IMG/VR virus record: IMGVR_UViG_3300005549_000002
Location: 8,613-72,612 of that record
DNA from: a virus
Strand: one strand, 5' to 3'
DNA: 64,000 bases
The notes beneath the pieces were generated by a model, which was given only the letters and a program-made list of their open reading frames with translations, was not told the origin of the DNA and made no database searches. Shown in pieces: positions 1 through 64,000 of this stretch. A program made the position numbers and the translations under genes. Each line of letters begins with the position of its first letter. Within the stretch, counting starts at the first letter, position 1.

Positions 1-336
1 GGTTACATCGGCTCGGTGCAGGACGTCGACTTCTTCGAGGTGACAACGACCGCGAACTACGCGCCCACCGCCACCGACGCCAATGCCTACAAGACCACGG
101 TCAACGGCGCGACGGTGGGAACGGGCGTGAACCTCGCCGAGGCGCTGCTGTTCGGGCCCGGCGTCGTCGGGTTCGGCACCGCCGTCTCGGATCAGCAGGG
201 CGCCATCGGCCCCGAGGTTCGCTACGCGGACGACACCAACTACGGCACGATCGCCAAGGTCATCTGGTACGCCCTGCACGCGTTCCAAACGCTCGACATC
301 CGCGGTGTTCAGCGGATCCTCTTTCAGACTGCCTGA
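1..336 (+). CDS. Major capsid protein, C-terminal part (5' end outside window)
   Basis: Frame open from base 1; ends ...DDTNYGTIAKVIWYALHAFQTLD, typical of capsid C-termini; first gene of a head-neck-tail cluster. Confidence 0.6.
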   Translation, partial: GYIGSVQDVDFFEVTTTANYAPTATDANAYKTTVNGATVGTGVNLAEALLFGPGVVGFGTAVSDQQGAIGPEVRYADDTNYGTIAKVIWYALHAFQTLDIRGVQRILFQTA

Positions 337-381
337 TCTCGGCTGCCGGGATTCGATTCGGACGATTCGGAGGAACACACC

Positions 382-762
382 ATGGCATCCGGTACCTATA
401 ACAAGCAGGTCGCGGCGCGGGCAGCCGCCATTCTCACGACAGGTGAGGTGGCGGGCGCGTCGTTCGATCTCAACGAGGCTTTCAATTCACAGGTTTCCGT
501 CTTTCTCGATTTCACGATCGGATCACTCACCAACGTGATCGCGCGTTTCTACGCGAGCATGGACGGCACGACCTTCTACCCGATTGCGGCGCCGACGGGC
601 GCCGTCATGACCGAGACCATCACGGCGAACGGGACGCGCGCCTACACGCTCCCGTCACTCTGCGGGTGGAAGTACTTTCGCGCGTCGCTCCAAGGCACCG
701 GCACGGCAACGAGCTCCACCGCGACGATGACCTACCGGTACCTGCGCCGCGGATCGCAGTAA
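382..762 (+). CDS. Putative virion structural/decoration protein
   Basis: GGAGG RBS; beta-rich 126 aa; directly after capsid. Confidence 0.5.
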   Translation: MASGTYNKQVAARAAAILTTGEVAGASFDLNEAFNSQVSVFLDFTIGSLTNVIARFYASMDGTTFYPIAAPTGAVMTETITANGTRAYTLPSLCGWKYFRASLQGTGTATSSTATMTYRYLRRGSQ

Positions 763-768
763 CCGGCG

Positions 769-1380
769 ATGGCCGTCACCGACGCGGAGATCGAGTCGCT
801 CCGGTACCATCTCGGGTACGGCAATCTCGGTGTGGGCGGCTACCCGTACACGCCCGATGGGTTCCTCGAGCTCTTTCGGGACGTCATCCAGCCGAACCTG
901 ACGGGCGGGACCGAAACGACGGCGACGACCGCCATCACGGCCGGCTCGACCACCGCGGTCACGCCGGCCTCGATGACCGGCATCGTCGTTAACGCCCGCC
1001 TCGTCGTCGATGTCGGCGATCTCGCCGAGATCGTCCCGGTCAAGAGCGTCACCCTGACGACCTTTTCCGCGGTGTTCGTGAGCGCCCACCCCGCGAGCGG
1101 CTACCCGATCGCGCTCCTCGGTGGGCAGGCGCGGCTTCGCTACCTCTTGCACCGCGCCGACTCCGCCGAGACGCTCTCGCTCGCGGCGGACGTCGGACTC
1201 TTGGCGGGCCTAAAGCAAGTGGACAAGGGCGACGTCGAGTGGTTTCAGTCGGGCTCGGGCGGCAGCAGCGTGCTCATCACGCGCCAGAAAGCCTACCAGC
1301 AGATCCGCCGCCAGCTGTCGAGCCTCGTGCGCGTCCCGCTCGCCGACGAAGGCGAGTCCACGGTCGTCGAGGCGTACTGA
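769..1380 (+). CDS. Putative head-tail adaptor
   Basis: 203 aa, N-terminal 'EIESLRYHLGY'; position in neck module. Confidence 0.45.
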   Translation: MAVTDAEIESLRYHLGYGNLGVGGYPYTPDGFLELFRDVIQPNLTGGTETTATTAITAGSTTAVTPASMTGIVVNARLVVDVGDLAEIVPVKSVTLTTFSAVFVSAHPASGYPIALLGGQARLRYLLHRADSAETLSLAADVGLLAGLKQVDKGDVEWFQSGSGGSSVLITRQKAYQQIRRQLSSLVRVPLADEGESTVVEAY

Positions 1381-1381
1381 C

Positions 1382-1828
1382 ATGAGCTTCGCCGATTCGC
1401 TGAAACCGATCCTGTACGGCGCGCGCGCGTTCGCCGGCCAGCTCGGCTTTCGGCCGCACGCGGTCGAGATCCTCACGGGCGCGTGGTCGGGCGCGCATAC
1501 GGGCGACGGCACCGAAACCGCGACCGCCCTCCCGATCGCCGAGTCGGGCGGGCAGCCTCCGAAAACCAGGTGGCTGAACGACGAGCAGATCGCGCTCGGG
1601 GGCCTGCCGCGGGGCACGGTCGAAATCGGGCCCATCACGCCGAGCTTTCCGGGCGGCGGCACCTTGCTCGCGACCCTCGCGGGCGACGCCCTTGTCCGCG
1701 GCGAGACGATTCACGTGCGCATCACCGGTCCGAAGCACCCGTCGGGCGCGCTCTATCGATTGACGAGCCTCACCGCCGACAAGGCCCTGAGCTACAAGCT
1801 CCAAGCGCAGCCGGTCGCCACCGCATGA
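1382..1828 (+). CDS. Putative head closure/stopper protein
   Basis: Coupled 148-aa ORF in neck module. Confidence 0.4.
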   Translation: MSFADSLKPILYGARAFAGQLGFRPHAVEILTGAWSGAHTGDGTETATALPIAESGGQPPKTRWLNDEQIALGGLPRGTVEIGPITPSFPGGGTLLATLAGDALVRGETIHVRITGPKHPSGALYRLTSLTADKALSYKLQAQPVATA

Positions 1829-2595
1829 CGCGCGCCGACTCGATGTTCCAAACATTCGGCGATCTGCACCTGCCGATCGACGCCGCCGACGTCGCAACGA
1901 CGCTCGAGCCGCTCGATCCCGGCCTCGGGAAACTGCTGGCGCTCTTCAAGACCGCCATCAATTCCGAGTACGGGCCCGTGTGGCACAAGGTCGTCGACGC
2001 GCTCCCCGTCGGGCACCCGCTTCGCGCGAGCGATCCGGTCGCCGACACGCTCGAGCTCGAGCCGAGCCCGTCGGTGATGCAGCAGCGCAAGGCGACGTGG
2101 CCGCTGCTTTGCCTGCACCGGACCGGCGAGGCGACCTACGAGCGCGTCATGCTCGACCAGGACCGCCTCACCCAGGAGTGGGGCCTACACTACATCCTCT
2201 CGCCGCTCGACATCGGCGATCTCAGGCGCCTCGCGCCGATCTGCGTCGCCGTCGGCAAGCTCATCCGCCTGGTCATCCGCCAGCGCGGTCACAAGAGCTA
2301 CGAAGCCGGCGAGCTGCAGTTTTTTCCCGACAAGGGCGGCTTCGCCAGCATCGCGCTCGACTCGCAGGAGGGGCCGGGGCAGGCGTCCTTCGCGGGCGGC
2401 GACAACGATGGGCCGACCTACTACGCGGTCTCGTTCAAGCTCAAAACGACCGAGCTCGCGTACGACGATCTCGACGGGTACGGCGAGTATGAGGGCACCG
2501 ACGTGTCCGTCGGCGTCGGCACGGGCGATGCGATCGTTCCCGATCTCATCCAAGCCGACACCTCGCTTCCCGTCGATCCCGTCGGGGACGACTGA
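1825..2595 (+). CDS. Putative tail terminator/neck protein
   Basis: ATGA overlap with previous gene (start MTRADSMF); position. Confidence 0.4.
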   Translation: MTRADSMFQTFGDLHLPIDAADVATTLEPLDPGLGKLLALFKTAINSEYGPVWHKVVDALPVGHPLRASDPVADTLELEPSPSVMQQRKATWPLLCLHRTGEATYERVMLDQDRLTQEWGLHYILSPLDIGDLRRLAPICVAVGKLIRLVIRQRGHKSYEAGELQFFPDKGGFASIALDSQEGPGQASFAGGDNDGPTYYAVSFKLKTTELAYDDLDGYGEYEGTDVSVGVGTGDAIVPDLIQADTSLPVDPVGDD

Positions 2596-2628
2596 CCGGT
2601 TTTTAATCGCAGCGCGAGGAGCGTCCCC

Positions 2629-2820
2629 ATGTCGATCATCGGCATCATCGTAGTCATCATCGTCGTCGGCGTGCTGCTCTACCTGGTGAACAGCGTTATC
2701 CCGATGGACCCGAAGGTGCGGATCATTCTTCAGGTCGTGGTCGTCCTCGCCCTGATCCTCTGGCTGCTCAACGTGTTCGGGCTCCTCTCCGGCAACATCG
2801 GCTCGACGCGGATCCGGTAG
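2629..2820 (+). CDS. Small two-TM membrane protein (Thivi_2564-like)
   Basis: IVVGVLLYLVNSVIPMDPKVRIILQVVVV pattern; GAGGAG RBS. Confidence 0.7.
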   Translation: MSIIGIIVVIIVVGVLLYLVNSVIPMDPKVRIILQVVVVLALILWLLNVFGLLSGNIGSTRIR

Positions 2821-2827
2821 TTCACGC

Positions 2828-3283
2828 GTGCGAGACGGGCCGATCAACATCGACAAGGTGCTGCGCGCCCACACCCGGTTCAAGCGCCTACACCATTCCC
2901 TCTTCGATCGCGAGGTGGAAAAGATCGGAAGGTTCGGCGTCCAGTACGTCAGAGACCACCCGACGTTCAAGCCGCGGACGGGCAACCTCCAGAAGCAAAC
3001 CGATTTCCGGATCGTGCGGCTGCGGAGCGGCGCGATCGTCCAGATCCGAAACCGCGCCAAGTACGCGACGGCGATCGATACGGGCTCGCCGCGTCACATC
3101 ATCGTGGCGCGCCGCGCGCAATGTCTCTCCTTCATCTGGAAAGGCGTGCGCGTGCGCTTTCGCTGGGTGATGCACCCCGGCAACCGACCTTTCAAGTTTC
3201 TCTACCGCGCCAGCAACGCTGCCGGCCGCGTCTTCGTACCCAGGATGCACTCCGGCATGGAGCGCATCGCCAAGCAGTTCTGA
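2828..3283 (+). CDS. HK97 gp10-like tail completion/morphogenesis protein
   Basis: Basic protein with PRTGNL, KYATAIDTGSPRH and VMHPGNRPFKFL motifs. Confidence 0.6.
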   Translation: MRDGPINIDKVLRAHTRFKRLHHSLFDREVEKIGRFGVQYVRDHPTFKPRTGNLQKQTDFRIVRLRSGAIVQIRNRAKYATAIDTGSPRHIIVARRAQCLSFIWKGVRVRFRWVMHPGNRPFKFLYRASNAAGRVFVPRMHSGMERIAKQF

Positions 3284-3295
3284 GGGGGCACTTCC

Positions 3296-3763
3296 ATGAA
3301 GCTGCGTTTTTACGCGAACGCCGACGCGCTCGTCTACATCCCGGGCTCGCGGGCCGGCATCGGACAGCCGGCTCACTACATCGGCCGGCGCTACCAGGCG
3401 CCGAAGGACGGCAAGCCCGCGTCCTACCCCGCCACCGAGGAGCCGTACGAGGTCGAGCTCGATCGGACGAGGCTCGTCGACGAGCAGATTTTCCTTCGCT
3501 ACATGAAGCTCACCCGGCGCGGCGACATCTTGCCCGCCGATGAGGCGACGGCCAAGGAGTGCGGCGCCGAGTACCGGGCCGCCACGTTCAAGGACGACGA
3601 GTGGACCCAGCCACCGAAACCGCCCGAGGCGCCGCCCCCGACCCTCGTTGGCAGCGAGCCGAGCGTCGTCACCTCGGCGCCGGCGGACGCCGCCTTCCCG
3701 CCCCCGCCCGCGACCTACAAGCCTCTCGTCGACAAACGCCACCCACGCAAGGAGTCTGAGTAA
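3296..3763 (+). CDS. Hypothetical protein preceding sheath
   Basis: RBS; stop overlaps sheath start. Confidence 0.55.
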   Translation: MKLRFYANADALVYIPGSRAGIGQPAHYIGRRYQAPKDGKPASYPATEEPYEVELDRTRLVDEQIFLRYMKLTRRGDILPADEATAKECGAEYRAATFKDDEWTQPPKPPEAPPPTLVGSEPSVVTSAPADAAFPPPPATYKPLVDKRHPRKESE

Positions 3764-5316
3764 TGGGCGCTCCCGTCATTCCGATCACCGGCATCGACGC
3801 GACTTGGCGCGTGCCGGGCGCCTACGCCGAAATCCTGTTCGCGCAAGGCCCGGCGACCGCGAGCGCGGGCGTTCGCGAAATCATCATCGTCATGCCGAAG
3901 CTTTCCGCGGGCCTGTGGACGGCGGCGACGAAGTACAAGGTCCAGAACGAGAAGGACGCCGAAGACGGCGCCGGCGCGGGCTCGCCGATTCACCGCGCGG
4001 TTCGCATGATCCTACAGGCGAACAAGAACGCCAAGATCTGGGCCGTGCCGGTCTCCGAGACATCGGGCGGCAGCCCCATCGCCGCGACCGCGGTCCTCAC
4101 GATCGCGACCAACGCGACCGGGACCGGCACCCTCACCGTGACCATTTGCGGCGAGGAGTGCGCCTACACCTTCCTCAACACCAACACGCCGACGATCATC
4201 GGCGACGGCATCCGCGATGCTATCAACGCCAAGACGTGGCTGCCCGTCGTGGCCGTCAACGTGACCGGCACCGTCACCCTGACGGCGAAGCTGAAAGGGA
4301 TCTCGCAAGGGACCGCCACGCTCGGCGTCATCCGCGTGCGGGCGACCATCACGGCCGGCGTCGGCACCACTGCGGTCTTCGGCGGCGCGTTTCTCGGGAG
4401 CGGCGCGACCGGCGTCGAGGGATCGACGACCGAGGCTGCCAACACCCTGACGGCGTTGAACACCATCGTCGCCGTCAACAAATACTACCTGGTCTCGAGC
4501 GCGAACGACGCGACGACGCTCGGGCACTTCAAGACCCATTGCGCGACCAAAGCCGAGCCCCGGCAAGGGATCTTCTCGGTCACCATCGCTGGCTACACCG
4601 GCTCGGCGGCGACGGCGCAGACGCTCGCGACGGGCAAAAACTACGAGCGGCTCGCCCTCTATTGCCAGCCGAACAGCGAGCACGACTCCGCCGAGATCGC
4701 GGGCAACGTGGCGGCGATTCGGCAAAAACGCGAGCAGACCGACAGCTCGTACAACCTCGCCGGCTACAGCGAGCCGGATTGGCTCATCAAGCAGGCGTTC
4801 GCCGACGCCGATTGGCCCGACGCCGACGATCTCAACGACATGATCAACGACGGCGTCAGCCCCATCGCCTCGAAAGAGGGCGGGTCCTACCTCGTCATGT
4901 CGGTCAACACACGTTCGAAGATTTCGACGGGGACCATCGACGATTTTCGCGCGTGCGAGACGCACCGGGTTTCCGCCGCCGACGAATTCGTGACCCAGAT
5001 GGTGAACCAGGCGCGGCTCGATCACCAGGGCAAGAAGCTCGAGAACGACCAGTTTCTGGCGGACGGCACCGTCAACCCGAGCCAGCCGCGCAAGCGCGGT
5101 GTCATCCGGCCCTCGACGCTGCGCAAGCCCATCTGCCTGCAGCTCGACGAATTCGAGGCCGCCGGCAAGCTGCAGAACGTGCAGAAGTCGAAGGACTCGC
5201 TTCGCACCGTGAAATCGCCTGCGAACGCTGCGCGCGTGGAATGCGGGCTCGATCTCTACGTCATCGATCACGCCCACCAGTTCACGTTCCGGGTCGCCGA
5301 AAACAGCACCGGCTGA
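3763..5316 (+). CDS. Contractile tail sheath protein (Mu gpL-like)
   Basis: 517 aa, N-terminal WRVPGAYAEI, LPVVA..TGTVTLTAK, C-terminal HAHQF. Confidence 0.85.
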   Translation: MGAPVIPITGIDATWRVPGAYAEILFAQGPATASAGVREIIIVMPKLSAGLWTAATKYKVQNEKDAEDGAGAGSPIHRAVRMILQANKNAKIWAVPVSETSGGSPIAATAVLTIATNATGTGTLTVTICGEECAYTFLNTNTPTIIGDGIRDAINAKTWLPVVAVNVTGTVTLTAKLKGISQGTATLGVIRVRATITAGVGTTAVFGGAFLGSGATGVEGSTTEAANTLTALNTIVAVNKYYLVSSANDATTLGHFKTHCATKAEPRQGIFSVTIAGYTGSAATAQTLATGKNYERLALYCQPNSEHDSAEIAGNVAAIRQKREQTDSSYNLAGYSEPDWLIKQAFADADWPDADDLNDMINDGVSPIASKEGGSYLVMSVNTRSKISTGTIDDFRACETHRVSAADEFVTQMVNQARLDHQGKKLENDQFLADGTVNPSQPRKRGVIRPSTLRKPICLQLDEFEAAGKLQNVQKSKDSLRTVKSPANAARVECGLDLYVIDHAHQFTFRVAENSTG

Positions 5317-5338
5317 CCGAGAAAGGTAACGACGCAGC

Positions 5339-5716
5339 ATGGGAACGTTCCAGGATTTTGCACAAATTGGTCTCATGTATGGCGGCAATGAGCTGAAGAT
5401 GCTCACGTCCGTCAAGATGACGACCGACAGCGGGCAGCAGCCCGTGGACCTTCTGAACGAGGGCCTTTCCGGGTTCACGCCCGGCTCGGGCCGCGTGACC
5501 GTCGACATCGGCTACGCGGTGCCGATCGGCGGCCCCGAGGCGCCCTACCAGCAGGATTGCGCCGCCGGCAGTTTCGTGACGCTGCAGGTCTTCGAGGGCG
5601 CGCTCTCGTACATCGGCAAGGGCAAGATCATCAACAACGAGGTCGGGCAATCGACGAACAACCCGATGGAAGGCTCGTGCCAGTGGATGGGACCGCTCGC
5701 GCCGATCGAGATCTGA
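5339..5716 (+). CDS. Tail tube protein
   Basis: 125 aa beta-rich ORF right after sheath. Confidence 0.7.
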   Translation: MGTFQDFAQIGLMYGGNELKMLTSVKMTTDSGQQPVDLLNEGLSGFTPGSGRVTVDIGYAVPIGGPEAPYQQDCAAGSFVTLQVFEGALSYIGKGKIINNEVGQSTNNPMEGSCQWMGPLAPIEI

Positions 5717-5736
5717 GCCCCCCAAAAATATAACGG

Positions 5737-5860
5737 AACGGCGCCGAGCGCGTGGCATGGGATAGGGACCCAGGCTCGGCAAGGTCGTTTCACAAAGCGA
5801 AAGCCCCGAGGCAGCCCCCGCGTCCCTATCGCGTCGGGCCGCCATCGGGGCTTTCGGTTT
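5737..5860 (+). ncRNA. Structured intergenic element: two hairpins with complementary loops
   Basis: Stems 5737-5749/5774-5789 and 5798-5809/5845-5856; loops GATAGGGAC (5761-5769) and GTCCCTATC (5822-5830). Confidence 0.45.
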
Positions 5861-5883
5861 ATTTGCCGCGAGGAAACCATTCC

Positions 5884-6654
5884 ATGGCAGGACCGCCCGT
5901 CGACATCGAGCAGAGCGAACTCTTCCGGAAACTATGCGAGCCCGGCCCGAGCGAAGTGATCGATTTCCCGCGCCGCAAGGCCAACGGCGAACCGATCGGC
6001 AGCGTTCGCATCCAGGTGCTCACGCAAGAGGAGCACGACCGGGCGCGCACCTTCGCCCACCGCGGGATGAAACTGCAGGGGTTCGACAAGGACGATCTCA
6101 AGGACGCCACCATCCAGGAGATCACCGGCGACGCGATCGCGCGCGAGCTCTTGGCCATGGCGTGCCTCACCGTCACGGGCCCCGAGGACGACACGGGGGC
6201 GCCCCTCCTCGGCCGCGTGTTTCGCAACGCCGACGATCTGAAAAAACTCCGGCCCGACGAGATCGCGTTTCTCTTCTCGGCCTACCTCCTGGTGCAATCG
6301 AAATACGGGCCGTTTGAAAAGATCATCGGCTCGCCCGAGGATCTCAACGCCTGGATCAAGCGTCTCAAGGAGGGCGGCTCGGAGTTCCCTTTACTTCGGT
6401 TGCAATTGCCTCAATTGGCCCAACTAGCCTACTCGTTGGCGGAAAGAGTCTCTTTGCTCTACGGCATCCTGGAATCCCAGCGACCGAACTTGCCGCCTAT
6501 TTTGGTGTCGCTCCTCGACGACTTCTCTATGGGCACTGGCTCGTTTGGCGAGCCTGCTGCGAGCTCCACCGCGACCGATGGGGAAAGCTCAGCTGACGAG
6601 GGGCCCACCGTTGGGCAGGTGACGACGGTCGCCGAGCAGCTGCGGGGCGCCTGA
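5884..6654 (+). CDS. Tail assembly chaperone
   Basis: Between tube and tape measure; start MAGPPVD after GAGGA. Confidence 0.6.
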   Translation: MAGPPVDIEQSELFRKLCEPGPSEVIDFPRRKANGEPIGSVRIQVLTQEEHDRARTFAHRGMKLQGFDKDDLKDATIQEITGDAIARELLAMACLTVTGPEDDTGAPLLGRVFRNADDLKKLRPDEIAFLFSAYLLVQSKYGPFEKIIGSPEDLNAWIKRLKEGGSEFPLLRLQLPQLAQLAYSLAERVSLLYGILESQRPNLPPILVSLLDDFSMGTGSFGEPAASSTATDGESSADEGPTVGQVTTVAEQLRGA

Positions 6655-6655
6655 G

Positions 6656-8968
6656 GTGGCGCTGCTCCAATACGACATCAAGGTTGTCGGCAAGGAATCG
6701 GTCGATCGCGCGCTCGCCGGCATCGAGGCGCGCCTGCGCCAGCACAACGCGACGGTCGGCCGCATCAGCGGCGACGTGGGCGGCGCGCGGCGCGCGGGCA
6801 CGGCCCCGGCGACGGCGCAGCGGCGTTTCCAATCCTCCGCCGCGCAGCACTTCAAGGAGGTCGACCGCGATCAGAAAAAGGCGATCGCGGATGAGGCGAA
6901 GCTCAAGACCAAGGGGCTGCGCGACGAGCACCGCGTCCGTAACCAAATCAACTCCCTCAACATCCGGGAGCTGAAAAAAGAAGAGCGGCTGCGCGCCTCG
7001 ATGGCGACCCGCGACGAGCGGATCATCAGGCGCCAGGCGCGCGCGCGAAGCGAGTTTGCCCAGGCGACGATCGGACACGGCGTCGGCCGCGCGGCGGGAA
7101 CCATCAAGGCCGTCGGCGCGGCGGGCGCGGGCCTGCTCGGCGTGGGCGGCGCGGGCCTCGCGGCAACGGCCGTCGCCGGCGCGACGCGGCTCGACGACAA
7201 GGTCCGGCGCCTCATCATCTCCGGCCGGCAGGGCGGCGAGATTTCCAAGTACCACCCCGAGGAGCTCTCCAAGCAATTTCAGCGCACCGGCATCGAGACG
7301 GGCCTTGACCCCGAGGCGGTCGCGGGCGGCGTGCAGGCGTTCGTCACCAAGACGGGCGACATCGAAACGGCGATCAAGAACCACAAGACCTTCGCCAAGG
7401 TCGCGCAGGCAACGGGCGCCGCCGTGGAGGATGTCGCCTCGGCCGCCGCGGACATGTCCGAGAAGATGGGCATCAAGTCCGTCGAGCAAATGCAAGAGGC
7501 CTTGGCGACGCTCACCCTCCAGGGGAAAAAGGGCGCGTTCGAGCTGAAGGACGCCGCCCAGCAGCTTCCCGAAATCCTCGCCGACGCGGCGAGCTTCGGC
7601 ATCAAGGGCAACGCCGGCCTGACCCAGCTCGGCGGGTTTCTGCAGATCGCCCGGCAGGCGACGGGCAGCGGCGCGGAGACGGCGACGGCGACGTCCGCGG
7701 CATTCCGGCAGCTCAAGGCAAAGTCCGCCGACATCCAATCGGGCGGGGCTTTCAGCGGGCGCGCGGTGCAGGTCTTCGAGGGCGGCGATCCGACCAAGCC
7801 CCTGCGCGACTTCAACGAGATCCTCGGCGACGTGATTTCCGCCTCGCGCGGCAACCTCGTCCAGCTGCAGGAGGTCTTCGACGTGCGCGGCATCCGCGCC
7901 GTCAATCCGCTCATCACGACCTTTCGCAACGCGAGCGAGGCGGCGGGCGGCGGCGACAAGGGCGCGAAGGCGGGGCGCGCCGCCGTGATCGGGCAGCTGA
8001 AGGAGGCGGCGACCGTCAAGGGGGGCTTTGGCGAGATCGAGAAGGACAGCGCCGCGGCCATGCAGTCTTTCGCGGTGCAGATGTCCATCGTCGAGATGCG
8101 TTTCAAGCAGGCGATGGCCGGCGAGCTCTTGCCGCAGCTCATCAAACTCGGCCCCGAGATCGGCAAGCTCGTGCCGTACGTCGGGCGCGCAACGAAGATG
8201 TTCGTCGATCTGGTGTCCTTTCTGCTCGCGCACCCTTTCCAGGCGGTCGCGATCATCGTCGCGACGCAGCTCGCCGCCGATTTTGCCAAGGCGCGGCTCG
8301 GCAACCTCGTCGGCGGCCTCATTGGCAAGGCGTTCATGGGGGTCAGGACGCCGGCGGCGGGCGCCGTCGGCGGCGGCGTCGGCGGTGGTGGTGGCGGGGG
8401 CGCAGCTCCGACGGGCGGGTTTCTCCGTGGTAACCCCGGGCTCGCCGGCGCGGCCAGCGCCGCGGGGGCGGGCCTCGCGCTCGGGCTCACCATCGGATCG
8501 GCCATCATCACGGCGAACGTGGTCAATTTCGAGGCCGGCGAGGCGCAGATGAAGTCGAGCGGCGAGCTGCTCAACAAGATCCGCGAGATGAATTCGCCCG
8601 AGCAGGCGAAGGAAGCGCGCAAACTCGTCGAGGAGCAGCGCGTCGTGGTCGGCGACACGAAAAAGACGGGCGTCTTCGAATCGATCGCCAGCGCCGTCAT
8701 GCCCGACAGCTGGGCGCATAGCATGGCGCAAACGGTCGGAACTGCGGCGAGCGACACCGAGGTCAAGACCCAGGAGTCGTTCCTCGCCGAGATGGAAATG
8801 CAGCTGCGTAAACTCAATGCGCTGGAGGATATCGCCAAACGGCTCAGCACCGCCGGCGTGAGCCAGGAAGCCGCCGCCGTGGAACTGAGCGCCGCCGCTA
8901 AGAAGCTCGGCCTCGCTAGCCCGAACCGCGGCAACACACCGAGCCCCGTAGGCCCAGCCAAAACATGA
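6656..8968 (+). CDS. Tail tape measure protein
   Basis: 770 aa Ala/Gly-rich helical protein with QGKKGAFELKDAA motif. Confidence 0.85.
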   Translation: MALLQYDIKVVGKESVDRALAGIEARLRQHNATVGRISGDVGGARRAGTAPATAQRRFQSSAAQHFKEVDRDQKKAIADEAKLKTKGLRDEHRVRNQINSLNIRELKKEERLRASMATRDERIIRRQARARSEFAQATIGHGVGRAAGTIKAVGAAGAGLLGVGGAGLAATAVAGATRLDDKVRRLIISGRQGGEISKYHPEELSKQFQRTGIETGLDPEAVAGGVQAFVTKTGDIETAIKNHKTFAKVAQATGAAVEDVASAAADMSEKMGIKSVEQMQEALATLTLQGKKGAFELKDAAQQLPEILADAASFGIKGNAGLTQLGGFLQIARQATGSGAETATATSAAFRQLKAKSADIQSGGAFSGRAVQVFEGGDPTKPLRDFNEILGDVISASRGNLVQLQEVFDVRGIRAVNPLITTFRNASEAAGGGDKGAKAGRAAVIGQLKEAATVKGGFGEIEKDSAAAMQSFAVQMSIVEMRFKQAMAGELLPQLIKLGPEIGKLVPYVGRATKMFVDLVSFLLAHPFQAVAIIVATQLAADFAKARLGNLVGGLIGKAFMGVRTPAAGAVGGGVGGGGGGGAAPTGGFLRGNPGLAGAASAAGAGLALGLTIGSAIITANVVNFEAGEAQMKSSGELLNKIREMNSPEQAKEARKLVEEQRVVVGDTKKTGVFESIASAVMPDSWAHSMAQTVGTAASDTEVKTQESFLAEMEMQLRKLNALEDIAKRLSTAGVSQEAAAVELSAAAKKLGLASPNRGNTPSPVGPAKT

Positions 8969-9870
8969 CCGACGTCTTCCGACTCCTCCAACCCTTCGAG
9001 TGGCGCGGCCGCCGCTACCCGCTGACGGCGCGGCAGATCACGTTCCAGCACGAGAACGCGCCGCACAAGGTGCAGTACCGCGACGGCGAGTTTGTCGACA
9101 TGACGGGCGCGACGGGGTTTTCCTTCTCGTACACGATCCCGATGCGCGAGGACATCGCCAAGGGCCCCTACAAGAACCTCTTCAACGAGGGGCTGCCGAT
9201 CCTCCTGCGCGACATCCGCCTGCGCACGCCCGGCATCCTCATCGATCCGGTGCTCGGCCAGTTCCGGTGCGTGCCGCAAACCTTCACCGACGAGTCCGAC
9301 GTCCAGCGCCGCGACGGCGACGACATACGGCTCGAGTTCAAGCAAGCGCCCGAATTCGACGCCGACGATCCGGCCATCCGCGACAACCTGACGGGCATCA
9401 ATGGCCTCGTCTCCGACGCGGGGCAGCTCGATCAAGCGCTCACCAAGGCCGACTGGAAACAAGAGCCGTCGCCCGAGGGCGTGACGGATATCCTTTCGCA
9501 GCTGAGCGGCATCGGGAGCGGCGTGCTCCGTCAAAAAAACCGCGTCTCCGCCTACCTCAACGATCTCGCCTTCAAGCTCGAGAAGATCGAGGACACGGCC
9601 GACAAGGTCGAGAACCCTCAGAACTGGGGCCTTCGCAACGACGTGCGCCGCATGCGTGACGTGGTGACGCAGCTGAACCTGCGCGCCGCGGAAAACCCCG
9701 TGCGCAAGTTTCGCCGCATCACCAAGAACGTGGCGATCACCGTCTCCGCGCTCGCCGCCGAGCTCGACATGACCCTCGAAGAACTGATCAAGTTAAACCC
9801 GGCGCTCGTGAAACTGCCCATGGTGCCGGCCGGGACCAAAGTCACGGCGTACGCCGCGAAGACAGCCTAG
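8965..9870 (+). CDS. Mu gpN-like DNA circularization/tail protein with C-terminal LysM-like domain
   Basis: FEWRG..YP..HKVQYRDGEFVDMTG N-terminus; ELIKLNPAL..VPAGTKV C-terminus. Confidence 0.7.
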   Translation: MTDVFRLLQPFEWRGRRYPLTARQITFQHENAPHKVQYRDGEFVDMTGATGFSFSYTIPMREDIAKGPYKNLFNEGLPILLRDIRLRTPGILIDPVLGQFRCVPQTFTDESDVQRRDGDDIRLEFKQAPEFDADDPAIRDNLTGINGLVSDAGQLDQALTKADWKQEPSPEGVTDILSQLSGIGSGVLRQKNRVSAYLNDLAFKLEKIEDTADKVENPQNWGLRNDVRRMRDVVTQLNLRAAENPVRKFRRITKNVAITVSALAAELDMTLEELIKLNPALVKLPMVPAGTKVTAYAAKTA

Positions 9871-9876
9871 CCCGCC

Positions 9877-11262
9877 GTGCCTTACGACTCACCGCCGACG
9901 ACCGTCGCGCCGCGCGGCGGCGCCCCCGGCGAGCCGCCCGAGACGCCGCTGCTCGTGCGCTTTCCCGGGCTCGGGCGCGAGACGACATCGATCACCGCCT
10001 GGTCCATCGACTCGAACTACATGACCTCGACCGACGGGTTCGAGTTCACCCTCTACGACGAGAACATCGAGAACACCCGGCACCTCGAGCTTCAGCCCGT
10101 GGAGCTCATCGTCAACGGCCAATCGCGCCTCATCGGCCGCATTGACCACACGCGGCGCGGCGACGACGGCCTTGCCATTACGTGCATGGGGCGCGACTTC
10201 ATCGGCGACATCCTCGAGTGTAACGTCGATCCGCTGCTCAAGATCAAGGAGGGCGACGAGCTGCTCAACGCCATCACGACCGCGGCCGGGCCCGCCGGCA
10301 TCAACGCCGTCTTCGACGACGACGGCGCCATGCGGGAGCTCCGGGCCGGCCGCAAGGTGAAGGTCCGGCAGAAAAAACCGAGCAAGAAAAAGAAGAAGTT
10401 GAACGAGTACAAGCCGATGCCCGGTCAGGGCATGTATGAGTTCCTCAACAAGATCAGCGCGCGCGAGGGCGTCACGCTGCAGGCCGGGCCGAACCGCAAC
10501 ACGCTCGTGATTTCGAGCCCGAACTACGACCAGGATCCGCTCTACCGGATCTTCCGGACGCGCGACCAGCTGACCGGTGCCCATAACAACATCGAGAGCG
10601 CCGTCGCCGACCGCGATTTTTCCAAGATGCCGACGTACGTGATCGTGCAGGGCGCGTATGCCAAGCCCGGGCAGAAGGGCGATCGCTTCACCCAGATGTT
10701 CGACATGTGGAGCATTTCGGCCCGGTTCGTGAGCGAGCTCGGTAGGAGCCTGCAGGACGTCACGGTGTCGAGCCGATGGGTGCCGGGCCAGAATCCGGCC
10801 GAGGAGGTGCTGCGCGGCGCGCTCTACCGGCTGCTCGTCATCCGCGACGACGACGCGCGCAGCGCCGAGCAAATCGAAAAATCGGCCAAGCGCGCCATCG
10901 CCGAGCGCATGAAGGACACGCTCGAGTACCGCGTCACCTTGAAGGGGCACATCGCCCCCGACTCGGGCGCGCTCTATTCCCAGGACACGATGATCCAGGT
11001 CGACGACGAGATTGCCGATTTGCACGAGGTGCTCTGGGTCGCGGGCGCGCGCCTCAGCTACAAGCCGCGCGAGGGCCCGAAGACCGATCTCGTGTGCTGG
11101 CGCCCGGAGTCGTTCCTGATCGACGAGCCGTACCAGCCCGGGGACTCGGGGCCGCCGAAGAAGAAGAAGGAGCCCGAAAAGAAACCCGAGGACAAGATCG
11201 CGCCGCTCATCGATTTGACGGGCGTGGCCCGCGACGACGACGAGGTGCAGCGAAAACTATGA
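9877..11262 (+). CDS. Baseplate hub protein (Mu gpP-like)
   Basis: SIDSNYMTSTDGFEFTL, GRDFIGDILEC motifs; position. Confidence 0.75.
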   Translation: MPYDSPPTTVAPRGGAPGEPPETPLLVRFPGLGRETTSITAWSIDSNYMTSTDGFEFTLYDENIENTRHLELQPVELIVNGQSRLIGRIDHTRRGDDGLAITCMGRDFIGDILECNVDPLLKIKEGDELLNAITTAAGPAGINAVFDDDGAMRELRAGRKVKVRQKKPSKKKKKLNEYKPMPGQGMYEFLNKISAREGVTLQAGPNRNTLVISSPNYDQDPLYRIFRTRDQLTGAHNNIESAVADRDFSKMPTYVIVQGAYAKPGQKGDRFTQMFDMWSISARFVSELGRSLQDVTVSSRWVPGQNPAEEVLRGALYRLLVIRDDDARSAEQIEKSAKRAIAERMKDTLEYRVTLKGHIAPDSGALYSQDTMIQVDDEIADLHEVLWVAGARLSYKPREGPKTDLVCWRPESFLIDEPYQPGDSGPPKKKKEPEKKPEDKIAPLIDLTGVARDDDEVQRKL

Positions 11263-11930
11263 GCGATGCCGTCGTCGTCGTCCTCGGAGCCTCGCACGTC
11301 ACGGCCGAAGGAGTGCCGCTCATCCAGGCGGTCAACCCTATCGGCAATAGCAACGACGACGTCGAGCCGTTCGGCGAAGTCGCCTCCTACCAGGTGCTCG
11401 GCGTCACGTCGCTCCCGTGGCCGACGACCAAGGAGGGGCACGCCGAGGGGCTCGTCATCGTCAACGTGGGCGGGCATGACGCCGTCCTCGTCGGCGCGCG
11501 CGATCTTCGCACGGCGAAAATCGTCGGCAAGATGGGGCCCGGTGACACCGTCCTGCACAGCACGGGGCCCGAGCAGGCCGCGCAGGTGCAGCTCAAGGAA
11601 AAAAAGCGGCAGGTCGTGCTCGCCACGAAGGACTCGTCGGGCGAGACCATGATGGTCATCCTCGACGGCAAGAACGACGCCGTCCAGATCGTCGGTGCGG
11701 GGCATGCGTTCAAGATGTCGCGCAAGGACGGCATCTCGCTCGTCGACAGCTCCGGCAAAGCCGGCATCCAGATCAAGGACGGCGTGGTCAGCATCTTCGG
11801 CGCCCTCGTGTTCGGGGGCCGCACCCCCGATCCCGCGTTCAAGTTCATGCTCGGCCCGGCGACGGGTTCCCCCGGCGCGGCTGCTTCGACGCCGATGATC
11901 GCAGCGCCCGGGATCTCGCTCGGGCGATGA
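11259..11930 (+). CDS. Baseplate spike protein (Mu gp45-like)
   Basis: GVTSLP..EGLVI..GARD..GPGDTVLHS; ATGA overlap. Confidence 0.65.
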   Translation: MSDAVVVVLGASHVTAEGVPLIQAVNPIGNSNDDVEPFGEVASYQVLGVTSLPWPTTKEGHAEGLVIVNVGGHDAVLVGARDLRTAKIVGKMGPGDTVLHSTGPEQAAQVQLKEKKRQVVLATKDSSGETMMVILDGKNDAVQIVGAGHAFKMSRKDGISLVDSSGKAGIQIKDGVVSIFGALVFGGRTPDPAFKFMLGPATGSPGAAASTPMIAAPGISLGR

Positions 11931-12244
11931 GCTGCAACTTCAAGCTGCCGACCGTCGCGCTGCCGCTGCCGTCGCTCGCGCTCCCGAAAATACCGGCGCT
12001 CCCGTCCTTCGACCTGCCCGACGTCGACTTCCCGATCAACTTGAAGCTGCCGAAGATCGCGCTGCCGCTGCCGTCGCTGTCCTTGCCGAAAATACCGGCG
12101 CTGCCCTCCTTCGCGCTGCCCGATCTCGGCGAGCTCGGCATCAAGCTGCCGAAACTCCCGACGGTCGCGCTGCCCATCCCCTCGTTCGGCCTGCCGAAGA
12201 TCCCGAGCCTTCCGACCTTCAAGCTCGAGTGCCCGTTTGACTAG
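11927..12244 (+). CDS. Leu/Pro-rich protein of three tandem ~33-aa repeats
   Basis: KLP(T/K)(V/I)ALP(L/I)PS..LPKIP x3; ATGA-coupled. Confidence 0.55.
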   Translation: MSCNFKLPTVALPLPSLALPKIPALPSFDLPDVDFPINLKLPKIALPLPSLSLPKIPALPSFALPDLGELGIKLPKLPTVALPIPSFGLPKIPSLPTFKLECPFD

Positions 12245-13080
12245 GGCGTCACCGTCCACGTGCAGGGCGGGGGCAAGCACCCGACGCGGCCGAGCGCGTC
12301 GTTCGCCGTCACGCTGATCTCGTTGACGCCAAGCGTGAAAATGATTGGGTCGGTTCCGCCCGCCCCGTGAAACGCGATCTCGTGGCCGGTCGTCGCCGTG
12401 CTCGGCACGCCCATGTAGGTTCTTACCATCGCGCCGTTCTTCACGGTCATCACGCCGTCGACGAAGCGGTCCTGAAAGGGACTCGCGATGGGGCTCCGAA
12501 GTCGGATCTCGCTGAATTGGTAGCTACCGCCCGGCGCGCTCGTCGTCGCGCCGCAGAGAGGGTGGGGGTACGTCGAGATGGGCACCCCCTCGAGCTCGAA
12601 CGCGCCGCAAGGCGGCGGGCCCGTGTCGATCGCCCCGTCGACGGCGCCGTCGACGCCCGCATCGGGAGCTCGGTCCGGTTGGCTGTCGGGCGCCCCGCCC
12701 TCGCTGTCGCCGCTGTCGGGCGCGCGGTCGAATCCGCCCACATCTGTCCCCGCTTCGGGCCCTCCTTCCGCGCCGCTGTCGATGGCGTCCAGGCCGCCCT
12801 CGCCGCCCTCAGGCGACCTCGCGTCCGGCATGGCGCCCGCTTCCACCCCAGCCTCTTGGGCGGCCTCGCTGCCGGCGTCGAGCGAAGCGTTGCCCCCTTC
12901 TGCGGCGCTCGCGCCCGCGGCCCCCCCGCCGCTGTCGGGCGCTCCGTCCGGCGGCTCGGGCGGCGGCGCCGTAAACCCCGTCCCCTCGCTGCCAAAGCAC
13001 GCTGCCCCCGCGGCGGCGAGGAGCACGAGGCCCACCCAATTCATCGTTTTCATTCGGAGCGTCCCTATCGCTGTGTTCAT
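12241..13080 (-). CDS. Predicted lipoprotein moron with low-complexity D/G/A linker
   Basis: Hydrophobic signal ending AGAAC; opposite strand inside baseplate operon; own promoter motif. Confidence 0.6.
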   Translation of the reverse strand: MNTAIGTLRMKTMNWVGLVLLAAAGAACFGSEGTGFTAPPPEPPDGAPDSGGGAAGASAAEGGNASLDAGSEAAQEAGVEAGAMPDARSPEGGEGGLDAIDSGAEGGPEAGTDVGGFDRAPDSGDSEGGAPDSQPDRAPDAGVDGAVDGAIDTGPPPCGAFELEGVPISTYPHPLCGATTSAPGGSYQFSEIRLRSPIASPFQDRFVDGVMTVKNGAMVRTYMGVPSTATTGHEIAFHGAGGTDPIIFTLGVNEISVTANDALGRVGCLPPPCTWTVTP

Positions 13081-13087
13081 GAGCGTC

Positions 13088-13115
13088 ATGCTAGCAGAGC
13101 GCTAGCGCAGCGCTA
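13088..13115 (-). promoter_or_regulatory. Repeated promoter motif, copy 1 (leaderless)
   Basis: TAGCGC-TGCGCTAGCGCTCTGC-TAGCAT-N7-ATG. Confidence 0.55.
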
Positions 13116-13188
13116 GCAGACGCCCCAATTCCCACACCCGCTCGTACGGCCCTTCTCGCGGGGGGCCGGAGAGGACCGCCCGTTCAGC

Positions 13189-13629
13189 ATGCCCGGTTTT
13201 GGCGTCTATCCCTCCTGCGTCTCGCCCTACGGGCTCGGCACCCCCACGCCGGCCGCCGAACCGGCGAGCGGTCCCGCCGGATCGCGGTACATCAACCCCG
13301 CGACGGGCGACTACGAGCAGGACCCGACGACCCGGCAGCTCGCGCAGATGCCGACGACGCGCCAGCGCGTGCTGCTCGCGGTCAAGACGCTGCAGAGCTC
13401 CATCTCCGTCAAGCGCACCTTCGGCATCAAGCTGCCGCGCAAGATGGGCACCCTCTTCGATTCCGAGATGAAGCAAGCGGTTCGCTCCGCGCTTCACCAC
13501 CTCACCGACGACGAGGCGGTCATCCGCATCGACGGCATCACCGTCGTGCGCGGCCGCGCGGGGCGTTCGGAGACGACGATCGAATGGTTCGATCTCGAAA
13601 CCGGCAAGTCCGATTCGCTGAGCTTCTAA
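13189..13629 (+). CDS. Baseplate wedge/sheath initiator (gp46/gp25-like)
   Basis: 146 aa directly before baseplate J. Confidence 0.55.
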   Translation: MPGFGVYPSCVSPYGLGTPTPAAEPASGPAGSRYINPATGDYEQDPTTRQLAQMPTTRQRVLLAVKTLQSSISVKRTFGIKLPRKMGTLFDSEMKQAVRSALHHLTDDEAVIRIDGITVVRGRAGRSETTIEWFDLETGKSDSLSF

Positions 13630-13633
13630 AAAA

Positions 13634-15142
13634 ATGGCCGATCTCTACCAGCCCGCAAACGCCGACGAGCTCAAGGGGCAGTTCCTGCGCGACGTGCGCC
13701 TCGGCGCGATCGACGCCGGGCTCGCGGAGCCGCCGACCACCCCCGGAACCGACTGGGATCTGCTCGCGACCGCCGTCGCCAACATGGGCCTACTCGGCTT
13801 CGCCAACGTCAACGCGATCGAGGACGACGCCAATATCTTGAACGCGACGGGGCAGGCGCTCGAGGACGCGCGCAAGGCGGAGGGGCTGCCCGAGGTGCCG
13901 CCGGCGGGCGCGACCGGCAAGCTCGTCATTTCGGTCGAGGGCGTGACCACGATCGTCAACGGGCTCGAGTTCACCTACCCGAGCGGGCTTCGCGGGCGCG
14001 TGACGAGCGGCTACGTGAACCCCGCCGACCAGTCGGAGGTCAACGTCGCCGCGATCGACACCGGGCTCAATTCGAACCTGCGCGCGGGCGAGATCGTCCG
14101 GTTCAAAAACCCGCCCGTGAACCTGTCCGTCGAGGCGAAGGTCTCCACGGGCGAGCCGCTCACGGGCGGGACCGAAGAGGAGAGCGACGACCGCAAGCGC
14201 GATCGCATCCTCAACGTCCGGCGCAACAAACCCGCGGGCGGCAACTGGGCGCACATCCGCCAGATCGTCCTCGATGCGCTCGGCTCGGTGCAGGACGTGT
14301 ACGTCTACCCGGCGCTTGGCGGGCCGGGCTCGGTCAAGGTCGTGCCCGTCAAGGACTTCGATCTCACGCAGGATGATTTCTCGCGCGCGCTCTCGAGCAC
14401 GGCGCTCGATGTCGTCCGGCTCGCGATCCAATCGAACCTGCCGACGCCGCAGGAGGTTGTCGTCAACGCCGTCGTGAACCAGGTGGCGGACTTCACCATC
14501 AAGCTCACCATTCCCGACAGCACGCTCGCTGGCGGCAACGGTCGGGGCTGGTCCGATCCGGCGCCGTGGCCGCGGCTCGTCGGCGCGGAAACCTCGACGC
14601 CGATCACGGCCATCAACGCGACCTACGACGTGATCACCGTCGACGCCGACACGACCGTGGCGCCCATCCCCGGCCTTACGCACGTCGCCTGGTGGTCGCA
14701 GGTCGATCGCAAGTTTTACCAGGCCCTCGTGCTCGCCCAAGCGGGCGCGGCGGGCGCGTGGCTGCTCACGCTCGACCGGCCCCTCGTCGGAAAAAACGGG
14801 GCGGGCCCCGTCGTCGGCGGCACGGGCGATTTCGTCTGCCCGGCGGCCGAGAGCATCGACCTTTACGGCGCCGCCTGGGTCGACATCTTTCGCTCGCTCG
14901 GGCCGGGCGAGAACACCACCGACGCGGGCCGCCTGCCGCGCGCGAAGCGCCACCCGTACGTGAGCGACGAGGATCCGTCGACGCTCACGAACTCCGTCCT
15001 GACCAAGCTCGTGCAGAAGTTCCCCGAGATCACCGACATCGAATACGGCCTGAAGTCGCCTGCGGCGCCGACGGTGCCGGCCTCGGTCGTCACCGCCCCG
15101 AACGTCCTCGTCCCCCGGCGCCTCGCGTTCTACCCGATCTGA
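13634..15142 (+). CDS. Baseplate J-like protein
   Basis: NATGQALE, LTGGTEEESD, PAGGN, VYVYPALGGPGSVKV motifs. Confidence 0.85.
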   Translation: MADLYQPANADELKGQFLRDVRLGAIDAGLAEPPTTPGTDWDLLATAVANMGLLGFANVNAIEDDANILNATGQALEDARKAEGLPEVPPAGATGKLVISVEGVTTIVNGLEFTYPSGLRGRVTSGYVNPADQSEVNVAAIDTGLNSNLRAGEIVRFKNPPVNLSVEAKVSTGEPLTGGTEEESDDRKRDRILNVRRNKPAGGNWAHIRQIVLDALGSVQDVYVYPALGGPGSVKVVPVKDFDLTQDDFSRALSSTALDVVRLAIQSNLPTPQEVVVNAVVNQVADFTIKLTIPDSTLAGGNGRGWSDPAPWPRLVGAETSTPITAINATYDVITVDADTTVAPIPGLTHVAWWSQVDRKFYQALVLAQAGAAGAWLLTLDRPLVGKNGAGPVVGGTGDFVCPAAESIDLYGAAWVDIFRSLGPGENTTDAGRLPRAKRHPYVSDEDPSTLTNSVLTKLVQKFPEITDIEYGLKSPAAPTVPASVVTAPNVLVPRRLAFYPI

Positions 15143-15678
15143 TGGCCATTACACCGAACGGACTGCCGGCTTGGACGCGCACCGCCAGCCACACCAACTA
15201 CGGCGGCGACACCAACAAGCGCAACTACCTATCGCGCGGCGTGATCGATGCCCTGACCGACGTCGGCGCCGAGGCGATTTGCCGCATGGCCGCGGACATG
15301 GAAGCGATCGTGCGCGTCGCGCCCTTCGCGACCATCACCTACCTTTGCGTCGACGGCGCGCCGGCCGCGCCGACGATCGAAACCGTTTTCATGATGACGG
15401 GCGTCCGGCTGACGAGCTACGTCGGCGACGCGGCGCCCGCCGGCTACCCGGCGGCCGCGCGCAATGGCAACGGCGACGTCACCTTCACGTTCCTCGCGTC
15501 GTACACGGATCCGTACGGCGTCGCCGGCACGTACGCCCCGAAGCATGCCACGGCCCAGATCCACAGCGCGACCGCGGGCGAGCCCGTAGTCATCATCGCG
15601 GCCCAGACGGTGCGGGTGCGCGCGTTCAACGGCGGCGCGGCGCTCGCGAGCCCGCGCGTCACCCTCGTGGTGTGGTGA
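15142..15678 (+). CDS. Hypothetical baseplate/tail protein
   Basis: TGATG overlap; start MAITPNG. Confidence 0.5.
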   Translation: MAITPNGLPAWTRTASHTNYGGDTNKRNYLSRGVIDALTDVGAEAICRMAADMEAIVRVAPFATITYLCVDGAPAAPTIETVFMMTGVRLTSYVGDAAPAGYPAAARNGNGDVTFTFLASYTDPYGVAGTYAPKHATAQIHSATAGEPVVIIAAQTVRVRAFNGGAALASPRVTLVVW

Positions 15679-15679
15679 G

Positions 15680-16126
15680 ATGCCGCTCGGCGCCTTCGCA
15701 CCCTTGCCGCTACGCCTCGGGGGCGACGCGCTCGAGGGCTTCGACGCCCGCTCGCACGCGCGCCTTTGCGCGGATCTGGTCGCCGCCAAGCTCGGCGCGT
15801 TCCTCGCGGTCTTCTCCTACACCAAGGTCGGCGCGACGGTTGTGATCCGCGACTACTACGGCCAGAACGGCGCCGGCAGCGCCTACGCGCCCGACAGCGT
15901 GACGGTCGTCGGCACGGGCGAAGTCACCTTCAAGTGGTCGGCGCGGCAGTTCACCGATCCGTACCTCATCGAGCGCCCCATCAACGCGAAGGCGGGCCGG
16001 GCGACCGCCCACAATACGGCGTCCGTTCGCTGCGAGGTCACGGTCATCGCCAACGGCGTGACGGTCAAGACGTTCGATGCCGCCGGCGCGGCCGTCGACT
16101 CGGGCGCCACCGTGGTGCTCGCGTAA
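15680..16126 (+). CDS. Hypothetical tail protein
   Basis: Coupled beta-rich ORF. Confidence 0.5.
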   Translation: MPLGAFAPLPLRLGGDALEGFDARSHARLCADLVAAKLGAFLAVFSYTKVGATVVIRDYYGQNGAGSAYAPDSVTVVGTGEVTFKWSARQFTDPYLIERPINAKAGRATAHNTASVRCEVTVIANGVTVKTFDAAGAAVDSGATVVLA

Positions 16127-16902
16127 TGGCTGTCATCGTTATCACGGCGGTGCCGACGGGCGAGCCGGCCTGGACGCGCCGGGCCGCTATTGGCGACTAC
16201 GACGGCGCGCTCGACAAGGAAGACTCGACGACCGAGGCGCTGATCCCGTACGCGGGGCAGTGGTACCGCGAGCTCCACGCGATGCGCGGCTCGGCGTACA
16301 CCCAGAAACCGCACACGCTGGTCGACGCCGAGAACGTTGCGATCGCGCGGTTCATGTCCGGCGTTTTCAGCCGCACGCCCGAGAAAGCGCGCGCCAATGC
16401 GACGCCGCTCCGCTGCGATGAGAAACTCGAGTACTGGGTCGAGGTCATGCGGCTGCCGTACCGCACCGGCGAGCAGCGCTGGCAGATGCGCGATCGCGCG
16501 CGCGCGCACTACCGGGCCGCCAACGGCCCGACGATCCAGAACGTGATCGACGCGCTCGACGCGCTGCTCGGCGACGCGCTGGTCGGCGTGACGCACCCCG
16601 AGGGGGTCGATCTGGCGACGCCGCCGACGCACACGTTCTGGCCCATCATCAATCCCGGCGCGGCGTCGTTCAGCCTCGGCAAGGGCGCGTGGCTCTCCGA
16701 ACGGTGCACGCTCGCCATCGAGACCGACATCCCCGTAGGCATGAGCGACGGCGATTTTTTGCACCTCATGAACGTCGAGATGTTCAGCCTCCTCGACACC
16801 ATGCTGCCGGCGTGGGCTTCGTTCAACTGGGCAACGACCAGCGGTCCAGGCTCCGGATTCTTCCTCGATGTCTCACGGCTCGACTTCGAAGGTCTCACAT
16901 GA
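16126..16902 (+). CDS. Baseplate wedge protein (Mu gp48/YmfQ-like)
   Basis: ANATP..DEKLEYWVEVM, LLDTMLPAW, GFFLDVSRLD motifs. Confidence 0.55.
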   Translation: MAVIVITAVPTGEPAWTRRAAIGDYDGALDKEDSTTEALIPYAGQWYRELHAMRGSAYTQKPHTLVDAENVAIARFMSGVFSRTPEKARANATPLRCDEKLEYWVEVMRLPYRTGEQRWQMRDRARAHYRAANGPTIQNVIDALDALLGDALVGVTHPEGVDLATPPTHTFWPIINPGAASFSLGKGAWLSERCTLAIETDIPVGMSDGDFLHLMNVEMFSLLDTMLPAWASFNWATTSGPGSGFFLDVSRLDFEGLT

Positions 16903-17189
16903 TCCTCACCGACCACTACCCGTCCACCAAAGGGCTCAGCGTCTACAACGCGCTCTCCTTGGCAGGCCGCGACCTCACCCCCGATGAGATCGGGGACTAC
17001 CTCCGAGCGACGTTCGACGAGCGGGTCGACGCCGCCTACGTCGCCGTGGGCATCGACTACCTGGTCAAGCGGGGCTTCGCCGAGCGCGCGCACGGCCTCG
17101 TGGTGATTCCACGCTACGGCGCCGACCGCCATGGCCGCGCGCTCGTGCGCGCCAGAGAAGACATCGATCTCGTCTACGGGAGAGCGTAA
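16899..17189 (+). CDS. Small hypothetical protein (possible winged helix)
   Basis: ATGA overlap; start MILTDHY. Confidence 0.4.
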   Translation: MILTDHYPSTKGLSVYNALSLAGRDLTPDEIGDYLRATFDERVDAAYVAVGIDYLVKRGFAERAHGLVVIPRYGADRHGRALVRAREDIDLVYGRA

Positions 17190-17195
17190 AAATCC

Positions 17196-17804
17196 ATGAC
17201 GTATTCCAGGGTAAAGCCGGCCGGCTGGGCGTTCGGCGAGAAGCTGAGCAGCGCCGAAATGAATACGCTCGACACCGATCACGCCGACGCGATCGACGCG
17301 ACGACGCGAACGCTGGGAGCGTTGCCCCTCAACGTGTCGCGCCGCGGGCAATGGCTGCCCACCGCCGATCTGGCCGCCAACTGGGACACGCTCAACCTGC
17401 AACTCGGCTACGCCGCGTGCACGACCGTCAATGCCAACAGGGTTTTCTGGCCGTTCAGGCTTCCGCACAACGCGACGCTTAACGGCATTGTGGTCGTCAT
17501 CGAACCCGCCGGCGGCCACGCGGCGCTGCCGATCCAGATGCCGGGGTTCGAGCTCATCTCGCTCGACCACTTTGGCGCCGTGACCACGGAGATCCCATTT
17601 GTCGTCGACACGAGCGCGAACGTCGCCGCCTACCAGACGGTTCACGGAATAGCGACGCCACTCGCGCTCACGATCGTCATGTACAACACGAGCAAGCACT
17701 ACACCCTGTGCTTCTCATCGGAGGGCAGCACGAACGCGATCGCCGGGTTGAAGGTCTTTCACTATTACTACGGCTACACGATGACCGTCCTCGACGCCGA
17801 CTGA
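17196..17804 (+). CDS. Tail fibre proximal-type protein
   Basis: WAFGEKLSSAEMNTLD motif typical of baseplate-anchoring N-termini. Confidence 0.5.
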   Translation: MTYSRVKPAGWAFGEKLSSAEMNTLDTDHADAIDATTRTLGALPLNVSRRGQWLPTADLAANWDTLNLQLGYAACTTVNANRVFWPFRLPHNATLNGIVVVIEPAGGHAALPIQMPGFELISLDHFGAVTTEIPFVVDTSANVAAYQTVHGIATPLALTIVMYNTSKHYTLCFSSEGSTNAIAGLKVFHYYYGYTMTVLDAD

Positions 17805-18938
17805 ATGACCACAGTCGCGACGCTGCCCACCTACGCCATGCCGAACGCGGAGGCGCAGGTGATCTTTACCCGCACCGAGTCCGGCTCGAACTACTGCCGG
17901 GTGTGGGTCACGGCCGCGCCCGATGGATCCGAGCTCGACGGCAAGCTCGAGAAAAGTACGCAGAGCCGCTTCCTCGTCTACCAGGGCGACGGCGGCGCAA
18001 CGCAGCCCTGGCGCTTCACCGCGGACAAGGGGGGCGTCTACACCTTCAAGGCGCAGGAATACATGCGCGGCTCGGGCTACGGCGGCGGCTACCAGGGCGA
18101 TCCCGCCGGGGCGCCGAGCGAGACCAAGGTCGGCGCCGAGGCGACGCTCGCGCTCGCCATCGGCAAAAAGGCGACGCAAAAGGTCGGCGTCTCGCCCGAC
18201 ACGGCCACGCTCGTCGTTTGGGTCTGGGACACGACCATCCGGGCGACGCTCCTCGGCGTGCACGGCGAGGCGAGCCCGCGGCTCGAGGCGCAGTCGCCGA
18301 CGGCCCGAACGCTCAGCGCGATGGCGACGCCCGCCGTCCTCACCGCGGTCGCGGCCCTCGCCGACACGACGCAAGCGACGGCGCTCGGAAGCTTGGCGCT
18401 CATCGTCTCGGAGATGGGCACGGACATCAATGCCCATAACGCCCTCGGCGCGACGGCGCACAACGCGGCCGATGCCGACAACGCCATCCCGGTCGAGCTG
18501 CGCTCCTCGCCGTCGCCGCAAACGCTCGCGGAGTTCGTCAACGATGCGCTGCTCAAGATGCGGCGCCACCGCCTGAACGACCACGGGGGCAAGCCCGCCA
18601 TCCCCGAGAACCCGGGCACGGGCTCGGCCGCCTACCACCAGATCGGGGGCGTGCGGCAGGCCGATCTCTTGAACATGCCGCTCTACCAGGGCGTCGCGAG
18701 CCTCGACGAGGCCTACGGCGCGCTCGCCGACATCTGGCGCGCGCACGAGGGGCACCGTGTGAGTACGGCCGTGCACGGGACGGCCGACACGACGACCGGG
18801 CTCGCGGCGCTCCCGAAAGTGCTCGAGGTGCACCGCCAATACTTGACGGTGCTCGCCAGCCTTTCACCTGCGGTACCGCCGGCACAGGCGGCGCTCGTCC
18901 AGGCCCTCGTTTCGACGGCCGGTTTCGAGGAGGCGTAG
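17805..18938 (+). CDS. Hypothetical virion protein
   Basis: 377 aa, adjacent to the previous gene in the tail operon. Confidence 0.5.
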   Translation: MTTVATLPTYAMPNAEAQVIFTRTESGSNYCRVWVTAAPDGSELDGKLEKSTQSRFLVYQGDGGATQPWRFTADKGGVYTFKAQEYMRGSGYGGGYQGDPAGAPSETKVGAEATLALAIGKKATQKVGVSPDTATLVVWVWDTTIRATLLGVHGEASPRLEAQSPTARTLSAMATPAVLTAVAALADTTQATALGSLALIVSEMGTDINAHNALGATAHNAADADNAIPVELRSSPSPQTLAEFVNDALLKMRRHRLNDHGGKPAIPENPGTGSAAYHQIGGVRQADLLNMPLYQGVASLDEAYGALADIWRAHEGHRVSTAVHGTADTTTGLAALPKVLEVHRQYLTVLASLSPAVPPAQAALVQALVSTAGFEEA

Positions 18939-18945
18939 AAAATCG

Positions 18946-21900
18946 ATGAGTGGGATCCTAGCCAATAGCTCGACCGCCACGATGGTCGATGCCGACACGA
19001 CGCCCGACAATGCGCGGAGCGGCTACGTCACCGCCGACCAGATCACGCTCGGCGTCACGGGCACGCCGGTATCGACCGTGTGGTCGATGGCGAAGCCCTC
19101 GGCGGAGACCGCGGCTTGCGAGCTGTCGTCGTCGACGGACCCGAACCCGACCTTCACGGCGACGGTCGACGGCTACTTCACCGTCGTTTGCGTCGTCGAC
19201 GGGACGACGACCTACGTCCTTCGCATGGCGGTCGCGCGCGTCGGCGTGGTGAGCACGCTCACGGCGGTGCGCATGCTGCCGATCTTGAATGCGAGCGTGC
19301 CGACGCCGGCGACGGGCCGGACGCTCTTCTCGTCGTCCGATCTCAACGATCTCGCCCAGAAGCTTCCCGACGGGATCACCTATGCGCTCGCGGGCGGCGC
19401 GGGCGGCGGCGGGGGCGGCAGCGGCAGCGGCGCTTACGCCACGATCGCAGCGCTCAAGGCGATCAGCTCGACGCTCCTCGCGACCCTGGACGACGGCGTC
19501 TCGCTTGCGTACGTGACCCCGCTCCGCGCCTGGTTTGTTTGGCAGGCCGCGAGCACGGTCGCCGACGACACGACCGATTTCCTCAGCGTTGCGGTCACGG
19601 TGAACGGCGCCGCGGCGGGGCGCTGGCGCCGGCTCGACTGGGCGCACCCGGCGTGGCGCGAGCAAGCCGCCTGGTTCGTGGATACGGCGGGCTCGAACGC
19701 GAACGACGGGGCAACCGCGCTCACGCCCGTGAAGACGGACGCGGAGATCCAGCGGCGCTGGGGCGCGGGGGTGCGGGCGCGGCTCACGGTGCCGGTCACG
19801 ATCACCTACGCGCAGGCTCCCGTCGGGCAGACCAACTACCTTTTCGAGCTCGGCTCGGGCGCTGCGCTCAGCATCGTCGGGACGCCGACCATCACCAAGC
19901 CCGGCACGATCCTGACGGCAGTGCAGGCGCAGGTGCGGACCGCGGGGGCCGAGCTTGCGTGGGCCATCACGGCGACTGGGCTCGACGCGACGGATGTCGG
20001 CAAGCTCGCCTTCATTACGGCGAGCGGCACCGGCGCCAATGTTGGCGCCTACGCGATGGTGCTGAAGGACGAGACGGGCGGCAAGCTCCGCGTGTCGCCT
20101 TTCGGGACCGTTGACGCGACGACCGCGGCGTTCACCCAGCGCACGCCGCAGGTGGGCGACACGATCGAGATCCGCACGCCGACGACGCTCAGCGTGGGGT
20201 CGATCGATTGCCATGGTGCAGCCGCCGGCGTAACGTCGGCCGGCCTTAACCGGGTGCTGTTCGATTCGGTTACCCTTGATTCTGCCAGCACGGCCGACGG
20301 CGGGATCTATGGTCGCAAGGCGAGCGTCTATTACGCCCGGTCGATACTCAACGGGATCACCTGGATGGGTGAGGGCACCGGGGGGAAACCGCCGCACCTG
20401 ATGCGCGGTGGTGGGATCGGGACGGCGCAGCTGTACGTGCGCAGTGGCGGCGCCAACAGCATTACTTGTCCAGGCTGCCTTGGCACGGTGTCCGTGGGCG
20501 CGAACGGGCACGCCACGATCACGGCCGACACCTATTTCCAGAACAGCGGACTCACGGTTGCGCGGGGAGCCTTCGTCAACTCCCAGGGACTGGCGTTCTT
20601 CGACAGGAGCACGTCGGACGCCTCGTTGGCAGTGACCCCCGGCGGCTTTTGCCAGCAGAGCGGGGCTGTGCCCGATTGGGGCGCGGCGAACGCCGGCCAC
20701 GGGTTGAATGTCCAGTCGGGCTCCAGCTACGTGTACGTGACGAAGCCGACCATCAACAGTGGTCTCGGCGCCGGGCGCGAAGCGAAGGTCGGCGGTACCG
20801 ACAAGCTCTACTCAGCAGTTCCGTACATCGAGCCCGCGAACAACGCCGTCTTGGTCCTCAACGACGGCACCGACGGGCCCGCGGCGTATTACCAGACCTA
20901 CGCGACCATCGCGCTCTTGAAGGCGATCACGGCGACGCGGCTCGGTAACCTCCAGGACGGGCAGCGCGTCTACGTCGCGACGCTCCGCGCGTGGTTTGCC
21001 TGGCACGCGGCGAGCGCCGTTGCGGACGACACCGTCGCTTTCCTTTCCGTTGCTGTCACCGCGAACGGGGCAAGCGCGGGCCGGTTCGTGCGGCTCGGCT
21101 GGGCGCACCCGTCGTGGCGGGCGCAGACGGCGTGGTTTGTCAGCACCGCGGGGAGCAACGAGAACGACGGGGCGACGGTGGGCGCCCCCGTGCTGAGCGA
21201 CGAGGAGATCGCGCGGCGGTGGGGCGCGGGCATGGTGCTGACGGTGCCGGTCACCGTCACCTATGCCCAGAGCCCGACGACGACGACGAACCTCGACGTC
21301 GGCTACGCGGACGGCGGCTCGCTCTCGCTCGTCGGGACGCCGACGGTGACGAAGGCGGGTACGGTCATCTCGGCAGTGCAGGCGCAGGTGCGCACGGCCG
21401 GATCGGAACTCGGCTGGGCCATCACGGGGACTGGTCTCGGTGCAACCGAGGTCGGCAAGATCGCGGTCATCACGGCGGGCACCGCGAACAACATCGGGGC
21501 GTACGCCGGCATCCTGAAGGACGAAACCGGCGGCAAGGTCCGCATTTCGCCGTTTGGTAAAGCAACCGCCGACGGTCTCTTTTCTCAAGTGACGCCGGTC
21601 GCGGGCGACACCGTCGAGATCCGCGAGAATACGACCGTTCTGAAGGTCGCTTTCATCAACGTGCAGGGGCTCTCGCAGCTCGCGGCCGTCGCGAGTCCCG
21701 TGCAGAATGTCGTTGTCTTCGACTCCCTTCTCCTCGACGGGAGCGTCGGCGGTAGCCTCAATGGCGGAATCGTTCGCAACGAAGGAGCTCAGATCTCCTA
21801 CGTGAGGTGCACGCTGCAAGACCTCATTCTTGCTAGCGCGCCGTCCACATTCTCCAAGCTGCAGTCGGTTTGCGGTGGGCTGATCACCGCCGGCGCCGGG

Positions 21901-24900
21901 GGAGTCGACCTTCGCGGCAATATCATCATGCGTCAGGTCGGTGTGCTCAACACCATCATCTCTGAATCGGCACCTACTGGAAATGCGAGCTTTCAGGCCG
22001 ACAATTACTTCCAGAATTCACAGCTCAGCATGAACGCCGGCTGTCCGGCGGTTACCCAGGGCATCGCTTTCTTCGATCGATCCTCGAGCGACGCCACCTT
22101 CACCTTGGGAGCCTCGTCGAACGGCGGAAGCGCCTACGTGCGCCAGACGGGCGCCGTTGCCGACTGGGGCACCGCTAACGCCGGGCACGGTCTCGTCGTG
22201 CGAAGCGCGAGCTCGTACGTCTACGCGACGAAGCCGACGATCAACTCGGGGCTCGGCGCGGGTCGCGAAGCACTTATCGGCGGCACCGACAAGCTGCTGA
22301 GCGCCGTCCCGTACATCGAGCCGGGCTGCAACGCCATGGTGACGTCGGCCGATAACATCGACGGCCCGGCCGTCTTCTATTCGGCTTACGCCACCATCGC
22401 GCTCTTGAAGGCGATCTCGGCCAACCGCCTCGCCGGCCTTGTCAACGGGCAGCGGGTGTTTGTGACCACGCTCCGCTCGTGGTTCGCGTGGGACGCGACC
22501 AGTGCGGTGGCAGACGACACGACGGATTTCCTGTCGGTGGCCGTGACCGCGAACGGCGCCGCGGCGGGGCGTTTCGTCCGGGTCCTTTCCGACACGCATC
22601 CGTCATGGGTCGCGCAGACCGCCTGGTTTGTCAGCACGGCGGGCAACAACGAGAACGACGGGCTGACCTTGGGCACGGCCGTCAAAACCGACGCGGAGAT
22701 CCAGCGGCGGTGGGCTGGCCCTGGCAAGCGCGGGCGCATCGCCGTCACGGTCACGATCACCTACGCGCAATCGCCGGCCGGCGAGACCAACCTAATATTT
22801 GAAATCATCACGGGCGGGCAGCTGCGGCTTGTCGGCACGCCGACCGTCACCAAGGCCGGCACCGTTCTGACGGCGGTGCAGACACAGGTCCGAACGGCGG
22901 GCGCCGAGCTCGGATGGGCGATCACGGGCACCGGGCTCGGTGCGACCGAAGTCGGCAAGCTCGTCGCTATCACGGCGAGCGGCACCGGCGCGAATGTCGG
23001 CGCAACGGCGATGATTCTTAAGGACGAGACGGGCGGCAAGCTCCGGATCTCTCCGTTCGGCACGCTGGCCGAGGCGACGACCGTGTACACCAACATCACC
23101 CCGCAGGTAGGTGACACGATCGAAATCCGCGACGTGGCGGCAACGACGCTTACCCTTGGGAAGATCGAAGCTTACTCGGCAGCGAGCGTCCAGATCCCGG
23201 CGGCCTTTGTCTGCGACTCGCTGATGCTCGACGGGGGTGCGAGCGCCGTTGGCAGCGTCTACGCCGCCGGTCCTCTTGTCATCTATACCCGTTGCATTCT
23301 CAGCAAAATGATTTTGAACGGGCACAGCGCCCCTTCGACAACGCCGCATTCGGTGCGCGGCGGCGGCATCATTGGGGCAGTGTTCAGCATCCGGAATTTG
23401 GCTGCGTTAACGTCAGTCGGAATTCTAGCGCCGCTTACGATCCGCCAGGGCGGCAACGTGTTTTTACAGCAAGACTGCTACTTCCAAAACGCTGGTGTGA
23501 CCGTGGCCCTTGGCGGTATGGCGCAAGGGACCGGCAACGCTTTCTTCGACCGCTCGACCGCAAGTTCCAGCCTCTTCGTCCAAGAGGGCGGGCGGTACGT
23601 GGCGACGGGTGCGGTGCCCGACTGGGGCACGGCCAACGCTGGCTACGGCGTCGTCGTGCAAAGCAACGCCAGCTACGGGTACGCGACGAAGCCGACGATC
23701 AACAGCGGCCTCGGCGTCGGCCGCGAGGCGATTATCGGGGGCACCGACAAGCTCTACAGCGCGGTTCCTTACGTCGAGCCGGCGAACAACGCCGCGTTGG
23801 TGCTCACCAACGGCACCGACGGCCCCGCGGTCTTCTATTCGGCCTATGCGAACGTCGCCGCGCTCAAGGCGATCTCGTCGAACCGCCTGGCGGGTCTGCA
23901 GGACGGCCAGCGCGTCTACGTCGCGACCCTCAAGTCCTGGTTCGCTTGGCACGCTGCGAGTGCCGTCGCCGATGACACGACGGATTTCCTCTCTGTCGCG
24001 GTGACGGCCAACGGCGCGAGCGCCGGGCGCTTCGTTCGGCTCGCCGACGCGCATCCCGCCTGGCTCGCCCAGACGGCGTGGTTCGTCAGTACCGCGGGCT
24101 CGAACGAGAACGATGGCGCGACGGTGGGCGCTCCGGTCCTGACGGACGCCGAGATCCAGCGGCGGTGGGGTGCGGGCGCGCGGCTTTCCGTTCCGGTGAC
24201 GGTCACGTATGCACAATCGCCAACCGGTATCACCAATTACAATGTCGAGATTGTCACCAATGCCTCGCTCACCTTGGTCGGCACGGCGACGGTGACGAAG
24301 GCGGGCACCGTCATCTCGGCGGTGCAGGCGCAGGTGCGCACGGCGGGCTCTGAGCTCGGGTGGGCGATCACGGCCACGGGGCTCGACGCGACCGATGTCG
24401 GGAAGATCGCCGTCATCACGGCTGGCACAGCCGGAAACATCGGCGCATATGCGGCTGTCCTGAAGGACGAGACGGGCGGCAAGGTGCGCGTTTCCCCGTT
24501 CGGTAAGTTCACCGCGAACACATCGCCGTTCACGCAAGTGACGCCGGTCGCGGGCGACACCATCGATATTCGTGACCCTACGACGCTAAAGGTGGGGACG
24601 ATCGAAGTCAGGTCGTTGACGAACGACAACTTGACGGGAACCGTCGTCAACAACTATCTGATGTTTGATTCGATCCGCGAAAGCGGCGATGCCAACGATG
24701 GCAATGGCGGCGTTTGCGCGAACCGCGTCACCGTCTTTCATTGCGTGCGTGGCGCCATCGATGCCATTTCGCTCAGCGGCAGCACCGGCAGCCTCTCGTC
24801 GCACAAGTTATGTGGTGGACTCGTGCACAACGCGAGTCCTTCATTCGGCGTCGTGTTCCGCGGTGGCACCGTCGGCACCGTGCACCAGAGTGGTTGCCTT

Positions 24901-25287
24901 ACGTCGATTACAGCATCGGCTGGATCGCTATGCATCTTGCAGGCTGATACTTATTTCCAAAACTGTGGTCTCACGATCAGCAGAGGAGGCGTCGCCAACA
25001 CACAGGGCGTCGCGTTTTTCGATCGTAGCAGTTCGAACAGTTCCCTTTTGGTTTCCGCGTTGGGCATGTGTCAGCAAACCGGCGCAGTGCCCGATTGGGG
25101 GGCCGCGAATGCCGGCCATGGTTTGACGATTCAATCCGCAGGCTCCTGCGTTTATACGACCAAGCCCACGGTCAACTCGGGGCTCGGCGCCGGGCGCGAG
25201 GCGCAGGTCGGCGGGACCGACAAACTCTACTCGGTTGTCCCCTACGTCGAAGCCACCAACAACGCAGCGCTCGTCCTACTCGCGTAA
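18946..25287 (+). CDS. Giant tail fibre/adhesin with four ~490-aa tandem modules
   Basis: 2113 aa; modules start YA(T/N)(I/V)A.LKAI near 19435, 20899, 22387, 23845. Confidence 0.75.
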   Translation: MSGILANSSTATMVDADTTPDNARSGYVTADQITLGVTGTPVSTVWSMAKPSAETAACELSSSTDPNPTFTATVDGYFTVVCVVDGTTTYVLRMAVARVGVVSTLTAVRMLPILNASVPTPATGRTLFSSSDLNDLAQKLPDGITYALAGGAGGGGGGSGSGAYATIAALKAISSTLLATLDDGVSLAYVTPLRAWFVWQAASTVADDTTDFLSVAVTVNGAAAGRWRRLDWAHPAWREQAAWFVDTAGSNANDGATALTPVKTDAEIQRRWGAGVRARLTVPVTITYAQAPVGQTNYLFELGSGAALSIVGTPTITKPGTILTAVQAQVRTAGAELAWAITATGLDATDVGKLAFITASGTGANVGAYAMVLKDETGGKLRVSPFGTVDATTAAFTQRTPQVGDTIEIRTPTTLSVGSIDCHGAAAGVTSAGLNRVLFDSVTLDSASTADGGIYGRKASVYYARSILNGITWMGEGTGGKPPHLMRGGGIGTAQLYVRSGGANSITCPGCLGTVSVGANGHATITADTYFQNSGLTVARGAFVNSQGLAFFDRSTSDASLAVTPGGFCQQSGAVPDWGAANAGHGLNVQSGSSYVYVTKPTINSGLGAGREAKVGGTDKLYSAVPYIEPANNAVLVLNDGTDGPAAYYQTYATIALLKAITATRLGNLQDGQRVYVATLRAWFAWHAASAVADDTVAFLSVAVTANGASAGRFVRLGWAHPSWRAQTAWFVSTAGSNENDGATVGAPVLSDEEIARRWGAGMVLTVPVTVTYAQSPTTTTNLDVGYADGGSLSLVGTPTVTKAGTVISAVQAQVRTAGSELGWAITGTGLGATEVGKIAVITAGTANNIGAYAGILKDETGGKVRISPFGKATADGLFSQVTPVAGDTVEIRENTTVLKVAFINVQGLSQLAAVASPVQNVVVFDSLLLDGSVGGSLNGGIVRNEGAQISYVRCTLQDLILASAPSTFSKLQSVCGGLITAGAGGVDLRGNIIMRQVGVLNTIISESAPTGNASFQADNYFQNSQLSMNAGCPAVTQGIAFFDRSSSDATFTLGASSNGGSAYVRQTGAVADWGTANAGHGLVVRSASSYVYATKPTINSGLGAGREALIGGTDKLLSAVPYIEPGCNAMVTSADNIDGPAVFYSAYATIALLKAISANRLAGLVNGQRVFVTTLRSWFAWDATSAVADDTTDFLSVAVTANGAAAGRFVRVLSDTHPSWVAQTAWFVSTAGNNENDGLTLGTAVKTDAEIQRRWAGPGKRGRIAVTVTITYAQSPAGETNLIFEIITGGQLRLVGTPTVTKAGTVLTAVQTQVRTAGAELGWAITGTGLGATEVGKLVAITASGTGANVGATAMILKDETGGKLRISPFGTLAEATTVYTNITPQVGDTIEIRDVAATTLTLGKIEAYSAASVQIPAAFVCDSLMLDGGASAVGSVYAAGPLVIYTRCILSKMILNGHSAPSTTPHSVRGGGIIGAVFSIRNLAALTSVGILAPLTIRQGGNVFLQQDCYFQNAGVTVALGGMAQGTGNAFFDRSTASSSLFVQEGGRYVATGAVPDWGTANAGYGVVVQSNASYGYATKPTINSGLGVGREAIIGGTDKLYSAVPYVEPANNAALVLTNGTDGPAVFYSAYANVAALKAISSNRLAGLQDGQRVYVATLKSWFAWHAASAVADDTTDFLSVAVTANGASAGRFVRLADAHPAWLAQTAWFVSTAGSNENDGATVGAPVLTDAEIQRRWGAGARLSVPVTVTYAQSPTGITNYNVEIVTNASLTLVGTATVTKAGTVISAVQAQVRTAGSELGWAITATGLDATDVGKIAVITAGTAGNIGAYAAVLKDETGGKVRVSPFGKFTANTSPFTQVTPVAGDTIDIRDPTTLKVGTIEVRSLTNDNLTGTVVNNYLMFDSIRESGDANDGNGGVCANRVTVFHCVRGAIDAISLSGSTGSLSSHKLCGGLVHNASPSFGVVFRGGTVGTVHQSGCLTSITASAGSLCILQADTYFQNCGLTISRGGVANTQGVAFFDRSSSNSSLLVSALGMCQQTGAVPDWGAANAGHGLTIQSAGSCVYTTKPTVNSGLGAGREAQVGGTDKLYSVVPYVEATNNAALVLLA

Positions 25288-25304
25288 AGGAAAGGGAAAA
25301 GCAA

Positions 25305-25475
25305 ATGGAGACTCTCAATGTCGACGACCGCGTGGTCGTCAAAGCCAACACGGCATTTCACGGCGTCGTCACCCGCGCGGATGAAGGGGGCGGCGGGGGC
25401 TACGTCCACATGGACAGCGACGAGGAGCCGACGACGGAGACGTACTTTTCGGCCGGCGAGCTCGATCCGGAGTAG
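25305..25475 (+). CDS. Small SH3-like hypothetical protein
   Basis: METLNVDDRVVVK after purine-rich RBS. Confidence 0.45.
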   Translation: METLNVDDRVVVKANTAFHGVVTRADEGGGGGYVHMDSDEEPTTETYFSAGELDPE

Positions 25476-25487
25476 CCAGGCCCGCTG

Positions 25488-28400
25488 ATGCCCATCTCCG
25501 CGCACTTCACCGTTGACGGGGTCGCGAACCCCGGCGAGCACATCGTCGCCTACGGGGCGACGGTCACGCTCGCGCTCACGTCGATCACCGCCGCCGACGT
25601 CATTTCTTGGCAGGTGCTCGTCGCGAGCGAGCCCGCGTACACGATCCCGACCATCACGCCCGGCGGTACGCCGCCCGGCTCGACGGCCTCGTTCACGTTC
25701 CCGGCCGATCCGGGCGACGACGTGGGGCGGTCGTTCCGCGTGCGCGCGGTCGTCTCCAATGGGCAGGAGACGGATTTCGAAGATGCGCTGATCGGCGCCG
25801 CGAACATCAACGGCATCGTTCCGCTCTGCCCCGGCGAGCAGTTCGAGCGCCATGCAACGCACGGGTGGGGGCCGGTCATCAATGCGCTGCTCGCCGGCGG
25901 CGCGGGCACGCCCGTGTCGCTTGGCGGCGACGTCGTCGGGACGACCGCCGCCAACACGGTCGTCAAGGTCAACGGCGCGTCGGTCACGACGGCAGGGGCC
26001 GCTGCCGTCGGCGACGTGCTGCAGCTCACGGCGCCCAATACGCTCGGCTACGCGAAGGTCGCCGCCGCCTCCCTTGCGGCCGGCGCGGCAATCCTCGGGC
26101 AAGCGCTCATCTTCAACGGCACCGCGTGGGCGGCGGGCAACGACTTCGCCGCCCGTAACCTCGCCACCACGGGCACGCTCGCCGCGGGCGCGACGACGGT
26201 CACGGGATCTCTGACGGCGGGGGTGAATACGGCCAAGGCCGTGCTGAATAGCTACAGCGCGACGCCGACGACGCACGGCGCCCTCTGGCTCGGCGCGATT
26301 GTCGCGAGCTCGACGAACCAGGCGCTCGCCGGCGACGGCACGAGCACGTCGATCAACGGCATCACGCGCGTGCAGGTCGCCGCCTCGAGCGTGGTCAAGG
26401 CGGTCTTCACCGCGTCGGGGCTGCGCATCGGCGACGCGACGGACCCCACGACGACGCTCGACGTCCTCGGTCGCGCGACGATTGGCGTCAGCACCGCCAA
26501 GGTCATTCTCGACAGCCACCCAGACGCCCCCACGAGCAACGCGTCGGTCTGGCTGGCGCAGGCTTCCCCGAGCGGCACCAATTACGTGCTCAACGGGAAT
26601 GCGTCGACGACGATCCTGAACGCCCCGACGCAGGTGAGGTTCGCCGTCGCAGCCGCGGCGGTCGGGAACTTCACCGCGACCGGGCTCCGCGTAGGCGATG
26701 CGACGACGGCGACCGCGACCCTCGACGTCGTCGGCAGCGCGAAGGTAGGGGCCAGCTACCAAGCCACCATCGCCAGTTTGCCGGGGGCAACGACGACGCA
26801 CGCGGGGATGTTCTTTGCCACGCCTTCGGCGACGAACTACGCCTTTTTAGGCAACGCCGCCGACTCCTGGGTCAACGCTCCGACCGGCAAGCTCTACCTT
26901 CAAATCGGGGCGGCCGCCACGGCGAATTTGACTTCGACGGGCCTGCGGATAGGCGACAACACAACCGCGACCGAGAAGCTCGACGTCGTCGGGCGAGCGG
27001 TCATCGGCGTCGGCGCGGGCAAGGCGACGCTCGATAGCTTGGCGGGGTCCACCGCCACGCACGGCGCATTGTGGCTGGGTGTCGCCGCGGCAAGCGGAAC
27101 CAATTACACCATCTTTGGAAACGGGAGCACCGACCTTCGCTTGAACGCCCCCGCCTCGGGGATGGGTTTCGATTTCACGGCGGGCAATAGCCAGCTGCTC
27201 GCGCGCCTCACGGCGACGGGCTTGCGGGTCGGCGACATCACGAGCGCGACGGAAAAGCTCGACGTGGTCGGCCGCGCGAAGATCGGCGTCGGTGCCGGCA
27301 AGTGCGTTATCGATAGCGACATTTCCTTTCCGGCGTCCGACGCCGTCATTTGGCTCGGCCCCATCACACCATCGGCGACCAACGGCGCGCTTCGCGGCGA
27401 CGGCACGACCTATACGATGCTCAACGGGGCATCGAACCTCCGCTTTCGCACGGCGAACACCGGCCGCGGGTACTGGGACGCAACCGGCCTCAAGATTGGC
27501 GCGGAGTCGGCAGCGACCGAGTGCCTCGAGGTCGTCGGTCGCGCGAAGATCGGCGTCGATACGGCCAAGGTCTTCATCGATTCGCTTATCGGCGCGCCCG
27601 CAAGTTGGGGCGGAATCTGGATGGGGCTCACCCCCTCAGGTTCTAACTACATGCTTGCTTCGAACGGATCGGAGACGCGATTAAACGCGCCTTCGACGCT
27701 GGTGCGCATAGGGGTAGGGCTCAACTTCAAGGTCATCTGTAATTCTGTCGGCACACAGGTTGCGCTTAACGGATCCGGTGCGGTAACCGATCAGCTCGAA
27801 GTGGTCGGCACGGCGTCCGCGTCGGTGGACGTCATCGCCAACAGCTTGGCTAACGGTAAGGCGCGCTTGGCGGGGCTCGTCGGCAGCACCACGACGCACG
27901 GCGCGCTGTACCTCGGCAACATCACGCCATCGGCGACGAACGCGACGCTCTTCGGCAACGGCACGACCGACACGCGCCTGTCGGTGCCGGGCGCCGGGGC
28001 GATCGACATCTACCGCAACAACGCCGGCATCGCTCGCTTCACGGATACGGGCCTCAAGATCGGCGCGGCGAGCAACGCGGCGGCCGCGCTCGACGTCGGC
28101 ACGAGCGGGCAGGTGCTCGCCGGGTTCGTCACGTGCGGGGCCACGCCCGCCGCGAGCGGCGCGCTGCGCCTCACCAACAACACCGGGCTTTACGCCCGCA
28201 ACCAGGCGAACAGCGCCGACGTACGCATCGTCGATCTCGACACGAACAACAAGACCAACGTCGGCTCCGCGACGACCAAGCAGAGTTTCAGCGGCGCCCA
28301 CGAGGTCGTTGTCCGCAACGTCACCGCCAGCTTCACGGTCGACACGACGACGATGGATCAAACCATCTGCGTCGGGACGGGGCTCGGCAACGTCACCGTC

Positions 28401-28628
28401 ACACTGCCCACGCCGACGGTGGGCCGGCGCATCACGATCAAGCGTACGTCCGGCACCAATGATGTGATCGTCGATCCCGGCGCGAACCTGATCGACGGCT
28501 CGGCCTTCAACAGAAACCTCGTGACGGACCCGATCGATGGGGAAATCGAGCCCTACCTCGCGCTCGAGGCGGCGACGGTATCGTACTGGGCGATCGTCGC
28601 GCACTGGTCGGTGCTGATGGGCGAATAG
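25488..28628 (+). CDS. Tail fibre protein with ~85-aa internal repeats
   Basis: Recurrent T(A/S)TGL(R/K)(I/V)G..L(D/E)VVG..IG..LWLG units. Confidence 0.7.
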   Translation: MPISAHFTVDGVANPGEHIVAYGATVTLALTSITAADVISWQVLVASEPAYTIPTITPGGTPPGSTASFTFPADPGDDVGRSFRVRAVVSNGQETDFEDALIGAANINGIVPLCPGEQFERHATHGWGPVINALLAGGAGTPVSLGGDVVGTTAANTVVKVNGASVTTAGAAAVGDVLQLTAPNTLGYAKVAAASLAAGAAILGQALIFNGTAWAAGNDFAARNLATTGTLAAGATTVTGSLTAGVNTAKAVLNSYSATPTTHGALWLGAIVASSTNQALAGDGTSTSINGITRVQVAASSVVKAVFTASGLRIGDATDPTTTLDVLGRATIGVSTAKVILDSHPDAPTSNASVWLAQASPSGTNYVLNGNASTTILNAPTQVRFAVAAAAVGNFTATGLRVGDATTATATLDVVGSAKVGASYQATIASLPGATTTHAGMFFATPSATNYAFLGNAADSWVNAPTGKLYLQIGAAATANLTSTGLRIGDNTTATEKLDVVGRAVIGVGAGKATLDSLAGSTATHGALWLGVAAASGTNYTIFGNGSTDLRLNAPASGMGFDFTAGNSQLLARLTATGLRVGDITSATEKLDVVGRAKIGVGAGKCVIDSDISFPASDAVIWLGPITPSATNGALRGDGTTYTMLNGASNLRFRTANTGRGYWDATGLKIGAESAATECLEVVGRAKIGVDTAKVFIDSLIGAPASWGGIWMGLTPSGSNYMLASNGSETRLNAPSTLVRIGVGLNFKVICNSVGTQVALNGSGAVTDQLEVVGTASASVDVIANSLANGKARLAGLVGSTTTHGALYLGNITPSATNATLFGNGTTDTRLSVPGAGAIDIYRNNAGIARFTDTGLKIGAASNAAAALDVGTSGQVLAGFVTCGATPAASGALRLTNNTGLYARNQANSADVRIVDLDTNNKTNVGSATTKQSFSGAHEVVVRNVTASFTVDTTTMDQTICVGTGLGNVTVTLPTPTVGRRITIKRTSGTNDVIVDPGANLIDGSAFNRNLVTDPIDGEIEPYLALEAATVSYWAIVAHWSVLMGE

Positions 28629-28640
28629 GAAGGAATCCAA

Positions 28641-29123
28641 ATGGCGAACCTGCGTTACATTCTCATTCCCGCGAGCGTCTCGGTCAGCGTCAACCAGGCG
28701 CGGTGGAGTTTTCTCCACTGCTTCGTGCACGTGATCGATCGGCACCCGTCGTTCAACCAGACCGGCACCGGGGTGCGCGCAGCGGCGCGCGTCATGGCGC
28801 TCGTCACCGACAACCAGGGGAGGTTCCTGAAGAAGGAAGGCGACGTCATCACGCTCGACCAAGCCGACTGGCAAATGGTGCAGGCGGCGTTCGAGGAGCC
28901 CGCGGCCGGTTACATCCCGGGCCCCTTGACCGACGACGCCGGCGTCCCTATCAACGTTCCGGCGCGCTCGTTCGTTACGTACATCGAGGCGGTGAGCGAC
29001 GAGGCGACGAAGAACCACCCCGCGCCGACCGCGGTGCCGCTCGGCGGCATTGCCGAGAACGGCGTCGCCGTCCCGGTGCCCGCGCCCGCGCCGGCGCTGC
29101 CGGCGGCCGAGCCGCCGTCGTAG
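28641..29123 (+). CDS. Putative tail fibre chaperone
   Basis: AGGAAGGA RBS; follows fibre gene. Confidence 0.4.
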   Translation: MANLRYILIPASVSVSVNQARWSFLHCFVHVIDRHPSFNQTGTGVRAAARVMALVTDNQGRFLKKEGDVITLDQADWQMVQAAFEEPAAGYIPGPLTDDAGVPINVPARSFVTYIEAVSDEATKNHPAPTAVPLGGIAENGVAVPVPAPAPALPAAEPPS

Positions 29124-29126
29124 CGC

Positions 29127-29642
29127 GTGCCGAAGTACGACGACCGGATCGAGCGCGCGAGGCGCGCGCGCGAGGCCGACGAGCGGGCGCGCGAGAAAGA
29201 CCCGCGACGAGCGCACAAGGCGTTCCAGTCGACCGATCCGCCTCCGCCCGACTCGTCGTGGCCGCCGAAGCCCGTGCCCGGCGTCGGCTCGCCGAGCGTC
29301 CCGTACCGGCCGCGGCAGCCGACCTTCGGGCGCGGCATCGCGCACATCGCGCACGCCTCGGGGCAGCTGCCGAAACGCGTCGCCGTGCTGGTCGCTATCT
29401 GGGGCGTCGTCTCGACGACCGCCAGCGCCGGGGCCGTGTACCTGATGAGCCAATACATGGTCGGCCTCGATCGCTACGCGAAGGACGAGGCGGCGCGCAA
29501 GGAAGCCGACAGCACGCTCCGCCGCGAGATCGAGGGGCTGCGCGCGACCGTGAATGATCTGCGCGTGAAGATCGCAGGGGCGGAGACCGCCCTCAAGATG
29601 ATGCAGCAGGAACCCATTTTGCCGGAGAAAAAACGCCGATGA
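29127..29642 (+). CDS. Single-TM coiled-coil protein (lysis module)
   Basis: TM segment VAVLVAIWGVV followed by coiled coil. Confidence 0.45.
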   Translation: MPKYDDRIERARRAREADERAREKDPRRAHKAFQSTDPPPPDSSWPPKPVPGVGSPSVPYRPRQPTFGRGIAHIAHASGQLPKRVAVLVAIWGVVSTTASAGAVYLMSQYMVGLDRYAKDEAARKEADSTLRREIEGLRATVNDLRVKIAGAETALKMMQQEPILPEKKRR

Positions 29643-30334
29643 TCACCATGAAACGATTCGGATGGGCGCTCGCCTTGGCGGCGGCATGGCTGCTCGTGTG
29701 CACGACGGTGTGGGCGGCGGACGCGCCGGCTTTGTCGACGGCGGTGGGCCACCACATCTGGCTCACCCTCATCGGCGGACTCTTGCCGCCGCTCATCAAG
29801 GCGTTCAACGAGGGGACGCTGAACCTGCCGACGGTGCCGGCGCGCTACCGGCTGCTGCTCATCGCGGTGCTCTCGGGCATCGCGACGGCGGCCGAGATGG
29901 TCGGCAACGGCGGCGCTTGGCCGGAGGCGCTCATGGCGCTCGCGATCGCCGCGGGCCCGTCGCTCCTCATCGAGGCCGTGCACGCGCGGTGGGGCGGCTG
30001 GAAGGGCGCCACGGTCACCGAGGGGCCCAAATCGAGCGACGGCGGACCGGGCCCCAAGCTCATCTCGGTGCCGCCCCCGCGGCAGACGGTCACCCCACCG
30101 CCGCTCCCCACCACCTTGAAGATGGCGACGCTCGTGATTGCGATGGGGGCCCTGCCCCTCGCGTGCGCTGCGATCTGCCCCACCATCAAGCTCGCGAGCG
30201 ACATTTGCCCGATCATCATGGTCGAGCTGCCCGACGGCTCCCTCGAGCCCGTGCCGAAGGCGCAGATCACCGGGCTCGCGGTGCAATCGCGCGCCATGCG
30301 CACCGCGCCGCCCCGGGACGCCGGCCCGGAATAA
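29639..30334 (+). CDS. Multi-TM membrane protein, holin candidate
   Basis: Several hydrophobic helices upstream of endolysin. Confidence 0.45.
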   Translation: MITMKRFGWALALAAAWLLVCTTVWAADAPALSTAVGHHIWLTLIGGLLPPLIKAFNEGTLNLPTVPARYRLLLIAVLSGIATAAEMVGNGGAWPEALMALAIAAGPSLLIEAVHARWGGWKGATVTEGPKSSDGGPGPKLISVPPPRQTVTPPPLPTTLKMATLVIAMGALPLACAAICPTIKLASDICPIIMVELPDGSLEPVPKAQITGLAVQSRAMRTAPPRDAGPE

Positions 30335-30337
30335 CCA

Positions 30338-30574
30338 ATGGAGATCGCGCCGCTGCCGATCGGGCAGCTTGTCAACGTCAGTGAATCGCTGCGCGCGCTT
30401 TCCGATCACGCCGTCGCGAAGGACGCGATCCAGTGCGTCGTCGTGCTCATGGTGCCCGGCTCGAAATGCATCGAGCTGCGCGCCTTCGGGGCGGGGGCGG
30501 ACTCCGATCGGGCGCATGTGCTGCTCGGGCTCGCCGCCCGGCAGATAGAGGAGTGGTTCGTCGATGCGATATAG
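30338..30574 (+). CDS. Hypothetical protein
   Basis: Coupled ORF. Confidence 0.4.
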   Translation: MEIAPLPIGQLVNVSESLRALSDHAVAKDAIQCVVVLMVPGSKCIELRAFGAGADSDRAHVLLGLAARQIEEWFVDAI

Positions 30575-30866
30575 CGCGATCGTCCTGGTCATTGCCTTCG
30601 GCTGCGCCGGTCCCGTCAAGCCGGGGCCGCGCCCGATCACGCCCGCGCCCGAGGCGTGCGAAGCGGCGGAGGCGAAGCTGCGCCAGCTCGACTGCCGGCG
30701 CGACGACGGCTCGCCGTGGGCGCTGACGCCGGGGGGGACGCCCTTCGCGCCAGCGTGCCGGCGCGCGCTCGCCGACGGGCGTAACTGGAACCCGCACTGC
30801 ATCGCGAAGATCGAGGTCTGCTCGGTGCTCATGTGCGCCTACCGGGGGGAGTGCTGCGGATCATGA
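30564..30866 (+). CDS. Cys-rich predicted lipoprotein
   Basis: MRYSAIVLVIAFGC lipobox; several Cys. Confidence 0.55.
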   Translation: MRYSAIVLVIAFGCAGPVKPGPRPITPAPEACEAAEAKLRQLDCRRDDGSPWALTPGGTPFAPACRRALADGRNWNPHCIAKIEVCSVLMCAYRGECCGS

Positions 30867-31690
30867 TACGGCTTACGGGGGCGCTCCCCGACCGCGCGCA
30901 GTCACGCGAGCGCGATCGCGCCGAGTTCAATTTCGAGGGCACGGCCTCGGCGCTGCTCTACACGAGCGACGCGGATTTCGTGCAGCCGATCCGAGGGATC
31001 CGGACGCAGCCGAAGTTCCCCGATTGCGTGGGCGAGTCGTGCGCCGCCTTCATCGACGCCAAGCTCCCGGACGCGCTTTGGAGCTCGGGCGTCTCCATCT
31101 GGCGCGAAGCGCGGCGCCGGCAGGGCCTCATCGAGGTGATCGAGATCGGCACGCGCTACGAGTACGCGGTGGAGGGGCTCGTCCGGCGCGGCTGGGATCT
31201 GTACCGCGAGGGCGAGGAGACCGACGACGAGGAAGCCGGCAAGGGCGCGGCGCCGGCGGGCGATGATCTCGCCGACGAGATGTTCGCCGACGACAAGCGC
31301 CTCGGCAAAGATCTCAAGCGCTACCGGATCCTCGGGCTTGGCTCGGGCGTGCTCGACGCGGTCGACGAGGCCCTGCGCCGGGGGTGGGGCGTCGGCATCG
31401 GCACCGGCCTCTTGCCGCCGTTCTTCCAGTACGCGAGCGCGCCCGTGAAAGTCGATCGGGTGCTCGGCACCGACTACATGGGCGGCCACCAGGACAGCCA
31501 CGCGCTGCGCGTCGCGGGCCGCGCCATCACCAAGGACGGCCGCCGCGAGTACCTCGTCCAGAACAGCTGGGGCACCGACTGGGGCGGGTGCCACGCGCCT
31601 GACGGCTCTTGGCTGGCGGGCTGCGTCTGGGTGGACGAAGCGGTCATCCGCGGCGCGCACGACATCCACGTGGTCCAGGTGACCGCCTGA
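30863..31690 (+). CDS. Papain-like (C1 family) cysteine peptidase
   Basis: Q-x5-C (QPKFPDC), His (HALRVAG), QNSWGTDWG. Confidence 0.8.
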   Translation: MIRLTGALPDRAQSRERDRAEFNFEGTASALLYTSDADFVQPIRGIRTQPKFPDCVGESCAAFIDAKLPDALWSSGVSIWREARRRQGLIEVIEIGTRYEYAVEGLVRRGWDLYREGEETDDEEAGKGAAPAGDDLADEMFADDKRLGKDLKRYRILGLGSGVLDAVDEALRRGWGVGIGTGLLPPFFQYASAPVKVDRVLGTDYMGGHQDSHALRVAGRAITKDGRREYLVQNSWGTDWGGCHAPDGSWLAGCVWVDEAVIRGAHDIHVVQVTA

Positions 31691-31910
31691 GCGAGCGCCG
31701 CAAACGGGGGACGGGCACGATCTTTTTCCGCAATGGCAAGTGGGTCGCGCTCGCGCCGCAGATCGGCGGGCGCGGCAAGGCGAAGCAAGAGCGCGTCGCG
31801 CGCGAGGAAATGCGGGACAAGGCCGAGGCGCGCCTCCATGCGTGGCTCAACCGGAGCGGGCGGATCGTCCACCGCGACCCCAAGCCCGAGAAACGATCAC
31901 GGAGAACAGC

Positions 31911-32729
31911 ATGACAACGCCGAGGGACTTGAAGCGGGGGATGGTCGGCGCGGACGTCGAGCTCTGGCAGCGCACCGTCAGCTGCCCCGTCATCGACGGC
32001 GTCTTCGGCGAGAAGACCGAGCAGCTCACCAGGATGTGGCAGCAAATGAAGCGGCTGACGCCCGACGGCATCGTCGGCCCGAAGACGAGGGAAGCGGCCG
32101 CGCTCGCTTCGACGCTGCCCCCGCCGCCGCCGATCGACGAGGTGCTGCCGACGCCGGTGACCTACATCGAAGCGCGCTACTTCACCCGCGGGCGCCGCGG
32201 CGCGACCGTTTCCTGCATCGTCATCCACACCGCCGAGACGCCCGAGGGGGAGAAGACGGCGCGCGGCGTCGGCAGGTGGTTCGCGAGCGAGATGCGGGGG
32301 GCCGACGGGGAGATCCACGAGGGCTCGACCCACTACGGCGTCGACGCGAAGGAGATTGTGCAGTACGTCCGCGAGAGCGACATGGCCTACGGGGCGGGGG
32401 GCGCGAACGGCAGGGGCATCCACATCGAGCACGCGGGGCGCGCGAGCCAGACCGCCGCCGCGTGGGCGGACCGCTACTCCGAGGAGATGCTGCGGCGGTC
32501 GGCCGCGCTCGTCGCCGACATCTGCCGCCGGCACGGCATCCCCATCAAGCGCATCGCCGCCGACGAGCTCAAGGCGGGGGCGCGCGGGATCTGCGGCCAC
32601 GACACCGTCACCGCGGCCTACCCCGTCAAGGGGGGGCACACCGATCCGGGGCCGCATTTCCCGTGGGCGCACTACCTCGAACTCGTGATGGCGGCCGACG
32701 GGCTCGATCATCTCAAGCCGGGCGCTTGA
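31911..32729 (+). CDS. Endolysin: PG-binding domain plus N-acetylmuramoyl-L-alanine amidase (Amidase_2)
   Basis: DGVFGEKT/DGIVGPKT; IVIHTAE, STHY, IHIEHAG, GH, HTDPG. Confidence 0.9.
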   Translation: MTTPRDLKRGMVGADVELWQRTVSCPVIDGVFGEKTEQLTRMWQQMKRLTPDGIVGPKTREAAALASTLPPPPPIDEVLPTPVTYIEARYFTRGRRGATVSCIVIHTAETPEGEKTARGVGRWFASEMRGADGEIHEGSTHYGVDAKEIVQYVRESDMAYGAGGANGRGIHIEHAGRASQTAAAWADRYSEEMLRRSAALVADICRRHGIPIKRIAADELKAGARGICGHDTVTAAYPVKGGHTDPGPHFPWAHYLELVMAADGLDHLKPGA

Positions 32730-32977
32730 CCCGGCAGATCGCCTGCCCTCGCTGCCAAGGCGACGGCATGATCCTCGAAGCGCCCCATGTGCTGGTCACG
32801 TGCACGCGCTGCCAGGGCAGAGGGACGATCGCCGCCGCGGCCGAGGCGAAGATGCGCGAGGCCGTCACGACGGTGCCGTGCCCGGTCTGCGAGCACTGCG
32901 CCGCGTGTGACGGTGCACATATGGTCACCCCCGCGCGCGCCGTCGAGCTCCGCAAGCGGCAGCCGCCGCGCCCGTGA
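32726..32977 (+). CDS. Small DnaJ-type CxxCxGxG zinc-finger protein
   Basis: CPRCQGDG, CTRCQGRG, CAACDG; TTGA overlap. Confidence 0.55.
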   Translation: MTRQIACPRCQGDGMILEAPHVLVTCTRCQGRGTIAAAAEAKMREAVTTVPCPVCEHCAACDGAHMVTPARAVELRKRQPPRP

Positions 32978-32986
32978 AACCCTTGT

Positions 32987-33063
32987 GGGGCGGTAGCTCA
33001 GAAGAAAGAGCGCCGCGGTTAACCGCCGCGGAGGTCGGAAGTTGAAGTCTTCCTCGCCCCACC
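32987..33063 (+). tRNA. tRNA-like element with atypical anticodon arm (identity unclear)
   Basis: Acceptor GGGGCGG/TCGCCCC, D arm GCTC/GAGC, stem CCGCGG/CCGCGG with loop TTAACCG, T arm GGAAG-TTGAAGT-CTTCC, then ACC and a T-run. Confidence 0.6.
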
Positions 33064-33225
33064 TTTTTTTCTAACGCCCCTTCGCCAGAGTTTTTTCGCG
33101 AGCGCCTTCCAACGGCGCGCCCCCCGCTCCTGGCCGTCCAGCGCCCGCACGAGCGTGCGGATAACCTCGTGCGGATCCAGCGTGCGAATGGACGGCGCGA
33201 CGTACAGCTTGCCCCGATCGCTCAT
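33019..33225 (-). CDS. Hypothetical protein
   Basis: GGAGGAGG RBS; last gene of leftward operon. Confidence 0.45.
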   Translation of the reverse strand: MSDRGKLYVAPSIRTLDPHEVIRTLVRALDGQERGARRWKALAKKLWRRGVRKKGGARKTSTSDLRGG

Positions 33226-33283
33226 GCTCGTTCCCCTCCTCCGATAGCGCTACCAAACCAGCTTCACCGGCCCCCGCCCTCCC

Positions 33284-33637
33284 TCACCGGAGCGCGGGGG
33301 CTTCGTCATTTTGTACCCGGAGCGACAGGTACCGAATCTTGCCGTTCGCGCCGACGTGCGGATCGACGATGATCGCGACGCGCTGCGCGCCCATGTCCGC
33401 TGCAAACTGCCGGGCGTCGGAGACTTGCCTGATGCGCTCGTAGCGGAGGGAAAACTCGGCCGCCGCAGTGGCGATCGCCTCGAGCGAGGAAAAGACCGGG
33501 ATGCAATGCCCGACGCCGCCGGCGACGCGCAAGAGGACCGGTTGCTCGCCGCGCCACAGGAGCAGCATGCCCTCCAAAAAAACCTCGCCGACGCGCCCCG
33601 TCGGCCTCGGCGGCGAACCGTCGTCGCCCATCACCAT
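33284..33637 (-). CDS. Hypothetical protein
   Basis: Coupled leftward ORF. Confidence 0.45.
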   Translation of the reverse strand: MVMGDDGSPPRPTGRVGEVFLEGMLLLWRGEQPVLLRVAGGVGHCIPVFSSLEAIATAAAEFSLRYERIRQVSDARQFAADMGAQRVAIIVDPHVGANGKIRYLSLRVQNDEAPALR

Positions 33638-33891
33638 AGGTCGCCCTCGGCCCATTGAGAAATGCGATCGCGGTCGAGATCGACGCCCGTCCATCGCAGG
33701 ATCTGCTCGCGCGTCCACACGATGCGGTCGAAGACGACGCCGGCGGTGAGTTTCGAGTCGGCCTCCGACGTGTCGAAGTGGCCGATGTAGCCATTGCCGA
33801 CACGCGCCTCGACGTGCAGGTTGCCCTTCAACGCAAGGCCGCCCTTCAACTGCAGAACGATCGGCAGGCGCCGACCTTGACTCGTGCTCAT
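33631..33891 (-). CDS. Hypothetical protein
   Basis: RBS, coupled. Confidence 0.45.
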   Translation of the reverse strand: MSTSQGRRLPIVLQLKGGLALKGNLHVEARVGNGYIGHFDTSEADSKLTAGVVFDRIVWTREQILRWTGVDLDRDRISQWAEGDLW

Positions 33892-33908
33892 TTTTTGGTT
33901 TCCCCCCT

Positions 33909-34394
33909 TCATGCGTCTTCGTCGGTTAGATCTTCGTCGCTCGTCCGTTTTGCCATGAACGTGTCGTAGTTGTTCCGAATGAACATGACCGCGCGCTCGT
34001 GCCCCGCCTCGGCCTGCTCCCAGGTCGAATAGCGTTTCTGCAGATCCAGCCAGCCGTGATCGCGCGGTCCTCGGATCGGCGTGGTGATCGGGTAATCGAC
34101 CATCGTCTCGAACAGGAGCGGCGGGCCCAGGCGCTCGCCGTCATTGCCGATGTGGAAGTTGTGATCGATGCCGAGGAACGTCGTGTAGACGGTGAAGACG
34201 CCGACTTCGGTCTTGCCGACGCGCCGCGCCTCGGCATCATTGAACCACGCCCCCCACGCGCGGGAGTCCGCGCACGGGACCGGCGTGTGCCCGTCGAGCA
34301 CGTAGATCCCGAGGAACCGCCCGTCGTACCGCGGATCGGGCGCTTCGCGCGAGCGAACGAGCTCCAAGACCGCGCGCTTTTTCCGACCGGTCAT
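33909..34394 (-). CDS. Phage hypothetical protein
   Basis: TTFLGIDH..PLLFETM..RYSTWEQAEAGH motif string familiar from phage proteins. Confidence 0.6.
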   Translation of the reverse strand: MTGRKKRAVLELVRSREAPDPRYDGRFLGIYVLDGHTPVPCADSRAWGAWFNDAEARRVGKTEVGVFTVYTTFLGIDHNFHIGNDGERLGPPLLFETMVDYPITTPIRGPRDHGWLDLQKRYSTWEQAEAGHERAVMFIRNNYDTFMAKRTSDEDLTDEDA

Positions 34395-34684
34395 GGGCGA
34401 ACCTTGATCGGCACCACGAACGCGGGGACGTTCCTCGGTAGGATGCCGGCGTCTTTGATGTCGCAGACGAAGCACCGAAAGACCGTCTCCTCCGGCCGCT
34501 CGTACGGCGCGTCGAGCGTTGCGATCGTCGCCGCCTCGGCGTGCGAAGCGTAGAGCCTGCGGCACGCGGGGCACGCCCACGGCTCGGCCGGCCATTGGAT
34601 TCGCACGAGCTCGGCGGCGATGCGCATGGCCTCGCGCCCTTCGGCGTCGTTGCCTGCGGTGCTCGGGTGAAGGAACTTGCTCAT
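34391..34684 (-). CDS. Small zinc-binding hypothetical protein
   Basis: Two CxxC; ATGA overlaps. Confidence 0.45.
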   Translation of the reverse strand: MSKFLHPSTAGNDAEGREAMRIAAELVRIQWPAEPWACPACRRLYASHAEAATIATLDAPYERPEETVFRCFVCDIKDAGILPRNVPAFVVPIKVRP

Positions 34685-35088
34685 GAGCTCGGCACCTTCC
34701 TCGTCGGGTTGAAGATTCGCGCCGCCGTGTCGACGCCGAGCTCGCCAGGCGCGACCTGTTCGTATTCGACGCCCTCTTCATCGAGAAGCGCCTGCAGCAT
34801 CATCACGGTCGGCGCATTGCCACGCTCGATCAAGTCGGCGCCGGCGCAGAAGAGGGCCCGAAGCTCGCGCGCCGCGTCGTTCCTGAAGATGAGGGGGACG
34901 TCGTCGATCGATGCGCAGAGAGGCGTCTCGCGGTGCAGCAGCGCGAAGTGCGGATGCACCGTCGGGTTTTGCCGGCGCCACTCCCGAAGCACGCTCACCA
35001 TCATGGCGCAGCAGCGGACGTAGCTATCGGTGGGGTCCGCTTCGCCCCGCGCGACCGACGCCGCTTTGCGCCGCTCGTGCCGGTTCAT
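34681..35088 (-). CDS. Hypothetical protein (MNRHERR start)
   Basis: Coupled ORF. Confidence 0.45.
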   Translation of the reverse strand: MNRHERRKAASVARGEADPTDSYVRCCAMMVSVLREWRRQNPTVHPHFALLHRETPLCASIDDVPLIFRNDAARELRALFCAGADLIERGNAPTVMMLQALLDEEGVEYEQVAPGELGVDTAARIFNPTRKVPSS

Positions 35089-35300
35089 GCCGATGCCGCC
35101 TTCCCGACAGCGCTTTCGAAGCGTTGCCCGCAAACGGGACAGATCACGACGATGAGGATACGGGCCGGCGGCGGACCGACGTGGGCTAGCTCCGCGTACG
35201 CTTCGCGCGGGGCAAGCCAACCGCATGGGCACTCTTGCTGAATGCTGCCCGCTTCGTTGGCGGCCCTCGCGGCGACGGCGCGACGTTCGTGCCGGTTCAC
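35085..35300 (-). CDS. Small zinc-binding protein (NRHERR start)
   Basis: CPCG and CPVC; overlaps both neighbours. Confidence 0.45.
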   Translation of the reverse strand: MNRHERRAVAARAANEAGSIQQECPCGWLAPREAYAELAHVGPPPARILIVVICPVCGQRFESAVGKAASA

Positions 35301-35557
35301 GGCCAAACCTCCCGGCGGTATTCGAGCAGCACGCCCACGAGCTCGTCGAGCGCGCGCGCCGACTTCAATCGGAGCACGACCTGGACGTCGCTGGCGATCG
35401 GGATGAGCAGGTGCACTTGCGTCGTCGGGCCCGAGCCCGGCGGCCCCGGGCGCCAGTCGCGGACAGCGTACTCGTCGCCGACGAAGTAACCGGTCTTGCC
35501 GTCGTCGACCGGCTGCTCGAGGGATTCGGATGCCGGTATCGGTTGGATCGTTTTCAT
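35297..35557 (-). CDS. Hypothetical protein
   Basis: Coupled ORF. Confidence 0.45.
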   Translation of the reverse strand: MKTIQPIPASESLEQPVDDGKTGYFVGDEYAVRDWRPGPPGSGPTTQVHLLIPIASDVQVVLRLKSARALDELVGVLLEYRREVWP

Positions 35558-35581
35558 GTGCGCCTTCGCCTTCCCAAAATC

Positions 35582-35833
35582 CTAAAGCGCCTGGCCCCGC
35601 TTGACGAGCCACGCCTCGATCTCCGCCTTCGCACGGTCGAGATCGAAGTAGTAGCGCGGCCAGCCGTCCGCTTCGTCGAAGCCGAGGAAGAGCTTGCCCC
35701 AAGCGTCAATGGTCGCAATGAAGTTGCCGCGGTCGCACCAGCCCGCGCGCGGCGCGAGCCAGATGCTGCACTCGCGCCCGCGAATCATGAGGTGCCCGGG
35801 GTAGTCTTCCGGGGTCTCCCACGTCATCGCCAT
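35582..35833 (-). CDS. Hypothetical protein
   Basis: ORF in operon; PRYYFDLDRAKAEIEAW. Confidence 0.45.
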   Translation of the reverse strand: MAMTWETPEDYPGHLMIRGRECSIWLAPRAGWCDRGNFIATIDAWGKLFLGFDEADGWPRYYFDLDRAKAEIEAWLVKRGQAL

Positions 35834-35838
35834 CGGTT

Positions 35839-36285
35839 TTACCGCGCCAGCTCGAAGCGATACTTTCCGTTCGTGCCGGTGCGCGTGACGATGCCGCGCT
35901 CGACCGCCCTTTTCAGGACGCCGTACGTCAACGCCTCGTGCGACCCCTTCGGCGCAACCCGCTTGTGAATGGACTTCGCCGCGACCGGCGTCTTCTTGCC
36001 GCGCAGGAACTTCACGACGCGACCGAGGGACCCATCGGGGTCGATGCTCGTCGCCGCGTCGCCACCGTTGCCGTTGCCGTTCCTGTGCTCGTCGAGCTTC
36101 AGTAGCTTGCCGATCCGCTCGACGCCGCTCCCCGACAGCGCGGCAATGGCGGCTTCGATGCGGGCAAGCTCCGCCACAGCCGTTTCGCGTTCTTTGATCC
36201 GCTCGTCGATCTCGGCAATCTCTTTTCCGACGCGGTCTCGCTCTTGGTTCAATTGCGCGATGATGCTCGGCACCTTCGGTTCCAT
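35839..36285 (-). CDS. Coiled-coil plus winged-helix-like protein
   Basis: AAGGGG RBS; C-terminal LKRAVERGIVTRTG..YRF. Confidence 0.5.
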   Translation of the reverse strand: MEPKVPSIIAQLNQERDRVGKEIAEIDERIKERETAVAELARIEAAIAALSGSGVERIGKLLKLDEHRNGNGNGGDAATSIDPDGSLGRVVKFLRGKKTPVAAKSIHKRVAPKGSHEALTYGVLKRAVERGIVTRTGTNGKYRFELAR

Positions 36286-36354
36286 TTTGGTCGTCCCCTT
36301 TCCCGACGTCGGATCTTCTTTACGCCCGCTCGGGCAGAGGGATCAACGACAAAG

Positions 36355-36370
36355 TATCACGCGTGTAGTA
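36355..36370. promoter_or_regulatory. Repressor operator-like site
   Basis: TATCACGCGTGTAGTA matches the 16-bp motif of the immunity region. Confidence 0.5.
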
Positions 36371-36436
36371 ACGCTCGGCCAGGGTTTGCCCGTAGCGACG
36401 GCTTTCGTTTTCCGCTTTTCCCCGAGGATTTCGCCT

Positions 36437-36484
36437 TGAGAACAACCGCCAGCGAACACTTATTACACGCCACGGTTGTTCTCA
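36437..36484. other. Putative attP of the large serine integrase
   Basis: Perfect 12-bp inverted repeat TGAGAACAACCG-N24-CGGTTGTTCTCA, 48 bp, central TT, 46 bp from integrase stop. Confidence 0.65.
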
Positions 36485-36530
36485 CCACGAAATCACCGGG
36501 TGAAATGGCCTTTTCGTAGGTCCCCCCCCC

Positions 36531-38024
36531 TCAAATCAGGCCGGTTTCTGGGGAGATCTCCTCGGCCAGTTCATCGAGCGTTCGCCACTCGATCTCGGGC
36601 CGCTTGTCGCGCTCGATCTTGACCACGCGGGCGAGCAGCACGACGAGGCGCCGCCGTTGCTCCATCGGCAGGTTCTGCCACGCCCCTTGGAGCTGGACGA
36701 CATTCGCGAGCAGCGCCCGCCGGACGCTAACGTCCTCGAGCGGGGAGCGCTTCAACGCCTGCGCCTCGGCGGCATCGATCTTGGTGCGCGCGGCGTCGAA
36801 CTTCGCCATCCTCGCGCTGAACTCCTCGCGGGAGAGGTGCCCATCGACGCGCACCTCGAGCAGCCTATCGCGTTTTTTCTCGAGCGCCGCACGCTCGCGA
36901 GCGAAGTCGATCGTCGGCCGCACAATCCCGCCAGCTTTCGGCGCCAGCGCGATCTCCTTGCGCAGGTGCACGAGGCGCTCGAACATCGTCTCGCCGACGG
37001 CGCCGTCCGCCTCATGCACGGGCACATACCTCGCGCCGCAATTACGAAAGCACCGGTAGTAGTCCACGTAATTCTTGTCGGCGCCGAAGCCGCCGCCGTA
37101 CGCGGGACTCATGCGAGACCCGCACCGTCCGCACGAGGCGAGCCCGCGCAGGAGCCAGTGCTGGGTGCGCGAGTCGGTGCCCGCCTTCGCGCCGCCGAGC
37201 TTGCGACGGTCGAGCGCTGCCTGCGTTCGCGCGAAAAGTTCCGGCCGGATGATCGCGGGGTGCCGCCCTTTGATCCACACGCCAGTCGAGTTTTTGATCT
37301 CGCCGAGGTAGATCCGATTGCGCAGGATCCGGTTGACGGTCGTTTTATCCCACTTGCGCGACGCGTCCTTGCGCGCCTCGACGAGAATGTCGCCGCACGA
37401 CCACCCGCGGGCCGACAGCTGGAAGAATTCCAAGACGAGCTTGGCGCGCGGCTCGTCGAGCTCGAGCACGTTGCGCTCGACGCTGCGCGTGCGCGTGCCC
37501 GCTGCGATGGGCCGCCGGTAGCCGATCGGCGCCAGCCCCTCGACGTAGTAGCCCTGATTGCGCAGGAGCAGGCGCGTGCCGACCATGCGGAGCCTGATCC
37601 GCTTGTGCTCCTCGCGCGCCATCATCACGCGCATGTTGAGCATCGAATCGCCCTCGGGCGTCGTTGGGTCGAACATGTCGCCGACGAAGTAGACGGTCGC
37701 GCCGGCCTCGCGGATCTGGCGCATCGATCGGTAGGTGAACTCCGGATCGCGCGACCACCGATCGAGCTTGTCGCAGAGCACGAGATCGCCAGCGCGCAGC
37801 GATGCCATGAGCTGCTGCATTTTCTCGCGCCGTTCGAACTTCTCGTGAACGGCGCTCTCCGCCTCCACGTACCAGACGGCGACGCCCTTTAGGCCGCGTG
37901 ACCGCGCGTACGCTTGGAGGACGTTCTGCTGATCTTGGAGCGACGTACCGAGGGCCTGTTCGGGGGAACTGACCCTGGCGTAGCCGCGGACGCACCCGTA
38001 CTTCGGCGCCGGCGATTTGGGCAT
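36531..38024 (-). CDS. Large serine recombinase (integrase)
   Basis: YARVSS, KLDRWSR, recombinase domain (PIGY, ILRNRIYLG, HPAII), zinc ribbon CGRCG, coiled coil. Confidence 0.93.
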   Translation of the reverse strand: MPKSPAPKYGCVRGYARVSSPEQALGTSLQDQQNVLQAYARSRGLKGVAVWYVEAESAVHEKFERREKMQQLMASLRAGDLVLCDKLDRWSRDPEFTYRSMRQIREAGATVYFVGDMFDPTTPEGDSMLNMRVMMAREEHKRIRLRMVGTRLLLRNQGYYVEGLAPIGYRRPIAAGTRTRSVERNVLELDEPRAKLVLEFFQLSARGWSCGDILVEARKDASRKWDKTTVNRILRNRIYLGEIKNSTGVWIKGRHPAIIRPELFARTQAALDRRKLGGAKAGTDSRTQHWLLRGLASCGRCGSRMSPAYGGGFGADKNYVDYYRCFRNCGARYVPVHEADGAVGETMFERLVHLRKEIALAPKAGGIVRPTIDFARERAALEKKRDRLLEVRVDGHLSREEFSARMAKFDAARTKIDAAEAQALKRSPLEDVSVRRALLANVVQLQGAWQNLPMEQRRRLVVLLARVVKIERDKRPEIEWRTLDELAEEISPETGLI

Positions 38025-38170
38025 GGCACTAGCGCCTGTACCAGGATCTCGGCAATCAAGTCAAAACGGTTCACGATACGTGCTCCCCTCCGGCTATTTG
38101 CATCTGCGCGGATGTTCGGCGTTTGCAGAGATCGCGTGTTTTCAGCCTCGCGGTTTTTCGGTGTCGGCAA

Positions 38171-38380
38171 TCACGGCTGCAGCTTGCCGGCGATGAGGCG
38201 CCGGCAGGAGGGGCAGAGCATGAACAGATCGTCCGACGCCGCGTGGCGTGCCCACCAGCCGGCGCGCTCCGCCGCGTTGCGCAGGTACACCGGGCTGCCG
38301 TCTTCGCACGGCGCCTCCTCCCCGCCGCAGCCGTCGCACTTCGGCGCGTGGAACGTGACGGTCCATTTCCGAGATGCCAT
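38171..38380 (-). CDS. Small zinc-binding protein
   Basis: CDGCG and CPSC. Confidence 0.45.
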   Translation of the reverse strand: MASRKWTVTFHAPKCDGCGGEEAPCEDGSPVYLRNAAERAGWWARHAASDDLFMLCPSCRRLIAGKLQP

Positions 38381-38409
38381 TCAACGCTACCCCTCTTCAG
38401 TGGTTCAGT

Positions 38410-38925
38410 TCATTCCGAATTGCCCATGCCCAAGAGCGGCGGCATGTGCCCGCCCACGTAGGCGGCTTCGATTCCGGGCTTCAGCCACTCGCCAACGGTC
38501 TGCCCATCGGGCAGCGAGATGTCGGCGAGGAACTCGCGGTCAACGGTCGACATCTTCAGCTCTATCAATTCAAGCTTCGCCTTCACAATGAGCAGCATGC
38601 ACCGCCAGCGCGTGCGCGCCTTCTGGTCAAACTGGGCGGCGACCCACTCCGTGCGCTTGGCGGTGCTCAGGTAATTCCAGCCGCGCGGCGTCTTCAGCTT
38701 GGTATCCCAGTCGCGCTTGTCGACCGGCGGAAACTCCTCGCGGCGCGGCAGAGGGATTTGCATCCGAATCTGCCGGCCACCCAGCGAGAACACGACGACG
38801 GCGCGCCCCTTCTCGTCGTCGTGTCCCATCGCGCGCTGGGTCGCGCCATGCTTCTGGAGCAACAGGTCGAGCTCGACCTTTGTCCGCTCGACCGATACCG
38901 ATGTGTTTTCGGCGAAGGTCGTCAC
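38410..38925 (-). CDS. Phage hypothetical protein
   Basis: FAENTSVSVERTKVEL..RWRCMLLIVKAKLE..EFLADI.LPDGQTVGE. Confidence 0.6.
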   Translation of the reverse strand: MTTFAENTSVSVERTKVELDLLLQKHGATQRAMGHDDEKGRAVVVFSLGGRQIRMQIPLPRREEFPPVDKRDWDTKLKTPRGWNYLSTAKRTEWVAAQFDQKARTRWRCMLLIVKAKLELIELKMSTVDREFLADISLPDGQTVGEWLKPGIEAAYVGGHMPPLLGMGNSE

Positions 38926-39197
38926 TCGCGACTCCAGGCGACGACGTCGAACGCGTCGCCGGCGCGCACGACCATGTGGTTGCCCGGCTTCAAGCTGCCG
39001 GCGAAATCGGGCTCGCGGTGCACCGTCACGGTGAAGAGCTCCTGGATCGCGACGTCGCCGCGGGCGAGCCGCACGACGTCGTTGTAGGTGAGGACCGCCT
39101 GGTTCGCGTTCCAGCACGCGACTTGTCGCGGGCGTCCGTTGACGAGGACGGTGATCTGCTTGGTGACGCCGGTGCTGGTATTTTCGCGCGCGCTCAT
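38922..39197 (-). CDS. Multi-ubiquitin (beta-grasp) domain protein
   Basis: ITVLVNGRPRQV..LTYNDVVRLA..FTVTV..GSLKPG..VVRAGDAFDV; AAGGAGG upstream. Confidence 0.7.
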   Translation of the reverse strand: MSARENTSTGVTKQITVLVNGRPRQVACWNANQAVLTYNDVVRLARGDVAIQELFTVTVHREPDFAGSLKPGNHMVVRAGDAFDVVAWSRE

Positions 39198-39445
39198 GGT
39201 GCATGGCCTCCTTCGGTGAGACGGTGGTGGGGTGGGCAGTAATCGCGATCGGGCCCGACGCGTACGGCGCACTTGCCGCAGAGCCAGCGATCGCAGGTAC
39301 CGCTCTTGGTTTGGACAGGGTAGTCGCATTGCTTGTTGGCGCCGCCCCAGCCGCACGACGAGCACTTGTGGCTCTCGCGCCGGCTGCGATCGCACGCGAT
39401 GCCGACGGCGTGCCCGTTGATGAAAAGGGTCCGGCAGCCCATCAG
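39194..39445 (-). CDS. Small Cys-rich zinc-finger protein
   Basis: CSSC, CDYP, CDRWLCGKC, DYCPPH. Confidence 0.55.
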   Translation of the reverse strand: MMGCRTLFINGHAVGIACDRSRRESHKCSSCGWGGANKQCDYPVQTKSGTCDRWLCGKCAVRVGPDRDYCPPHHRLTEGGHAP

Positions 39446-39759
39446 CGCGCCCGCACCTGCTCGGGGGTAAGCTGGCGGTAGTACGTAGAGGGCCCGCCGT
39501 CGCGCTGAGCGCCCCACGTGGGCCCTTCGCCGCCTCCCCAGGCGCAGTACCCGCCAGGGCGGCAATCCCAGCCGTCCTGGCAGCACGTGCCGCCACCGCA
39601 GCTATGCCAGTCGCGGCCGCAGGGGTTACCCGGCTCGGGCACGATGGGCCCGGGTTCGTTCCAGCGGCAGCTTTCCATCGAGGCGACGCAGGTCACCACG
39701 CTGACCGCCGAGAGGGCGGCGATGGCGATGGCGCAGAGCAAGGCAACCGGATCCTTCAT
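39442..39759 (-). CDS. Small exported Cys-rich protein
   Basis: Hydrophobic N-terminus, CC motif. Confidence 0.45.
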   Translation of the reverse strand: MKDPVALLCAIAIAALSAVSVVTCVASMESCRWNEPGPIVPEPGNPCGRDWHSCGGGTCCQDGWDCRPGGYCAWGGGEGPTWGAQRDGGPSTYYRQLTPEQVRAR

Positions 39760-40254
39760 GGGCGACTCCTTTTTTTCGGCGCGAGCACGTACGGGCCCGT
39801 GATGACGGTGCAGCGTTTGCTATGGGACGCGGGGCACGCGAGCGGCCGCCAGAGCTTGGCGGTCTGCCGGGAGTCCTCGGCGGCGATGAATCGGCGGCAC
39901 TCGCCGCACGTGATCGCGTAGAGCTCGGGCGGCGCCGTCGGTTTCATGCACGCGCCCCCTTGCCGCCCCGCACCTTCGGCCAGTTCATGCCGTACGTCCA
40001 CGAGAGCTTACCGTCGTCGTGCGATCCGTACGCGTGCGGCGGCAACGTGCAGACGTGGGTGTGCCATACCGCGCCGCAGCGCAGCGCTTTCGCCTTGCCG
40101 GCGGTGTCGGTTTCGGTCGATATTGCTTTGGTCGCGATGCTGAACACGATCGCCGTGCTGCTCATCGGCATCCTCTGGCTTGCGCTTGCCGTGCCGCTCA
40201 TCGGTGAGATCGTGCGCGAGCGCCGGCGCCGAGACTGACGGCCCCCCCCGAGGC

Positions 40255-41562
40255 TCACGCAGCGCCCGCGGTACGCTCGGGAACGGCCTCGGCGACGAGC
40301 ACCGATCCGTCCTCGATGATGATGGCGCCCTCGTCGCCGTTGCCGACGCGCTCGATCCAGCACTGCGCCCCGGTCTCCTTGGCGAGCTCGGCGAGGAGAG
40401 CGAGGCTCGCGGCGTCGAGCAGCGAGCCCTCGCGGATGAGCATGACCTTGACGCGCGGGTTCAGGGCGGCGCCGATGGCGACCGACAGGCGCAGGCGCTC
40501 GGCCTGGCTCGCCTGCGCGAGCGGCACGCCGCCGAACGTCGGGCCGGCGTCGTCGAAGCCGAGCCCTTCGATGGGAAACTTCACCGCCGCGAGGCGCTCG
40601 GCTTTTTCTGCGTCGAGATCGGCGATGACCTCGGAGAGCTCGTCGCCCTCTTTCGCCTTCGCGGTCGCCTCCTGCTCGAGCCGATCGTAGTAGAGGTTGG
40701 CGCGCACCTTGTGGTTGGTCGCCTCGGCGCTGCTCAAGGCACTTTGCAAGTCGTCGACGGGCGCGGGCTCGGGGGGCAGCGCTTCCTCGGCGGCGAGGAT
40801 GGCTTTCACCTGCTGCTCGCGGCGCACCTTGGCCTCGGCGAGATCGCGTTCGAGCTTGGCGATCTGCTCGTCGATAAAACCGAGCTTGGCGCGGTCCTTG
40901 TCGACGAGGGCGAGCAACGTGGTGCGCGAGCCGACGGCGTTGCGGTGGATCTGCAGCTTCTCATTGAGCGCGGCGATGTCGACGAGCTGCTTCGGGGCGC
41001 CGGGGTGGCGCTCGGTGGATTTGAGGACCGCCTCGAGCCGCTTGACCTCTTTGTTCACTTCGGCGCGTTTCTGGTAGGCGACGTCGCGCGCGCTCGCGAG
41101 ATCGGACAGATCGAGCCCGACCATCTTTTTCAGGAGCTCGTCCTGTTTCGGCGCCTCCATGCGGGAGAACGCGAGCGGATCGAACGTCACCTTGGCGCAG
41201 AGACTGTCGAGCAGCTTTTGTGGGCTCGCCTTGGGCACGCCGTCCGCGCCGCGCACGACGAGCTCGGTGCCCTTGGCCGTGAAGGTGCGTTCGATCTTGA
41301 ACTCGACTTCGCCCGTCTGGGAATTGCCGAGACCGACATCGACGTCGGCCTTGCGCGTGCCGTGGCGGACGGGTTCGAGCGGGATCGCCCGAGCGCCCGA
41401 GAGCGCCATCTCGATCGAATCGAGGATCGAGCTCTTGCCTTGGCCGTTGCGGCCGCCGATGAGGATGGTGTCGCCCTCCGGCGTGATCGTGACGGCGCGC
41501 AGGCGCTTCACATTGGAGACTTCCAGAGAAAGGATGTGGAGGGGAGTCTTCTCGTTGCTCAT
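40255..41562 (-). CDS. SMC/Rad50-like AAA ATPase
   Basis: GRNGQGKSS Walker A, coiled coil, ASQAE signature, GSLLD. Confidence 0.85.
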   Translation of the reverse strand: MSNEKTPLHILSLEVSNVKRLRAVTITPEGDTILIGGRNGQGKSSILDSIEMALSGARAIPLEPVRHGTRKADVDVGLGNSQTGEVEFKIERTFTAKGTELVVRGADGVPKASPQKLLDSLCAKVTFDPLAFSRMEAPKQDELLKKMVGLDLSDLASARDVAYQKRAEVNKEVKRLEAVLKSTERHPGAPKQLVDIAALNEKLQIHRNAVGSRTTLLALVDKDRAKLGFIDEQIAKLERDLAEAKVRREQQVKAILAAEEALPPEPAPVDDLQSALSSAEATNHKVRANLYYDRLEQEATAKAKEGDELSEVIADLDAEKAERLAAVKFPIEGLGFDDAGPTFGGVPLAQASQAERLRLSVAIGAALNPRVKVMLIREGSLLDAASLALLAELAKETGAQCWIERVGNGDEGAIIIEDGSVLVAEAVPERTAGAA

Positions 41563-41576
41563 GTCGGGCCTTCCTT

Positions 41577-42656
41577 TCAACCGTCGGCGCCTGGTTCGGG
41601 GGCGCCGTCTTTGCCCGCGGCGGGATCGCCCTGGGGCTGCGCGCTCGTGTCCGCGGGCTTTGCTTCGCCCGCCTTCGCGCTCTTCACCGCGGCCGCCGTT
41701 CTGGTTTTGTGCTTGTCGAGGACCTCTTGCACCTTTTTGGCGGCCGCGTTGTCCTTCTGCTCGCCCTCGGCCGCCGGCGCCTTCGCGTCGACGATCGCGG
41801 CCCAGGTCGTCTCGCCGTCGCGGATGGCCGAGTGGATGCCGCGAAGGTCCGCGAGCTGCGCCGGCTGCAGATCGCCCTCGGTGCCGAGGTATTCCTTGAG
41901 CTGGTCGGGCATCACGCCGAGGAGCGCGAAGGCGTCGAAAATGCGCTTCTTGGCCGCGGCCGGATCCGTGGCATCGGTCTTGCGCTGCGTCGCGCGGCAC
42001 GCCGCTTCGCAATCGTCCTGGATGTCGCCGGGCAAGAGGCGCAGGACGCCGTTGCGCAGCGCCTTGGAGATGAAGGCGTTGGTTTTGTTGAGCACCTCGT
42101 CGTCGGTCGCGGGCACGATGAAGACCACGTCGCCGTAGGAGTTCATGCGCTCCGCGAGCGGGCGCTGCCCTTGCTTCAAGAATTTGCGCTCGACGGTTTT
42201 GGTGACGTGCACGTCCTGCTCGATCGTCGAGTTCGCCTCGAGATCCATCACCGTGATGCGCACGATCGCCTTCTCGTCGTCGTCGTAGATGCTCGTCGCC
42301 GACGAGTAGAAATTGGTGACGTTGCGGATGGCGGCTTCGGCGAACCGGACCGAGAGCCCCTCGACGAAATTCTTCTCATAGACGCCCGTCTCCGCGTTCT
42401 TCTTACTGCCGACGGGCTTTCGGTAGATGGCGGCTTCGGCAAAGCCGGGGCGCGCGCACTCCTTCATGAGTTTGCTCCGCACCACGTCCCAGTCGCGCGG
42501 CTGTTTCATCGCGAGGACGTAGCGGGCCTCGATCGAAGCCTTGGCCGCCGCGGCGATCGCGCTGGAGGCGGTCTCGTGCTGGGCCTGCATCTCGCTGCTC
42601 GAGAAGCCTTGCCGCACGATGGCGCCGCTATTGTTATTCGGATCTTGCTGGGTCAT
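41577..42656 (-). CDS. Putative single-strand annealing/recombination protein
   Basis: Directly downstream of YqaJ; AMKQPRD..EGLSVRFAE..SKALRNGVL. Confidence 0.55.
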   Translation of the reverse strand: MTQQDPNNNSGAIVRQGFSSSEMQAQHETASSAIAAAAKASIEARYVLAMKQPRDWDVVRSKLMKECARPGFAEAAIYRKPVGSKKNAETGVYEKNFVEGLSVRFAEAAIRNVTNFYSSATSIYDDDEKAIVRITVMDLEANSTIEQDVHVTKTVERKFLKQGQRPLAERMNSYGDVVFIVPATDDEVLNKTNAFISKALRNGVLRLLPGDIQDDCEAACRATQRKTDATDPAAAKKRIFDAFALLGVMPDQLKEYLGTEGDLQPAQLADLRGIHSAIRDGETTWAAIVDAKAPAAEGEQKDNAAAKKVQEVLDKHKTRTAAAVKSAKAGEAKPADTSAQPQGDPAAGKDGAPEPGADG

Positions 42657-43744
42657 CGTTTTGATCTCCTTCGTCCTTGTCCGTAGCGAATCTTGGGAAG
42701 CGTCTCGCGCTCGACGCTCTCGGCGAGCAAATCGACCAGCGTGTTGGTATTGGCGGGCGGTAGCGCGGCCGCTTTCACGAGGCCGCCGGGGTGCCCCTTC
42801 AGCGGCATGAGCTTGCGCGCCTCGCGCGCCTCGACTTCGTAGGCTTCGCGGGCCTCGGTCGCCCAGCGCCAGATGCTTTTCCCGCCGACGGGCTCGGGCA
42901 GCACGCCGTAGCTGGCGGATCCCATGGCGTGCATGATGAGCTGTTTGAAATGCTGCTGGCGGCGCTTGAGCTCGGCGCGCTGCGTCGATGCGTCCTGGTA
43001 CGCGCGCGTCCACTCGAGCGCCTCGGCCGGCAGCGCGACCGTTGTGCCGTTCTCGCGGGGGTAGAGGCGCTCGAGCGCTCTCGTGGCGCCGGGCTTGCCA
43101 TCGAGCGGCGGCCGCGGCGGCGTGAGCGTGCGAACCATTTCCATGAACCGCTCCGACTCCTCGACGATGGCGGCGTGAAACTCGGCGTTCGCCTCGATGT
43201 TGATGCGCACGGGGCGCTGGCCGCCGATGAGGCAGAAAATGATGGCGCGCTCGGCGCCCGTCACCAGCATTTGGTGCTGGGCCTGCAGGATCACGTGCGT
43301 CGGGCAGAGGCTCGTGTCCTCGTTCCAGTCCTTGGCGCGCCACGCGCTCGTCGTCTTTCCCTCGTAGATATGCCAGCCGCCCCGGCCGCCGACGTCGACG
43401 GCGCCGTCGAGCGTCGCGCCGAGGTGCGGGTGCTTACGCGATCGGAGCAGCTCCCCGCCGGGCGCATGCTTCCACCCGTAGTAGCGGGCCGCCGATTCGA
43501 GGATCGCGCTCTCGAGCGCGCTGCCCCAGAACATCGGGCTATTGATGTTGACGATCTCCTCCGCGGGGCGTTCGGTCACCATCTCGACGTAGAGATCGAG
43601 GGCGGAGGCGAACGGGTGCTCGCCGAAAAGGGCGGCGGTCTTGCTCGCCGTCACCATGGTGCGGCGCATCGCGAGCCACTTCGCACGCTCGGCCACGGTG
43701 ACGCCGGTGAACTCGGCGGCGGGGAAAAGATCGGCGGTGCTCAT
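42653..43744 (-). CDS. YqaJ-like viral recombinase exonuclease
   Basis: WLAMRR..TAS, WGSALE, GATLDG, EGKT, QAQHQMLVTG. Confidence 0.88.
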   Translation of the reverse strand: MSTADLFPAAEFTGVTVAERAKWLAMRRTMVTASKTAALFGEHPFASALDLYVEMVTERPAEEIVNINSPMFWGSALESAILESAARYYGWKHAPGGELLRSRKHPHLGATLDGAVDVGGRGGWHIYEGKTTSAWRAKDWNEDTSLCPTHVILQAQHQMLVTGAERAIIFCLIGGQRPVRINIEANAEFHAAIVEESERFMEMVRTLTPPRPPLDGKPGATRALERLYPRENGTTVALPAEALEWTRAYQDASTQRAELKRRQQHFKQLIMHAMGSASYGVLPEPVGGKSIWRWATEAREAYEVEAREARKLMPLKGHPGGLVKAAALPPANTNTLVDLLAESVERETLPKIRYGQGRRRSKR

Positions 43745-43959
43745 TTGTCGGGCAGCCCCTTTCCCATGCGGAGCCGCTCGGCAGCGCGGATATCCGAGAC
43801 GATGGTGGTGACTTGTTCGAGGACGAGCTCGCGCGGGCCGCCGCGACCGAGCATCACTTCGATGGTGCCGAGGACGGCCCGCGCGAGCGCCTCGTCGGAG
43901 AGGGTGGCGATGATCTTCACCATGGGAAAGCGCGGATCGAGGTAGGTCCGCTCGGTCAC
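43741..43959 (-). CDS. Hypothetical protein
   Basis: GTG start, overlaps both neighbours. Confidence 0.4.
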   Translation of the reverse strand: MTERTYLDPRFPMVKIIATLSDEALARAVLGTIEVMLGRGGPRELVLEQVTTIVSDIRAAERLRMGKGLPDK

Positions 43960-44263
43960 GGCGCCACCTTGGCGGGGCAGACGTGCGCCCGGAAACGTGA
44001 CCAGCCGGCGTGGAGCGCTTCGTCGTAGGGCGCGGCCATTTGCCCGCCGAATGCATTCTCGACGACGACATAGGCGCCGTCGTTGACGGGTTCCGCGTTC
44101 AGGATGAGCTCGTCGCCGAAGGCGTCGCTCGTGTAGACGGTCCGCTGGCGGCATGCGCAGGGGAGCAGGCGCGCGACGACGCGGCAGACGCGCTTGCCCG
44201 GGTGAGCTTGCGCGGGGGGGAAGTAGGGCGTGCCGCGCTCGGGCTTGCCGAAGGGGACGCGGC

Positions 44264-44752
44264 TCACGACGCTAACGCCTTTCGCGCGGCGGCCATGAGC
44301 CGCAGGAAGTTCTTCGGGCGCTCGATGACGCGCCGATCGTTCGGATCGACCAGGTGGCCGACGTGACGGCGCAGCGCCTTCAGGGTATCGCCGCCGACCA
44401 TCGTGCGATGAATCCGAAACTCCCGCGCCGCCAGGGCGGTGGCGAGCGTGTTGGACGCGCAGATCTCCTCGGGCTCGTGCCCGTCCCACCAGTAGAAGTG
44501 CAGCTGGAAGAGGCTCAAGGCGAGGGGGTTGCCGTTCTTGTCGGCGTCGCATTCCCAGCGCTTGCAATTGCAGCGCTCGATGTCCTCGCGAAAGTCGGCT
44601 TCGGCTTTGGCGGTGACAACGAGCATGAGGCCGAGCTCGAGATCATCGCCGACCGCCAAGGCGATATCGCTCGCGTACCTAGTCGCCGTCTCGGGGGGCA
44701 AGGACGGCGCGAGCGACAGGATCGCGCTTGTGAAGAGGGCGGAGAGCGTCAT
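44264..44752 (-). CDS. Hypothetical protein, possibly lysozyme-like fold
   Basis: First gene after leftward promoter; TAKAEADF..SLFQL resembles the SLT core. Confidence 0.4.
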   Translation of the reverse strand: MTLSALFTSAILSLAPSLPPETATRYASDIALAVGDDLELGLMLVVTAKAEADFREDIERCNCKRWECDADKNGNPLALSLFQLHFYWWDGHEPEEICASNTLATALAAREFRIHRTMVGGDTLKALRRHVGHLVDPNDRRVIERPKNFLRLMAAARKALAS

Positions 44753-44795
44753 AGGCCACCGCCCCAACGGCAAGCGTAGTTCGGGTCCATGGATC

Positions 44796-44880
44796 TACCA
44801 CGACCGTAGTACGTACTACGAACGTGGTCAAGCGCCGGGCGCAAGTATTTTGCGCGAAGGAAACTAGTACGAACGTACGC
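44796..44880 (-). promoter_or_regulatory. Leftward early promoter with three operators
   Basis: TTGACC-N17-TACGGT on minus strand; operators at 44796, 44814, 44865. Confidence 0.65.
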
Positions 44881-44891
44881 CCGGCGACCGT

Positions 44892-45335
44892 TTAGGTCCG
44901 AATCGCGCGCAGCTGGGTTCCGGAGTGGCCGTGCATCATGAAGATCGACTGCACCATGGAAAGCGGCGCGTGCGGCTGCAGCTCGGCGAGCTCGCAAAAT
45001 GTCGCGCTGCGTGCCGCCGTCTCCGGCAGGATCAGTTCACACATGAGCGGGTACGGCGGGAAATCCGGCCAGAGGTGCTTGACGATGAAGCGGTACATCG
45101 CGAGGCCGCGCTGCACGAGCGTCGCGTCCTGCGGATAGTAGAGAAAGCCATCTTGTACGAACGCGACCTCGGTTCGGTTCGGGCACGGCGAGAGGCCGAA
45201 CGTGTCCGCCAGATCGCGCGGATCGCAGCAGTGCGGCTCGCCGGCGATGTTGTACGCGGTCTCGACGAGGAGCCGCACGTCCTTGCGCGCAAGTGCGCCG
45301 CGTAGCGCGTGATGCAACGTAAGCGGTCGTGTCAT
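44892..45335 (-). CDS. ImmA/IrrE-like protein lacking HExxH
   Basis: DPRDLADTFGL..LYY..QRGLAMYRFIVKHL..ELILP; downstream of repressor. Confidence 0.35.
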   Translation of the reverse strand: MTRPLTLHHALRGALARKDVRLLVETAYNIAGEPHCCDPRDLADTFGLSPCPNRTEVAFVQDGFLYYPQDATLVQRGLAMYRFIVKHLWPDFPPYPLMCELILPETAARSATFCELAELQPHAPLSMVQSIFMMHGHSGTQLRAIRT

Positions 45336-45473
45336 CCGACGAAGTGCCCCCTCGGCCGGATTAACATCGCGCTGATCAAGTATCCGTGTCTACGCCGAAT
45401 CGACCGGACCAAAACTTTTTTTTCGGCACCGGGGCAAACGTGCCCTGTGGATAAATCGTGCTTACGGGAGCAC

Positions 45474-46034
45474 TTATCCCTTGGGTGGCGAGGAGCGCCG
45501 CGGGGTCGGCTGCTCGGCGTGCCCGATCGGGGCGAAATACGTTTTGCGAAACCAGCGTGCTTTCTTGTCGAGGCGCTGCCGCTCGTTCAGATCGGCGCAC
45601 GTCTTCTTGAAGCGCTCGGCTTGGTTGAGCAGCCAGTAGGCGGTGAGCTCGTCCGTGGCGGTTTTGCGCGGGAGCTCGCCAACGCCGACGATCGCCCAGT
45701 CGAGCGTCGGGTCGAGCTGCATCGCGTGCGTAGCGATCTCGACCCATGGGCTCGTGGTGTCGTTGGCGATCTCGAGTGAGAGGGAAGGCGGTGGTTGTCT
45801 TGGCACGTCGGGCTCCTCGGGGGCGCCGACGCCGCTGACGATCCAGCTGCGCGACACCTTGGTAATGAAGGAAAGTTTCTCGGCCGCCTCGGCGCCGATA
45901 TTTTTGCGCGCGGGATCGGCAAGGATGCGGCGCAGGAACGAGCGGCTGAGGCCGGCGCGGACCGACAGTTTTTCCGGGGAAAGCTGGGTCAGGTCGCAGA
46001 GGTACTGCAACCGCTGTTGGATCGTCGTCGCCAT
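45474..46034 (-). CDS. CI-like XRE HTH repressor
   Basis: QRL..LSPEKLSVRAGLSRSFLRRI..VSRSWIVSGVG. Confidence 0.8.
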   Translation of the reverse strand: MATTIQQRLQYLCDLTQLSPEKLSVRAGLSRSFLRRILADPARKNIGAEAAEKLSFITKVSRSWIVSGVGAPEEPDVPRQPPPSLSLEIANDTTSPWVEIATHAMQLDPTLDWAIVGVGELPRKTATDELTAYWLLNQAERFKKTCADLNERQRLDKKARWFRKTYFAPIGHAEQPTPRRSSPPKG

Positions 46035-46057
46035 GCACCTACATCATGCCCAAATAC

Positions 46058-46120
46058 AACCACGCGCGTAATACAATTTTGCTTGACCACGTTTGTAGTA
46101 GTAATTATACGTTCGTACTA
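46058..46120. promoter_or_regulatory. Divergent CI/Cro control region with three operators and rightward promoter
   Basis: AT-rich; TTGACC(46083)-N17-TATACG; operators at 46058, 46085, 46105. Confidence 0.7.
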
Positions 46121-46121
46121 C

Positions 46122-46391
46122 ATGGGACGGGGCAAAATGGACGACATCGCGGCGCGACTGACGTGGGCTCGCACGGCTTCGGGAATGACGGCCTATGCGC
46201 TCAGCATCCGCGCGGGCCTCTCGAAAACCCATTGCTCGATGATCGAAAATCGCGAGCGCAGAAAGATCGAAGTGGAAACCGCTCAGAAAATCTCGGCGGT
46301 GCTTGGCATACCCTGGCCCTGGCTTTTGTCGGGCGAGGGCAACGCGCCGACGGAAGCGCAGATCAAAAAGGCAGTGGCGGGAGCAGCGTAG
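46122..46391 (+). CDS. Cro-like XRE HTH protein
   Basis: ARLTWAR..ALSIRAGLSKTHCSMIENR..WLLSGEG; divergent from repressor. Confidence 0.8.
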   Translation: MGRGKMDDIAARLTWARTASGMTAYALSIRAGLSKTHCSMIENRERRKIEVETAQKISAVLGIPWPWLLSGEGNAPTEAQIKKAVAGAA

Positions 46392-46564
46392 GCCATGGCC
46401 GCGCGCTCGGCGTTGCAAGTGGGTACGCGGCCGCTTGCGAGCTTTCCATTCGCGGCGCCCTATCACCACACCGTCCACCTTGGCGCCGCGCAAGGTGAAG
46501 GGCAAGGGCTGAAATGCACTGAACAGCACACGCAATTCGAAGAACGGGAGCGGGGGGCTCACTG

Positions 46565-47065
46565 ATGGCGCGGCAGCTCAAGGTCTATACGACGCACAAG
46601 GACCTGCGCAACCGCCGCACGCGCGAGGTGCGCGCCAAGACCGAATCGATGCTGCGCCTCTCGCGCCGCGAGCTCGAGCGCGGGCGCCTTCTTTTCCCGA
46701 GGAGCGAAGACGGCCCTCGTCCGCGCGTGCGCGGCGATTGCATTGCGGGACCGCGCCCATGCCCCTACGTCGCGTGCCGGTACCACCTCTACCTCGACGT
46801 CAAAAAAAACGGCGCCGCCATCAAGTACAACTTCCCCGATCTCGAAGTGGGCGAGCTTTCGGATTCCTGCGCGCTCGACGTTGCCGATAACGGCGGCAAC
46901 ACGCTCGAGGTGGTCGCCAAGCTCATGAACCTCGTGCGCGAGGCCGAGAGCCGAGCCAAGCGCGTCGTCGCCGATCACCTCCTCGACAAGGTGCGAGCCC
47001 GCAAACGGGAAGCGGACTCACGCGTGTGCGCGCGCGCGCGAGGGGGGGAGGGGGGCCGCCCATGA
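46565..47065 (+). CDS. Putative DNA-binding protein (Cys motif plus sigma70-r4-like start)
   Basis: PRPCPYVACRYHLYLDV..SCALDVADNGGNTLEVVAKLMNL. Confidence 0.55.
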   Translation: MARQLKVYTTHKDLRNRRTREVRAKTESMLRLSRRELERGRLLFPRSEDGPRPRVRGDCIAGPRPCPYVACRYHLYLDVKKNGAAIKYNFPDLEVGELSDSCALDVADNGGNTLEVVAKLMNLVREAESRAKRVVADHLLDKVRARKREADSRVCARARGGEGGRP

Positions 47066-48030
47066 CCGAGGAGTGGGTGCCGTTCCAGAAACGCCTCGCG
47101 AAGGGGGCGAAGCGTTCGCTGCCGCGGGGGGTGCGCTTCGTGCTGCTCGAGCTCGCTCTTGAGGCGCGGCAGCGCGCCGGGACCATCGAGCTACCCCTCG
47201 GGTGGACGACCGAGAAGGCCGTCCACGATCTCCTCGGCGGCAACAAAAAAGAGATCAACCAGGCGCTCCGAGAGTTCACAAAACCGGACGCAAGTGGAGT
47301 CCAAGTCGTTCAAATTGAACGAGATGACACCAAGCACAGACTAACTTTTTGCAAGTGGTCGCAATTTTCCGGGCCCAAGTCGAGCACGTCTCGCGTGCAA
47401 CTTTTCCGCGAGCGGAGGAAAAACGCCGACTTAGCTGGCGATGAAACGCAGGGCGACGTTTCCGAACGAAACGGCGAAACGCTCTACAGTACAGAACAGA
47501 ATAGAACAGTAGAGAACAAACCCCCCCTACCCCCCGAGGGGGAAGAAGAGGGCGACCCTAGTTCACCGCCCGAGCCGGTCGTGCACGACGGCGGTCGCAA
47601 GACGACCTACGACCAAGCGTGGCGCCTCTGGCGGGAATTGTACGAGGCGAGCCGACGCCGGTACGGCAAGTACGTCGAGGTGTTCGTGCAGGACGACCGC
47701 GTCGTGCAGCGGCTCGCGCACCGCGCCGAGGAGCTCGCCGAGGGCAACGCGGCGCGCACGGCGGCGCTCCTGCGCCATTGGTTCGTGAGCTTCCTGCGCG
47801 ACGACGGCGACATGAGCTGTCACGTCAACGCGCGGCACCCCCTTCGCCTGCTCGAGCGACGACTGCCGACGTACGGCGATCTGCCGAGGCCCGCATCGGT
47901 GACGCGCATCAAGGCGCCGCGCCCCGCCGAGCCGCCGCCGCTGTCGCAAGAAGAACATCTCGCCGCCGTCGAGCGCGCGCGCGCCATCGCACGGGGCATC
48001 GGCGATCCGAAGAAAGGATCGACCGCATGA
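47062..48030 (+). CDS. Putative replication initiator
   Basis: Precedes DnaB; STSRVQLFRER and TEQNRT..PPLPP linker typical of phage initiators. Confidence 0.6.
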   Translation: MTEEWVPFQKRLAKGAKRSLPRGVRFVLLELALEARQRAGTIELPLGWTTEKAVHDLLGGNKKEINQALREFTKPDASGVQVVQIERDDTKHRLTFCKWSQFSGPKSSTSRVQLFRERRKNADLAGDETQGDVSERNGETLYSTEQNRTVENKPPLPPEGEEEGDPSSPPEPVVHDGGRKTTYDQAWRLWRELYEASRRRYGKYVEVFVQDDRVVQRLAHRAEELAEGNAARTAALLRHWFVSFLRDDGDMSCHVNARHPLRLLERRLPTYGDLPRPASVTRIKAPRPAEPPPLSQEEHLAAVERARAIARGIGDPKKGSTA

Positions 48031-49460
48031 CGGCAGCGCGCGATCGCTACGCCGAGGACCGCCAGGCGCCCGTCGCTGGGCGTATTCCCCAGCACGATCT
48101 CGACGCCGAGGCGGCGGTGCTGTCGGCCATGCTGCTCGAGCAAGAGGCTGCCGATCTCGTCATTCCCATCTTGCGCGCCGAGCACTTTTACTCCGAAGCG
48201 AATCGCCGCATCTACGAAGCCGCGCTCGAGCTCGTGCACGAGGGCAAGCCCATCGACGTCGTGACCGTCGCGGGGCGCCTTCGCGACAAGGACAGGCTCG
48301 CGCAGGTCGGCGGCAGTGCGTACTTGGCAGGGCTCGTCGACGCCGTCCCGTCCGTCGCGCACATCGAAACGTACGCCGCGACGATTGTCGACAAGGCGCG
48401 CCTGCGCGCGCTCTGCACGCTTTGCCAGACCGTCGCCGCGGAAGCTTACGGGCACCGAGGACCTGCAGCGGAGCTCATTGAGACCGCCGAGCGCGGCATC
48501 TTCGATCTGTCGAGCCAAGACACGAGCCACGACTTCGTCGACATCGGCGAGCCGGTCGGCGCTGCGTTCGACCACCTGATGGATCTCGCCCGCCGAGGCG
48601 AGCGCATGGTCGGCCAGTCGACCGGGTTTTTCCGCCTCGATTCGAAGACGGCGGGCCTGCACGACGGCGATCTCACCATCGTCGCCGCGCGCCCTGGCAT
48701 GGGCAAAACGTCGCTCGTGCTCGACATCGCGCAGCACGTCGCGGGGCTCGACGTCGACCCGCTGCGCGGCGTTGCCATCTTCTCGCTCGAGATGCCGAAG
48801 GAGCAGCTCGCCATGCGGATGATGTGCTCGCGCGCGAGCGTCTCGGTGAACCGTCTTCGCCACGGGCACATCTCGGGCGACGAGTGGGACCGCCTCGCGC
48901 TCGCAGCGAACGAGCTTCGCCAGATGCCGATCTTCATCCTCGACAAGCCGGGGCTCACGCTCATCCAATTGCGCAGCGGCCTACGGAAACTCATCCGAGA
49001 AAAGAAACGCGCGGGCACGCTGATCCGCGTCGTCGCCGTCGACTACCTGCAGCTCATGCACGGCGCCGGAAAATCGCGCGAAGAAGTCATCGCTGGGCTG
49101 TCGGCGGGGCTGAAAGAGATTGCCAAGGAATTCGAGCTGCCCGTCGTCGCGCTCGCGCAGCTCAACCGCGCCCCCGAAACGCGCGGCGGCAAGGACAAGC
49201 GCCCGCAGCTTTCGGATTTGCGCGAGTCGGGCGCCGTCGAGCAGGACGCGGACAACGTCATCTTCGTTTACCGCGAGGACTACTACGACAAGCGCACCGA
49301 GAAAAAAGATCTCGCCGAGCTCATCGTGGCCAAACAGCGCAATGGCCCGACGGGCAGAACGCTCTGCCGCTTTCGCGGCCCCTTCACGCGATTCGAAAAC
49401 CTCGCGAGCGGCGAGGAGCCCGACGACTCCGACGAACCCGACGACGACAGCGCAGCATAA
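48027..49460 (+). CDS. dnaB: Replicative DNA helicase
   Basis: AARPGMGKT, FSLEM, VDYLQL, LAQLNR, DLRESGAVEQDAD, KQRNGPTG. Confidence 0.95.
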   Translation: MTAARDRYAEDRQAPVAGRIPQHDLDAEAAVLSAMLLEQEAADLVIPILRAEHFYSEANRRIYEAALELVHEGKPIDVVTVAGRLRDKDRLAQVGGSAYLAGLVDAVPSVAHIETYAATIVDKARLRALCTLCQTVAAEAYGHRGPAAELIETAERGIFDLSSQDTSHDFVDIGEPVGAAFDHLMDLARRGERMVGQSTGFFRLDSKTAGLHDGDLTIVAARPGMGKTSLVLDIAQHVAGLDVDPLRGVAIFSLEMPKEQLAMRMMCSRASVSVNRLRHGHISGDEWDRLALAANELRQMPIFILDKPGLTLIQLRSGLRKLIREKKRAGTLIRVVAVDYLQLMHGAGKSREEVIAGLSAGLKEIAKEFELPVVALAQLNRAPETRGGKDKRPQLSDLRESGAVEQDADNVIFVYREDYYDKRTEKKDLAELIVAKQRNGPTGRTLCRFRGPFTRFENLASGEEPDDSDEPDDDSAA

Positions 49461-49478
49461 CCCAAGGAGAGCCCCAAA

Positions 49479-49964
49479 ATGAAACCGATCCTTCATCGTG
49501 TTGGCGAGAAACTCACCGCAGGCGAGCGCGACAAACTGCTTATCGAACTCGCCGAGGCGCGGCTCGAGTGGACGCGCATCAAGGACGAGAAACGCGAAGA
49601 AGACCGCACCTACAACGAGCAGATGAACCTGCTCGACGACAAGATCCAGCTGCTCGCCGAGTCCGCGCGCGACAATAAGAAATACGAGGACGTCGAGGTG
49701 CGGCTCGAGCCCGACGACGTGGCGGAAGAGATCACGATCTACCGCCTCGACAACGACGAGAAGATCCTGACGCGCCCGATGGACCCGGACGAGTGCGACG
49801 AGGCGGCGAAGCGGCGCAAGAACCCGACGCTGCCGTTCGTCGGCGCCGCCAAGCGAAAAACCATCTACGACGAGCCGCCCGATCGCCTGAAACACAACGG
49901 GCAGGAGCTGCAGAAGGTCAAGCGCGCGAAGGGGAGGGGCAAGGGCAAGGAGGTGCGGCCGTGA
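49479..49964 (+). CDS. Hypothetical protein
   Basis: AAGGAG RBS; coiled coil. Confidence 0.55.
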   Translation: MKPILHRVGEKLTAGERDKLLIELAEARLEWTRIKDEKREEDRTYNEQMNLLDDKIQLLAESARDNKKYEDVEVRLEPDDVAEEITIYRLDNDEKILTRPMDPDECDEAAKRRKNPTLPFVGAAKRKTIYDEPPDRLKHNGQELQKVKRAKGRGKGKEVRP

Positions 49965-50890
49965 ACTTCGCCGTCGTGATCTACCACGAGCACTGCGTCG
50001 ACGGTTTCACCGCCGCGTGGGTCGCGTGGTCGCAGCTCGGCGACGGGGCAGCGTACGTGCCCGCAAAATACGGGAGCAAGCCGCCCGACGTCGCGGGCAA
50101 GGACGTACTCGTGCTCGACTTCAGCTACCCGCGCGAGGTGCTGCTCGACATGGCGGGCAAGGCGCGCACGCTGCGCGTCCTCGATCACCACGCGAGCGCG
50201 CAACGCAACCTCGCCGGGCTCACCTTCTGCAAATTCGACATGGAGCGCAGCGGCGCGGGGCTCGCTTGGGACGAGCTCTGTCCCGACGCGCCGCGCCCGC
50301 TGCTCGTCAACCTCGTCGAGGATCGCGATCTCTGGCGCTTCAAACTGATGGACTCGAAAGCGCTGAGCGCGTGGATCAGCGTGCAGCCGCGCGAGTTCGA
50401 ACGCTGGGACGAGCTCGAGGTAGAGCTCCTTGGCGACTATGCCGGCTGCGTCGCCAAGGGCAACGCGATCCTCGATCACATCGCGGCGTACATCGACGCG
50501 ACGGCGAAGAACGCGCGCATGATGGACGTGCTCGATCACTACGTGCCGGTCGTCAACGCGCCCGGCATGATGGCGTCTGAGCTCGTCGGGCACCTCGCCG
50601 AGAATGCGGATTTTGCGGTGGGGTGGTTTCAGCGCGTCGACGGCCGCTACCAATATTCGCTGCGCTCGCGAGGCGACGTCGACGTCGCCGAGATTGCCGA
50701 GACGTTCGGCGGCGCGGGGCACCGGGGCGCGGCGGGTTTCGATTCCATCATGCCGCCCTCGTGGCTGTTCGACGACAAGCCGCGCGAGCGCGACACCGAC
50801 AGACCGCCGGCGCAAGGCGAGGAGCCGCTCTCGCCCGAGTACATCGGAAAACTCGTCGGCGTCGACCGCGGCAGGGAGGGTGCGCCGTGA
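49961..50890 (+). CDS. DHH/DHHA1 phosphoesterase
   Basis: YHEHCVDG, LDFS, LDHH, EDRDLW, YSLRS, GGAGHRGAAG. Confidence 0.88.
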   Translation: MNFAVVIYHEHCVDGFTAAWVAWSQLGDGAAYVPAKYGSKPPDVAGKDVLVLDFSYPREVLLDMAGKARTLRVLDHHASAQRNLAGLTFCKFDMERSGAGLAWDELCPDAPRPLLVNLVEDRDLWRFKLMDSKALSAWISVQPREFERWDELEVELLGDYAGCVAKGNAILDHIAAYIDATAKNARMMDVLDHYVPVVNAPGMMASELVGHLAENADFAVGWFQRVDGRYQYSLRSRGDVDVAEIAETFGGAGHRGAAGFDSIMPPSWLFDDKPRERDTDRPPAQGEEPLSPEYIGKLVGVDRGREGAP

Positions 50891-51017
50891 GCCCGTGGGT
50901 CTGGAAGTGCTGGCGGCTTGCATGGACGGAGTTCGGCGACATGCGGCAGGGCGAGATGAGCAGCGGCGGCGGCAACGTCTGGCGGCGCGTCGTTTTCGGC
51001 CTCTGGTGGAGGACGTC

Positions 51018-51371
51018 ATGAGGGTCATCTACATCGCGGGACCGTTTCGCGGCGCAAGCACGTGGGACATCGAGTGCAACGTACGGCGCGCGGAAGCGGT
51101 CGCGCTCGAAGTCGCCAAGCTCGGCGCGATGCCGCTCTGTCCGCACACCAACACGCGCTTTTTCCACGGGCAGCTCGACGACGCGTTCTGGCTCGGCGGC
51201 ACGCTCGAGCTCATGCGCCGGTGCGATGCGTTGCTCCTGCTCCCCGACTGGGAGCGCTCGTCGGGCACGCGCGGCGAGAAGACGGCGGCGGAGGGCACCA
51301 GCATGCCCATCTTCTCGAGCCTCGGCGATCTCGAATGGTGGCTGAAGAACGACGGGAGGGAAGTCGGATGA
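51018..51371 (+). CDS. DUF4406/nucleoside deoxyribosyltransferase-like protein
   Basis: IYIAGPF..CPH..CDALLLLPDWERSSGTRGE. Confidence 0.75.
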   Translation: MRVIYIAGPFRGASTWDIECNVRRAEAVALEVAKLGAMPLCPHTNTRFFHGQLDDAFWLGGTLELMRRCDALLLLPDWERSSGTRGEKTAAEGTSMPIFSSLGDLEWWLKNDGREVG

Positions 51372-51607
51372 GCGCCAAATGCAATTCGTGCGATGCGCCC
51401 ATCATCTGGGCGCTGACGGAGAACGGCAAGCGCATGCCCGTCGACGCCGAGCCCGTGCGCGATGGCAATATCGTGCTCGAGCACCATGGCCAACGCGTCA
51501 CCGCCATCGTGCGCGACGCGATGCTGCCGGGCCTCGAGCCGCTCTACAAATCCCATTTCGCAACGTGCCCGAACGCGAGCACGCATCGAAGGACGACAGG
51601 AAAGTGA
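51368..51607 (+). CDS. Small zinc-binding phage protein
   Basis: CNSCDAPIIW..GKRMPVD..SHFATCP. Confidence 0.6.
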   Translation: MSAKCNSCDAPIIWALTENGKRMPVDAEPVRDGNIVLEHHGQRVTAIVRDAMLPGLEPLYKSHFATCPNASTHRRTTGK

Positions 51608-52186
51608 TGACAAGCGCCGAAACCTGGTTCGAGCTCGCCGAGCGCGAGTTCGAAAGCATCGTCGACGCCGAGGACGACGCGGCGAGGGCGGCGGTCGGCC
51701 ATGCTCGATCTGCACGACGGCAACGGCTTCGCGTCGAAGCTCTCGCAGGAAACCGCCGAGGAATACCGCAAGAGCATGCGCATCGTGAAGGAGCTGCAGT
51801 GCATCGACGCGGCCGCGCAAGAGGAGCCGACAGCGCCACCGACGGGGCTCGCATGAACCCCGGGCTCCTGCTCGTTTGCACGTTCTTTGTCGCCGGCCCC
51901 CTCGTCGGCATCCTGCTCGCGCTGCTCGAGATCGCTGCCGAGCTCCGAATCCACAACAACAACCGACGGGGCGAGCCATGAGCAAACGAAGCGAGGACAC
52001 GGAGGTGCTCGAACAGATTCGCCGCAAGGGATGCCGCTGGCCACACTGCAGGCAAGAAGCGAAGGTCACCAGAGTTTCTGCGCTTGACGCCTCCGACGGA
52101 TTCTCGGTGCCCCTCTGCGTCGAGCATGCCGCTGAGGGCGATCGCCTCGGATATTGGGAACCGTACGAAACGGAGCCGAGGGAACC

Positions 52187-52816
52187 ATGAAAGACTGGAC
52201 ACGACCGCGGCAGACCAAGCTCGCGCTCATCCCGGGGCAGCGCGTCGACGACGACGACGCCACCATTCCGGCGCTCGGCGATTCGATGCCGATCGCGACG
52301 AGGGCGCCGCCGAACCCGCCGCAGGTCGTCTTCACCGTGCCGGGCGATCCCGTCCCGTGCTCGCGCCCGCGCGCGGTGCCGCTCATGCGCGACGGCAAGG
52401 CCGTCCTCGGGCCCGGCGGGCGGCCCATCATCACCGCCTTCACGCCGACGGAAACCCGTCACTACGAGCAGCACGTCCAGCGCCACGCGCGCGCGGCGTT
52501 CGAGCATTGCGACGACTGGCGGCGCGTCTACGCGAAGAAAGAGGCGGTGCGCATCCACATGCACATCGTCCGCCGGCACTGGCGCGGCGACTGGGACAAC
52601 TTCGCGAAAGGCATCGCCGACGGCATTGCCAATAGCGGGCTCGTCTTCTTCAACGACAACCGGATCACCGAGGCGCTCATCTCGATGCGCACCGATCCGG
52701 ACGACGAACCGCGCGTCGAGGTGAAGGTCGAGCGCGCGACCAAGGATCTGCGGATGCAATTGTGGATGCAAATCGCGCTCGAGAACGGCTGGACGCCGCC
52801 GGCGAGGCCCGCGTGA
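52187..52816 (+). CDS. RusA-like Holliday junction resolvase
   Basis: FTVPGDPVP..RPR, DWDNFAKGIADG, FNDNRI. Confidence 0.75.
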   Translation: MKDWTRPRQTKLALIPGQRVDDDDATIPALGDSMPIATRAPPNPPQVVFTVPGDPVPCSRPRAVPLMRDGKAVLGPGGRPIITAFTPTETRHYEQHVQRHARAAFEHCDDWRRVYAKKEAVRIHMHIVRRHWRGDWDNFAKGIADGIANSGLVFFNDNRITEALISMRTDPDDEPRVEVKVERATKDLRMQLWMQIALENGWTPPARPA

Positions 52817-53136
52817 TGGCGCTCTCCCCCTTTTCCATGCACAAGGCTCGCCAGCGCGCGCTCGACGCCGCGCTCGAAGCCAAGCGCGGGCTCGATGCGA
52901 CCAGGTGGGTGGTCACCGTGGGCGTTTTCATCGGGCAGCTCGCGCGCGTCTGGAACGAGACGCTCACCGGCGCTCGCCTGGCGCTCTGCCTCGGCGTGCC
53001 CTTTTTTTCCTTGCTCGTGATGTCGAGCGCGCAAGCCATCTGGGCCCGGCGGGCGGCGCGGCGGATCGAAACGTACTGGCCGCTGCCGCCGCTGCCGAAG
53101 CTGCACCTCGGAGACGACGATGAGAACGACGAATGA
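52816..53136 (+). CDS. Small membrane protein
   Basis: Two hydrophobic segments; coupled. Confidence 0.4.
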   Translation: MALSPFSMHKARQRALDAALEAKRGLDATRWVVTVGVFIGQLARVWNETLTGARLALCLGVPFFSLLVMSSAQAIWARRAARRIETYWPLPPLPKLHLGDDDENDE

Positions 53137-53368
53137 CATTTACGACAAGCTCGCCGCGCACATCAAGCACTGGCGCAAGATCAAGGGCAAGGGCTTTAAC
53201 GCCAACCCGTTCGCCGAGCTGAACGAAAAGGTGCGCTGGCTCTGCTCGTACGCCGACGGACAGGAGAAAGTGCTGCTGCGATTCCTCTTGCGGCTCGAAA
53301 CGATCGGATTGGAGCAGACGAAACGCGCGCTGAAACCACGCGCGACGAAAGGAAGGGGAGCGACGTAA
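53120..53368 (+). CDS. Hypothetical basic protein
   Basis: GGAG RBS; 82 aa. Confidence 0.45.
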   Translation: MRTTNDIYDKLAAHIKHWRKIKGKGFNANPFAELNEKVRWLCSYADGQEKVLLRFLLRLETIGLEQTKRALKPRATKGRGAT

Positions 53369-53407
53369 GCAGCACGCAAAACGGTAACGGCAAGGAGGAT
53401 AGGGACC

Positions 53408-53980
53408 ATGCAAAAGATAAAACTGCGACTGAACGGTGTGCGACCTCTCATGATGCACAACGGGCGACTCGCCGACCCGATGAACGAATACGTGCGCGAG
53501 ATGAAGAAGATTACCGGCAAGGGCAAAAAGAAAACGGACGATGACCTTCTCAAGCTGCGCTGGCTCGAATGGCGTGGTGGCCTCTACGTCGATGAGAAGG
53601 GTGCGCCGTGCATGCCCGGGGACAACATCCACGCAGCGCTGGTCGAGGGTGCGCGCAAGCAGCGCCTCGGCAAAGACGTCGATGCGGCGATCATGGTGGA
53701 TGAGCCCGAGTTCCCGCTCAAGTACGAGGGAACGCGAGACGTGCAAAAGCTCTACGACGATCCGCGGTTCGTCGACGTGCGTGGCGCCGTCGTTGGCAAA
53801 GCGCGCATCATGCGAACGCGGCCGATCTTCCGGAATTGGTCCCTCGACATCGAGGTGAATTTCGACCCATCGCTCGTGAACGAGGCGCAGGTCATCGAGG
53901 CTGCACGCGCATGCGGAGAGCAGATCGGTCTCGGCGATAACACGCCGCGCTTTGGTCGCTTCTTGGTCGAGCAGATTTGA
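53408..53980 (+). CDS. Stand-alone RAMP/Cas7-like RNA-binding protein (candidate effector)
   Basis: Three RAMP-type motifs: N-terminal strand LRLNGVRPLMMH, PCMPGDNIHAAL (cf. P.IPGSSLKG), C-terminal Gly loop IGLGDNTPRFGRF; AAGGAGG RBS. Confidence 0.65.
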   Translation: MQKIKLRLNGVRPLMMHNGRLADPMNEYVREMKKITGKGKKKTDDDLLKLRWLEWRGGLYVDEKGAPCMPGDNIHAALVEGARKQRLGKDVDAAIMVDEPEFPLKYEGTRDVQKLYDDPRFVDVRGAVVGKARIMRTRPIFRNWSLDIEVNFDPSLVNEAQVIEAARACGEQIGLGDNTPRFGRFLVEQI

Positions 53981-53982
53981 GC

Positions 53983-54385
53983 ATGGCGGTGCGTGGCGCG
54001 GCGATGCGTGTCATGGTCGGACCAGGTCGGGTCAGGCGACGCAAGGCATGGAGTTCTCGGCTATCGGAAGGTGGCCGTGAGCTCTGTGGTTGGGTTTGGC
54101 GTGGCGGTGCACGTCAAGGCGGGTCTCGGCAGGGCGCAGCATGGCAAGGAGCTGTCCGCGATCGAGAGATTGCGAACAGCACTGTTGGTGCGGTCGGGAT
54201 GGGTCTGGTTGGGCAGGGCCAGGATGGGCATGTCCAGTCCCGTCATGGCTCGGTTTGGCAGGAGTTTGGCAAGGAGCGATCGCCCGTTCGAGAGGATGGG
54301 CGGTTGCACTATGGCGGTGCGTGGCCTGGCTCTGTTGGCCGTGGCGCGATCGGTCGCGGAAGGGCAGGGCGCGGCAAGTTGAGGA
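53983..54385 (+). ncRNA. Array of four NN-GGY pentamer tracts separated by GNRA hairpins (candidate guide RNAs)
   Basis: Tracts 53983-54052, 54086-54150, 54185-54275, 54311-54385; hairpins 54051-54084 (GGAA), 54151-54180 (GAGA), 54276-54307 (GAGA). Confidence 0.75.
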
Positions 54386-54405
54386 GCTGTCAACAGTCGA
54401 CGAGC

Positions 54406-54596
54406 CGAACTCGTGGTGAACGCGTGGGGACGTCTAAGCTCGGGCCTGACGACGTCCGCGCGGTACTCGGGCTCCACGATGTCGGCGCCATGCGCAAGGA
54501 CATAGCTGAGCTGTTCGGAATAGCCGGCAAGTCCGTGGAGCGAATCGTCTATTTGGCGTCACGTGGAAGCACATCCACGAGGAGCGGAGCCGATGA
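54406..54596 (+). pseudogene. Frameshifted C-terminal remnant of an HNH endonuclease
   Basis: RGERVGTSKLGPDDVRAV..KDIAELFGI..RIVY, then GVTWKHI in another frame (shift at 54553-54554). Confidence 0.55.
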
Positions 54597-54775
54597 CCGC
54601 GAAGAAGCGCAAACCGAGTGAGGTGGAGGTGGTTGCGATGGCGATGTGGGCGCAAGGCAACTGGCATCATATGGCCCCGCCGCAGATTGAATGGCGACAG
54701 CGGCCGCTGGGCACAAGGGCGATGTATCGCGGCTTCGCTCGCGCATTCCTCCGCGCACTGAGGGGGGCTACTTGA
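54593..54775 (+). CDS. Small hypothetical protein
   Basis: GGAG RBS; ATGA overlap with the HNH remnant stop. Confidence 0.45.
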   Translation: MTAKKRKPSEVEVVAMAMWAQGNWHHMAPPQIEWRQRPLGTRAMYRGFARAFLRALRGAT

Positions 54776-54793
54776 CCGCCGCCGAAACCAGAC

Positions 54794-54928
54794 GCGCGTT
54801 CGAGAGACTGCGGGCAGCGCCTGTGGTGTCGGTCGCTTGGCGGGGTTGGCTCTGGTCCGGCATGCTCGGGCATGTCCCGGCACGGCTCCGGCAGGTCCGG
54901 GCATGGCACGGCGTGGCAAGGCGAGGGC
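54794..54928 (+). ncRNA. Fifth NN-GGY unit preceded by a GAGA-loop hairpin
   Basis: 17 pentamers 54837-54922 with one 1-nt slip; lead-in CTGTGGT identical to unit 2. Confidence 0.65.
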
Positions 54929-54955
54929 CTTCGCCGGCGTTGAAAGGAATCGACA

Positions 54956-55435
54956 ATGAACGAATCGGTCAAAGTAGCACTTGTTCACCCGATAGACTTC
55001 GAGTCGATCCGAAAGGGCGACGCCATCGGGCAAGCACAGATCGAGATCATTTCGCAGGTGCGCTACTCGGAAGATCCCGAGCGGTATCGAATCGAGCAGA
55101 TGCAACTGAAAGGACAGATTGAGCAGCATCGACCCGATCTCGCAGTGGTCATGTCACGGCGATGCCTGCGCGTGCTCACCGATCCGGAGCTCGTCGGCTA
55201 TCGGCAAACACGTCAGGAGCGCGACGTTCGATCGCTGAAACGCAACGTTGCCCTCGGCGCTCGCGTCGACCGATCGCAGCTTGGTGAGACCGAAGTGAGA
55301 CGTGCCGATTGTCTCGACATGCACATCGCGGTGAGCGCCATCGAAGCGGATCGGAATCTGCGGGAGTCGAGAAAGAAGATTCGTGAACTGGACGCGCCCC
55401 CGGAAACGGCTCGTCTGCAAGGGAGGACGCAATGA
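54956..55435 (+). CDS. Hypothetical protein, possible partner of the RAMP/array module
   Basis: AAAGGA RBS right after the fifth tract; codon style like the RAMP gene. Confidence 0.55.
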   Translation: MNESVKVALVHPIDFESIRKGDAIGQAQIEIISQVRYSEDPERYRIEQMQLKGQIEQHRPDLAVVMSRRCLRVLTDPELVGYRQTRQERDVRSLKRNVALGARVDRSQLGETEVRRADCLDMHIAVSAIEADRNLRESRKKIRELDAPPETARLQGRTQ

Positions 55436-55716
55436 CGATACTCGTGACCATCAAACTGCTGGAAGCGTCGCCGGCGAGCACCGCAACGGCGTACGTCGAC
55501 GATCACACGGTCGCGTGGGCGACCGAAATACGGCCCGAGCGCGCCGTGCGCGAGTGCATGAAACTCACCCGCGCCGTCGTCCTTGGCGAGCTGCGCTTCG
55601 CGCTGCCGTTCTGCGGCAAGCGCTTCCACGTGCCGTGGTGGGAAAAACGCGCGCGCGTTTCGCTGCGCGACGCGGCGCGCCTGCGCAAGAGGGGGCTCGC
55701 CCCGGCGGTGACATGA
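55432..55716 (+). CDS. Hypothetical protein
   Basis: GGAGG RBS, ATGA overlap. Confidence 0.45.
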   Translation: MTILVTIKLLEASPASTATAYVDDHTVAWATEIRPERAVRECMKLTRAVVLGELRFALPFCGKRFHVPWWEKRARVSLRDAARLRKRGLAPAVT

Positions 55717-56312
55717 CGCTAGCAGCGCGCCGACGAGCGACGGGCACGCTCTCGGCGGCGCAGGAGACGGCGCTCCGAAAGTACTTTCGGCGCAGCGATG
55801 ATCTCAGCGCGGCCTCGTCGTCCACCGGCGCCATGCTCGAGCGACAGAGCTCGAAGTACCGCGATTCGGAGGGGCATCGCATCGCGGCAGCCGAGAGCTG
55901 GGTGTACATGCACCTGCACGAGGACCACACCAAGAGCGAGCCGAGCTACACGCCCGAGTACGGCGAGTTCCTCGGCGTCGCTGCCCTCTCGCGCCAGCTC
56001 ATGGGGCTCTCGATGATCCACCACGCGGCGCTCGAGTGCTTTTACGGCACCGTCGGGATGCACTGGGAACAAATCTTCGAACGCTCGCGCGAGATCGGCA
56101 GCATCTACCACCTGACCGAGACGGGGCAGCGGCTCGTCGTCGCGTCGAACCTCGTCGGGCACGCCCCCCACCGCGTCATCGAGGATCTCTTGCGCGGGCA
56201 GGAGGGTACGCCGACCGAGGAGCGCGATCGCGACATCCGCCGCATGGACGAGGAGGCGCGCGAGCTGCTCGCCGACGCCAGAGGAGCATTTGCCAAACTT
56301 GCATGCGGCTGA
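55713..56312 (+). CDS. Hypothetical protein (possible late transcription regulator)
   Basis: Coupled ORF near end of early rightward operon. Confidence 0.4.
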   Translation: MTLAARRRATGTLSAAQETALRKYFRRSDDLSAASSSTGAMLERQSSKYRDSEGHRIAAAESWVYMHLHEDHTKSEPSYTPEYGEFLGVAALSRQLMGLSMIHHAALECFYGTVGMHWEQIFERSREIGSIYHLTETGQRLVVASNLVGHAPHRVIEDLLRGQEGTPTEERDRDIRRMDEEARELLADARGAFAKLACG

Positions 56313-56515
56313 AGCGCAAGCGCGTCCCCGCGTACGTTTCGATCCGCGCCTGTGCGGATCTGGCGGGCTGCCATCACACGACGATGCGCAACTGGGCGAA
56401 GGCGGAAGGCGTGCTGGTGAACCGCGCCGGGCGCGATCGCATCTCGACCGATCGGCTGCGCAAGGCCTTCCCGGAAATCTACGAGCGCGTCGCCGACGAG
56501 GCGTTCGGCGGCTGA
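56303..56515 (+). CDS. Small HTH protein (excisionase/MerR-like)
   Basis: YVSIRACADLAGCHHTTMRNW. Confidence 0.55.
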   Translation: MRLKRKRVPAYVSIRACADLAGCHHTTMRNWAKAEGVLVNRAGRDRISTDRLRKAFPEIYERVADEAFGG

Positions 56516-57089
56516 CGTTCGAGCTCGCACCCGGGTGCGCGACGTGAACCTATCTTGCAAGCGCTTGCGTTGCCCGTCAACTTATCCAGAGGGTCAGGAC
56601 GTGGTTCTCGAAGTCGCTCCACGCCCAGATGGCAAGCGCGGCGGCGCCGACGAGTAATCAGCGGGCGGCATGGAGGAACCAGTAGCGCGGAGCGATTCGC
56701 GAATCACGAAAGTCCGCGCAGCGCAAGGTGTTTCACGTGGCACTTGCTAGGACGGACGGAAACGTTCCAGTTTGGTCAAAACGGCTAGCTTGGCCAATTC
56801 CGGCAAAACCCGTTTTGCATAAGGGAAAGGGCAGCGTGGCTCAGGAAGCCCCAACGCTGCCTCCTGACGCCCCGCTCAAACCGCCCGTGCTCCTCCACCG
56901 CCCCTTCGCCGCCCTTGCCCAGGTCCGCCTCTTGGTGCCGGCAACGAGCCGCCCTGTCGATTCGTCGCAAGGCCGACCCGGCGCCGCTCGTCTCGGCTTA
57001 ACGCGGCGCGGCGAAGGCTCGTCGTCGCGCGACATCCAGGCCGTCCGCGCCGAGGAGATCCGCCGCGGCGCCCGCCGCCCGGTGCTCTG

Positions 57090-57494
57090 ATGATCGCCGA
57101 CTACGACTACGCTCACGACACGTCCTCGACGCAGTGGCGCGGGTATATATACGCCCCCACCACGGCCACGCTGCCGCCGCCGTTTTCGGGCAACATCGAG
57201 TCGTCTGAGTATATATACCCGACCACGGGGTACGCCGAGGTCAAGCTCTCGCGCGATCTCGAGCGCCGCCTGCACCGCGCCATCGCCGACGCCGCGCGCG
57301 CCAACGAAGCGATCGCCCGCATGCGCCGTGTGCTCGACGCCGCCCGAACGAGTCGCACGCTGCAGCTCGCCCCGCTCCCCGAGCGCGAGCGCCGCGGCCG
57401 CCCCGCTGCGCGCACGCAAGCGTGGGGCTTCGAACATCGCCAGCGCTGCCGAACCAACCGACGCGCGCGCCCTCTGCCCATTCTGCAAACATGA
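57090..57494 (+). CDS. Hypothetical protein
   Basis: ATGA overlap with ParB-like gene. Confidence 0.35.
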   Translation: MIADYDYAHDTSSTQWRGYIYAPTTATLPPPFSGNIESSEYIYPTTGYAEVKLSRDLERRLHRAIADAARANEAIARMRRVLDAARTSRTLQLAPLPERERRGRPAARTQAWGFEHRQRCRTNRRARPLPILQT

Positions 57495-58060
57495 AACCTG
57501 CCAAGAGCACGAGCGCCGAGCCCGACGAAGCCGCCGCGGTCTGGATCGAACGCGCGACGCTGAAACCGTGGCCGCGTAACCCCCGCCACAACGCCGAGGC
57601 GGTCGAGAAAGTCGCCGCGTCGATCAAGCGATTCGGTTTCGGTAACCCCATCCTCGCGCGCAAGGCGGACAACGAAATCATCGCCGGCCACACGCGCGTG
57701 CTCGCAGCGGAGCTTCTCGGTATCGAGTTTGTGCCGGTGCGCTTTTTAGATCTCGATCCCGCCGACGCGCATCTGCTCGCCATCGCCGACAACAAGCTCG
57801 GCGAGATCGCCGAATGGGATGACAAAGAGGTCGTCACCATCATGGCCGAGTACAGCGCCGAAGACGCAGCGCTCGCCGGCTTCGAGGACGACGAGCTCGA
57901 CAAGCTCGCCAAACAGGTCGCCGCCGACGACGACGATCCGCCGACCGTCGAGCTCGACGAGCACTTCGCCATCATCATCGACTGCACGAGCGAGGCCCAG
58001 CAGCTCGACCTGCTCGGCCGATTTCAAGCCGAGGGGCTCAAGTGCCGCGCCTTGATCTAG
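57491..58060 (+). CDS. ParB/Srx N-terminal domain protein
   Basis: LKPWPRNPRHN..SIKRFGFGNPIL..IIAGHTR..IADNK. Confidence 0.85.
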   Translation: MKPAKSTSAEPDEAAAVWIERATLKPWPRNPRHNAEAVEKVAASIKRFGFGNPILARKADNEIIAGHTRVLAAELLGIEFVPVRFLDLDPADAHLLAIADNKLGEIAEWDDKEVVTIMAEYSAEDAALAGFEDDELDKLAKQVAADDDDPPTVELDEHFAIIIDCTSEAQQLDLLGRFQAEGLKCRALI

Positions 58061-59169
58061 AGCTCTCGATTGACATCGAGCGCACGCCCCGCGTCACCCA
58101 GCTGGAGGGAATGTTCGACATTCCCGAGGCGAAGCGCACGACCGCCAAGTTCCATTTCGACGTCCCGCTCGAGCAGCGCGACTGGCAGATCGGGCTCATC
58201 GTCGGCCCGTCGGGCGCCGGCAAGAGCTCGGCCGCGAGGCACCTGTTCGCCGACGCGCTCGTCTCGAGCTACCCGTGGCACCCGTCGCGAAGCCTGGTCG
58301 ACTCGTTCGATCCCGCCCTCTCGATTCGCGACGTCACCGCCGCCCTCAGCTCCGTCGGGTTCTCGAGCCCGCCGTCCTGGCTCAAGCCGTTCCACGTGCT
58401 GTCGAACGGCGAGCAGTTTCGCGCGACGCTCGCGCAGGCGCTCCTCGATGCGCGGCAGCTCGTCGTCGTCGATGAGTTTACGAGCGTCGTCGATCGCCAG
58501 GTCGCCAAGATCGGCTCGTGCGCGGTCGCGAAAGCCGTGCGCCGCGCCCCCGGCAAGCAGTTCGTCGCCGTCTCGTGTCACGAGGACATCGTCGAGTGGC
58601 TGCAGCCCGATTGGATCCTAGAGCCTCACGTGAGCCGATTCACGTGGAGGGAGCTTCAACGGCGCCCCGACATCGAGCTGGAAATCCGCCGAGTCCATCA
58701 TTCGCTCTGGCGGATCTTCGCTTCACATCACTATCTGACCGCCGAGCTCAATCACTCCGCGGTCTGTTTTGCCGCGCTCTTGAACGGGCGCACCGTCGCC
58801 TTCGACGCGTGGCTTCCCTTCGTGGGAAAACTTCGCGACAAGCAGAAGGCGCGGCGAGGCCACCGCACGGTCTGCCTGCCTGATTATCAGGGCGTAGGGA
58901 TAGGTCGCGCCCTGTTCGATACCGTCGCTAGCATGTGGTCTGGGCTCGGCTTTCGTGCATTCTCGAGGACAGCGCATCCGGCCGAGATCCGAAGCCGCAC
59001 GCGGGGCGGAAACTGGCGCCTCACCCGCCACGGGTTCACCGCCAAAGACACCGGCCGGCAGAAGTCGCTCGCGAAGTCGCGCACGACGAGTCGCCGCGCT
59101 GCCTCGTTCGAATGGATCGGCCCGCCGATGCCGCTCGAGCAAGCGAACAAACTCCTCAATGCAACCTGA
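58042..59169 (+). CDS. ABC-type ATPase fused to GNAT acetyltransferase
   Basis: GPSGAGKS, LSNGEQFR, VVDEFTSVVDR, SCH; GNAT FASHHYL..RTVCLPDYQGVGIG. Confidence 0.85.
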   Translation: MPRLDLELSIDIERTPRVTQLEGMFDIPEAKRTTAKFHFDVPLEQRDWQIGLIVGPSGAGKSSAARHLFADALVSSYPWHPSRSLVDSFDPALSIRDVTAALSSVGFSSPPSWLKPFHVLSNGEQFRATLAQALLDARQLVVVDEFTSVVDRQVAKIGSCAVAKAVRRAPGKQFVAVSCHEDIVEWLQPDWILEPHVSRFTWRELQRRPDIELEIRRVHHSLWRIFASHHYLTAELNHSAVCFAALLNGRTVAFDAWLPFVGKLRDKQKARRGHRTVCLPDYQGVGIGRALFDTVASMWSGLGFRAFSRTAHPAEIRSRTRGGNWRLTRHGFTAKDTGRQKSLAKSRTTSRRAASFEWIGPPMPLEQANKLLNAT

Positions 59170-59680
59170 CATCCGGATCGTGATCGCCCCGCGGGGATGG
59201 GTCTTCGTCGGGCTCTTCTCGCGCCGGGGCGCGCACTGCACCGTCGACGGCGGCTTCGTCGTGCGAACCTGGGGGACGAGCAAGGGGCTCGGCGAGCTCG
59301 CTCTTCTCGGACCGCTCGAGCGGACCGTGCTCGATCCTGCACCGTGCATCGAGCTGCCGAGCGCGGGCATCATCGCCACCTTGCGCTGCGACGCGGCGAA
59401 GTGGCAGGCGCTCTGCCGCGCAAGCGGCGACGAGCGGCAAACGAGCTTCGACTTGAAGAGCGGCGACGGGTACGGCGACGGCGACGGCGACGCAGCGGGC
59501 GACGGCTACGGCAACGGCTACGCCGGCGGCAACGGCACGCGCGACGGGGGCGGCTTCGGACACGGCGACGGCGCCAAGGATGGCGGCGGCTCGGGCGCGG
59601 GCGATCGCTACGGTCAGCGCGACGGCGACGGCGACGGCGACGGCCGCGCGTACGGGTACTCTGCTCGCGCGAGCGCTTGA
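59159..59680 (+). CDS. Phage protein with Gly/Asp-rich GDGYG tail
   Basis: RGWVFVG..VRTWGTSKGLGELALLGP domain followed by GDG repeats. Confidence 0.6.
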   Translation: MQPDIRIVIAPRGWVFVGLFSRRGAHCTVDGGFVVRTWGTSKGLGELALLGPLERTVLDPAPCIELPSAGIIATLRCDAAKWQALCRASGDERQTSFDLKSGDGYGDGDGDAAGDGYGNGYAGGNGTRDGGGFGHGDGAKDGGGSGAGDRYGQRDGDGDGDGRAYGYSARASA

Positions 59681-59686
59681 GCTCGA

Positions 59687-60103
59687 CTAGTCGTGGTCGT
59701 CGACGTTGGGAATGCGCAACGCTAGGCGCGGCACGGATAGTGACTGCTCGATGTGCACGACGAGCTCGGCGGGGGGCTCCCAGATGTTGAGACGCCCCTT
59801 GATGGCGAACGGCTCGAAGGGGCGCACGTTCGACAGATGCCACGCATACTCCCCGGGCTTGATGCTGCTCTCGCACGCTGCCACCGCGTCGAGGTCGCTG
59901 GCTGGCACGATATCGTCGAGCGTCACGACACAGAGCGCGACCCCGAGCGGACCGAGCTCGTAGGGTGTGCCTCGTCGCGGGGTGCTCGACGCGCAGATGA
60001 TGAGATCGCCGCGGTAGTCGACGTGCCACGTCCGCAGCTCGATGGTTTTTTGCCCCGACGCGATAAGACTCGCCCAGGGTTGTTTGATGGAAAGCGCCTT
60101 CAT
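59687..60103 (-). CDS. ASCH domain protein
   Basis: MKALSIKQPWASLIASGQKTIELRTW..YRGDLIICAS..KGRLNIW. Confidence 0.9.
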   Translation of the reverse strand: MKALSIKQPWASLIASGQKTIELRTWHVDYRGDLIICASSTPRRGTPYELGPLGVALCVVTLDDIVPASDLDAVAACESSIKPGEYAWHLSNVRPFEPFAIKGRLNIWEPPAELVVHIEQSLSVPRLALRIPNVDDHD

Positions 60104-60300
60104 TTGCTGCGCGGCGGCTCGCTGGCTTCCCAGAGAACGTGACGCACCCAATCGGCGTAGCGGCGAAAGCTCGAGCGCTCGAATGCTGCTTTAAAGCGCG
60201 CGTCCTCCGTCGCGGCGACGCGCACGTAGAGAATGATTTCCGGCACGCCCGACTTCGTCGTGCTGGGTTTTTTCGACTTCGACTTCGATGATTTGTCCAT
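60100..60300 (-). CDS. Ribbon-helix-helix-like DNA-binding protein
   Basis: ILYVRVAATEDARFKAAF..YADWVRHVL; own copy of promoter motif. Confidence 0.55.
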   Translation of the reverse strand: MDKSSKSKSKKPSTTKSGVPEIILYVRVAATEDARFKAAFERSSFRRYADWVRHVLWEASEPPRSK

Positions 60301-60308
60301 GGAGCTCT

Positions 60309-60336
60309 CTTGTAGCAGAGCGCTAGCGCTACGCAA
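60309..60336 (-). promoter_or_regulatory. Repeated promoter motif, copy 2
   Basis: TTGCGT-AGCGCTAGCGCTCTGC-TACAAG-N8-ATG. Confidence 0.55.
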
Positions 60337-60348
60337 GCTCTCATTTGG

Positions 60349-60394
60349 CGCGTCGTCGACAGCGTCGTCGACAGCGTCGTCGACAGCGTCGTCG
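60349..60394. repeat. 12-bp tandem repeat (GCGTCGTCGACA; encodes DDAV on minus strand)
   Basis: About 3.8 copies seen directly. Confidence 0.8.
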
Positions 60395-60548
60395 AGCGCG
60401 ACTCCCGCGGTCTCGACGTCGATAACAGCGCTCGATTCCCAGTGCTGAGCGACTGCCAGAGCCGCTTTCGCGTCGTCGAGCGACTTCTGTGCGCTCGCGC
60501 GGCGCTCGCGCATGAGAGCGAGCCTCTCTGCTGCTGCTGCTGCTGTAA

Positions 60549-60737
60549 TCATCGAACTTCCTCCAGATTGCAGCTCGCGTCGTTGGGTAAAAGATGAAGC
60601 GTGCGCCCGTCGTCGAGCCAGATGAGCACGAGATTCGCCGCGACGGCGGCGACGTTGCCCTCGCTGCGCTCGAGATGCTGCGCGCGCAAGCGCACGCGCA
60701 TCCCCTTGCGGAACGAGTCTCGAATGCACGGGGTCAT
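60549..60737 (-). CDS. Small SH3-like hypothetical protein
   Basis: FRKGMRVRL..EGNV..IWLDDGR. Confidence 0.45.
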   Translation of the reverse strand: MTPCIRDSFRKGMRVRLRAQHLERSEGNVAAVAANLVLIWLDDGRTLHLLPNDASCNLEEVR

Positions 60738-60949
60738 TGGCGGCGCGCCCAATAGATCTCGTCGCCGTACCCGCACACCCAACCGTGCTGGGTCGGTCTA
60801 GCGAGACTCCAATCGTACTGCCACGTATTGAAGTCGCCGCGCGGCAGCGCTAGCCGAAGCTGCGACCAGGCGCAGACGACCGCTCTTTCCGGCTCGCACG
60901 AATACTCGGCGACCGCCTCGCCCGTGCTGACACGATAGACGGTGGTCAT
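60734..60949 (-). CDS. Hypothetical protein
   Basis: Coupled small ORF. Confidence 0.45.
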   Translation of the reverse strand: MTTVYRVSTGEAVAEYSCEPERAVVCAWSQLRLALPRGDFNTWQYDWSLARPTQHGWVCGYGDEIYWARRQ

Positions 60950-61179
60950 CGTACCCTCGTGACGAACAGGCTCGGGCTGCCGACTTGCGGGATCTCGTGC
61001 TCGTCGCCAATCGCGAGAGCGCGCAGCGGCAGAGCGTGCTCGCTGTCAACGTAGGGCAGCACGTCGGCGAGATCGCACGGCATGCCGTCGAGCTCGTAGC
61101 GCTCCGCCCCGCGCTCTCGCGAGCGCTCGAACCCTAGCACCGTCAAGTCGTCGTCGTCGTGTCGTAGGTCATTCATCAT
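60946..61179 (-). CDS. Hypothetical protein
   Basis: Coupled small ORF. Confidence 0.45.
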   Translation of the reverse strand: MMNDLRHDDDDLTVLGFERSRERGAERYELDGMPCDLADVLPYVDSEHALPLRALAIGDEHEIPQVGSPSLFVTRVR

Positions 61180-61221
61180 GGGATTTCTCGTTTCGTTGGG
61201 GGGGAAAGGGGGGACGTTCTT

Positions 61222-61881
61222 TTAGGCTTTCGTGACGAGTCGCAGCACGCCCGCGGGCTTCGCGGCTGGTTTCAGCGCGGGATAACCCGGGCCGTCGAGT
61301 CGCATCGGCATGAGCACGATCACGAGCTCGGGCACGTGGGGATTCGTGATGCGCGTCGCCTCGAGCTCGCCCACGAATTCGATCCGCAGACCGGGCTCGC
61401 GCTTGATTGACATCTCGCTCGCGTCCACGAACGCAGCGCCCGCGTCGGCGAGGTAGCTCGCGTTGAGATTCATCCACCGCAAGCCCTCGCGCTCGGGATC
61501 CATCGTCGGCATGACTTGCTCGTAGGGCGGAAACTCGTAGTCGCTGCGATCGGAAAAGATGAAAGTCGTGTTGCTCGGCGCGACGTGAATCGACCGATCG
61601 CTCGAGTCGAACGACACGATGCCGACTGTCAGTTTCTTGATGGCGCGCTGCAGGTCGAGCACGGTGTAGCGCGAGATGAGACACGAGCCCGGCTCGATGC
61701 CGTCCACGTTGACAGCGAATTTCGCGAGGCGATGCCCGTCCGACGACACGGCGGTCAGGGTGCGCTCGCCGAGCTCGAGATAAAGACTGTTGAGCGCCTC
61801 GCGCGTCTCGTCTGTCGAGATGCTGCGAATCGTCGCCCCGATGAGGCGACGCAGGGCGGAAACTTCAATTTCGAATTTCAC
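61222..61881 (-). CDS. Two-domain DNA polymerase III beta clamp-like protein
   Basis: STDETREALNSLYLE..AVSSDGHRL..FPPYEQVMP..LNASYLADA..LMPMRL. Confidence 0.75.
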   Translation of the reverse strand: MKFEIEVSALRRLIGATIRSISTDETREALNSLYLELGERTLTAVSSDGHRLAKFAVNVDGIEPGSCLISRYTVLDLQRAIKKLTVGIVSFDSSDRSIHVAPSNTTFIFSDRSDYEFPPYEQVMPTMDPEREGLRWMNLNASYLADAGAAFVDASEMSIKREPGLRIEFVGELEATRITNPHVPELVIVLMPMRLDGPGYPALKPAAKPAGVLRLVTKA

Positions 61882-62078
61882 GAGCACACCCACACTTTCG
61901 AGACACCGAGCGCGATCGCGAGGATGGCGGCAGCTTTTTTCGCGTCGGCGAAGCTCGACTGCGGAAAGAACGTCGGCTCGGCAGTGCGGCTGCCGATGGC
62001 GAATGCCCAGTAGCCGACGCCGCGGGGCGATTTTCCGTGAGCGTTGATGTAGTCGGTGGTGTGGATTTCGATCTTCAT
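61878..62078 (-). CDS. Small hypothetical protein
   Basis: HGKSPRGVGYWAF; GTGA overlap. Confidence 0.5.
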   Translation of the reverse strand: MKIEIHTTDYINAHGKSPRGVGYWAFAIGSRTAEPTFFPQSSFADAKKAAAILAIALGVSKVWVCS

Positions 62079-62118
62079 TTGGGGTCTCGTTTTCGTTTCG
62101 TTCGTTCTGACAATCTTC

Positions 62119-62146
62119 ATACTAGCGGACCGCTAGCGCGGCGCAA
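62119..62146 (-). promoter_or_regulatory. Repeated promoter motif, copy 3
   Basis: TTGCGC-CGCGCTAGCGGTCCGC-TAGTAT. Confidence 0.6.
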
Positions 62147-62153
62147 GCAAACT

Positions 62154-62399
62154 TCAGGAGAAATCCTCTGCGAATCGAGCGAGCGTGCAGCCGGCTCGAG
62201 CGAGCGCTGCGTCCTCAAACTTGCCGATGCGGCGAAGCGCGCTCATGTAGAGTCGATTGTTTCGCTCGGTGGGGTCGCGTCGCCAAATCGTGGCGAGCTT
62301 GTCCTTGCGGGCGGTGAGCGCGAGGTACTTCGGATCTACCCAGCAGGCGGCAAACACGGCGGCTCGTTTCGGGTCGGGCATCTTCTTCATCGTCTTCAT
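62154..62399 (-). CDS. Hypothetical protein (leaderless start)
   Basis: ATG 7 nt after the -10 of promoter copy 4. Confidence 0.45.
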   Translation of the reverse strand: MKTMKKMPDPKRAAVFAACWVDPKYLALTARKDKLATIWRRDPTERNNRLYMSALRRIGKFEDAALARAGCTLARFAEDFS

Positions 62400-62406
62400 G
62401 ATCTTC

Positions 62407-62434
62407 ATTCTGACGGACCGCTAGCGCAGCGCAA
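62407..62434 (-). promoter_or_regulatory. Repeated promoter motif, copy 4
   Basis: TTGCGC-TGCGCTAGCGGTCCGT-CAGAAT-N7-ATG. Confidence 0.6.
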
Positions 62435-62463
62435 GCGATATTCCGTCGCGTTGCAGGGAAAGA

Positions 62464-62682
62464 TTACGCGCTCGAGACAGCGCGATTGGTGACGAGCTCG
62501 CCGTCTCGCGTGATGATGCGCACGCAGGAGCCTTCGAAGCAGGGCGAGCGAAGCATGCGAAACGCTGCAGCTTTCGCGAGAGCGAGCGTCTCGGCGCCGT
62601 CTTGCTCGGCGATCGTGCCGTCGCTGTACAAGCCTTGGATGATGTAGGTCGGGTCGTCGGTGGTCGTCGTCGCGTTCTTCAT
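62464..62682 (-). CDS. Hypothetical protein (leaderless start)
   Basis: ATG 7 nt after the -10 of promoter copy 5. Confidence 0.45.
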   Translation of the reverse strand: MKNATTTTDDPTYIIQGLYSDGTIAEQDGAETLALAKAAAFRMLRSPCFEGSCVRIITRDGELVTNRAVSSA

Positions 62683-62689
62683 GAACATC

Positions 62690-62717
62690 AGTCTGACGGA
62701 CCGCTAGCGCAGCGCAA
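62690..62717 (-). promoter_or_regulatory. Repeated promoter motif, copy 5
   Basis: TTGCGC-TGCGCTAGCGGTCCGT-CAGACT-N7-ATG. Confidence 0.6.
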
Positions 62718-62941
62718 GCGCTCGAGCAGGGATTCTAGGAATAATCCTCGCCCCAATGGGTTCAAGTACTTAGGCGATCGCTCGCTCGAGCGCTCTTGAC
62801 GAGCTCTGGCGCGCTCGACGACGCTCGACAGACGAGAGCTCGCTTTCTCGTCGCGCGCCCTTCTGTCGCTGTCGTGCTGCGCGCGTCGTTCATTCGCAGC
62901 GCTGTCGTCGCTCGTCGTGCTCGACGCTCGTCGTCGAGGGC

Positions 62942-63193
62942 TCAGGCGTCGGCGCAGTGTTCGAGCAGCTCGGTGATTTCCTTGCACGTCGACTCGACTC
63001 GACGCAGACGTTCCTCGTGCTCTCGTCGCGCTTGCGCGTAGGCGTCGTCGCCCTGCACGTAATAGTCGCGAGCGTTCGGCGCAGCGTCGGCGAGCGCGCG
63101 CAGCGCATCATGAAGAGCGCGCGCGGCGCGCTCGTACCCTTCGACGAGCTCGACCTTGCCCGTCCCGTTGCGGTGAATCGATGGCGTTCTCAC
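62942..63193 (-). CDS. Hypothetical protein
   Basis: PSIHRNGT..APNARDYYVQG; GTGA overlap with upstream gene. Confidence 0.45.
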   Translation of the reverse strand: MRTPSIHRNGTGKVELVEGYERAARALHDALRALADAAPNARDYYVQGDDAYAQARREHEERLRRVESTCKEITELLEHCADA

Positions 63194-63783
63194 GAATCGC
63201 AACCGAGCAGCGCTCGGCCCTCCGTCGTGGCGAAGTAGCGACGACCGTCCCACTTGCCAATCAGGCGTTGTTTCTTCAGCCACGAGATCGTCGACGAGCC
63301 GAAGTCCCACGGCGAAATCCCGTCCGCCATTGCGGCAGCGTTGAGGCAGCGTCGGCGCTTGTCGCTGAGCGAGCTCAGATCGACGGCGGGCTTCGGGGGA
63401 GGCGCTTCTTTCTCGGCGAACTCGCCCTCGTGCACCTTGATCGCGCTCGCGAGATGTTCTCGCGCTTGCGCTGCGTCCGCGCCGTCGCCCTCGGCGCGCG
63501 CGCGAAGCGATTCGATGTAGCGCGCGCTCGAGTCGCGACGCTCGACGACCCAGCGCGCTCGCACGTCGGCGACCATGCGCTCGAACGGGAACGTAGCGGC
63601 GTCGACATAGCCGTCGGGCGTCGCCACCATGCGGTGCGCGGCGACGTAGCTATCGTGCAGAACAGTCGCGAGCTCGGCGTCGTCCTCGAAGGTGTAGAGC
63701 AGCGTTCGCAGCATCGGCTCGAGCTCGTGGTTGCTGAGCAGGCTCCCGAGCACGGCGGCGAGCGTCTCGCGCTTGGCTTTCAC
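63190..63783 (-). CDS. Hypothetical protein
   Basis: GAGG RBS; coupled. Confidence 0.45.
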   Translation of the reverse strand: MKAKRETLAAVLGSLLSNHELEPMLRTLLYTFEDDAELATVLHDSYVAAHRMVATPDGYVDAATFPFERMVADVRARWVVERRDSSARYIESLRARAEGDGADAAQAREHLASAIKVHEGEFAEKEAPPPKPAVDLSSLSDKRRRCLNAAAMADGISPWDFGSSTISWLKKQRLIGKWDGRRYFATTEGRALLGCDS

Positions 63784-63998
63784 GACGCACCTCGGTCGGT
63801 CGTGAGGGTGTCGACATAGGCGCGGATGCGGCGCCCGAGTTCGGCGTCGTCGATGTCGTCTGCGAGCGCAGCGCGACCGACGGCAGAAATCTTCGACAGG
63901 TCCATGATGTTGACGGGGATGCCGCAGCAGGTTGCGTAGTAAGCGCGCATGACGCGGGCATCGATGGCTTTGGATGCGGCTTTCTGTTGACGTGTCAC
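63780..63998 (-). CDS. Hypothetical protein at window edge
   Basis: Coupled ORF; start uncertain. Confidence 0.4.
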   Translation of the reverse strand: MTRQQKAASKAIDARVMRAYYATCCGIPVNIMDLSKISAVGRAALADDIDDAELGRRIRAYVDTLTTDRGAS

Positions 63999-64000
63999 TG

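Follow-up and report, generated by a model that had tools for sequence, protein, structure and literature searches.

Systems of the Viral Interference Programmable Repeat (VIPR) kind, in print since April 2026, are described as a means of virus-against-virus DNA silencing (10.64898/2026.04.26.720920, 10.64898/2026.04.26.720927). The described system closest to the locus analysed here is the type II VIPR of Escherichia phage SUSP1, also found in a Pseudomonas fulva prophage (10.64898/2026.04.26.720920, 10.64898/2026.04.26.720927, 10.64898/2026.10.15.759431; PDB 36pp). For SUSP1, the guide mechanism has been demonstrated experimentally (10.64898/2026.04.26.720920, 10.64898/2026.04.26.720927): units consisting of a pentamer tract and a tail were sequenced as RNAs (vrRNAs) that co-purify with the Vipr protein (10.64898/2026.04.26.720920), and Vipr is reported to polymerise along the guide RNA at a fixed period (10.64898/2026.04.26.720927), as Csm3, Cmr4 and Cas7 of class 1 CRISPR systems do. 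This period is 5 nt rather than the 6 nt of the CRISPR subunits, and the resulting guide is non-contiguous.

We analysed a 64,000-nt window of a 72.6-kb myophage genome from soil, in which a vipr gene, four tandem vrRNAs, an apparent insert of ~400 bp, one further vrRNA and, last, a vap-like gene follow one another on the plus strand (Table 1). The virus record is complete, with 100-bp terminal repeats at its ends, and encodes tail sheath, tape measure, baseplate and endolysin together with a large serine recombinase; the phage, which is uncultivated and high in GC, is probably temperate. Searching the species genomes for a host with the tail-sheath protein returned no relative. We hold with high confidence that the locus is a VIPR guide-RNA system of this phage. 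It is a genuine further example of a kind already published, and the novelty implied by a sequence-only reading of the window is therefore not supported; because publications of 2026 already cover mechanism and family alike, the locus opens no new question.

Table 1. Features of the VIPR locus; positions refer to the window.
Feature	Position	Strand	Description
vipr	53408..53980	+	190-aa stand-alone RAMP/Cas7-like protein
vrRNA1 repeat tract	53982..54051	+	13 GGYNN units from 53985, 8 exact GGY
vrRNA1 tail	54053..54082	+	13-bp hairpin, GGAA loop, 12/13 positions paired
vrRNA2 repeat tract	54088..54149	+	12 GGYNN units, 8 exact
vrRNA2 tail	54151..54180	+	13-bp hairpin, GAGA loop
vrRNA3 repeat tract	54187..54274	+	15 GGYNN units (10 exact), +1 slip, last unit GGCAA
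vrRNA3 tail	54277..54306	+	13-bp hairpin, GAGA loop, 13/13 positions paired
vrRNA4 repeat tract	54313..54391	+	14 units, 7 exact; then only the outer 5' arm of the tail
vrRNA4 tail, outer 5' arm	54386..54391	+	GCTGTC
Apparent insert inside vrRNA4 tail	54392..54794	+	~400 bp, two small ORFs
First insert ORF	54424..54621		65 aa
Second insert ORF	54593..54775		small ORF
vrRNA4 split tail, remainder	54795..54818	+	inner hairpin, GAGA loop, and outer 3' arm GGCAGC
vrRNA5	54825..54935	+	12 units from 54839, +1 slip, 5 exact units from 54900
vrRNA5 terminal hairpin	54920..54935		short hairpin, long tail absent
Candidate vap (vipr-accessory) gene	54956..55435	+	159 aa; conserved vipr neighbour

Like the SUSP1 system, the locus is phage-encoded and comprises a stand-alone, collinear Vipr of ~190–200 aa, GGY/NN tracts each with a structured 3' tail in an array on the vipr strand, and a small gene of ~150 aa beside vipr, here a probable accessory gene; a nuclease gene is absent from both. 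In line with the absence of cas1/2/3/10 and of a classical array stated in the sequence-only reading, among the 55 called proteins Pfam recognised no Cas domain, whether of a cas partner or of an adaptation gene, and Tandem Repeats Finder detected no CRISPR-like repeat-spacer array. What is shared with class 1 CRISPR-Cas is the fold only.

The vipr frame is intact and preceded by an AAGGAGG ribosome-binding site, and its product contains all three RAMP-type motifs that had been picked out from the letters of the ORF. Aligned with PDB chain 36pp_D ("SUSP1 Vipr protein"), its sole solved relative, it matches over residues 2–188 of both proteins (E 9.9e-31, 110 bits), which bears out the likeness to VIPR systems pointed out earlier, although identity is only about 34%. 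Vipr further matches phrog_4652 (E 1.4e-56) and has homologues in Felixounavirus, Pseudomonas, Mycobacterium and Gordonia phages; Pfam yielded no domain match. Judged by sequence, the ORF is a true Vipr protein. Its predicted structure (pLDDT 93.1, pTM 0.85) retrieves Csm3/Cas7 chains as top PDB matches (9ash_F, E 1.3e-6; 86 chains at E ≤ 0.001), with ~11–13% sequence identity and TM 0.45–0.56, in agreement with the stand-alone RAMP/Cas7-like protein proposed earlier. The model contains a helical pair (27–58) and a G-loop at about 174–185 (GLGDNTPRFGRF), and we read its beta-hairpin at 122–141 as the thumb; as modelled, Vipr has the RAMP fold of Csm3, Cmr4 and Cas7, with RRM core, thumb hairpin and glycine-rich loop.

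Four residues of SUSP1 Vipr are identical here in the 36pp_D alignment, namely H17, R138 and D177, which are described as contacting the vrRNA, and K33, described as contacting the target-DNA backbone (10.64898/2026.04.26.720927). E71/M72 of SUSP1 correspond to D72/N73. The G-loop differs, with W178 replaced by N and R179 by T (GD-N-T here versus GD-W-R in SUSP1), and it is this pair that is reported to hold G2 and Y3 in SUSP1 Vipr (10.64898/2026.04.26.720927). The GD-x-T loop is common to the whole of the closest clade, down to 68% identity, which points to a maintained variant and not to a lesion.

Five GGY-NN tracts lie downstream of vipr on the same strand, and they are the only ones in the 72,612-bp genome. 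When the window was scanned for GG recurring every 5 nt in no fewer than 7 out of 10 steps, only 54088–54137, 54172–54261 and 54839–54939 were returned, all on the plus strand, while the minus strand never exceeded 6 of 10. Scanning the whole genome with a YNNGG score over eight units (cut-off at least 20 of 24) returned only window positions 53977–54051, 54085–54154, 54184–54258, 54310–54384 and 54831–54936, the minus-strand maximum being 19. A score of at least 20 was reached at 39 positions of 53981–54955, compared with any such position in 3 of 300 dinucleotide-preserving shuffles. The pentamer tracts seen by the sequence-only reading are thus recovered, but the "strict" 5-nt phase ascribed to them is not: over 71 units G1 is present in 89%, G2 in 80% and Y3 in 94%, with N4 and N5 near uniform, exact GGY occurs in 46, and the register slips by 1 nt within tracts 3 and 5. 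In-register tract lengths of 12–15 units fall inside the 9–16 units given for published VIPR tracts (10.64898/2026.04.26.720920). The tracts also exceed the minimum of 4 tandem pentamers taken for a vrRNA. At least one tract was present in 69 of the 82 homologous loci retrieved.

A long open frame rich in Gly, Trp and Arg (53977–54621, 214 aa) runs across the tracts, and in a GC-rich genome spurious ORFs are hard to separate from real ones; the region might therefore be protein-coding, or else act at the DNA level as an origin or as protein-binding iterons. We regard either as very improbable, since a reading frame cannot keep a 5-nt period and this frame stays open simply because the G-rich sequence lacks stop codons. 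Between the tracts, moreover, the hairpins vary by compensatory substitutions, tract-plus-tail units follow vipr in relatives that are otherwise unalignable, and the equivalent SUSP1 units are the co-purified RNAs mentioned above (10.64898/2026.04.26.720920). Being non-coding, as claimed for everything behind vipr, holds for the tracts and not for the whole of 53981–55435, which also includes the 159-aa gene and both insert ORFs.

Taken as guide RNAs, the units end in tails whose GNRA-capped hairpins, already noticed in the sequence-only reading, are real behind the first three tracts (Table 1). Fold z-scores are –4.6 for the whole vrRNA1 unit and –3.6 for vrRNA3. In 14 tails taken from the window and from two uncultivated relatives, whose Vipr is 94% (L002) and 68% (L010) identical, compensatory changes affect 10 of the 13 pairs, and this covariation implies selection on RNA structure. 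The plain 13-bp GNRA hairpin sets the locus apart from the SUSP1 clade, whose tail is described as a pseudoknot (10.64898/2026.04.26.720920), and the tail sequence of wV8 differs from that of the window as well. The tail of vrRNA4 appears to be split by the ~400-bp insert: its outer 3' arm is complementary at 6 of 6 positions to the outer 5' arm on the far side, and the insert is missing from the uninterrupted array of L002. The first insert ORF shows a weak resolvase-type HTH (a sub-threshold HTH_7 match in Pfam), and tblastn matched neither insert ORF in 81 related loci. Relatives, too, end their arrays with a short hairpin ahead of the next gene, as vrRNA5 does.

Going by homology with SUSP1, the array would be transcribed and cut into ~100–130-nt units, each a pentamer tract with its 3' hairpin tail, and one Vipr protomer would occupy each pentamer with the GGY bases sequestered between thumb and G-loop. 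That the array is transcribed and processed, that an RNP forms, and that it binds DNA and silences are all inferred from the SUSP1 work, in which polymerisation on GGY-NN with a non-contiguous guide made up of the NN pairs, the mechanism proposed in the sequence-only reading, is reported as experimentally shown. A scan of the locus for promoters and terminators gave no signal above shuffles. The one sequencing run listed as containing the stretch is of DNA and may itself be where the record came from. Within 52500–56500 no Rfam family was found except for a sub-threshold gyrA match, and there is therefore no hammerhead or other known ribozyme between the units.

Targets were sought with the published NNx read-out, a 1-nt-skip rule for recognition of dsDNA, using exact seeds of 8 or 9 units and scoring the full-length guide on ±300-nt loci. 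In IMG/VR, 3' seeds gave 14 seed matches for guide t1 (best full-length 20/26), 12 for t2 (19/24) and 23 for t3 (24/30, in L127, a 44%-GC contig), t4 and t5 gave 14 (20/28) and 9 (19/24), and 5' seeds gave 18 for t3 (22/30) and 39 for t1 (22/26). In the species genomes, 9-unit seeds gave 12 matches for t3 (23/30) and 9 for t2 (20/24). Extensions were at chance level, and no target above chance emerged from the exact-seed scans of the two collections. The best 5'-seed matches of t1 are two 90%-identical contigs (L210 and L216, 62–65% GC), in which the site lies inside a neck/tail-completion gene and the skipped bases fall on codon wobble positions; because, judging by the extension of the other seed matches, 6 of 10 extra matches are expected a few times among 39, they are a lead and not a finding. 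Against their own phage genome the guides had no match of at least 80% (best 18/24), and the VIPR systems in the published account, SUSP1 included, are likewise without a self-target at that level (10.64898/2026.04.26.720920). When 185 guides from 66 related loci were compared with the phage, 0.8 was reached only by short 8-unit guides, as chance predicts, and in the 300 kb of the 81 related loci the window guides scored as shuffled guides did.

Such searches without an above-chance match could also be expected of a VIPR locus in decay, in which protein and array would no longer work as a guide system and could be leftovers or serve to titrate the Vipr of a rival. The loose scaffold, with its 25 inexact units and register slips, the split tail and the replacement of W178 and R179 would fit decay too. 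We nevertheless consider it improbable, though less so than a coding or DNA-level role for the tracts: the vipr frame is intact behind a strong ribosome-binding site, the four contact residues are retained, the altered G-loop is shared by the clade and the tails covary. L002, moreover, which has the same G-loop and whose scaffold is loose to a similar degree (0.54 exact GGY), nonetheless maintains at least 10 vrRNAs.

The scaffold read by the Vipr clade of the window, whose G-loop is GD-N/Y/F-T and not GD-W/Y/F-R, may be a relaxed one in which a pyrimidine and one guanine are enough and units such as TGC, GTC and GAC count; if so, the VIPR repeat code would have a natural variant of altered specificity here. 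The tail hairpin, in turn, may be a recombination or insertion site at which units, and even small genes, are gained and lost. We put these two readings forward tentatively and, taken together, rate them as rather unlikely.

ORF159, the gene behind the array, probably represents an accessory gene of the vap1-like kind that has diverged. Its homologues adjoin vipr in 10 distinct contigs, and its model (pLDDT 86.7) combines a small N-terminal alpha/beta part with a long helical hairpin. Unlike the accessory gene of SUSP1, it has no similarity to vap1 by BLASTP, and its assignment as vap depends on profile scores that are weak, at 35% with the vap1 family (hhalign probability, E 4e-4) and 39% with gene 40 of Gordonia phage Trine (E 3e-4). 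Fold matches in BFVD include a 267-aa Trine protein (E 2e-4, TMq 0.64), and the gene directly downstream of the Trine vipr homologue (gene 40) has this same length. Pfam had no match for ORF159, and comparison of its fold with 48,161 PDB representatives gave generic helical-hairpin matches only (Z ≤ 8.4).

VIPR carriers now include a complete, high-GC and apparently temperate myophage, and the locus differs from SUSP1 in this uncultivated carrier as well as in its looser GGY scaffold. Three natural variations, namely the altered G-loop (N178/T179), the plain GNRA-hairpin tail and the divergent accessory gene, provide comparison points for scaffold recognition by Vipr and for vrRNA processing. 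Gene order differs, too, as the array here separates vipr from the probable accessory gene and in SUSP1 comes after both. L002 and L010 share with the window the order of vipr, array and ORF159 homologue, the hairpin tail and the GD-x-T G-loop, and their guide (NN) content cannot be aligned with that of the window. Whereas the window has 4 + 1 vrRNAs around its insert and none upstream of vipr, L002 carries, besides its uninterrupted run, one vrRNA before vipr and another after the accessory gene.

The 190-aa protein encoded at the start of the locus (see table) had no Pfam family and matched phrog_4652, the function of which is not known (E 1.4e-56). Among all PDB sequences, the sole real match was 36pp chain D, "SUSP1 Vipr protein" (E 9.9e-31, 110 bits), with query residues 2-188 aligned to residues 2-188 of 202, which bears out the resemblance, noted in the sequence-only reading, to systems named VIPR (Viral Interference Programmable Repeat). 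These systems were first reported in April 2026 (10.64898/2026.04.26.720920; 10.64898/2026.04.26.720927), with seven published types (10.64898/2026.04.26.720920) and a later catalogue of 99 five-nucleotide-period clusters (10.64898/2026.10.21.760802). As VIPR has been in print since then, the locus belongs to an already published kind of system.

Features of the VIPR locus and the recombinase gene of the phage (window coordinates; tract starts in the GGYNN register)
Feature	Position	Strand	Description
vipr	53408-53980	+	190 aa; match to PDB 36pp chain D
Tract 1	start 53985	+	13 units
vrRNA1 tail	54053-54082	+	13-bp hairpin, GNRA loop, 12/13 paired
Tract 2	start 54088	+	12 units
vrRNA2 tail	54151-54180	+	13-bp hairpin, GNRA loop, 12/13 paired
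Tract 3	start 54187	+	15 units, +1 slip, one further unit
vrRNA3 tail	54277-54306	+	13-bp hairpin, GNRA loop, 13/13 paired
Tract 4	start 54313	+	14 units
65-aa ORF	54424-54621		within 54392-54794; sub-threshold resolvase-type HTH match, E 0.024
60-aa ORF	54593-54775		within 54392-54794; overlaps 65-aa ORF
Tract 5	start 54839	+	12 units, +1 slip, 5 units from 54900
ORF159, candidate vap	54956-55435	+	159 aa
Large serine recombinase	36534-38024	-	PHROGs/Pfam

Projecting the SUSP1 contact residues (10.64898/2026.04.26.720927) onto this alignment, we found H17, K33, R138 and D177 unchanged and E71/M72 replaced by D72/N73. W178, reported to stack on G2, and R179, reported to hold the pyrimidine (10.64898/2026.04.26.720927), are N and T in the window protein. 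The G-loop consensus of the family (alignment of 30 members) is G-L-G-D-(W/Y/F)-R-P-R-F-G-R-F, in place of which the window protein and its closest relatives (68-94% identity) have GD-(N/F/Y)-T-P. An AlphaFold2 model from the 30-member alignment (mean pLDDT 93.1) contains a helical pair at residues 27-58 carrying K33, the G-loop at 174-184 and a beta-hairpin at 122-141 carrying R138, which we read as the thumb. Searched against the PDB with Foldseek, the model came closest to Csm3/Cas7 subunits from type III-A and type VII complexes (top match 9ash_F, E 1.3e-6, TMq 0.55; 86 chains at E <= 0.001), in agreement with the RAMP/Cas7-like protein proposed from the sequence; the three motifs named in that proposal correspond to strand 1 (with H17), the beginning of helix 1 and the G-loop.

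Pentamer tracts were scored over eight consecutive YNNGG units (maximum 24, threshold at least 20). The threshold was reached at just five sites genome-wide, all on the + strand within 53977-54936, while the maximum on the - strand was 19; of 300 dinucleotide-preserving shuffles of 53981-54955, only three reached a score of 20 anywhere. Over the 71 units of the five tracts, G1 is conserved in 89%, G2 in 80% and Y3 in 94% (C 69%, T 25%), and the two N positions are near uniform. The "strict" 5-nt phase of the sequence-only reading therefore holds as a periodicity far above chance, although not as a strict one, since exact GGY occurs in 46 of the 71 units and tracts 3 and 5 contain slips. The first 15 nt (three units) of tracts 1 and 4 are identical (53985-53999 and 54313-54327), suggesting, from the sequence, a duplicated vrRNA start or a common 5' element.

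The same score was applied to the DNA around relatives of Vipr, of which 270 were found at E <= 0.001 among 512 candidates. The expected 5-nt GGY periodicity recurs, with at least one tract at 69 of the 82 fetched loci (L002-L083, two of them named phages and one, L009, a duplicate of contig L002); the other 13 had no tract within the DNA fetched, a count that flank length may limit. For loci with a readable G-loop and at least ten called units, the exact-GGY fraction was 0.54-0.73 (mean 0.64) with T at position 179 (four loci of one clade: the window, L002, L008 and L010) and 0.59-1.0 (mean 0.83) with R (30 loci), the caller itself demanding some conformity; a link between G-loop type and a looser GGY scaffold is a lead, not a result. 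In the contig of the 94%-identical relative (L002), at least ten vrRNAs follow vipr, a single one precedes it and another comes after the next gene; in that of the 68%-identical relative (L010), vipr is followed by two, with one more upstream and one beyond the next gene. The extra vrRNA directly 5' of vipr in the closest relatives carries a short terminal hairpin (L002:3457-3560, L008:973-1090); the corresponding position in the window is occupied by an unrelated 82-aa ORF (53120-53368), and no upstream vrRNA is present. At the DNA level the window and L002 are alike in vipr plus the array's first ~130 nt (80% identity) and in the accessory gene (72%); the rest of the arrays lies outside this similarity, a divergence that fits hypervariable guides.

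The GNRA-capped hairpins described in the sequence-only reading as dividing the array into units are present after tracts 1-3, with 12, 12 and 13 of 13 positions paired. From 14 aligned tails (window, 4; L002, 9; L010, 1), RNAalifold recovered the same 13-pair helix, and for 10 of the 13 pairs at least one sequence had both sides changed with pairing kept. The tract-to-hairpin junction (GG-AG-C/T) is conserved, the hairpin-to-next-tract junction is not, and the vipr stop codon is followed at once by vrRNA1, which has no hairpin 5' of it; judged by this arrangement, the predicted hairpin is thus the vrRNA 3' tail, as in published vrRNAs. Single-sequence folding was in accord for unit 1 (z-score -4.6) and unit 3 (-3.6) and uninformative for units 2, 4 and 5. 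No Rfam family, hence no hammerhead, was found between the units. The SUSP1-clade tail has been described as a pseudoknot (10.64898/2026.04.26.720920). Phage wV8 has an accessory-gene product 99.3% identical to its phiSUSP1 counterpart, and the wV8 vrRNA tail is unrelated in sequence to that of the window.

Of a tail after tract 4, only GCTGTC (54386-54391), the outer 5' arm, is in place. The remainder lies ~400 bp further on, just 5' of tract 5, and consists of the inner hairpin with its GAGA cap and GGCAGC (54813-54818), the outer 3' arm, which complements the outer 5' arm at 6/6 positions. The two small ORFs in between have no counterparts in 81 related loci, and the array of L002 is unbroken from vipr to the next gene. 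The segment 54392-54794 may be an insertion into the vrRNA4 tail.

ORF159, the ORF following the array, is probably the vap (accessory gene) of the locus. Its homologues adjoin vipr in 10 distinct contigs (L002, L010, L029, L062, L055, L064, L057, L015, L011 and L016). BLASTP revealed no similarity to the vipr-following genes of wV8 (146 aa) and Pseudomonas phage LESphi2, which are mutually homologous (E 3e-14). Profile-profile comparison gave weak matches to the family of vap1, the accessory gene of SUSP1-type systems (collinear over 120 columns, probability 35%, E 4e-4), and to gene 40 of Gordonia phage Trine, which lies downstream of that phage's vipr (39%, E 3e-4). The ORF159 model (pLDDT 86.7) had three BFVD matches at E <= 0.001, one being a Trine protein of 267 aa (E 2e-4, TMq 0.64), possibly the product of gene 40, which has that length; the next match, from Escherichia phage adrianh (E 3.6e-3), has 146 aa, the length of vap1, and may be vap1. 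A remote relationship to vap1 is probable, not proven.

Direct support at this locus comes from homology, architecture, covariation and synteny. Its mechanism most likely follows that of the SUSP1 system (10.64898/2026.04.26.720920; 10.64898/2026.04.26.720927; 10.64898/2026.10.15.759431), from which we infer every step by homology: each pentamer would be bound by one Vipr protomer, with the GGY bases flipped out and held, and the NN dinucleotides would base-pair with the target at two positions in three. The R-loop would grow from the tail-proximal end, and the bound filament would repress transcription of a competing mobile element.

Targets were sought on both strands with the NN pairs of each tract joined by one skipped base, the published VIPR rule (10.64898/2026.04.26.720920; 10.64898/2026.04.26.720927). 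Within the phage genome itself, no guide reached an 80% match (best 18/24). All five guides were searched in IMG/VR with exact 8-unit seeds, and two of them in a collection of one genome per species with 9-unit seeds. Each search yielded 9-39 seed matches, with extensions at chance level. The two best matches were one of guide 3 (24/30) in a 44%-GC contig and one of guide 1 (22 of 26 informative positions) in two related viral contigs of 62-65% GC, within a neck/tail-completion gene (L210:289-326 and, on the reverse strand, L216), with the skipped bases at third (wobble) codon positions. We regard neither as significant, 22/26 being within chance for this search.

The virus record is complete (72,612 bp, direct terminal repeats of 100 bp), and the window, bases 8613-72612, has a GC content of 66.6%. 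PHROGs and Pfam called tail sheath, tape measure, baseplate hub and wedge proteins, an amidase endolysin, a YqaJ/RecE-like exonuclease, RusA and a ParB-like protein. Given its tail, lysis and large serine recombinase genes, the phage is by gene content a myophage and probably temperate. The VIPR locus lies in the early/DNA-metabolism region, 3' of RusA (52154-52816). Elsewhere in the window, a 2113-aa ORF in the tail-fibre region (18946-25287) matched nothing in PHROGs or Pfam at E <= 1e-5, and a functionally unassigned - strand ORF between baseplate genes contains a 102-nt tandem duplication (11935-12123; 1.9 copies, 85% matches). Some 31 copies of a CGGCGA-like hexamer (59461-59644) encode a Gly/Asp/Tyr-rich repeat inside ORF 58955-59680. 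A perfect 12-nt tandem repeat at 60350-60395 (3.8 copies, 100% matches) may serve as a protein-binding iteron or an operator.
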